32,000 bases of DNA from Microcystis aeruginosa NIES-843 (lineage in GTDB: Bacteria; Cyanobacteriota; Cyanobacteriia; Cyanobacteriales; Microcystaceae). The notes beneath the pieces were generated by a model. The model was not told the origin of the DNA. It did not search any database and saw only the letters and a list, made by a program, of their open reading frames with translations. The stretch is taken from positions 1,680,001 through 1,712,000 of the forward strand of contig NC_010296.1 of assembly GCF_000010625.1 (NCBI RefSeq), read 5' to 3'. Within the stretch, counting starts at the first letter, position 1. Every line of letters begins with the position of its first letter. Of the stretch, positions 1 through 32,000 are shown one piece after another. Both the position numbers and the translations under genes were made by a program.

Positions 1-577
1 CAATCAAAATATACTGATGACCAGCAACTTTTTTATTGTGCCAACCACAGCGGATTTTTTCTCGGTTATGGCTATCGATTCTTTAACTAAAATCTTGCCT
101 AAGTGGCACCAATGGGCTAAGGCAGCTAGTGCTTTACCAATTCTCAAAACAGCCAACTATCCCTTTCCCGAAGTTGACCTACATTTTTTGGGAACTATTG
201 TTCAGAAATATCGAATCATAGGTGGCCAAGAAACAAAAGCTTTTCAAAACTGGATTAACACAATCGAGGAAAATATCGGCAATAAAATGATTCCAGCTTT
301 AGAAAGAACTGGCATGATGCTACCGAAATTTATCTACGATCAGAATGGTGTACCGGCTTGCTGTACTCTAGTAAAAATACCTGATTTTAATAGTCTTATT
401 GCCTTATCTCAAGAGCATCAAACGCCCGTTTTTGCGCTAACTGCTGAACAATTAGGATGGCAAGGTACAGTGTTAGATCAAGCCCAAGAAAAACAACAAA
501 AATTTAAAGATATTTTTTCTGACTTAGCAGACAAAGTTATCGGTCTTACCTCCGAGATTTATGCAGTTAGCCATTGA
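1..577 (+). CDS. ParA/Soj-like ATPase, C-terminal part (5' end lies left of the window)
   Basis: The frame of ORF 17..577 stays open to base 2, so the window edge truncates the gene. FFIVPTTADFFSVMAIDSL resembles the segment after Walker B in ParA/MinD-type ATPases. The TGA stop at 575-577 overlaps the next gene by 17 nt. Confidence 0.5.
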   Translation, partial: NQNILMTSNFFIVPTTADFFSVMAIDSLTKILPKWHQWAKAASALPILKTANYPFPEVDLHFLGTIVQKYRIIGGQETKAFQNWINTIEENIGNKMIPALERTGMMLPKFIYDQNGVPACCTLVKIPDFNSLIALSQEHQTPVFALTAEQLGWQGTVLDQAQEKQQKFKDIFSDLADKVIGLTSEIYAVSH

Positions 578-1322
578 ACAATTTCGCCTTAGTCTTGCCC
601 GCGTTCGTGACTTGATCGCTATCCACAATTCCCTCAAATCTCAGACTACTTCCGCCCTAGATGTATCGGATATCCTCAGAGCCGCTTTAGTCCTGACTGT
701 GAGCGCTTTAGATTATTATATTCACGAAGTGGTTACTCTAGGAATGCTAGAAATTTATCGAGGCCAACGTTCAGAACCTTCTCCCACTCCTAACAGTTCT
801 CAATCTGCCTTTTCTCGTTTTCAAGTCTCCTTGAATGGCGCACGACAAGAACGATTGATAGCTATTAGTATTGGCTCTTGGTTAGAGAACGAAATTCAAC
901 AAAACTACGGTTCTTTTTTTGATCAAGAATCTCGCTCAATTTCCGAGGTACTACCAATGATTGAAAATCTCCTCACCAACAAACTTAATAGTAATTATTG
1001 GCTAGAGACTGAAATTAGAGAAAACCTCAGATATAAAAGCTTTCAACAACCGGACAAGATAGCGGAGGCCATTAGATTAATTTCAGCCAAGAAATTGTGG
1101 GAAGAAGTGGCCAGCAAACTAAATAAACCAGCCAAAGATATTAAAAGCCAACTTAGCATAATTGTTGATCGAAGGAACAAAATCGCCCACGAAGCTGATA
1201 TAGACCCGAGTTATGGCATTGGCAGTCGCTGGAATATCGATGAAAATCTCGTTAATGATGCCGTTACCTTTATAGAACAGCTTGTTGAAAATATCCATCA
1301 GGTACTTGAGGACATCCACTAG
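561..1322 (+). CDS. HEPN-like protein with Rx4H motif (putative RNase; resembles the cyanobacterial MAE_28990/MAE_18760-type HEPN family)
   Basis: 253-aa ORF that appears mostly alpha-helical. The C-terminal RRNKIAHE (nt 1173-1190) gives R-N-K-I-A-H, the HEPN Rx4-6H catalytic signature. The ATG at 561 overlaps the upstream ParA-like gene. Confidence 0.6.
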   Translation: MQLAIEQFRLSLARVRDLIAIHNSLKSQTTSALDVSDILRAALVLTVSALDYYIHEVVTLGMLEIYRGQRSEPSPTPNSSQSAFSRFQVSLNGARQERLIAISIGSWLENEIQQNYGSFFDQESRSISEVLPMIENLLTNKLNSNYWLETEIRENLRYKSFQQPDKIAEAIRLISAKKLWEEVASKLNKPAKDIKSQLSIIVDRRNKIAHEADIDPSYGIGSRWNIDENLVNDAVTFIEQLVENIHQVLEDIH

Positions 1323-1469
1323 CCGAGAATTTCCCCGGCAGTCCAGCCATCAATACTTATTGATTTCTCAGGGAATTATAACAATTATTAAATAATGTGT
1401 AGTTTTGTATACTGATGTCAAGAACTTAGCTACAATATCAAGTGGCGTAAGATATATAGAGATTAGCTA

Positions 1470-3188
1470 GTGAGTCGGCATCAAGACAGTCAAACTGACC
1501 GGAAACGAGAAGAAACACAGTTCACTCCTTACAGTGCAGAAGCGATCGCTCAACAATACCGTTACAAACCTTGGCAATTGTTTGGTCGCGCTTTCGTGAT
1601 TATTTGGTCTTTAGGATTATTTCTGCTCAGTCTCCTCTGGGACAAATGGACAAAGCAAGAAGAAGCCAATAAATACAGGCGTGCCAGCGAACTTAGGCAA
1701 ATTCTCACCCGTTTGGGTCCGACCTTCATCAAAGTCGGTCAAGCTCTCTCTACCCGTCCCGACCTCGTTCGCAAAGACTTTTTAGACGAATTAGTTAAAC
1801 TGCAAGACCAACTTCCCCCCTTCGATAACGACGTCGCTTTTGCCCTTATCGAGACAGAATTGGGGATGCCTGTAGAAAAAGCCTATCGAGAAATATCCCC
1901 CACCCCGGTAGCTGCCGCTAGTTTAGGACAGGTTTACAAAGCGATACTCCCCACCGGTGAAGAAGTAGCCGTTAAAGTGCAACGGCCCGGGCTGCGGGCG
2001 CTTTTAAGCCTCGATTTATACCTAATGCGCTGGGCCGCCCAAAAATTCGGTCGTTTATTACCCCTCAATCTCGGCCACGACCTCACCCTGATTGTCGATG
2101 AATTCGGCACCAAACTCTTTGAGGAAATCGACTATCAAAACGAAGGTCGCAACGCTGAAAAATTCGCCACCAACTTCCAAAATAACCCCGAAGTTAAAGT
2201 TCCCAGTATCTACTGGCGTTATAGTGGTCGCCGCGTCCTCACCCTAGAATGGATTGATGGCTATAAACTCACCGATACCGAGAACATCAAAGCTTTAGGA
2301 TTAGACCCCAATAATATCGTTAAAATCGGCGTCACCTCCGGATTACAGCAACTCCTCGAACACGGCTTTTTCCACGCTGATCCCCACCCGGGTAATCTTT
2401 TCGCCACTTTTGATGGTCGCATGGCCTATATCGATTTTGGCATGATGGACCAGTTAGAGGAGGAAACTAAAGAAACCCTCGCTAGTTGCGTCGTCGATTT
2501 AATTAACAAAGACTACGAAAACCTGGCCAGCAACTTTGTCAAACTGGGATTTTTAACCCCAGAAACGGATATAAAACCAATTATTCCGGCTCTAGAACGA
2601 GTTTTAGGCAATGCCATCGGTCAAAGGGTCGGTGACTTCAATTTCCGCACCATTACCGATGATTTCTCCGAATTGATGTACGAGTATCCCTTCCGGATTC
2701 CCGCCAAATTCGCCCTGATTATTCGTTCCCTCGTCACCCAAGAAGGTTTGGCCCTCACCCTCGATCCTAACTTCAAAATCGTCCAAGTGGCCTATCCCTA
2801 CGTTGCTAAACGTCTCCTGACCGGGGAATCACCCCAACTGCGGCGGCGTTTACTGGATGTCCTGTTCAAAGACGGTAAATTCCAGTGGCAACGCCTAGAA
2901 AACATGATTACAATGGCTCGCTCGGAAAGTAACTTCGATTTACTGCCCACCGCGCAATTAGGCATCACTTTTCTTCTCTCGGAAGAAGGTCGTTATCTGC
3001 GTCGTCAATTGCTATTAGCTTTGACGGAAGATGACCGTCTCCATACTGCCGAAGTGCAACGTCTCTGGGGTTTAATTCAAGGAGAATTGCAACCGCGGCG
3101 ACTCTTGGATGTGGCCATGAGCGCTTTTCGGGAATTATCGTCCCAAGGTGTGGCCGCTGTCCTTCCGCGAGAAACCAGTTCGCGTTAA
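1470..3188 (+). CDS. ABC1/UbiB (AarF) family atypical protein kinase
   Basis: 572 aa with a GTG start. Family-typical motifs are LGPTFIKVGQALSTRPDLV, AAASLGQVYKA and FFHADPHPGNL. Confidence 0.9.
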   Translation: MSRHQDSQTDRKREETQFTPYSAEAIAQQYRYKPWQLFGRAFVIIWSLGLFLLSLLWDKWTKQEEANKYRRASELRQILTRLGPTFIKVGQALSTRPDLVRKDFLDELVKLQDQLPPFDNDVAFALIETELGMPVEKAYREISPTPVAAASLGQVYKAILPTGEEVAVKVQRPGLRALLSLDLYLMRWAAQKFGRLLPLNLGHDLTLIVDEFGTKLFEEIDYQNEGRNAEKFATNFQNNPEVKVPSIYWRYSGRRVLTLEWIDGYKLTDTENIKALGLDPNNIVKIGVTSGLQQLLEHGFFHADPHPGNLFATFDGRMAYIDFGMMDQLEEETKETLASCVVDLINKDYENLASNFVKLGFLTPETDIKPIIPALERVLGNAIGQRVGDFNFRTITDDFSELMYEYPFRIPAKFALIIRSLVTQEGLALTLDPNFKIVQVAYPYVAKRLLTGESPQLRRRLLDVLFKDGKFQWQRLENMITMARSESNFDLLPTAQLGITFLLSEEGRYLRRQLLLALTEDDRLHTAEVQRLWGLIQGELQPRRLLDVAMSAFRELSSQGVAAVLPRETSSR

Positions 3189-3224
3189 AGTGTTTAAGGT
3201 CATCATCGGTTAATCACTTTTTCT

Positions 3225-3602
3225 ATGGATTATTATTTTCTGCCCCAACCGCCCTATTTTCTAGTTTTTGCCGGTTTATTTATCGGTATTACCTGCGGGG
3301 CCGCTTTTGAAGCTAGTCTCAAGCAAGTGGTTAACAATTGGTATAAAAATAAGGGTTCAGACGATCAAAATCTTTTAAAATCTAGTTCCTTACAAATTCC
3401 TTTTATCGGTATTTGTGTAGGAATCTGTCTTTTCCTTGCCTCGGGATTAGATATATTTATTCTCAATGGTTGGGTTGCCTACGCTATCTCTCTCCCGATG
3501 ACTATCTTTATCGGTGGTTTGGTTTGGAGTCAGTTAGGGGAATTATTAGGCCAATTACAGCGCGGCGGTTCTAAAGAAATTGACCTCGATTATCGGGGAT
3601 AA
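3225..3602 (+). CDS. small integral membrane protein, unknown function
   Basis: 125-aa ORF with 3-4 hydrophobic segments and no competing ORF. I recognise no family. Confidence 0.55.
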   Translation: MDYYFLPQPPYFLVFAGLFIGITCGAAFEASLKQVVNNWYKNKGSDDQNLLKSSSLQIPFIGICVGICLFLASGLDIFILNGWVAYAISLPMTIFIGGLVWSQLGELLGQLQRGGSKEIDLDYRG

Positions 3603-3731
3603 TTAGGAGGCAGCAAACATTTAGGACTAAGAGAATAGGTGTTAGCAGATAGGAAAGATCAACTACCCCACAACTAACACCAAACCCCTAGTTATACCCA
3701 ATTTCCCAGCTATTTTGGCCCGCGATTTTAG

Positions 3732-5069
3732 ATGCAAAAACCTTTAGCATGGCATTGGCGATCGCTTCCTCTGCATCAGCGCACCGGTTCCGAGGTTTTT
3801 GCCTGCTTATTCTCCCAAGATGCGATCGCTACTTTACTAGAAAGTCCCTATCCGGGTAATTCCCTCTCCCGTTACTCTCTTTGTGCTGGTTCCCCGCGTC
3901 AGCTTTGGACCCCCGCACTAGGGGAAATTTTACCCTTTTTAAGCAGTTTACTCCCCCAAACCCGATCTGATGTTCTTCCCGATCATCTTCCTTTCCATGG
4001 TGGTTGGTTGGGGTGGTTAGGCTACGATTTAGCTTGGGAAATAGAAAAATTACCCGACAGGAAAGCTGATACTCTCCCTTTTCCCGTCGCTTATTGGTAT
4101 GAACCGGATAGTTTTGCCATTCTCGATCACCAAGCACAAATTCTCTGGTTAGCTGCCAGCAAACCCGAAGATTTAGATAAATACGAACAATCTTTAACCA
4201 CTAACCCCGATTTTGAGTTTATCGATCCCCATCCCTCTCCCTTAATCTTTTATACTTCTCAACTCGACTACGAAAAAGCTGTTAAAAAAGCCTTAGATCA
4301 TATCAGAAAAGGTGATATTTTTCAAGCAAATTTATCCCTAAGATTTCAAAGCACAACTAAGGCAAAAGGATGGCAAATTTATCGCAGTTTACAACAGATT
4401 AACCCTTCTCCTTTTGCCAGTTATTGGCGCACCCCTTGGGGAGAAATGATTAGTTGTTCTCCCGAAAGATTGGTAAAATTAGAAAGGGGAATAGCCAGCA
4501 CTAGACCGATCGCTGGAACCCGTCCCCGGGGTAAAACCGAGGCACTCGATCGACAATTGGCCGAGGAACTATTAACTAATAAAAAAGAGCGGGCCGAGCA
4601 TATTATGCTAGTGGATCTAGAACGTAATGATCTAGGTAGAGTTTGTGAATGGGGATCGGTTGATGTGGATGAATTACTGACGATCGAGCGTTATAGTCAT
4701 GTTATGCACTTGGTCAGTAATGTTCGAGGAAAATTAGATAAAAAGTATCATGCTATTGATTTAATTAAAGCTCTTTTCCCCGGGGGAACAATTACCGGTT
4801 GTCCGAAAGTTCGTTGTCTAGAAATTATCGAAGAATTGGAACCGGTGCGACGCAATTTATTCTATGGTTCCTGTGGCTATATTGACCTACGAGGTCATTT
4901 AGATTTGAATATTCTCATCCGTACCCTATTAATGACTAATCAAGGGAATTTAAACACCGTTTGGGGACAAGTGGGAGCGGGAATAGTTGCCGATAGTGAT
5001 CCCGAAAAAGAATGGTTAGAATCCCTTCATAAAGCTGAGGCACAATTAATCGCTTTACGTTCTTTTTAA
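3732..5069 (+). CDS. pabB: chorismate-utilising enzyme, anthranilate/aminodeoxychorismate synthase component I family (likely PabB)
   Basis: 445 aa with motifs RPIAGTRPRG, ERYSHVMHLVS, GTITGCPKVR and GAGIVADSDPEKEW. It is shorter than a typical TrpE. The PIAGT (not PIKGT) motif leaves the PabB versus TrpE choice open. Confidence 0.75.
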   Translation: MQKPLAWHWRSLPLHQRTGSEVFACLFSQDAIATLLESPYPGNSLSRYSLCAGSPRQLWTPALGEILPFLSSLLPQTRSDVLPDHLPFHGGWLGWLGYDLAWEIEKLPDRKADTLPFPVAYWYEPDSFAILDHQAQILWLAASKPEDLDKYEQSLTTNPDFEFIDPHPSPLIFYTSQLDYEKAVKKALDHIRKGDIFQANLSLRFQSTTKAKGWQIYRSLQQINPSPFASYWRTPWGEMISCSPERLVKLERGIASTRPIAGTRPRGKTEALDRQLAEELLTNKKERAEHIMLVDLERNDLGRVCEWGSVDVDELLTIERYSHVMHLVSNVRGKLDKKYHAIDLIKALFPGGTITGCPKVRCLEIIEELEPVRRNLFYGSCGYIDLRGHLDLNILIRTLLMTNQGNLNTVWGQVGAGIVADSDPEKEWLESLHKAEAQLIALRSF

Positions 5070-5121
5070 TTTTTGATTTCAACAAACTAACCTATTGTTG
5101 CATCTAAAACCGCTCTTTTTA

Positions 5122-5233
5122 AGTACCTAAGCAAAATTAATTACACATATCTAACTACCTCTTGCATGAGTGCCTTTTGCATGAGTGCCTTTTGCCTATC
5201 CTAACCAAGAAATTAATTTGGCACGACTACTTA
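5122..5233. mobile_element. MITE-like repeat, copy A (imperfect terminal inverted repeats; internal 15-nt tandem duplication TTTTGCATGAGTGCC x2)
   Basis: The same element occurs at 12538-12627, split at 19172-19227/19541-19561, and as a fragment at 22287-22316. The ends AGTACCTAAGCAAAATTAATT and AATTAATTTGGCACGACTACT are inverted with 15 of 21 matches. Confidence 0.6.
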
Positions 5234-5287
5234 CTTTTTACCTTATCTGCTATTTTGTAGGATAGCTTCCGATCTTGAACCCTATTC

Positions 5288-6253
5288 ATGAATCAAATTT
5301 CTATCGCTGTTACTTTTTTTCTTAGTTTAGTCTTGACCTCGCTTCCCTTTTTACTTTTGGGGACGGCCGTTTCCAGTTTTTTGCTGGTTTTCGTCAATAA
5401 ACAGCGATTAGCGGCGATATTTCCCCGTAATCGAGTCTTAGGAGCGATCGTTGGCAGTGCCATCGGATTAATCTTACCCGTCGGACAATACGGCACGATT
5501 CCCGTCGCTAGAAGATTCTTATTAGAGGGAGTACCCCCAGGGGTGGTGTTTAGCTTTCTCACCGCTGCACCTACCCTAAATATCGTCACTCTTTGGCTAA
5601 CTTGGCAGACTTTCACCTATTCTAGTATTTTCTTCTATCGATCGCTTTCGGTCTGGTTAATGGCAATTTTTATCGGCACTCTCTTTAGTTTCTATCGGGA
5701 AAAACCCCGCACAGATAGCGAAATTCCCCTAGAATCAAGTTTAGTTCTTTCCGGTAGTTTTTTACCGGAGGAAGCAGCCAGTCAACCCCTGCAAAGAGTC
5801 GGCAGTCTTGTTTATGAGTATAAAACTAGAGATAGGCAAGCTTGGCCAATTTCTGTGCAGTTATTTCTCGATAACTTTATCGATGAAGCACTGGAATTAG
5901 GGGGATTATTAATTATAGGCTGTGCGCTCTCTAGTGTCTTTCAGCTATTATTACCTCAGAGTCAATTAATTGCCTGGGGGAATACTCCCGCTACTCAAAT
6001 TCTCGTGCAGTTGTTTTTTGGTTTCACTCTCGCTGTTAATGCCAGTCTTAGCACTTTTGTCCCCGGTTCTTTAATTACTAATCTGTCCGTCGGTTCCACT
6101 CTAGCTTTTTTACTGGTCGCTTCCCTCATTGATATTAAAGCTTTTATCCTCCTCCTATCAGCTTTCCGTGCTAAAATCGTCCTTTATTTCGGAATTTTAT
6201 GCCTGTTAATGAGTTTTTTAGTGGCTCTGATCCTCAGTTTTTATCTAGGTTGA
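5288..6253 (+). CDS. polytopic membrane permease (ArsP/DUF318-like predicted permease)
   Basis: 321 aa with about 8 hydrophobic helices in two halves joined by a hydrophilic linker, typical of the 'predicted permease' family. Confidence 0.7.
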   Translation: MNQISIAVTFFLSLVLTSLPFLLLGTAVSSFLLVFVNKQRLAAIFPRNRVLGAIVGSAIGLILPVGQYGTIPVARRFLLEGVPPGVVFSFLTAAPTLNIVTLWLTWQTFTYSSIFFYRSLSVWLMAIFIGTLFSFYREKPRTDSEIPLESSLVLSGSFLPEEAASQPLQRVGSLVYEYKTRDRQAWPISVQLFLDNFIDEALELGGLLIIGCALSSVFQLLLPQSQLIAWGNTPATQILVQLFFGFTLAVNASLSTFVPGSLITNLSVGSTLAFLLVASLIDIKAFILLLSAFRAKIVLYFGILCLLMSFLVALILSFYLG

Positions 6254-6264
6254 ATTCCTTCCGG

Positions 6265-6397
6265 GTCAAAAAATTTTTCTCTTGACAAAAGCCCCTTGAC
6301 ATGATATTATATTCATAATGGAAAATCCGTGCGCCTACAAGCCCTATTTTCCCAAGCATTTAAACTCTAGCTCATCTTAATTCTGCTTGCCGGAGTT
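6265..6397 (+). repeat. direct repeat DR-1 (about 130 bp) with near-consensus sigma70-type promoter and two stem-loops
   Basis: Nearly identical to 7050-7179 (3 substitutions and a 3-nt A/T-run length difference). Promoter: TTGACA 6282-6287, 17-nt spacer, TATTAT 6305-6310. Stems: GGAAAAT/ATTTTCC 6320-6326/6346-6352 and CAAGCA/TGCTTG 6353-6358/6384-6389. Confidence 0.85.
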
Positions 6398-6445
6398 GCG
6401 ACAACATAGCTTTATAGTTCTCACTCCACCCACCTACTGAGAGGT

Positions 6446-6700
6446 TCAATAAGCATCTTTTCGATGAATGCTACTCAATATGATAATCAGCATTTCTTGA
6501 TCTTGAATTTTGTAAATGATGCGATAATCCCCGATTCTAATTCGGTAGGTTTCATCATATCCTTTGAGTTTCTTGACTCCGCTAGGACGAGGTGTATCAG
6601 TAAGTAGTCTAATGGCAGTAATTAAGCGTTCGCGTTGTTGTTTGGGTAAGTTGTTTAGTTGTTTTTGAATGGGTTTCGGAATAATAACTCTGTAGTTCAC
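6446..6700 (-). CDS. relE: RelE/ParE-family type II toxin (mRNA interferase)
   Basis: 84 aa. YRIRIGDYRIIYKIQDQEMLIIILSSIHRKDAY is the typical RelE/StbE C-terminal core. There is a 4-nt overlap with the upstream antitoxin ORF. Confidence 0.85.
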   Translation of the reverse strand: MNYRVIIPKPIQKQLNNLPKQQRERLITAIRLLTDTPRPSGVKKLKGYDETYRIRIGDYRIIYKIQDQEMLIIILSSIHRKDAY

Positions 6701-6906
6701 GCTTGAGTTGCCTCATATTCTTCGAGGGTTAGATAGTCTCCTGCTTGATAAGCTGATTCAGAAGCGATTATGTTAGCTTGCTCTTCTTCTGTAATTTCTA
6801 TTGCAGTATGTCGTTCTTTGATAAAGAGCAAAAAGTCAAGTAATTCAGTCAAAAGGGTGTCAGGTGTCTGCTCGATTTCTTTAATTAGTTGTTCTTTGAG
6901 TGTCAT
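6697..6906 (-). CDS. type II antitoxin partner of the RelE-like toxin
   Basis: 69-aa acidic ORF immediately upstream of the toxin and overlapping it, the classic TA arrangement. Confidence 0.75.
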   Translation of the reverse strand: MTLKEQLIKEIEQTPDTLLTELLDFLLFIKERHTAIEITEEEQANIIASESAYQAGDYLTLEEYEATQA

Positions 6907-6910
6907 AGCT

Positions 6911-6938
6911 TTATCAGTTATCAGTAATCAGTTATCAG
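6911..6938. repeat. heptamer tandem repeat (TTATCAG/TAATCAG x4)
   Basis: Read directly. Same heptamer family as 22174-22211, 29129-29171 and (inverted) 29836-29873. Confidence 0.9.
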
Positions 6939-6996
6939 TGATTAATTCCATCATAGTCGATGATTAGGTGGTGGGTTACTGGACTAGGTAATAGGT

Positions 6997-7024
6997 GTAG
7001 GGGTAATTCATGAATTACCCCTAC
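6997..7024. repeat. 28-bp perfect palindrome GTAGGGGTAATTCA|TGAATTACCCCTAC
   Basis: Read directly. It lies between the TA cassette and DR-2. Confidence 0.9.
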
Positions 7025-7049
7025 AATTGGCTAGGTTTTTCTGGATGTT

Positions 7050-7179
7050 GTCAAAATTTTCTCTTGACAAAAGCCCCTTGACATGATATTATATTCATAA
7101 TGGAAAATCCGTGCGCCTACAAGTCCTATTTTCCCAAGCATTTAAACTCTAACTCATCTTGATTCTGCTTGCCGGAGTT
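7050..7179 (+). repeat. direct repeat DR-2 (copy of 6265-6397) with the same promoter-like core
   Basis: TTGACA 7064-7069, 17-nt spacer, TATTAT 7087-7092. Both stem-loops are conserved. Confidence 0.85.
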
Positions 7180-7287
7180 ATGGTGATAAGAAAGGATTAT
7201 CGAAGAAAGGCAGTACACTATAGGCCACTACCGATTACACCAGGTGCAATGTAGGGGCGCAAACATTGCGCCCAAAATTTAACCCGT

Positions 7288-8023
7288 TTAGTTGTCCTGT
7301 TTATTCGACTTGTTAGATTTAGCTAGGTTGTGCTTGAAGAAAGCACCAAATCCTAATACACCTAAGCCGAAAATTGTGCTGGGTTCAGGTACTGCTTGAA
7401 CTGTCACGCTAAAACTTCCAGTGTTGCCTTTCCATCCAAAACCATCCATTGGACCCAGGAAGAGGCGAGTTGCACCAGTAGGAACGATGAAATTCTGCAC
7501 AGCACCAGTGCCGGTTCCTGTCAGTCCATCGCCAATGAAGAAAACTTGCTTAAGTTGTGGAGCTAACGAAGAAAAATTAAGTCCAATTGAAGAAAAGTTA
7601 AGAGCTGCAGGTGCAGAAGTCGAATCTGGCTGGCTGTTATCTAAAAAGACACCGACAAGAGAATTAATCGGAGCGGTAATATTGGAAATTCCATTTTGAC
7701 TCCCAGGCGAATGGCTAATAAAACTTCCCCCATCTGGCGTAGCAGTGGGTGGGGGTAGGAAGGGAGTATTGCTGACTGCCCCGGTCACGGAGAAATTGAG
7801 CGTTTGTCCTGGAATAAGGGAAAGTCCCGACACTTGTACAGGAGATTGAGCGGGAGCAGCATCTATGAAGGAAGCTGTAGAGCCATTTGGCATCCCTGCC
7901 AGCCAAGGATTAGATTCGCCAGCAACCGTAATAGTTGCCGCTTGTACTCCACTGGCGACGGAGAGACTGATAAGTATTGTCCCCCCCCCCCACGAAGTTT
8001 TTGATTAGTTTTGCTAATGTCAC
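7288..8023 (-). pseudogene. PEP-CTERM-anchored secreted protein, reading frame interrupted by a G11 homopolymer (C11 on + strand)
   Basis: ORF 7288..7893 ends in VPEPSTIFGLGVLGFGAFFKHNLAKSNKSNK (PEP motif, TM helix, basic tail) but has no signal peptide. AGGAGG (8038-8033) plus GTG (8023-8021) opens MTLAKLIKNFVGGG..., which stops at 7912-7910. Deleting one G from the run fuses the two frames and yields a signal peptide (...ILISLSVASGVQA|ATITV). Confidence 0.75.
7981..7991. repeat. C11/G11 homopolymer tract inside the signal-peptide codons of the PEP-CTERM gene
   Basis: Counted directly: 7981-7991 are all C, flanked by T (7980) and A (7992). Confidence 0.95.
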
Positions 8024-8377
8024 AACTAAATGCCTCCTAAAAGTGTTGTTGCGCTTGAAATTGCCCAGTAGTTTACCAAAAATGACCGGCGTTGTCAAGT
8101 TTATTTATGGCGCGTCAGAGCAGACTTGACAACGCTTTAAGAGCAAGGCTTTCGTTGTGTCGCAATTCATTCTTCATATTCTGATCTGACAACGCCAAAA
8201 TTTAGGCACTTTTTCCCTGAAAATTAGGTAATTGACCCCCTGAAAAACCCTACACCCCACACCCTGCCCCCACCAAGAGACTTTTTCAGCAAACCATATC
8301 TAAGCGGGAAAAATCCCTTTTATGTAGTCTGTGATACTGTTTTTGGGATTGAGATCGTCTAAGGTCAAGGAAATTGC

Positions 8378-8503
8378 TTCTAGGGTTCCGATTTAAGCGT
8401 GCTTAAATGTCAGGTCCGAGAGGAGCAAGCTAGTCTTAAATGAGCGGATCAAAAATTTTTTCCGTCTAAGCTGGCTACACGGCGGGATAAAAGCCCGGGA
8501 GAC
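8378..8503 (+). promoter_or_regulatory. guanidine-I riboswitch aptamer (ykkC-yxkD class)
   Basis: Carries the conserved ykkC blocks CUAGGGUUCCG (8380-8390), GGUCCGAGAG (8413-8422) and CUACACGGCGGGAUAAAAGCCCGGGAGA (8475-8502), in the 5' leader of the ureohydrolase gene. Confidence 0.9.
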
Positions 8504-8560
8504 TTTAAGGATAACTGTTTTGAGGCAGTGTCTTTGAAGACTCCCGGGTTATTGTATTTT
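8494..8560 (+). terminator. riboswitch expression platform: intrinsic terminator whose 5' arm overlaps the aptamer 3' strand
   Basis: Positions 8494-8510 pair with 8532-8548 (17 positions, 1 mismatch, 2 G-U). A U-rich tail TTATTGTATTTT follows at 8549-8560. The shared CCCGGGAGA implies an ON switch. Confidence 0.8.
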
Positions 8561-8568
8561 GAGGTGAA

Positions 8569-9750
8569 ATGATGTCCGAGGAATCTACTTTTCAACCCCC
8601 GCATTTAACCGAAGCTGAACAGGCCCTAGAAAAAGAACGCCATTTGCCCCTAACCGGTTGGCAACAGGAAGTTTCCCAGGGGTTAACCTACGGTTTAGAG
8701 GCGGCCGATAGTATTCGCGATCGCAGTATTCCCACCTTTTCCAGGGGTGAGTTACCCCACTATGCGGGAATTAACACCTTTATGAAGGCCCCCTATTTGG
8801 AAGATGTGCGGAATGTGGGCAATTATGACGTGGCAATCGTCGGTGTTCCCCATGATTCGGGGACAACTTACCGACCCGGAACTCGTTTTGGTCCCCAAGG
8901 AATTCGGCGGATTTCGGCCCTTTATACGCCCTACAATTTTGAATTAGGAGTAGATCTGCGCGAACAAATTACTCTCTGTGATCTGGGGGATATTTTCACC
9001 ATTCCTGCTAATAATGAAAAGTCCTTCGATCAAATCTCGAAGGGGGTTGCCCATGTCTTTAGTTCTGGCGCCTTGCCGATTATTTTAGGGGGTGATCATT
9101 CCATTGGTTTTCCGACAGTGCGGGGTATTTGTCGGCATTTAGGGGATAAAAAAGTCGGTATTATTCACTTTGATCGCCATGTGGATACTCAGGAAACGGA
9201 TTTAGATGAACGGATGCACACTTGCCCCTGGTTTCATGCCACCAATATGAAAAATGCTCCTGCTAAAAATCTCGTCCAATTAGGGATTGGTGGTTGGCAA
9301 GTTCCCCGTCAAGGTGTTAAAGTTTGCCGCGAGCGGGCCACTAATATTTTGACCGTCACCGACATTGTGGAACGAGGCATTGATGCGGCCGCCGAATTTG
9401 CCTTAGAACGAGCTTTAGATGGTACGGATTGCGTTTGGATTAGTTTCGATATTGATTGCATTGATGCCGGTTTTGTCCCCGGTACAGGTTGGCCAGAACC
9501 TGGCGGTTTATTACCCCGTGAAGCCTTAGCTTTATTAGGTAAAATTATTCAAAAAGCTCCCATTTGTGGTATGGAAGTGGTGGAAGTTTCCCCTCCCTAC
9601 GATATTAGTGATATGACCTCTTTGATGGCTACCCGTGTTATTTGTGATGCCATGGCCCATCTGGTTATTTCAGGTCAATTACCCCGTAAAGAAAAGCCCT
9701 ATTATATTCATTCTGATGCCAATATGGAGGTTGATGAACCTTGGATTTAA
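8569..9750 (+). CDS. gdmH: arginase/agmatinase-family ureohydrolase, predicted Ni-dependent guanidine hydrolase (GdmH / Sll1077-type)
   Basis: 393 aa with ureohydrolase metal-binding motifs (GGDHSIGFP, HFDRHVDT, SFDIDCIDAGF). The context of a ykkC riboswitch upstream and hypA/hypB-like genes plus an ABC importer downstream matches the Synechocystis gdmH operon. Confidence 0.85.
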   Translation: MMSEESTFQPPHLTEAEQALEKERHLPLTGWQQEVSQGLTYGLEAADSIRDRSIPTFSRGELPHYAGINTFMKAPYLEDVRNVGNYDVAIVGVPHDSGTTYRPGTRFGPQGIRRISALYTPYNFELGVDLREQITLCDLGDIFTIPANNEKSFDQISKGVAHVFSSGALPIILGGDHSIGFPTVRGICRHLGDKKVGIIHFDRHVDTQETDLDERMHTCPWFHATNMKNAPAKNLVQLGIGGWQVPRQGVKVCRERATNILTVTDIVERGIDAAAEFALERALDGTDCVWISFDIDCIDAGFVPGTGWPEPGGLLPREALALLGKIIQKAPICGMEVVEVSPPYDISDMTSLMATRVICDAMAHLVISGQLPRKEKPYYIHSDANMEVDEPWI

Positions 9751-9801
9751 GGACAAAAGCAGCAATAATTAGAGAGGTAACACATTCGCGAAGAAACACC
9801 G

Positions 9802-10158
9802 ATGGCCAAAGGATTTGGAATTCCTATTAACAAAAGGTTAGGTTACGTTTTAACTCTAGTATCTGATCCTAAAATTTATGCTGCTGCTGAAAATGCTTTG
9901 CCCTATCTTGATCAAGATGAATCAGATGAACCTTTTGCTGGTATTACTAATGACTTGTCAATGGCGCGTGTCTGGAAAAGTCGCAAACAAGCAGAAAAAA
10001 GTGTTCAGAATTATCTTGGATTTTTAATGGATTGGATGACTAATGAAAATTTAGACAGATTAACTATTTTAATTTGTTCTTTAAACGCTAACAACAAAGG
10101 AGAGTTAACGACCGAAATTGCCCAAAAAATGCAGCTAGAGAGAGTAGAAAAGGAGTAG
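9802..10158 (+). CDS. hypothetical protein inserted between gdmH and the hypA-like gene
   Basis: 118-aa ORF on the same strand, with gaps of 51 nt upstream and 15 nt downstream. I recognise no motif. It looks AT-richer than its neighbours. Confidence 0.5.
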   Translation: MAKGFGIPINKRLGYVLTLVSDPKIYAAAENALPYLDQDESDEPFAGITNDLSMARVWKSRKQAEKSVQNYLGFLMDWMTNENLDRLTILICSLNANNKGELTTEIAQKMQLERVEKE

Positions 10159-10173
10159 CCACTTCAGCATATT

Positions 10174-10530
10174 ATGCACGAAACTGATATGACCAAGGCG
10201 TTAATTATGACAGTTCGAGATTGGTATGATAGCCAACCTGAAAAGCTCAAAATTGAAAAAATTCATCTCATGGTTGGTGAATTTACCTGTGTCGAACCGG
10301 TCAGTTTACAATTTGCCTTTGAAGTTCAAACTGCCAATACTTTTCTTGCCGGCGTGGAATTAGCTATTAAAAATATTCCCCTAATTGCTTATTGTCATTG
10401 CTGCCAAAAGGATTATCAACCCCAAATTGGCCAGCAATATTCCTGCCCAACTTGTCGATCGCCGATGGAGGATATTCGTTCAGGTCGAGAGTTAAAAATT
10501 GACCACATTGAATATTCTTTACTTTTTTAA
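10174..10530 (+). CDS. ghaA: HypA-like nickel metallochaperone (GhaA-type accessory protein)
   Basis: 118 aa. It has the N-terminal MHE Ni-binding motif and zinc-site pairs CHCC...CPTC (CxxC-x12-CxxC). Confidence 0.85.
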   Translation: MHETDMTKALIMTVRDWYDSQPEKLKIEKIHLMVGEFTCVEPVSLQFAFEVQTANTFLAGVELAIKNIPLIAYCHCCQKDYQPQIGQQYSCPTCRSPMEDIRSGRELKIDHIEYSLLF

Positions 10531-10561
10531 ACAAAGTTAGGCGATCGCTTATAAAAGTTCG

Positions 10562-11278
10562 ATGATCAATTATTCATTCTCAACTAAAATGCACCAAACT
10601 TTTGACGCAGCCCTAGAAATTAATCTACTTCATGCCAATCAAACAGGAGCCGATCACAACCGGGAACATTTTGACGAGTGGGGCATTACCTGTTTAAACT
10701 TGATGAGTAGTCCCGGTGCGGGTAAAACTGTGTTATTGGAAAAAACCCTCGCAGCCTTAAAAGATCAATTAAAAATGGCTGTTATTGAAGGTGATATGAC
10801 TACAGAACTAGATGCAGAGCGCCTGAGACAATATGGAGTTCCCGTGATTGCCATTAATACGGGTCGCTCCTGTCACTTAGATTCCAAAATGGTAGCCGGG
10901 GGAATTCATCGTTTCAAAGAAGATTATAACCCCAAAGAGTTTGATTTATTGTTGGTGGAAAATGTGGGAAATTTAGTTTGTCCCGCCGAATTTGAGGTAG
11001 GGGAACACGCTAAAGTTGCTCTATTAAGTATTACTGAAGGAGAAGATAAACCCCTCAAATATCCAATTATGTTTCAAGAAGCGGATTGTCTGATTATTAC
11101 CAAATTAGATCTGGCTCCTTATTTAGAGATTGATTTAAAACGTTTAGAAGCAAATGTTCGTTCTATGAATCCCGATGTAAAGATTATTGCTCTTTCTGCT
11201 CAAACAGGAGAAGGTTTAGAAGAGTGGTTAAATTGGCTAAAAAGCCAAGTCAATATTCCGAGATTTTTGAATTGTTAA
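10562..11278 (+). CDS. ghaB: HypB-like nickel-dependent GTPase (GhaB-type accessory protein)
   Basis: 238 aa with P-loop [20 protein letters not shown] and TKLDL (NKxD-like) motifs typical of HypB. The start may instead be the internal Met 10. Confidence 0.85.
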
Positions 11279-11340
11279 TCAGTAACAGTTTTTGAGGTTT
11301 ATTTCTGTTCTAATTAGGTAGGTGTTAAAAATTCTCAGAT

Positions 11341-11372
11341 TCCCCCCTTGATAAGGGGGGATTAAGGGGGGA
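11341..11372. repeat. C6/G6 hairpin TCCCCCC-TTGATAA-GGGGGGA followed by a second GGGGGGA
   Basis: Read directly. It sits between the hypB-like gene and the transporter genes and may act as an attenuator or RNA-processing hairpin. Confidence 0.7.
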
Positions 11373-11429
11373 TCAAAGGCAAAATCTATCTTCTTACTTA
11401 CTAGCTGTCATCTCTAAAGGCTATTACCT

Positions 11430-12470
11430 ATGAAACGGCGCAATTTTTTCTCCTTACTTCTCGTTTTTTTTAGTAGCTTACTACTGACCGTTAGTTGTAA
11501 TCAAGCTCCTCAGCAAACCCCCAATGCAAGTAGTTCTCTGAGTAATACTGCCCCCATTGTCATTGGTTATAGTAACTGGGCCGGTTGGTGGCCATGGGCG
11601 ATCGCTGAAGAAGAGGGATTATTTGCTAAAAATGGGGCTAATGTTCAAATGAAATGGTTTGATGGTTATCTTGAATCCTTACAAGCTTTGGCCGCCGGAC
11701 AATTAGATGGAAATAGTCAAACTCTCAACGATACAATCGCTTTTGCGGGAGATGCAGTGAATGGTCAAGTTGCTGTTTTAGTCAATGATAACTCGTCAGG
11801 AAATGACAAAGTTATTGTCACAGAAGAGATTAAAACGATTCAAGATTTAAAAGGCAAAAAAGTTGCTGTTGAAGAAGGCGTTGTCGGTGACTTTCTCCTC
11901 AGTTTAGCCCTAGAAAAAGAAGGAATGAGCCGTAAAGATGTGCAAATTGTCCCCATGGAAACAGGGGCTGCTGCCGCCGCTTTTGCATCGGGAAAAGTCG
12001 ATGCAGTGGCCGCTTTTCCACCCTTTTGGTCAACGGCCCTTAAACGAAAAGGTTCTAAAGAATTAATTAGTTCTAAAGCTTTTCCAGGTGCTATTCCTGA
12101 TTTATTAGTTGTCAGTGCCAAATTAATCAAAGAAAAACCAGAACAGGTTCAGGCTCTCGTCAAAACCTGGTTTGAGGTTCGAGAGTTTATGGCTAAAAAT
12201 CCCCAAAAAGCCGATGAGATTATGGCCAAGCGTGCGGGCATTAGCCCAGAAGAATTGGCCTTATATAAAGAGGGAACGAAGTTTTTCACCTTAGAAGAAA
12301 ACCTAGAAGCCTTTAGTCCGGGGAAAACCATGAAAAATATGCCCTTTGCCGCTCAAAAAATGGCTGATTTTATGATGGAAGTTGGCTTTATTAAAAAAGT
12401 CCCCGATCTAACAACCATTCTAGATGCCCAATTTGTCAAGGCGTTGGCAAATCAAGACAAAAAATCCTAA
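11430..12470 (+). CDS. ABC transporter periplasmic substrate-binding protein, NitT/TauT (NMT1-like) family; predicted guanidine-binding component
   Basis: 346 aa. It has an N-terminal signal peptide ending LLLTVSC (possible lipobox) and an NMT1/SsuA-like fold pattern. It sits in an operon with a matching permease and ATPase. Confidence 0.8.
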   Translation: MKRRNFFSLLLVFFSSLLLTVSCNQAPQQTPNASSSLSNTAPIVIGYSNWAGWWPWAIAEEEGLFAKNGANVQMKWFDGYLESLQALAAGQLDGNSQTLNDTIAFAGDAVNGQVAVLVNDNSSGNDKVIVTEEIKTIQDLKGKKVAVEEGVVGDFLLSLALEKEGMSRKDVQIVPMETGAAAAAFASGKVDAVAAFPPFWSTALKRKGSKELISSKAFPGAIPDLLVVSAKLIKEKPEQVQALVKTWFEVREFMAKNPQKADEIMAKRAGISPEELALYKEGTKFFTLEENLEAFSPGKTMKNMPFAAQKMADFMMEVGFIKKVPDLTTILDAQFVKALANQDKKS

Positions 12471-12537
12471 TTAGTCCCTCGATCATTATCTACAAGATTG
12501 ATTAGGGAGATAAGTTGACTTCAAGAATTGTTTGATA

Positions 12538-12627
12538 AGTACCTAAGAAAAATTAATTACACATATCTAACTACCTCTTGCATGAGTGCCTATCCTAACC
12601 AAGAAATTAATTTTGCACGACTACTTA
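12538..12627. mobile_element. MITE-like repeat, copy B, inside the guanidine operon (between SBP and permease genes)
   Basis: About 90 bp, near-identical to 5122-5233 but without the 15-nt duplication. Confidence 0.6.
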
Positions 12628-12675
12628 ACTGGGTGATATTGGCTATCAAAATTATTCTTTTCTTTGGCAAATCCC

Positions 12676-13491
12676 ATGACCACAACACCTAAAACGCTTC
12701 CTCAAAGCACTTTTTGGCGGATTACCGAGGATATTCCCGAATCCCTCAAATGGACTTTAATGGTTTCCTCTATTATTGTCCCGCTGATTTTATGGTTACT
12801 AATCTCTAGTTTTGCGGGCATTGAATCCGTATTTTTGCCTTCTCCTTTAGCCGTTATTCAGGCCTTAGGAAAATTGGCAGAACAGGGCTTTTTAATTCAA
12901 GATACTATTACCAGTTTTTTACGAGTAGTTGGAGGCTTTTTTTTAGGAGGATTGTTTGCTATTCCCCTAGGGATTTTAATGGGAACTTTTCCGAGTATTC
13001 GTAGTTTAATGGAACCGATCATTGGCGTTGTCCGTTATATGCCCGCTCCTGCTTTTATTCCCCTATTGGTTATTTATTTGGGTATTGGAGAAACATCAAA
13101 AATTATGCTGATTTTTATCGGGACAATTTTCTTTAATACCCTGATGATTATGGATGCAGTTAAGTTCATTCCCCGTGAATTGATCGAAGTAACTTATACC
13201 CTTGGAGGAACTCGAAAACAGGTTTTATTTAAAGTGATTACTCCCTATATTATTCCTAATGTTATCGATACTTTTCGTGTTAATATGGCGGCCGCATGGA
13301 ATTTGGTAGTGGTGGCGGAATTGGTGGCGGCCGATAATGGATTAGGCAAACGGATTTTATTGGCCCAGAAATTTCTGAGAACCGATGAAATTTTTGCCTG
13401 TTTAATTGTCCTGGGAATTATTGGCTTTGCCCTAGATTTAAGTTTTCGTTTGTTTTTGCAGTGGACTTGTAAATGGTCAATTACTCGTTAA
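12676..13491 (+). CDS. ABC transporter permease, NitT/TauT family
   Basis: Multi-TM ORF. The track ORF starts at TTG 12664, but the first ATG at 12676 (MTTTPKT...) is the more likely start. A BPD-transporter EAA-like loop is present (ELIEVTYTLGGTRKQVLFKV). Confidence 0.85.
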   Translation: MTTTPKTLPQSTFWRITEDIPESLKWTLMVSSIIVPLILWLLISSFAGIESVFLPSPLAVIQALGKLAEQGFLIQDTITSFLRVVGGFFLGGLFAIPLGILMGTFPSIRSLMEPIIGVVRYMPAPAFIPLLVIYLGIGETSKIMLIFIGTIFFNTLMIMDAVKFIPRELIEVTYTLGGTRKQVLFKVITPYIIPNVIDTFRVNMAAAWNLVVVAELVAADNGLGKRILLAQKFLRTDEIFACLIVLGIIGFALDLSFRLFLQWTCKWSITR

Positions 13492-13561
13492 CTTAAAAAC
13501 TCAATAACAGAGTTTATTCTGTCACCAGTAAAGTTATTTTAATGATAAGAGAAGAACCTTA

Positions 13562-14320
13562 ATGCACTTAGAAATTACTCAACTCAATAAAATTTTCACC
13601 ACTAAACGAGGTGCTGTGGTCGCTCTGAAAGATATTAATTTACACGTTGAAAGTGCTGAATTTGTCTGTGCGGTCGGGGCCTCTGGTTCGGGAAAATCAA
13701 CTTTGTTGCGAATGATTGCGGGTTTAGAGCTGCCCACTTCCGGCAAAATTACCGTTGATGGTGTTGAAGTGACAGGGCCAGGAGCCGATCGCGGCATGGT
13801 TTTTCAAAATTATACACTCTATCCCTGGATGACGATCCAAAAAAATGTTGAATTTGGCTTAAAACTACAGGGATTATCGACAAAAGAATGCTGGGAAGTG
13901 GCCTGTTATTATCTGGATATTGTCGGTTTAACTCAATTCGCTAATGCTTACCCTAGAGAACTATCGGGTGGGATGAAACAACGGGTTGCGATCGCCCGCT
14001 CTCTTGCCTGTCATCCCAAAGTCTTATTAATGGACGAACCTTTTGCCGCTTTAGATGTACAAACCAAAGAAAGAATGCACGAATATTTAATTGAAATTTG
14101 GCAAAAAATTAGGTGTAGTATTTTAATGATTACCCATGATGTGGATGAAGCGGTTTTTTTGGCTCAACGTATTTATGTTTTGACTGCTAGGCCAGGGACT
14201 ATACAACGGGAATTAACAATTAATTTACCCGTAGATCGTAATTATAAAATTAAACGACAAGCTCAGTTTTATGACTATACGGATGAAATTTACGGCCTGC
14301 TACGGGGTGAGAAATCCTAG
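13562..14320 (+). CDS. ABC transporter ATP-binding protein, NitT/TauT family
   Basis: Walker A GASGSGKST, signature LSGGMKQR, Walker B LLMDEPFAALD and H-loop ITHD. Confidence 0.9.
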   Translation: MHLEITQLNKIFTTKRGAVVALKDINLHVESAEFVCAVGASGSGKSTLLRMIAGLELPTSGKITVDGVEVTGPGADRGMVFQNYTLYPWMTIQKNVEFGLKLQGLSTKECWEVACYYLDIVGLTQFANAYPRELSGGMKQRVAIARSLACHPKVLLMDEPFAALDVQTKERMHEYLIEIWQKIRCSILMITHDVDEAVFLAQRIYVLTARPGTIQRELTINLPVDRNYKIKRQAQFYDYTDEIYGLLRGEKS

Positions 14321-14621
14321 AAAAAACTAGGGATCATCAAGAGTAGTCCCTGGTTGAAAACGAGTTAGAGCAGCAAAAATCATCCTCTAGAGATACTTTC
14401 CGTTATCTAGCATCGCCAAACAGCGATCGCTCGCTGCTGCCGCCAACCCTAAATAAGTGATGGAACAGTTGTTCAACCATTAAGATTTTGTGATAATCCT
14501 GGGTAAGTGTGATCTAAAGTACAGCTTTTTTTGGGAAAGTTTCTCCATCGGTGCTGCCTTGGGGCGCAAATATGATAGAATGCTGGTAAATTGATACAAA
14601 ACTTTACTTCAAGGTGAATCT

Positions 14622-15584
14622 ATGCCGTTTACGATCGAATCAGCGCGGAGCATTTTCCCCAACACGCTATCAGCGGATGTGGTTCCTGCCACGATTGCGC
14701 GTTTCAATCAGCTGAATACCGAAGATCAACTAGCCTTGATTTGGTTTGCCTATCTAGAAATGGGCAAAACCATCACCGTTGCCGCCCCTGGCGCTGCTAG
14801 TATGGTGTTTGCCGAAAAAACCATGAATGAAATTCGGCAGATGTCACCCCTGCAACAGTCGCAGGTGATGTGCGACTTAGCGAACCATGCTGACACCCCG
14901 ATTTGTCGTACCTACGGCACTTGGTCTGCTAATATCAAACTGGGATTCTGGTATCAATTAGGACAATGGATGGAAGATGGCAGTGTTGCCCCAATTCCCA
15001 AGGGTTATCAACTATCTGCTAATGCCAGCGCCGTTTTAGACGGGATTAAAAAATTAGAGTCTGGACAACAAATCACCGTTCTGCGGAATTGTGTGGTCGA
15101 TATGGGCTATGATCCCAAGAAACTGGGCGATTATAACCGTATTTCCGAACCCGTGGTTCCTCCCCAAAATATTGCCGAACGGACCAAAGTTAGCATTGAA
15201 GGCGTTACCAATGCCACCGTCCTCAACTATATGGACAACCTCAACGCCAATGACTTTGATGTATTAATTGAATTATTCACCCCTGACGGCGCTCTGCAAC
15301 CACCTTTCCAACGTCCCATCGTCGGTAAAGAGGCAGTATATCGCTTTTTCCGCGAAGAATGCCAAAATTTGAAATTAATCCCCGAATGCGGCGTAGTGGA
15401 ACCCGCCGATGACGGTTTTACTCAGATTAAAGTGACGGGAAAAGTACAAACCCCCTGGTTTGGTGCGGGTGTGGGTATGAATATGGCATGGCGCTTCCTC
15501 CTAACTCCTGATAATAAAATTTTCTTCGTAGCGATCGATTTATTAGCTTCTCCGAAAGAATTATTAAACTTTGCCCGTGGCTAA
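14622..15584 (+). CDS. ocp: orange carotenoid protein (OCP1-type)
   Basis: 320 aa. MPFTIESARSIFPNTL...DQLALIWFAYLEMGKT and the C-terminal NTF2-like part (FFVAIDLLASPKELLNFAR) closely resemble Synechocystis Slr1963. Confidence 0.95.
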   Translation: MPFTIESARSIFPNTLSADVVPATIARFNQLNTEDQLALIWFAYLEMGKTITVAAPGAASMVFAEKTMNEIRQMSPLQQSQVMCDLANHADTPICRTYGTWSANIKLGFWYQLGQWMEDGSVAPIPKGYQLSANASAVLDGIKKLESGQQITVLRNCVVDMGYDPKKLGDYNRISEPVVPPQNIAERTKVSIEGVTNATVLNYMDNLNANDFDVLIELFTPDGALQPPFQRPIVGKEAVYRFFREECQNLKLIPECGVVEPADDGFTQIKVTGKVQTPWFGAGVGMNMAWRFLLTPDNKIFFVAIDLLASPKELLNFARG

Positions 15585-15628
15585 ATAGCTACTGAGAGAA
15601 ATCATTAAAAATTCTGATGAAACTTATT

Positions 15629-15659
15629 AGAGTTCCTTGTCAAGTGAACTCTTTTTTTT
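15629..15659 (+). terminator. intrinsic terminator downstream of ocp
   Basis: The AGAGTTC (15629-15635) / GAACTCT (15646-15652) stem is followed by a T8 run. Confidence 0.7.
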
Positions 15660-15813
15660 CTACAATTAAAAGGCTGACTTAAAAAATTGGGAAATACACC
15701 GGTTTCTTCTCTGATCTAGGTAAGAATAACTAAACAATCATTCTTAACAGATGTCGGCGAAAAGAGTCATGGTAGTTCAAAAACCCAAAATTATCATCCC
15801 TAAAACTAAAATC

Positions 15814-16140
15814 ATGCCTATGAGTGAAATAATTTGGTCAGATACCGAACAAGAAATTGCTCAAACTGCTTTCCAAAAAGCCTATCAGCGAGAAACTAGC
15901 ACTTTAATAGAACATATTAAAGAACAGTCTGGTCAGATCACGGTTTTAGATGATATCTGGCAAATGCACGATTATCTAAGCGCCCGACGACATCAGATTG
16001 ATGGTAAATATGACTATCGCTATACTTCCCTAATTTTTGTCTTTGCCCAACTGTTAAAGGAAGGATGGTTAAAGCTAGAGGATCTCAACGGTTTGGAAAA
16101 AGATAAACTAGCGAAAATCGCTGCCCTCTCGCGAATGTAA
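15814..16140 (+). CDS. frp: fluorescence recovery protein
   Basis: WSDTEQEIAQTAFQKAYQRE...IDGKYDYRYTSLIFVFAQLLKEG matches FRP. The ORF opens at 15751, but comparison with Synechocystis FRP suggests a start at ATG 15814 or 15820. Confidence 0.85.
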   Translation: MPMSEIIWSDTEQEIAQTAFQKAYQRETSTLIEHIKEQSGQITVLDDIWQMHDYLSARRHQIDGKYDYRYTSLIFVFAQLLKEGWLKLEDLNGLEKDKLAKIAALSRM

Positions 16141-16307
16141 ATTAATGATTAGCATTAAGCTATCAGCTTTCTGCTCCTAGTTGGGTGACTAAAAAATTCA
16201 TCTCTAGATAATCAACCCCGTCTTAAGTTTTTCCTAAGCGGCAACCAATTCCGCTAGAATGAGTCAATCATCCCGATCGCTTGTCGCTTGTTTTGCACCT
16301 TTGGTTT

Positions 16308-16823
16308 ATGTTCAAAAATCTTTTACTTCCTCTAGGAATATCTATCTTTCTCGGTGTTTGTCAGTCTTTGTCAGCCGCCGAATCAGCTATCATCAAATAC
16401 TACATCTTCCAAGGGTCTGTATCGGTATCAGAATTAAAGCAATTGAGCGAAACAGGCGAATTAGCTCCCGCTTTAGCGGCACAATTAAAGATGGCTAACC
16501 AAAAACCCGAAGAATTCCGTAAAATCCTTAATCGTCGGGTAGCGGTGGATGCCGTCTTTCTTTCCAAATTTCTTAATAGTTTTTTTGGCGAAAGTTTGCT
16601 AGATTATGCCGCCGAAATTGTCCACACCCCCAATCGGGCTGCTAGTCGGCAAGCTTTACGGGGTTCCTTAGTCACTTCTGCCCTCAACGATAACGAGATT
16701 CAAATCATCGAAGTCCTCGACAATTATCCCACCAGCGAGGTTCATGTGGATGGCAATCGTCTGCTGGATTTAATCAACCAAATTGAATCAGTATTGAAAA
16801 AAATGCCCCGTTTACCTTTCTGA
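16308..16823 (+). CDS. secreted DUF1400-family protein
   Basis: The track ORF starts at TTG 16281. ATG 16308 gives the signal peptide MFKNLLLPLGISIFLGVCQSLSA|AE. The remainder resembles cyanobacterial DUF1400 proteins. Confidence 0.65.
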   Translation: MFKNLLLPLGISIFLGVCQSLSAAESAIIKYYIFQGSVSVSELKQLSETGELAPALAAQLKMANQKPEEFRKILNRRVAVDAVFLSKFLNSFFGESLLDYAAEIVHTPNRAASRQALRGSLVTSALNDNEIQIIEVLDNYPTSEVHVDGNRLLDLINQIESVLKKMPRLPF

Positions 16824-16896
16824 TACCAAATCCGCCTTTCAGGTTTTCGTGAATTGCGCTGTAAATTGAATAAATTAGGATAATCTGGTAGGAATA

Positions 16897-17811
16897 ATGA
16901 CCACTTCTTTGTCTCAAAGGAAAACAGTTAGCGGCAAACCTTTTTTAAAGTGGGCGGGAGGCAAAACTCAACTGGTTCCCAATATTCTATCTTTGATTAA
17001 TTCCCAGATTTCTCAAAATTGTCAGTTTAACTACATTGAACCTTTTGTCGGAGGTGGGGCAGTTTTATTCTCAGTCTTAAATAATTTTTCTTCTGTCCAA
17101 AAAGTTATTATTAATGACATCAATCCTGATTTAATCATGGCTTATAATGTTATTAAAAATAATGTCAAAGAATTAATAGTCAAGCTTAAAAAAATTCAGC
17201 AGGATTTTTATGAACTTAAAAATCTAGAGGAACAACAAAAGTTTTTTTTGGATAAAAGAATAGAATTTAATTCTCGCAGCTGCGATGACGATCTAGAAAA
17301 AACAGTTTTGTTATTATTTCTCAATAAAACTTGTTTTAATGGACTTTATAGAGTCAATAGCAAAGGACTCTTTAATGTCCCTTTTGGAAAATATGTCAAA
17401 CCATTGATCTGCAATGAAGAAAACTTATTAGCTGTCAACCATCATTTACAGAAAGTGACGATCCTACAAGGGGATTTTGTCCAAACCCTAAATTATGCCA
17501 ATAACAAGACTTTATTTTATTTTGATCCTCCCTATAAACCGATTAAAAAAACATCAGCTTTTACCTCTTATACTAAAGAAGATTTTAACGATGAGGAGCA
17601 AATAAGATTAAAACAATTTATCGATCAAGTGGATCAGGCCGGTTATAAATTTATTTTAAGTAATTCCGACCTTAAAAACTTTGACTCTGACAATAATTTT
17701 TTTGATGATTTATATAAAGATTATAATATTCAAAGGGTAAAAGCCCGACGAAATATTAATTCCCAGGGCAATAATAGGGGAGAAATCTGGGAATTACTGA
17801 TCAATAATTGA
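16897..17811 (+). CDS. Dam-family (D12 class, alpha-type) N6-adenine DNA methyltransferase
   Basis: 304 aa with PFLKWAGGKTQL, the AdoMet motif EPFVGGGAV and the catalytic DPPY. The gene is visibly AT-rich and HIP1-free. Confidence 0.9.
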   Translation: MTTSLSQRKTVSGKPFLKWAGGKTQLVPNILSLINSQISQNCQFNYIEPFVGGGAVLFSVLNNFSSVQKVIINDINPDLIMAYNVIKNNVKELIVKLKKIQQDFYELKNLEEQQKFFLDKRIEFNSRSCDDDLEKTVLLLFLNKTCFNGLYRVNSKGLFNVPFGKYVKPLICNEENLLAVNHHLQKVTILQGDFVQTLNYANNKTLFYFDPPYKPIKKTSAFTSYTKEDFNDEEQIRLKQFIDQVDQAGYKFILSNSDLKNFDSDNNFFDDLYKDYNIQRVKARRNINSQGNNRGEIWELLINN

Positions 17812-17840
17812 CAAAAATTAAGCCTAACAGAAAAGACGAC

Positions 17841-18617
17841 ATGAATAAAAATATTTCTTCAAGAGATCGAGGGTGGCAAGCTGTATTCGATAGATACAAC
17901 TTGCACGATCATGATTTTTGTAACCATCCTTATTTTATTAAGGCTGAACAGATTAAAGCAGCAACAAAACATTTTGAAACTACAGGGGAAAGAGAAGTAA
18001 GAATTTTATGTAAACAAGATACAAGAGAAAGCCGTCCAGAAGTTTTTAAAAAGCTAGGATTGTTTATTTTACCAGTCAAGAATGGAGAGTATGTGATCTT
18101 AAAGGGCGAGGGTTATGTTGATATTCCTATCATAGAAACACCCATAGAAAATTATCAAACTTTATTAGATTTTCAATTAGAAACTTCTTTGATAGGTGAT
18201 TCAGAAATGCAACATCTGGACTTCGCTTACGCATCGAGTCTAATTCGTCACTTTATCAAAGATAATAGCCTAGTATTAACCATTCGTGGTAGAAAATATA
18301 CCCCTGAATTTACACTAAAAATTAATGATCATGTTCTTAAAATTAAAGGTGTACAAACAGAGGTGGATGCAGGATATGAAGGCAAGAACCAAATTGTCCT
18401 GATTGAAGCCAAAAACTTAAGTATAGACAATGTAATTATCAGACAGTTGTATTATCCATCTAGACAATGGCAACTGCATACTAAAAAGAAAATTGTTACA
18501 CTATTTTTTGCTAAGAAATCAAATATATATTATTTATGGAAATTCGAGTTTGAAAATCCAGACAATTATAATAGTATTAAGCTGGTGGACTCAGCGAGAT
18601 TTGAAATCATAAGCTAA
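17841..18617 (+). CDS. putative PD-(D/E)XK restriction endonuclease partner of the Dam-family methyltransferase (family not recognised)
   Basis: The ORF frame opens at TTG 17808, overlapping the methyltransferase stop by 4 nt. The first ATG is at 17841. TEVDAGYEGKNQIVLIEAKN has a D-x13-E-x-K pattern. Composition matches the methyltransferase gene. Confidence 0.5.
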   Translation: MNKNISSRDRGWQAVFDRYNLHDHDFCNHPYFIKAEQIKAATKHFETTGEREVRILCKQDTRESRPEVFKKLGLFILPVKNGEYVILKGEGYVDIPIIETPIENYQTLLDFQLETSLIGDSEMQHLDFAYASSLIRHFIKDNSLVLTIRGRKYTPEFTLKINDHVLKIKGVQTEVDAGYEGKNQIVLIEAKNLSIDNVIIRQLYYPSRQWQLHTKKKIVTLFFAKKSNIYYLWKFEFENPDNYNSIKLVDSARFEIIS

Positions 18618-18693
18618 ATTTATCGTAGTTCTCATATCAGTTAGACACAATTAACTGATTGTTGATTAAGCGTATCAAAATCTAGAATGTCTC

Positions 18694-18918
18694 TCATGAG
18701 AACACTAGAATAAACCGACCATTTTGATCTGCAAAAAATGCCTCGTTTACCCTTGTAATAACATTTTTCAAAACCTGTAGCATACTTATAGAAAAGATAA
18801 TTAAATCGTCAGCAAGTAATCTTAATTTAGCCTCAATTTTGCTTTTTAAATCGGGTCGGCTTTTAATGATTATCTTAAAAGCTCGTTTAAAGGATGAGCT
18901 TAGAATTAATTTAGTCAT
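18694..18918 (-). CDS. RelE/YafQ-like toxin, short and possibly degenerate
   Basis: The N-terminus MTKLILSSSFKRAFKIIIKSRPDLKSKIEAKLRLLADD looks like YafQ/RelE-type toxins. The C-terminal half is divergent and lacks the usual terminal segment. There is an 8-nt overlap with the antitoxin. Confidence 0.45.
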   Translation of the reverse strand: MTKLILSSSFKRAFKIIIKSRPDLKSKIEAKLRLLADDLIIFSISMLQVLKNVITRVNEAFFADQNGRFILVFS

Positions 18919-19129
18919 TGTTTAATTCTGCGATAATATCATCAATGTTTCCCCGAAAGACTTTCCCTTGTTGGTAGTCTTGACGCGCTTGATGGATATT
19001 CTTGGCGATTTCTTCTCGTCTTTTTTCAATTTGTCTATGTCGAATAATACTGATTAAATCATCTTGTTCATCACAGGAAAGATTGTCAATCATTTCTAAA
19101 ATTTGATGAAATTGAATAGTTTGTGACAT
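18911..19129 (-). CDS. type II antitoxin (partner of the RelE/YafQ-like ORF)
   Basis: 72-aa acidic, helical ORF directly upstream of the toxin-like ORF and overlapping it. Confidence 0.6.
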   Translation of the reverse strand: MSQTIQFHQILEMIDNLSCDEQDDLISIIRHRQIEKRREEIAKNIHQARQDYQQGKVFRGNIDDIIAELNND

Positions 19130-19171
19130 TGTGGCTTTTCCTTTTTCAAATTAAAGAATAAATTTATTATC

Positions 19172-19561
19172 AGTACCTAAGTAAAATTAATTACACAGAG
19201 CTAACTACCTCTTGCATGAGTGCCTATTTTTTTAGCTTTCCTTGGCTTCTTCAATGGTTTCTCCTTGACCATTTGCACCTGGGATTTCAGGACAAATCGC
19301 CCAGTATCCCCCTTCTGTTGCCGCTTCAATGATAGCAGTAAACTCCCCTTTCATGATAGTCTCCTTCGATAATATATTAGATATAGCACCCATGCAAAAG
19401 TGAAGTGCAACCCCCTGGATTGACAGAGGTAAGCCCCTAGAGATAGTCTGAAGTTTCTGACAAGAGAAAGACTATCCGAGCGCCTATATCCATCTTAAGC
19501 CAAAAATTTGCTTTGACCACAGTGCTTATCTCGCCAATGGCAATTAATTTGGCACGACTAC
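19172..19561. mobile_element. MITE-like repeat copy C, split by about 310 bp of inserted DNA
   Basis: The left part at 19172-19227 matches the 5' two-thirds of the element. The right end AATTAATTTGGCACGACTAC lies at 19541-19561. Confidence 0.5.
19232..19354 (-). CDS. HicB-like (UPF0150) mini-antitoxin ORF, 40 aa
   Basis: Not in the ORF track because it is under 60 aa. The minus-strand ATG at 19354 is preceded by GGAG. The translation MKGEFTAIIEAATEGGYWAICPEIPGANGQGETIEEAKES is typical of the HicB N-terminal domain. Confidence 0.55.
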   Translation of the reverse strand: MKGEFTAIIEAATEGGYWAICPEIPGANGQGETIEEAKES

Positions 19562-19577
19562 GTTTACCCTTCTGAGT

Positions 19578-20261
19578 ATGAATTTTATCTGCAATCATCC
19601 CTCGATCGAGCATTGTTTAAAACAACAATTAATTAATATTTTTCCAGAAAACAACCATAAATTAACTTTCTATCGTTGCTCAAAAACTGATAGTGTCCTC
19701 TATCGTTCACCTCTGTTTTATTATTTTACGTCCGCTCAATGTCAAACCATATTTAACCATTTAATCGTCCTTTTTCCGCAAATTCAGCTTAGGGAAGGAT
19801 GGCTAGAATTATTATTAGATCAGCAATTTTTGTCCTTTTGGTTACTGAAACTAAACGATTTAATCGATCAATTTTTCTCGGATGAGCTTCCTCTCCATCC
19901 CAGAGGAGAATTTTTCTTTTTATTTCAATACACTCACGCTCGCTATTCTAGTTTGTTACAACTGCTCAATCGGGAAAAAATTAGATTAATCGAGTCTGAA
20001 CTATTATCCTGGCATCATCCCGCCGAAATAGCCTTAATCCTGCAAATTTTAACCGTTTGTGATTGTTGGGAACGCCAGAAACCCTATCCCCTAACCGCAA
20101 ATTTTTGCGAGGCAATGCTCAATTTTGAGCGTAACTGTCGCATTATCGGAGAATCGTCCCCAATTCAGCGATCGAGATTAATCCTGATTAGCGTCAGTCA
20201 AAAACTACTTAACCGTCTTCTCCGTCAAAAATGGCAACTGCTGCCGATGACGGAACTATAA
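19578..20261 (+). CDS. DALR anticodon-binding-domain-like protein (ArgRS C-terminal paralogue)
   Basis: 227 aa. FFFLFQYTHARYSSLLQLL resembles the ArgRS/DALR helix motif (QYAHAR). No catalytic domain is present. Confidence 0.5.
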   Translation: MNFICNHPSIEHCLKQQLINIFPENNHKLTFYRCSKTDSVLYRSPLFYYFTSAQCQTIFNHLIVLFPQIQLREGWLELLLDQQFLSFWLLKLNDLIDQFFSDELPLHPRGEFFFLFQYTHARYSSLLQLLNREKIRLIESELLSWHHPAEIALILQILTVCDCWERQKPYPLTANFCEAMLNFERNCRIIGESSPIQRSRLILISVSQKLLNRLLRQKWQLLPMTEL

Positions 20262-20342
20262 AAATATTAACTTTTATGAATTTAGTAGATAAAATCACCA
20301 GCTTATGATAGATTTTAATTAGTGTGAGGAGCGAACCAGAAT

Positions 20343-20381
20343 AGAGAGCCGAGACGAAACATGGACAGTCGCCGGCTCTCT
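20343..20381. terminator. hairpin between convergent genes (AGAGAGCCG ... CGGCTCTCT)
   Basis: 9-bp stem at 20343-20351/20373-20381 with a 21-nt loop and a T-rich tail on the + strand. It lies between the stop of 19578..20261 and the stop of 20391..21230. Confidence 0.4.
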
Positions 20382-20390
20382 TTCTGTTGT

Positions 20391-21230
20391 TCAGGAATTA
20401 TTTTCTTCTTGGCGATATTTAATAAAAGTGGGCAAATCAACCCGAAAAGAGGAATATTTCGGGGAAGGGGAGATGATAGGTGCGGGCCAATCCCTATCTT
20501 TCTTATTTAAGGATTCTACTGGCTCAATTGTCTCTAATTCCGCTAAAAACTCATCGATGGGAGCCACTTCATCCCTTTCTTGATTCTCTGTCTGAGACCA
20601 AGGCTCGATCGCGGCTGCCTTGGCGACAATGGCTAAATCCGGGGGAGAATTGCGATCGCTACCGCGCTGGAAATACTGGGCCAAGGCCGCTTTATACTGG
20701 AGGGTGTAGCGTTGCTGACGTTGGAGACGGGTGCGTAATTCCTGCAATTGCTGGTCATAGTTGCAGAGTTTTTGGCTTTTTTCCTGATAACTTTCCTGAA
20801 TTAAGGCACATTCTCGCTCTAAACGGGCTAATTGTTGACGCGTGCGGGTCAATTCTGCGGTCAAATTGGCAATAATCATCGGTTGCCGTTGTTCTGCTTG
20901 ACGATACTGTTCGATTTCCCCTAAAGCTCGCTGTAATTGTTGCTTTTCGTATTGCAGTTCCTCGTTTTGCTGCTGGATTAGGGTATCACAACTTTGCCAG
21001 CGACGATGTTGCTCGGCTAACTGCGATCGCAGTTCCCCGAGAGCTTGCTCCCGTCGCCAGATCTCCGCTTGTAATTCTTGATTTTGTTGACGTAAATGAG
21101 AGGATAGAGCTGCCCAATCTGTCTCATCTGTTGATTGACTCTCATGCTCGACAATTTCAGCAGTAATGACAGTATCCGCATGGGTGAGATGATCGAGGTA
21201 CAGGTCGGAATTATCGTTCATAAAAGCCAA
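20391..21230 (-). CDS. Q/E/R-rich coiled-coil protein, unknown function
   Basis: 279-aa ORF with long heptad-like QQ/LQ repeats. It contains two HIP1 sites, which suggests native DNA. Confidence 0.55.
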   Translation of the reverse strand: MAFMNDNSDLYLDHLTHADTVITAEIVEHESQSTDETDWAALSSHLRQQNQELQAEIWRREQALGELRSQLAEQHRRWQSCDTLIQQQNEELQYEKQQLQRALGEIEQYRQAEQRQPMIIANLTAELTRTRQQLARLERECALIQESYQEKSQKLCNYDQQLQELRTRLQRQQRYTLQYKAALAQYFQRGSDRNSPPDLAIVAKAAAIEPWSQTENQERDEVAPIDEFLAELETIEPVESLNKKDRDWPAPIISPSPKYSSFRVDLPTFIKYRQEENNS

Positions 21231-21676
21231 AGGATGAGGAAACCTAGAAGTTTAGAGACGTTAAAAGCCTTCTATCGTTCCCCAAAAAAAATGGGAACCG
21301 CATTGTTAGAGACTGCCGCGCGGTTCCACTGCCGATCCTTAAGAGGAGAACACTATAAATAACTATAAGCTTATTAGGAATTTTTGTCAATACTTAATGA
21401 GAACTTTTTTCAATAAGTTGGAGGGTAGAGGGGAATCGACTAATTCGTAGATAGCTGTAGTGCGGGTGTCTGGCCCTAGGGCCAGGGAAGAATTAGCCAC
21501 AGCAAAATTGATAAGCTTAGACGCATTTAAGTTTCCTACTCGTATCCCTATCTACAAGGCGTTCCAGGATATTAAAGTGCAATGTAAGTGCGTCTAAGCT
21601 TACCAGCATCGGTCGAGCGGGTTAGCGGCTCGATGTGCTTCAATAATTCTATAGTTTTTATTTTCCTTGTCGTATC

Positions 21677-22171
21677 ATGCCACGTCCCCCGAAGAAAACC
21701 CCTAGCACCCCTGAACCCCCCGAAGAGCCAATTAAAGCCACTCCTCCCCTACAACCTCTACAAATTATTAAAAAGGGTTCTAGGGCCGCAGTACCCCCCA
21801 AACCCCCGGAAACCCCTTCAGAAATCATCGAGGAAAAACCAGCCGCAGAAACGGTAAAATCAGTCAGTAGCGAGATAAAATCTCCTTTCCGTCCCCGTTC
21901 CGATTCGGCTCCTCTATTCCGAAAACCAATTCCCAAAGCAGAAATTCCCGTCATCGAAAAAGCGACGGGAGCCAATGGCGAAGTATTTAATCTGACCGAT
22001 TCTGTCCTCATTACCGAACCTTTTGGTAATCGTATTGCCGCTATTATCGATAGTTTTTATGCCGATGCTCAAGGCGAAATCTGGGCGCGACTCAAACCGG
22101 TGGAAGTTAATCCCGATTGTCGCTGGGAACAGGCCTGTATTCGCTCTCAGGGTTTGGTAAAGGCTGAGTAA
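21677..22171 (+). CDS. proline-rich hypothetical protein
   Basis: 164 aa with a P/E/K-rich N-terminal half and a C-terminal globular-looking part. The overlapping ORFs in other frames look like composition artefacts. Confidence 0.5.
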   Translation: MPRPPKKTPSTPEPPEEPIKATPPLQPLQIIKKGSRAAVPPKPPETPSEIIEEKPAAETVKSVSSEIKSPFRPRSDSAPLFRKPIPKAEIPVIEKATGANGEVFNLTDSVLITEPFGNRIAAIIDSFYADAQGEIWARLKPVEVNPDCRWEQACIRSQGLVKAE

Positions 22172-22173
22172 GA

Positions 22174-22211
22174 CAGTTATCAGTTATCAGTTATCAGTTA
22201 TCAGTTATCAG
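22174..22211. repeat. heptamer array (CAGTTAT x5) with conserved 3' tail
   Basis: Read directly. The tail CAGATTTGAGTTTTAAGTGTGCAGTATTAA resembles the tail after the 29129-29171 array. Confidence 0.9.
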
Positions 22212-22558
22212 ATTTGAGTTTTAAGTGTGCAGTATTAACAAGTAATACTAAATCTGGTTATTAAAAACTGATTATTTATTCTCCGTTTTGCATGATTGCC
22301 TCTTGCATGAGTGCCTCTCCTCATAAGTAGCCTATACTCAAGGGATTTAGTATCATTTAGATAAGATCTCTTGCATAATTAATTTTTGAGGGTTCAAAAA
22401 CCTCAAAAATAAGGATTAAATGGCATAAAATCTGTAAATAGACCATTCAATTGCTTATTATTCATTCTTAATTCTCCTGACTACTGACTCCTAACCCTAA
22501 CAACTTTTATCTGATATCATGTTGAGAAAAATTCACTCTCTAAATTTGGGTTTAAATT

Positions 22559-22938
22559 ATGATAACTACACTCATCGAACGAGAAGCAGAACCAATTTTA
22601 ATTAGTGACTTAACTTGGAGAGAATTTAAAGCTGTTGAACAGCTAATCGAGCGCCTAGGGTTAAGGTTATCTTTTTTAGATGGAGTTTTGGAGATTAGAA
22701 AAATGCTTCTTTAGTAGAAATTTATTGAGAATTTTTGGGATTAGATTTTACTCCTACTGGTTTTTTCACCTTAGAAAATGAATTTGAAAAGGTTAAAAGA
22801 GAAGGTGATAAATCCTATGAGTTGGGAGCCAATAGAAAACATCCTGATTTAGTGATTGAGGTGGTTGTTAGTAGTGGAGGAATTAATAAACTGGAAGCAT
22901 ACAAACATACAAACGCTTACAAATTCCCGAACTTTGGT
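22559..22938 (+). pseudogene. Uma2-family (DUF820) endonuclease pseudogene, degraded paralogue of 25917..26507
   Basis: Near-identical to 25917-26325, including 31 nt of leader. It carries a roughly 39-nt internal deletion creating TAG, an 8-nt duplication near 22905, and loss of the 3' third. Confidence 0.85.
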
Positions 22939-22965
22939 AAAGAGTAAAGAGTAAAGAGTAAAGAG
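22938..22965. repeat. heptamer tandem repeat (TAAAGAG x4) at the truncation point of the Uma2 pseudogene
   Basis: Read directly. It is followed by AATGTNAA-like repeats up to about 22990. Confidence 0.9.
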
Positions 22966-23043
22966 TACAATGTAAAATGTCAAATGTAACCTACCTTATT
23001 ACTGGTTTGAATGCAGTTCCAAATGTTCAGTTGTTAAAAAGTA

Positions 23044-23127
23044 TTAGGCATTTTCTACAATTTCTGCTCCTGGTTCATCTCTAAGATAAGCTAAAAAGGC
23101 AGCAGCATCTAACACAAATTTATTCAC
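23044..23127 (-). pseudogene. 5' remnant of a PIN-domain (VapC-like) toxin gene
   Basis: GTG 23127 overlaps the antitoxin stop by 8 nt. The translation VNKFVLDAAAFLAYLRDEPGAEIVENA* is a PIN N-terminus ending after 27 codons. Confidence 0.6.
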
Positions 23128-23392
23128 TTAAATACTCCTGTCTGCGTTCTTGAATAAGTTCATCTACTAAATTTCTATCAGGTGATTTATCTTTTAATAA
23201 ACCTCTTAATTTTTTAACTTGTTGTTTGAGGCTGACTAATTGGAGGTTGCCGCTATCTTCCAGAGTTAAGATTAATCTATCTCCAGATTGTAAATTAAGA
23301 ATTTGTTGGATTTCTTGGGGTAAAGTTAAACGTCCTTCTGGTTCAATATCAAGTATGTATTGTTGAGAAAGTGATGAATTAGCAACTGTCAT
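23120..23392 (-). CDS. AbrB/MazE/SpoVT-family antitoxin
   Basis: 90 aa. GRLTLPQEIQQILNLQSGDRLILTLEDSGNLQLV is a swapped-hairpin AbrB-type motif. It lies upstream of the PIN remnant. Confidence 0.75.
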   Translation of the reverse strand: MTVANSSLSQQYILDIEPEGRLTLPQEIQQILNLQSGDRLILTLEDSGNLQLVSLKQQVKKLRGLLKDKSPDRNLVDELIQERRQEYLSE

Positions 23393-23503
23393 AGCTTTAT
23401 ATTTCCTTGTTTTCTATCTATTTCTAGTTTAGCAAAATTCTAAAAGTTAATCCTGTAGGGTGCGTTAATGAAATGTAACGCAAACAGTGAGTTTTGGAAA
23501 CAC

Positions 23504-25099
23504 TCAAGCCCGAATCACAGTAATTCTATATTGATTTTCCGTCAGCACAACCTCAGTTGATAACCTTTCTTCCATTGGTAAAGCATTTTTCCGTCTATCA
23601 AAGATAAATAACCAACCAAAATCTAAACCTAAACGTCTTAAATAAGATTCTAATTGTTCAATTCCATCAGCTTGCGGATCGCGTTTTTTATCCCGCCATA
23701 CTTTTAATTCAATCCCTAAAATTACATCTTTATAACGCAGACATAAATCCATTCTATCACTACCAATTGCATATTCCCTTTCTAAAACTCCCCCACCATT
23801 AACCACACGATGTAAAAAAGCCATTAATACAATATGGGGGGCAATTTCATGGTAAGCAGCACTACTTAATAATGGTTCGACCTGTTGTCGCCAAAATTTG
23901 AGAAATGCTGTTAATAAAGCATCTATATTTAATTCACCTTTTGCCGTCAACCAACTAGGACTAATTAAAGGTAAACTATCCTGAGTTCCTTGGACTAAAA
24001 CGCGGGGAATTACTTCACGATATATGGGGTTAGAAATAACTAATCCCCCCATTGGATCACGTCTTAATAATCCTAAATCTATTAAATATTGCCTATCATC
24101 TGCTAAAGTATCAGGTAATGTTTGCCCTGCTAAAATTGGTTCAATAATATTTTTCACTCGTTTTTCCCTGAGTTTTTCCGCTAAACTATCTAAATGAGTA
24201 TCTTGACGAGCAATTAATATTTCTTTGGCTGTTAAAATGTGTTCTTTGGTAATAGCAATGTTTCTATCTTTTACCATTTTTTCTACAATTTCTTTAGCTA
24301 AAGCATTGACTAACCAAGGTTGTCCTTGAGTTAAATCAAACGCTGTTTCGATAGCTTCTGGTGTGAAAATTTGTCCTGTTGCTGCTGTATGTTGTTGATA
24401 TAATTCTCCTACTTCTGCAAGATTAAAATTTCTCATAGTCAGAGAAGCAACTTTTATATTAAAAGGACTAGATGTATTTAATCTATCACTACCCCCAGAT
24501 GCTACTTTATAATCTCGCACATCTCGTAAACCAATTAATCCTACTGAGGTCGGGAAATTTTCTGGACGATTAGGAAAACCATCTCTTAACTGTCGTAAAA
24601 TAGAAATTAATGTTTGGTCTTGTAAAGAGTCGATTTCATCTATAAATAATACTATGGGACGATTTATCGCTTTTGACCAACCTCTTAAAAAAGCCTTTAT
24701 TCTGCTTCCTGGTTCTTCCTGTTGCCATTGTTTAGCAGCTGGTTGTAATTCGGTAGGTAATCTATCTTGAATTGTATTATACCAAGTCCCTAAAATTGCC
24801 AATTCTGCGGCAGTAGGATCATGATTAAATGCACTTCCTACTTCCACTGACACCATGACTGCGGCATAATTTCCAGTATGGGTAAGTTGTTTTGCTAGGG
24901 ATAACATTGCTGTGGTTTTCCCTGTTTGTCGTGGTGCGTGAAGGACAAAGTAACTACGTTGTTGAATTAACTCCTCTAAATCTGGTAATCTGACTGTGGG
25001 AGAGAGCATATAGTGGATATCGTCTGAACAGGGACCTGCAATATTAAACCAGCGAGTCATAGAATTTTGGTAATAGATGAACTCTTTAAGTTTAGACAT
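23504..25099 (-). CDS. AAA/P-loop ATPase fused to a C-terminal PD-(D/E)XK nuclease-like domain
   Basis: 531 aa with Walker A HAPRQTGKTT, Walker B VLFIDEIDSL, and a C-terminal DRMDLCL...LGIELKVW (D...ExK). Confidence 0.7.
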   Translation of the reverse strand: MSKLKEFIYYQNSMTRWFNIAGPCSDDIHYMLSPTVRLPDLEELIQQRSYFVLHAPRQTGKTTAMLSLAKQLTHTGNYAAVMVSVEVGSAFNHDPTAAELAILGTWYNTIQDRLPTELQPAAKQWQQEEPGSRIKAFLRGWSKAINRPIVLFIDEIDSLQDQTLISILRQLRDGFPNRPENFPTSVGLIGLRDVRDYKVASGGSDRLNTSSPFNIKVASLTMRNFNLAEVGELYQQHTAATGQIFTPEAIETAFDLTQGQPWLVNALAKEIVEKMVKDRNIAITKEHILTAKEILIARQDTHLDSLAEKLREKRVKNIIEPILAGQTLPDTLADDRQYLIDLGLLRRDPMGGLVISNPIYREVIPRVLVQGTQDSLPLISPSWLTAKGELNIDALLTAFLKFWRQQVEPLLSSAAYHEIAPHIVLMAFLHRVVNGGGVLEREYAIGSDRMDLCLRYKDVILGIELKVWRDKKRDPQADGIEQLESYLRRLGLDFGWLFIFDRRKNALPMEERLSTEVVLTENQYRITVIRA

Positions 25100-25139
25100 T
25101 TTTTATGCTCCCGATACATTATTAAAACCACTAAATTTG

Positions 25140-25559
25140 CTAATGAGAGTTGGTTAATTCGGCAATTAATTGTTCAGGAGTGATAATTCGTGGTGTGACA
25201 ATGGGGAAATCTTGAGGATTACGGGTAATAATTGCATCCAATTTATTAACTACCGCGGTAGAGTATTGAATAGAATCTTCAAAATCCTGAAAATTGGTTG
25301 TGAAAGCCATTATAATTGCATCCTGATTTACTGTAGCAATTTGACAAAAAGTAATTAACTGCTTTAAATAAGTAAGCGTCCAATCTCGACCTCTTGCCTT
25401 ACGGATAATATAATACAAATCACTAAAAGTTGAGGCGGAAATATAACCTGCAATTGTGCCTTTTTCAATTAGTGATAAAACTTGTTCACTTGCATTCCAA
25501 AAAGGTTCTCTTTCTAAGGCATTATCAATAATGATATTAGTATCTATCAGGATTTTCAC
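25140..25559 (-). CDS. PIN-domain ribonuclease toxin (VapC-like)
   Basis: 139 aa with the MKILIDTNIIID start typical of PIN domains. There is a 4-nt overlap with the upstream small ORF. Confidence 0.8.
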   Translation of the reverse strand: MKILIDTNIIIDNALEREPFWNASEQVLSLIEKGTIAGYISASTFSDLYYIIRKARGRDWTLTYLKQLITFCQIATVNQDAIIMAFTTNFQDFEDSIQYSTAVVNKLDAIITRNPQDFPIVTPRIITPEQLIAELTNSH

Positions 25560-25840
25560 AGGTTATATTTCTCCTTTAAATATTCATATTTAGCTTGATC
25601 TGGATCAAAGTCTGCCGGAATGGCAGGGGCATTTTCAAATAAACCCTGAAATGCTTTGATCCTAGATTTTCTTTTTGGTGCTTCTGGTGCTGGTTCAGTG
25701 GTTGGGGTTGTGGTATGATCAAGGGTATCTGTGGCTGCCCAAACTACAATTTCCACATTTCCGGGGGGTAAATTCAGGGGTTCGGTAATCAGCAAGTTAC
25801 CAGATTGATCAATTTTTCCTTTGAGTTTGTATGCTTGCAT
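25556..25840 (-). CDS. antitoxin partner of the PIN toxin
   Basis: 94-aa ORF directly upstream of the PIN gene and overlapping it. Confidence 0.6.
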   Translation of the reverse strand: MQAYKLKGKIDQSGNLLITEPLNLPPGNVEIVVWAATDTLDHTTTPTTEPAPEAPKRKSRIKAFQGLFENAPAIPADFDPDQAKYEYLKEKYNL

Positions 25841-25916
25841 GATGTTTTTTATGATACTCTGTTTTTATATCATATCATAGTGAACAAAATTCACGCTCTA
25901 AATTTGGGTTTAAATT

Positions 25917-26507
25917 ATGATAACTACACTCATCGAACGAGAAGCAGAACCAATTTTAATTAGTGACTTAACCTGGAGAGAATTTAAAGCTGTTGAACAG
26001 CTAATCGATCGCCCAGGGTTAAGGTTATCTTTTTTAGATGGAGTTTTGGAGATTAGAAAAATGCCAGGGAAAAAACACGAAACTATCAAAGAACGTATTG
26101 GTGCTTTACTAGAAATTTATTTAGAATTTTTGGGATTAGATTTTACTCCTACTGGTTCTGTCACCTTAGAAAATGAATTTGAAAAGGTTAAAAGAGAAGG
26201 TGATAAATCCTATGAGTTGGGAGCCAATAGAAAACATCCTGATTTAGTGATTGAGGTGGTTGTTAGTAGTGGAGGAATTGATAAACTGGAAGCATACAAA
26301 CGCTTACAAATTCCCGAAGTTTGGTTTTGGATGAATGATGAGTTATTGTTTTATAGTTTAGGAAATGAGGGATATGAAGCTGTTAGTAAATCGCAACTTT
26401 TACCGAGTTTAGATGTAGGTTTATTGATGCGCTGTATTAATACAGAAAATCATGCTCAAGCACTGCGGGAATTTAGAGCAGGGATAAAAATTATTGAATC
26501 AACATAA
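25917..26507 (+). CDS. Uma2-family (DUF820) putative endonuclease, intact copy
   Basis: 196 aa. The pattern ...GDKSYELG...HPDLVIEVVVSSGG...KLEAYKRLQIPEVWFW is typical of Uma2/DUF820 PD-(D/E)XK proteins. Confidence 0.8.
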   Translation: MITTLIEREAEPILISDLTWREFKAVEQLIDRPGLRLSFLDGVLEIRKMPGKKHETIKERIGALLEIYLEFLGLDFTPTGSVTLENEFEKVKREGDKSYELGANRKHPDLVIEVVVSSGGIDKLEAYKRLQIPEVWFWMNDELLFYSLGNEGYEAVSKSQLLPSLDVGLLMRCINTENHAQALREFRAGIKIIEST

Positions 26508-26766
26508 CAATATAAAATGGTGATTTTTTCCGCCTATCTAAAGATTATGGGTTAACTTAACAGTTGCAGAATGCCAAGAATTAAATTTTCAATATTCCAG
26601 CGAAAGGGAACAAGTTTTTAACCGTTTCATCGCCTCCGTATTATTAGAAGAAAGACGAGCAGGTAATATTCCTGCTTGGGAAGGAATTAGGATTGTCAGA
26701 GAAAGGATTTAATAGCGATATTAATCCTTTAAAAGACAGTATTTTTTTGAAAATGCTCTCATTTCA

Positions 26767-27969
26767 TCAACTCAATAACCAATCTAGATGATCCTGTAAA
26801 CATTGCTTGAGGTCGTAGCGTTGCTTGATAGTTTCCCTGGCCTTTAAACGCAGATTTTGCCAACCCTGGGGATAATCTAACACTTCATCCACGCGATCGG
26901 CTATTTGTTGGGGAGAAAAGAAATCCACTAATAAACCATTTTCCCCATCAGTAATTAATTCTCGCACGGGGGGAGTATCGGAACCAATCACGACGCAACC
27001 CATGGCCATAGCCTCTAACATTGACCAAGAAAGCACAAAAGGACGAGTAAGATAGATATGGGCGGCCGATGCCTGTAAAACCTGTTTATATTGACCGTAG
27101 GGCAGAGAACCGGTAAAATGCACCCGGGATAAATCCAAAGAAAGGCTTTCTAACATCAATTGTTTATAGGTTTTGCCGTCCGGTAGAGTTTTCCCATAAG
27201 CAACCCGATCCTCCCCGACAATCACCACATGACAGTTAGGCCGACGGGCTAAAATTAGGGAAACAGCCGTCATAAATTGGGGAAAACCGCGATAGGGTTC
27301 CATTCCCCGGGTTGCATAGGTGACAATCTCCTTAACACCGGATAAATCTAAACCTATCTCTGGAATGACTAACTGCACATCGGGACGGGGACAGAAATAG
27401 TCCGTATCGATGCCATCGTGTAAAACCGTGAGTTTAGAGTGAAATTCGCGGGGAAATTGTTGTTTTTGCCAGATAGTCGGCGATAAACCTCGATCGCAAC
27501 TGACCAGATCGATGAGGATCGGGGCATTTTTAATTCTAATCCGGGCCTCGGCATCAGCATTAAGCGGATCCGCCGGATCAAAATCAGCATCGGAACCATG
27601 GGCATGATAAAACCATTCAAAATAGGCTAAAAACTTAGTTTTCGGGAAAATATCCTTGATAAATAGGCCTGGCCCCCAGCCAGAATGTGCATAGACAATA
27701 TCGGGATAAAATCCTTGATTTTTCAGTTGTTGGCAAACAGCATAAACCGCTTGACCTTGCAAAACCGCACTTTCGAGGGGACGGACATAATGATGGGTTT
27801 GGGGAGAAACAGCGCGACTTTCCTTGTAAATAAATTTTTTTACCCCCGCTATCTCTCCCTCTTGCCTGGTAGTGCCGAAAATCACTTGATTTCCGGGGTC
27901 TTGAGCCAAAACCGTGATTAAATGGCGAAATTGGGCGGGAAAATTGGAATGAAGGAATAAAAATTTCAT
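26767..27969 (-). CDS. glycosyltransferase, GT4 (group 1) family
   Basis: 400 aa with a GT-B C-terminal pattern (SWSMLEAMAMGCVVIGSDTPPVRELI..GENGLLV). Confidence 0.8.
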   Translation of the reverse strand: MKFLFLHSNFPAQFRHLITVLAQDPGNQVIFGTTRQEGEIAGVKKFIYKESRAVSPQTHHYVRPLESAVLQGQAVYAVCQQLKNQGFYPDIVYAHSGWGPGLFIKDIFPKTKFLAYFEWFYHAHGSDADFDPADPLNADAEARIRIKNAPILIDLVSCDRGLSPTIWQKQQFPREFHSKLTVLHDGIDTDYFCPRPDVQLVIPEIGLDLSGVKEIVTYATRGMEPYRGFPQFMTAVSLILARRPNCHVVIVGEDRVAYGKTLPDGKTYKQLMLESLSLDLSRVHFTGSLPYGQYKQVLQASAAHIYLTRPFVLSWSMLEAMAMGCVVIGSDTPPVRELITDGENGLLVDFFSPQQIADRVDEVLDYPQGWQNLRLKARETIKQRYDLKQCLQDHLDWLLS

Positions 27970-27982
27970 CGCAGGTAAAGGT

Positions 27983-29083
27983 TTAGAAAAAGCGATCGCT
28001 AATCGTACATTGTCCCTGAAAACGGAGCAGATGATCGCATAATACCAAAGCCATCATCGCTTCGACCATGGGGACCGCTCGGGGTAAAACACAAGGATCG
28101 TGTCTTCCTTTGGCTGCCAGGGTGGTTTCTTCTCCGCTGCGCGTCACGGTTTTTTGTTCTTTACCGATAGTCGCGGTCGGTTTAAAAGCGGTGCGGATAA
28201 TAATATTTTCACCGTTACTGATTCCCCCTTGGATGCCCCCCGAACGATTGCTAGTGGTGCGAATTTCCCCGTTATTATCGATAAAATACTCGTCATTGTG
28301 TTCGCTGCCGGTTAAGAAGGTTCCCGCGAATCCCGATCCGATTTCAAATCCCTTACTCGCGGGTAAGGACATCATCCCCTTAGCTAAATCGGCTTCTAGC
28401 TTATCAAAAACGGGTTCTCCTAGACCTTTCGGCACATTTCTGGCTACACATTCCACCACACCGCCGATCGAGTCCTTATCCAGGCGAATTTGGTCGATCA
28501 GGGCGATCATTTTGGCGGCCGTTTCCCCGTTGGGACAACGCACTATATTACTTTCCACCTCGTCGAGGGTGACGGTGTTGGGGTCGATGATTGCCTCAAG
28601 ATCTTTAATTCGCTTCACATAGCCGATAATCTCGACATTATAGACAGATTTAAGTATTTTTTTAGCGATCGCTCCTGCGGCCACCCGGCCGATGGTTTCC
28701 CGGGCCGAAGATCTGCCTCCTCCTTTCCAGTTGCGAATGCCGTATTTTGCTTCGTAGGTGGCATCCGCATGGGAAGGTCGGAATTTCTCGGCCATTTCGT
28801 TGTAATCTTGCGAACGAGCATCCTGATTCCGCACTAAAATAGCGATCGGTGTACCGAGGGTTTTGCCGTCAAAAACGCCCGAAATTATCTCACAAATGTC
28901 ATTTTCTCGGCGCGGGGTCACGATTCTGCTTTGTCCCGGTTTGCGACGGTCTAAATCGATTTGAATCTCCTCTTGGGAAATTTCTAAGCGCGGGGGACAA
29001 CCATCGATAACCACTCCTACCCCACCCCCGTGAGATTCTCCAAAAGTGGAAACCCGAAATAGTCGTCCGAAAGTGTTACCCAT
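27983..29083 (-). CDS. aroC: chorismate synthase
   Basis: 366 aa with [31 protein letters not shown] and GRHDPCV motifs. Confidence 0.95.
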
Positions 29084-29128
29084 AATCTCAATGTCTATTA
29101 AGCCTCAAGGTTTTATTGTACCTGAGCG

Positions 29129-29171
29129 GTTATCAGTTATCAGTGATCAGTTATCAGTTATCAGTGATCAG
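29129..29171. repeat. heptamer array (GTTATCA/GTGATCA x6) with conserved tail
   Basis: Read directly. It is inverted relative to the 29836-29873 array. Confidence 0.9.
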
Positions 29172-29481
29172 ATGTGAGTTTTTAGTGGACAGTCTTAAGT
29201 AGAAAATTGCCGTTTTCTTGTCACTGATGCCATTTTTCAAAAGTAATCGCAGAGATGGTTAATTTCCCTTACCCCCACAACCAAAGGGAGAGGGGAGTAA
29301 AATGCCGGCTCTCTTATTCTTTGTGTGATAAGTTTAACTTATATAAGACCGATCAATCTTTGTGTCCTTTGTGTCTTTGTGGTTCGTTCCATTTGCTCGC
29401 CAGCAGGAATGTATTTTAGAATACATTTTACCCACCAAACCCAAGAGAGTAAAATGCCTGCTACGAATAAAGGAAAATAGT

Positions 29482-29830
29482 TTGACATCCTCGCCGCCCT
29501 AAAAGTGCGGCGATTCCTAAACCTCACGATTTAAGTTTCTGCTTCCACCACCGTCGCATACCACAGTTAAAAAACCATGTACTGTCTTACACAGAGTCCA
29601 CAGACTTTCGCCCCATTTCAGAAGCCCGATTCCGTGTGTCCCACGGTACGTTGACCGCCTATAGCTTCTTGTACTTGTTGCGCGCGACTTTTTACCCGGC
29701 CAAGCTTTTCTGGTCGGAACCCCCTAAGCCGAGTTTTCAAGGTGCTGCGCCGTCCACTTGGTTTTCGAGACTGGCCTTTTAATTCTAACGTAAAGCCAAC
29801 CTAGAACGGCGGGGTTTCAGACCCAAAATT
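29482..29830 (-). mobile_element. possible IS200/IS605-family relic (tnpB 3' end / right-end, omega-RNA-like structured region)
   Basis: There is no long ORF. Broken minus-strand frames read ...QEAIGGQRTVGHTESGF* and ...GGGSRNLNREV*, which I recall as reminiscent of cyanobacterial TnpB C-termini. The hairpin TCGCCGC/GCGGCGA (29491-29513) is followed on the minus strand by TCAA (29485-29482). The strand is ambiguous. Confidence 0.25.
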
Positions 29831-29835
29831 TCCGA

Positions 29836-29873
29836 TGATTACTGTTTACTGATCACTGTTCACTGATAACTGA
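29836..29873. repeat. heptamer array in inverted orientation (TGATTAC TGTTTAC TGATCAC TGTTCAC TGATAAC)
   Basis: Read directly. It is the reverse complement of the GTNATCA family. Confidence 0.9.
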
Positions 29874-29946
29874 AAGGTCTCCTGTCTTCAGGTTAAGCTC
29901 CCAAAAAAAGGCTATTCTTTACCTTATATTCCTCGGCAGAAATTTG

Positions 29947-30666
29947 ATGACTTCCTTGTTGGTTCACACTTATCCTTCTCTTGTCAAGGGTATTTTAATT
30001 AAACGTTACAAACGCTTTTTTGCCGACATACAACTGGACAACGGAGAATTAATTACGGCCCATTGCGCTAATACCGGACCGATGACGGATGTATGCGTAG
30101 AGGGTCAACCGGTTTATCTTTCCCGTAGTGATAACCCGAAGCGAAAATTAGCTTATACCTGGGAGATGATTCAACTGGGGGAGACTTGGGTGGGAGTTAA
30201 TACCAATCTTCCTAATCAGGTGGTGAAAAATGCCCTGTTGCAAGGAGTTTTTCCCGATTTGGTCAAAAATGAAACCGAGGTGCGATCGGAAGTGGCCTAC
30301 GGTCAAAATAATGGCAGTAGAATTGATTTTCTTTTGACCCATGGGGATAATTCCCTCACCTATATCGAGGTCAAAAATACCACTTGGAATCAGGGAGAAA
30401 CGGCACTTTTTCCCGATACTGTCACCACGCGAGGACAGAAGCATTTACAGGAATTAATGGCTTTATTGCCGGCAGCGGAGGCGATTATGCTCTACTTTAT
30501 TAATCGGGGTGATTGTTACCGATTTGCTCCGGGGGATAGTAAGGATACTAAATACGGGCAGTTATTGCGTCAAGCAGTGGCTAAAGGAGTCAAAGTTTTA
30601 CCCTGTCGCTTCCAAGTGACACCCACGGGAATTTATTATTTAGGTTTAGCAGAATTGCAGCTGTGA
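29947..30666 (+). CDS. sfsA: sugar fermentation stimulation protein A homologue (SfsA nuclease-like DNA-binding protein)
   Basis: KRYKRFFADIQLDNGELITAHCANTGPM and IEVKNTT motifs. The track ORF starts at TTG 29944; the ATG is at 29947. Confidence 0.9.
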   Translation: MTSLLVHTYPSLVKGILIKRYKRFFADIQLDNGELITAHCANTGPMTDVCVEGQPVYLSRSDNPKRKLAYTWEMIQLGETWVGVNTNLPNQVVKNALLQGVFPDLVKNETEVRSEVAYGQNNGSRIDFLLTHGDNSLTYIEVKNTTWNQGETALFPDTVTTRGQKHLQELMALLPAAEAIMLYFINRGDCYRFAPGDSKDTKYGQLLRQAVAKGVKVLPCRFQVTPTGIYYLGLAELQL

Positions 30667-30885
30667 AACGAGTAGTTTATACCAAATTTCTAAATCCATG
30701 ACAGACATCCACGCTCGAATGCTTGCCAAGCCTGTATTCGTTGTGACGCGAATAAAGAAAAATGGTATTAGATCGGCCGGCTTTTGACAAAATCCCCCAG
30801 ACCGCAACTGACCTTGAAAAGCTTAGAGACACAGTTACCTGTGCCTCTAATGGGGATTTTGTCGATACATATTTGAGGTAATTTG

Positions 30886-31446
30886 TCAAGGTTTTTGATA
30901 ACTAATTCCGTGGCGCATTTTCTCTAATTTCTGTTGCACCTGAGCATCGAGAGAATGGAATAAAAAACGCCCTTTGGGACTTTGAGAAGAACTCTGGGAT
31001 TTTCTCAGACGACGACCGGTTAAATCCACCTCGATTTCCAGACGTTGAGCGGAAATCCACTGGGCCCCATAACCCATAACGGTCATTTTTTGGGCATTAT
31101 CAGAAGTAGCGACGATAATGCGTCCGATAGCTGGGGCGCGATCGTGCCAAAAATCGGCACAGGTTTTCTCGATATAGGTGTCGGCGGTTTGAGCGTGAGC
31201 GGTAAAATAAACCGATAAATGGTTAGTGTAGCGTTCTTGGCTGCCGGGGGTGTCTTGAAGGTAGGAATCGAAGACGATTTGGGTTTGATAACCCTGATGG
31301 TGGGTGTAACCGATTAGGGTTTCAATTAACTTGTCTCGCGCCGGTTCGAGACCGTGGCGATCGCTGATTTTTTTCAGGGACGGCCAAGCGCCGATGACGT
31401 TGTAGCCGTCAACCAGCAGAAGGGAACGATCAGAAGAATTAAGCAT
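30886..31446 (-). CDS. NYN-domain / YacP-like (DUF901) predicted ribonuclease
   Basis: LLVDGYNVIGAWPSLKK...IVFDSY...VATSDN is typical of YacP/NYN proteins. The ORF opens at 31539, but Met at 31446 (MLNSSDRSLLLVDGYN) gives the usual length. Confidence 0.75.
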   Translation of the reverse strand: MLNSSDRSLLLVDGYNVIGAWPSLKKISDRHGLEPARDKLIETLIGYTHHQGYQTQIVFDSYLQDTPGSQERYTNHLSVYFTAHAQTADTYIEKTCADFWHDRAPAIGRIIVATSDNAQKMTVMGYGAQWISAQRLEIEVDLTGRRLRKSQSSSQSPKGRFLFHSLDAQVQQKLEKMRHGISYQKP

Positions 31447-31519
31447 GGCTTTGAGAGTAATTCGTGTGGCATTAAGGGCAGTTCTAAAAAACAGCATCTT
31501 AATGATATTAACAAAAAAT

Positions 31520-32000
31520 TTAGGATTCTCCCGCCGCACTGGCCAATAATCTCGCTTTTAAGTCTAGGGGATTTCCCCGATCCGTTACCTTGCCCCCCTC
31601 TAATAAAAATGCTCCATCGCTGTAATCCAATTCCTCCAGGCGATGCGTCACCCAAAGGGCCGTAATCCCCCGGTTTTTGACCAATTTCTGCACTTGAGAG
31701 ACTAATTCTAGCTGGGTATCACCATCCAAAAGGGCGGTGGGTTCATCAAAGAGCAAAACCTCGCAATGACGAGCTAAAGCCCCCGCAATGGCGATTCTTT
31801 GCTTTTGTCCGCCACTGAGAGCATAGATCGGTCGTTTTTCCATTTCTAATAAATTCACCGCCCCTAGGGATTCCCGCACCCGCGCCCGAATTGCCGGCGT
31901 GGATAAACCCTCGGATACCAACCCAAAAGCCACATCTGCCCCCACTGTTGGCATCACTAACTGATGGTCGGGATTTTGAAAAACAAAACCGAGGGGGTTA
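31520..32000 (-). CDS. ABC transporter ATP-binding protein (ECF/CbiO-like), N-terminus beyond the right edge
   Basis: LSGGQKQRIAIAGALA signature, Walker B LLFDEPTALLD and H-loop VTHR. The frame stays open upstream of 31957 (...NPDHQLVMPTVGADVAFGL) to the window end. Confidence 0.85.
   Translation of the reverse strand, partial: NPLGFVFQNPDHQLVMPTVGADVAFGLVSEGLSTPAIRARVRESLGAVNLLEMEKRPIYALSGGQKQRIAIAGALARHCEVLLFDEPTALLDGDTQLELVSQVQKLVKNRGITALWVTHRLEELDYSDGAFLLEGGKVTDRGNPLDLKARLLASAAGES

Follow-up and report, generated by a model that had tools for sequence, protein, structure and literature searches.

The window analysed in the current study is a stretch of 32,000 nucleotides (32 kb) from the genome of Microcystis aeruginosa NIES-843. 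On its minus strand lies a gene for a predicted PEP-CTERM protein, in which a run of 11 Gs (G11) falls within the codons of the signal peptide. The features of the locus, read along the minus strand, are the following.

8089 to 8135, minus strand: perfect 11-nt inverted repeat, GCGTTGTCAAG (8135-8125) and CTTGACAACGC (8099-8089), found by direct reading
8070 to 8098, minus strand: promoter of the sigma-70 type, TTGACA-17-TAAACT with a TG extension, 10 of 12 matches
8033 to 8038, minus strand: ribosome-binding site AGGAGG, 9-nt spacer to the GTG, from the sequence
7992 to 8023, minus strand: GTG start codon (8023-8021) and signal-peptide n-region MTLAKLIKNFV, net charge +2
7981 to 7991, minus strand: G11 homopolymer (C11 on the plus strand), coding for Gly-Gly-Gly where the n-region of the signal peptide meets its h-region
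7939 to 7980, minus strand: TILISLSVASGVQA, read in the mature frame as the signal peptide's hydrophobic core with its cleavage region, from translation, hydropathy and homologs
7910 to 7912, minus strand: TAA stop codon closing the out-of-frame 37-codon product at G11, from translation
7396 to 7938, minus strand: mature beta-sandwich domain, ATITVAGESNPWLAGMPNGS..., from homologs and an AlphaFold model
7288 to 7893, minus strand: annotated 201-aa ORF (BAG01705.1 / WP_012265164.1), starting at an internal Met and without a signal peptide
7291 to 7395, minus strand: PEP-CTERM sorting signal consisting of VPEPS, a hydrophobic helix and a basic tail, from profile scores

The promoter element, a strong one by sequence, also precedes related loci of types A and B. 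The 11-nt inverted repeat overlaps the -35 box and is kept with zero or one mismatch in four other loci (L006, L010, L025 and L026); it may conceivably be an operator, an idea that rests on sequence alone. A ribosome-binding site (AGGAGG, AAGAGG or AGGCGG) was present at the equivalent spot in all related loci with sequence extending that far, and the leader was conserved across 24 distinct versions from Microcystis loci. The conservation and correct placement of the promoter and the ribosome-binding site support the switch interpretation given below.

The homopolymer spans leader codons 11-14, near the 5' end and inside the reading frame. At G11, translation from the GTG gives MTLAKLIKNFVGGGDNTYQ... 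and ends at 7912-7910 after 37 codons. The stretch TILISLSVASGVQA is read solely at G7, G10 or G13. At these lengths the reading is MTLAKLIKNFVGGGTILISLSVASGVQA followed, beyond the expected cleavage point, by ATITVAG..., and it continues into the ORF at 7288-7893 to give a protein of 243-245 aa (244 aa at G10). Cleavage is expected after VQA, between VQA and A, as inferred from sequence alone and without a dedicated signal-peptide predictor.

The C-terminus of the product exceeded the curated cut-offs of TIGR04155 cyano_PEP (34.2 bits against 21.6) and PF07589 (21.6 against 20.7), as well as the cut-off of TIGR02595 (21.7 against 16). The protein belongs to a family of 2499 homologs from many phyla. 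In an alignment with members from Burkholderiales, Chthonomonadales, Methylococcaceae and other groups, the conserved domain begins at '(V)PGTSDPWLAGMPDGSTAS', upstream of the annotated ATG, and the Met encoded by that ATG is an invariant internal residue. Each of the homologs from other phyla carries its own hydrophobic signal peptide at the same position, and the 201-aa product has no hydrophobic N-terminus. The annotated ORF is therefore a truncation, and the gene requires the leader. The restored leader has an n-region charge of +2 and a hydropathy peak of 2.0-2.3, and a signal peptide exists in the in-frame reading only.

An AlphaFold model of the mature-frame protein (pLDDT 88.8) showed a beta-sandwich followed by an anchor helix, the latter formed by residues 200-222 of the 230-aa mature-frame sequence. 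The product is likely to be a PEP-CTERM beta-sandwich surface protein that is exported and sorted by an exosortase, with export and sorting being inferred. No exosortase was found among the scanned neighbours in the window, and the remaining genome lies outside the window. The sole notable structural match of the model, to a PllA/LecA-type lectin domain, was weak (E=5e-3, TM 0.65 on the target), and a search of PDB sequences with the family profile gave no matches; given the weakness of the fold-search match, no function is claimed from it.

The first-pass annotation, made before any comparison, had reported the AGGAGG with its 9-nt spacer, the GTG at 8023, the 11-G run and the stop at 7912-7910, and all of these held on sequence and translation. 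It had also stated that a run of 10 or 13 Gs would restore the frame into ORF 7288..7893, which held as well, with G7 acting likewise. The signal peptide and PEP-CTERM anchor that it had proposed were supported by homologs, hydropathy and profile cut-offs, while its AxA-like cleavage site remains inferred.

Origin and authenticity of the poly-G tract

The G11 tract was the sole run of G or C of at least 7 bases in the 32 kb window, which has a GC content of 41%. Runs of 11 or more were expected 0.0014 times in the window, and 4 of 2000 shuffles attained a length of 11; the run exceeds what chance would give. Among the genes of the window GGG is the rarest Gly codon (15.5%), and the other Gly-Gly-Gly tripeptides that they encode all use mixed codons (4/4). 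Neither Gly-Gly-Gly nor a GGG stretch was present in the aligned homologs from outside Microcystis. Since GGG is the rarest codon and the stretch is absent from these homologs, the pure G run is not imposed by any coding need. Compared with these homologs, the poly-G tract is an insertion specific to Microcystis in an otherwise ordinary signal peptide.

Homopolymers are error-prone on certain sequencing platforms, and a G11 that is really G10 would place the NIES-843 gene in frame. The NIES-843 genome was Sanger-sequenced. The identical allele was located by exact-protein look-up in 10 other assemblies, five of them MEGAHIT assemblies from ENA and the other five Logan assemblies of SRA runs; public runs with this allele are SRR14576921, SRR14576924, SRR6470676, SRR6470679 and SRR28374917. 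It had G11 in nine of these ten independent short-read assemblies and G12 in the remaining one (SRR14576921); another allele had G9 in all eight of its assemblies. The recurrence of G11 in nine independent assemblies means that the tract length in NIES-843 is not an assembly artefact, and a sequencing or assembly error with a true length of G10 is all but excluded. The occurrence of G12 and G11 for one allele in two sequencing runs is in itself an indirect hint at switching.

Tract length and reading frame in Microcystis loci

The comparison comprised the window and 46 related loci, hence 47 Microcystis loci in all, whose leaders fall into 24 distinct sequences; the related loci were collected by genome and metagenome scans and by exact-protein look-ups. 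The look-ups introduce a retrieval bias, as truncated proteins yield out-of-frame (OFF) alleles and full-length proteins yield in-frame (ON) alleles. A scan of a viral-contig collection for the leader DNA gave no matches.

A tract was found at the equivalent codon position in all 47 loci. When each distinct leader was counted once, the pure runs were G8 (n=4), G9 (n=9), G10 (n=3), G11 (n=2) and G12 (n=1). Pure tracts were ON in 4 of the 19 distinct leaders and OFF in the other 15, which does not differ from the one third expected by chance (p=0.33). In the unbiased tblastn subset, two of ten were ON.

In the remaining five leaders, synonymous Gly codons break up the tract: GGCGGCGGG, GGAGGCGGGG, GGCGGGGGG (in two leaders) and GGTGGGGGGG. 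All five were in frame (Fisher one-sided p=0.003 against the pure tracts), and no out-of-frame allele was found among these interrupted leaders. That interrupted alleles are always ON in this sample is a direct observation. They can best be regarded as 'locked-ON', as would be expected if selection wants the zero frame and it is the pure run that breaks the frame.

Three series of alleles with identical flanks show how the frame follows the length of the run. In the series ...CTCCATT-G8/G9/G10-TAGTACTT (L057, L012 and L009) the states are OFF, OFF and ON, and the same succession was found in ...TTCGT-G8/G9/G10-ATAATACTT (L039, L042 and L049). The third series, ...TTCGT-G8/G11/G12-ACAATACTT (L001, the window and L035), is OFF in 3/3. 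Reading phases 0, 1 and 2 were all found on identical flanks. The tract, its frames, its polymorphism in length and the coexistence of ON and OFF alleles are therefore shown.

The closest pairs of alleles allow the tract to be compared with its surroundings. Between the window and L035 (G11 and G12) there were no mismatches in 163 nt upstream and 690 nt downstream, and the two differ by one base at the tract or at its 3' edge. The same was found for L040 and L042, with no mismatch over 163 nt upstream and 690 nt downstream and a difference of one base at the tract or its 3' edge. L012 and L057 (G9 and G8) had three differences in about 830 nt. With 0 of 853 flanking positions changed in the first two pairs and a one-base change at the tract or its 3' edge in each, the tract mutates faster than the roughly 850 flanking positions combined.

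Whether the OFF alleles are intact is central to the interpretation, given that the NIES-843 copy could be a dead pseudogene that was frameshifted and is merely decaying. In favour of this view, the gene is out of frame, it is annotated solely as a truncated 201-aa ORF and it has no catalogued ON form. However, the 228 codons downstream are intact here and their counterparts are intact in 46/46 related loci, so that a complete mature-frame ORF of 214-236 codons, which is a shown result, was present in 47/47 loci. A protein look-up can only retrieve loci that have a called ORF, and the tests for stop codons and indels were consequently redone with the window and the tblastn-derived loci only. 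Within this set all nine indel blocks were multiples of three (11/11 with all alleles included). For the window-type family, a minimum spanning tree gave 381 substitutions, over which the probability of having no stop codon was about 1e-4, again for the window and tblastn-derived loci; it was 3e-6 when all alleles were included. The promoter, ribosome-binding site and start codon are conserved too. A decaying pseudogene should have acquired further disabling mutations past the first lesion, and none of the 47 loci met this criterion. With no stops and only in-frame indels in 47 loci, there is strong support for the conclusion that the OFF alleles are not decaying, and the pseudogene explanation is contradicted by the data and very improbable.

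The dN/dS ratio was 0.5-0.7 and equal for ON and OFF pairs, indicating weak constraint (<1). Such values are compatible with a variable surface protein. Taken alone, dN/dS is uninformative for distinguishing 'switched off' from 'dead', and the stop-codon and indel-phase tests were used instead.

Under a further explanation, the tract would be a genuine hot spot of mutation that repeatedly inactivates a dispensable gene, without any adaptive or reversible switch. The ON alleles would then be lineages not yet struck, and interrupted alleles would be favoured since the tract is a liability. This is supported by the prevalence of OFF (15 of the 19 pure-tract leaders), by the dN/dS of 0.5-0.7, and by the NIES-843 allele, which had G11 or G12 in every assembly found. 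No in-frame version (G7, G10 or G13) of this exact allele was found among about 15 billion catalogued proteins. Against it, a liability should be purged, whereas two cassette families and three upstream contexts have kept the pure run at one and the same codon position, and it is built of the rarest Gly codon. The OFF alleles lack secondary damage, which would require that they often revert to ON or are restored by gene conversion with ON copies. Moreover, the fraction of ON alleles fits the one third of a free-running tract. The hot-spot explanation is thus considered unlikely. It remains possible that the lineage of the NIES-843 allele itself has been OFF in the long term, in view of G11 in nine of ten assemblies and the lack of a catalogued ON form.

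The OFF alleles could also be read by recoding, in which +1 or -1 ribosomal slippage of tRNA-Gly or stuttering of RNA polymerase would bring part of the product into frame and allow their constitutive expression at a low level; expression would then be independent of tract length. A run of 8-12 Gs permits perfect re-pairing of tRNA-Gly in any frame, and recoding would likewise account for the intact ORFs of OFF alleles. Efficient transcriptional slippage is documented mainly for runs of A or T. A programmed event normally fixes one phase, whereas the in-frame phase and both out-of-frame phases were found here on identical flanks. No stimulatory element was noted and there was no Rfam match at the site; the criterion for programmed frameshifting or slippage, a single fixed out-of-frame configuration with a stimulatory element, was thus unmet. 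The interrupted tracts, which are unable to slip, are always in the zero frame, indicating that this frame is demanded by selection. Recoding as an explanation of the locus is therefore very unlikely. It is still possible that OFF alleles are expressed at a low level, through slippage of the ribosome or of the polymerase on the G run.

The proposed switch and its cassette

The interpretation preferred here is a translational ON/OFF switch in the signal-peptide codons, operated by slipped-strand mispairing and set to OFF in NIES-843. This is regarded as likely on comparative evidence between strains and metagenomes, with no within-clone data. Mispairing of the strands at replication would add or remove Gs in the hypermutable tract. 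At G7, G10 or G13 (ON), a ribosome starting at the GTG at 8023 would pass the Gly-Gly-Gly codons in frame and translate the hydrophobic core with its cleavage site, then the mature domain and finally the anchor. At other lengths (OFF) it would meet a stop after some 14-53 codons, and no protein with a signal peptide would result. With G11, NIES-843 would be OFF and one deletion short of ON. The junction of the n- and h-regions is predicted to tolerate one Gly more or less, so that three-base steps would stay functional. That replication slippage is the cause, that the change can be reversed within a clone and that it brings an adaptive benefit are inferences.

The locus meets four criteria for a contingency locus, which are an intragenic repeat near the 5' end, length polymorphism on near-identical flanks, ON and OFF alleles that are both intact, and interrupted alleles that are locked. 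Two further traits of such loci, frequent reversible switching in a clonal population and an effect on a phenotype under fluctuating selection, have only indirect or circumstantial hints in their favour. The first-pass annotation had named two outcomes that would refute its proposal, and both were contradicted. A uniform G10, reflecting an assembly error, was contradicted by G11 in 9/10 and G12 in 1/10 independent assemblies, and a uniform G11 with downstream decay by tracts of G8-G12, interrupted tracts and complete ORFs in 47/47 loci. The comparison of tract length among strains that it had suggested has been made, with the result that lengths differ and that in-frame and out-of-frame alleles are both present. 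Its proposal of slipped-strand phase variation is supported comparatively, and reversible switching within one clone remains inferred.

At least two central domains, only about 40% identical to each other (the second begins ATITIPVTVNSKAAPWLW...), are framed by a common tract-bearing leader and a common C-terminal anchor. Three loci illustrate this arrangement. L026 occupies the chromosomal locus seen in the window, with an arginase-family gene upstream and an ArsP permease downstream; it has the same leader and an identical anchor, yet it carries the second central domain. In L027 the window's leader is fused to the second central domain. L038 has a mature coding sequence 99.1% identical to that of the window, but a different leader and upstream region. 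A second cassette family has G8 (OFF), G9 (ON), G11 (OFF, annotated as a 175-aa truncation) and interrupted (ON) alleles, and the cassette was found in three kinds of upstream context. These results suggest that the switch belongs, in all probability, to a shared cassette serving several surface-protein genes of Microcystis.

A recent study of strain NIES-298 (Meza-Padilla & Nissimov 2026, bioRxiv 10.64898/2026.07.12.738045) described a homopolymer change, (C)12->11, at position 3,210,317 of the chromosome (NZ_CP184724.1). The site is flanked by the PEP-CTERM gene ACNQK5_RS15405, on the minus strand, and by a Uma2 gene, and was listed as 'intergenic (-199/-259)'. Both cyanophage-resistant subpopulations had the change at 94-96% and the six susceptible ones lacked it, and the authors deprioritised it as distant from any gene. 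As in the window, the NIES-298 tract is a run of Gs (G12) on the PEP-CTERM coding strand, upstream of the annotated start. The length of the NIES-298 tract changed in culture, a precedent in the same species and a second indirect hint at switching. In contrast to the window, the distance to the annotated start is 199 nt, compared with 87 nt, and the neighbour is Uma2. No Uma2 neighbour was found at the sampled loci, where the divergent upstream genes are an arginase-family gene or DUF3782 genes, and in none of the alleles listed is the tract followed by a candidate start codon at a distance of about 199 nt. The NIES-298 tract could be the same device; it may belong to the leader of another paralog or, alternatively, to a promoter, and the connection is no more than a lead.

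In one Microcystis genome 62 PEP-CTERM genes were counted, and PEP-CTERM expression was reported to be higher in Microcystis colonies (PMC12642866). This expression in colonies and the association of the NIES-298 change with phage resistance are circumstantial for a selected phenotype. A bolder reading, which at present is no more than a possibility, is a genus-wide contingency system. In such a system a shared promoter-leader-poly-G cassette and anchor would be combined with swappable domains, and each lineage would display a stochastic subset of surface proteins that may decide cyanophage adsorption, colony formation or both. The C12->C11 change of NIES-298 would be one such switch and a candidate cause of resistance.

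Blooms of Microcystis are a major problem for water quality, and the variability of colony formation and the rapid escape from cyanophages are among the least understood traits of the genus. If the interpretation is correct, a heritable, stochastic and reversible switch of surface proteins would offer a testable mechanism for both. In current annotations such genes appear as truncated ORFs (about 175-230 aa) and the tract is left 'intergenic', with the consequence that studies based on variant calling can drop tract changes. The 2026 preprint on NIES-298 is an example of a discarded tract change near another PEP-CTERM gene. In population genomics of Microcystis, the length of the tract is therefore worth scoring as a phenotype-relevant state.

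Relation to known phase-variable systems

The literature searched yielded no account of phase variation driven by repeats in a cyanobacterium, in agreement with the first-pass annotation, which had called it hardly documented in this group. One paper on Microcystis merely speculates that phase variation 'may occur' for restriction systems.

The closest parallel is pilC of Neisseria gonorrhoeae and N. meningitidis, for which a poly-G tract in the signal-peptide codons is reported (Jonsson et al. 1991). As in Microcystis, a G homopolymer lies in the leader codons of an exported surface-associated protein, frameshifts set ON or OFF, and Gly tolerates changes of three bases. In contrast to Microcystis, pilC encodes a pilus-tip adhesin of a host-adapted pathogen and its switching has been shown experimentally, whereas the Microcystis protein is a predicted exosortase substrate for which switching is inferred by comparison.

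The opa genes of Neisseria reportedly have pentamer repeats (CTCTT) in their leader codons (Stern et al. 1986). They resemble the Microcystis genes in that paralogs share a repeat-bearing leader and a conserved C-terminal part around variable centres. Each opa copy is independently ON or OFF and recombination makes mosaics, with which L027, L038 and L026 of Microcystis may be compared. Unlike the Microcystis tract, the opa repeat is a pentamer and not a homopolymer, and the products are beta-barrel outer-membrane proteins.

The poly-G/C genes of Campylobacter jejuni and the meningococcal hmbR and hpuAB are also contingency genes (PMC8355987, PMC3786947). They share with Microcystis intragenic G/C runs of about 8-13 bases, stochastic frameshifts (inferred in Microcystis), surface-related genes and lengths that vary between isolates. 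They differ in belonging to animal-associated bacteria with many loci per genome and measured rates, whereas Microcystis is a free-living, bloom-forming cyanobacterium. If the switch proposed here is confirmed, the biology of contingency loci would reach beyond host-adapted pathogens to a free-living phototroph. The kind of mechanism is already known; what is probably new is a poly-G locus for translational phase variation in a cyanobacterium, its action on exosortase substrates and its residence in a shared leader cassette.

Probable replacement of the central domain

In L026, a related Microcystis locus (PEP-CTERM gene at 3001-3699), the gene occupies the same chromosomal locus as the window gene (7288-8023), with an arginase-family gene upstream and an ArsP permease downstream. 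Its leader is the same and its anchor identical, but its central domain is unrelated to that of the window gene (about 40% identity). Two further loci, L027 and L038, have a mosaic structure, and in both the breakpoints lie at the leader. The differing domains at a single locus, together with these breakpoints, suggest that allelic cassettes are replaced by recombination via the conserved ends.

The identical 201-aa allele with G11 was also found on two metagenome contigs (L030 and L031), where its neighbours are unlike those of the window: two unrelated minus-strand genes lie downstream in L030, and an amidase/PG-binding gene lies upstream in L031. The cause is either that the genome was rearranged around the cassette or that the contigs are chimeric assemblies.

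Variation in the tract and in other repeats

The identical allele carries G11 in L033 (SRR14576924) versus G12 in L035 (SRR14576921), and the two run accessions are neighbouring. This would represent within-lineage tract variation if both runs share one study or culture. In the second family (same leader and anchor, other central domain), the allele P0136, known at the protein level only, reads ...KNSVGGWLILISL and is in frame. The protein sequence implies a GGG to TGG substitution interrupting the run, and P0136 is probably another locked-ON variant (in frame through an interrupted tract), although this rests on protein-level evidence only. The resequencing table that reported (C)12 to 11 near a PEP-CTERM gene in M. 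aeruginosa NIES-298 also lists (CA)15 to 19 inside a hypothetical gene, ACNQK5_RS09745 (bioRxiv 10.64898/2026.07.12.738045, supplementary table); other simple-sequence repeats therefore also vary in length in Microcystis cultures.

Toxin-antitoxin module between direct repeats

Features downstream of the PEP-CTERM gene
6271-6397 and 7053-7179: 127-nt direct repeat, copies 97% identical
6446-6906: ParE toxin/DUF2281-like antitoxin pair, flanked on both sides by the repeat copies
6996-7025: perfect 30-bp palindrome without spacer, TGTAGGGGTAATTCA / TGAATTACCCCTACA, in the interval from the antitoxin gene to the second repeat copy

The toxin-antitoxin module appears to have been inserted between the repeats, because they bracket it, because it is absent from L026 and because other strains have a different small-gene pair in the same place (a 74-aa gene with ParE, or a PIN gene).

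Promoter region and divergent gene group

Features upstream of the PEP-CTERM gene
8089-8135, minus strand: perfect 11-nt inverted repeat, GCGTTGTCAAG ... CTTGACAACGC
8369-8503, plus strand: guanidine-I riboswitch (RF00442; 82.3 bits, gathering score 63)
8569-9750, 10174-10530 and 10562-11278, plus strand: genes accompanying the riboswitch

Within the PEP-CTERM promoter, the second arm of the inverted repeat overlaps the -35 box; the repeat is kept in four related loci (L006, L010, L025 and L026). It is possibly an operator; if so, transcriptional control would act in addition to the tract.

The riboswitch and arginase-family gene group and the PEP-CTERM gene are transcribed in divergent directions. 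The riboswitch precedes the arginase-family gene, behind which come HypA- and HypB/CobW-like genes and one for an NMT1-type binding protein. We take this group to resemble the operon that encodes Ni-dependent guanidine hydrolase and its nickel chaperones (Funck et al. 2022).
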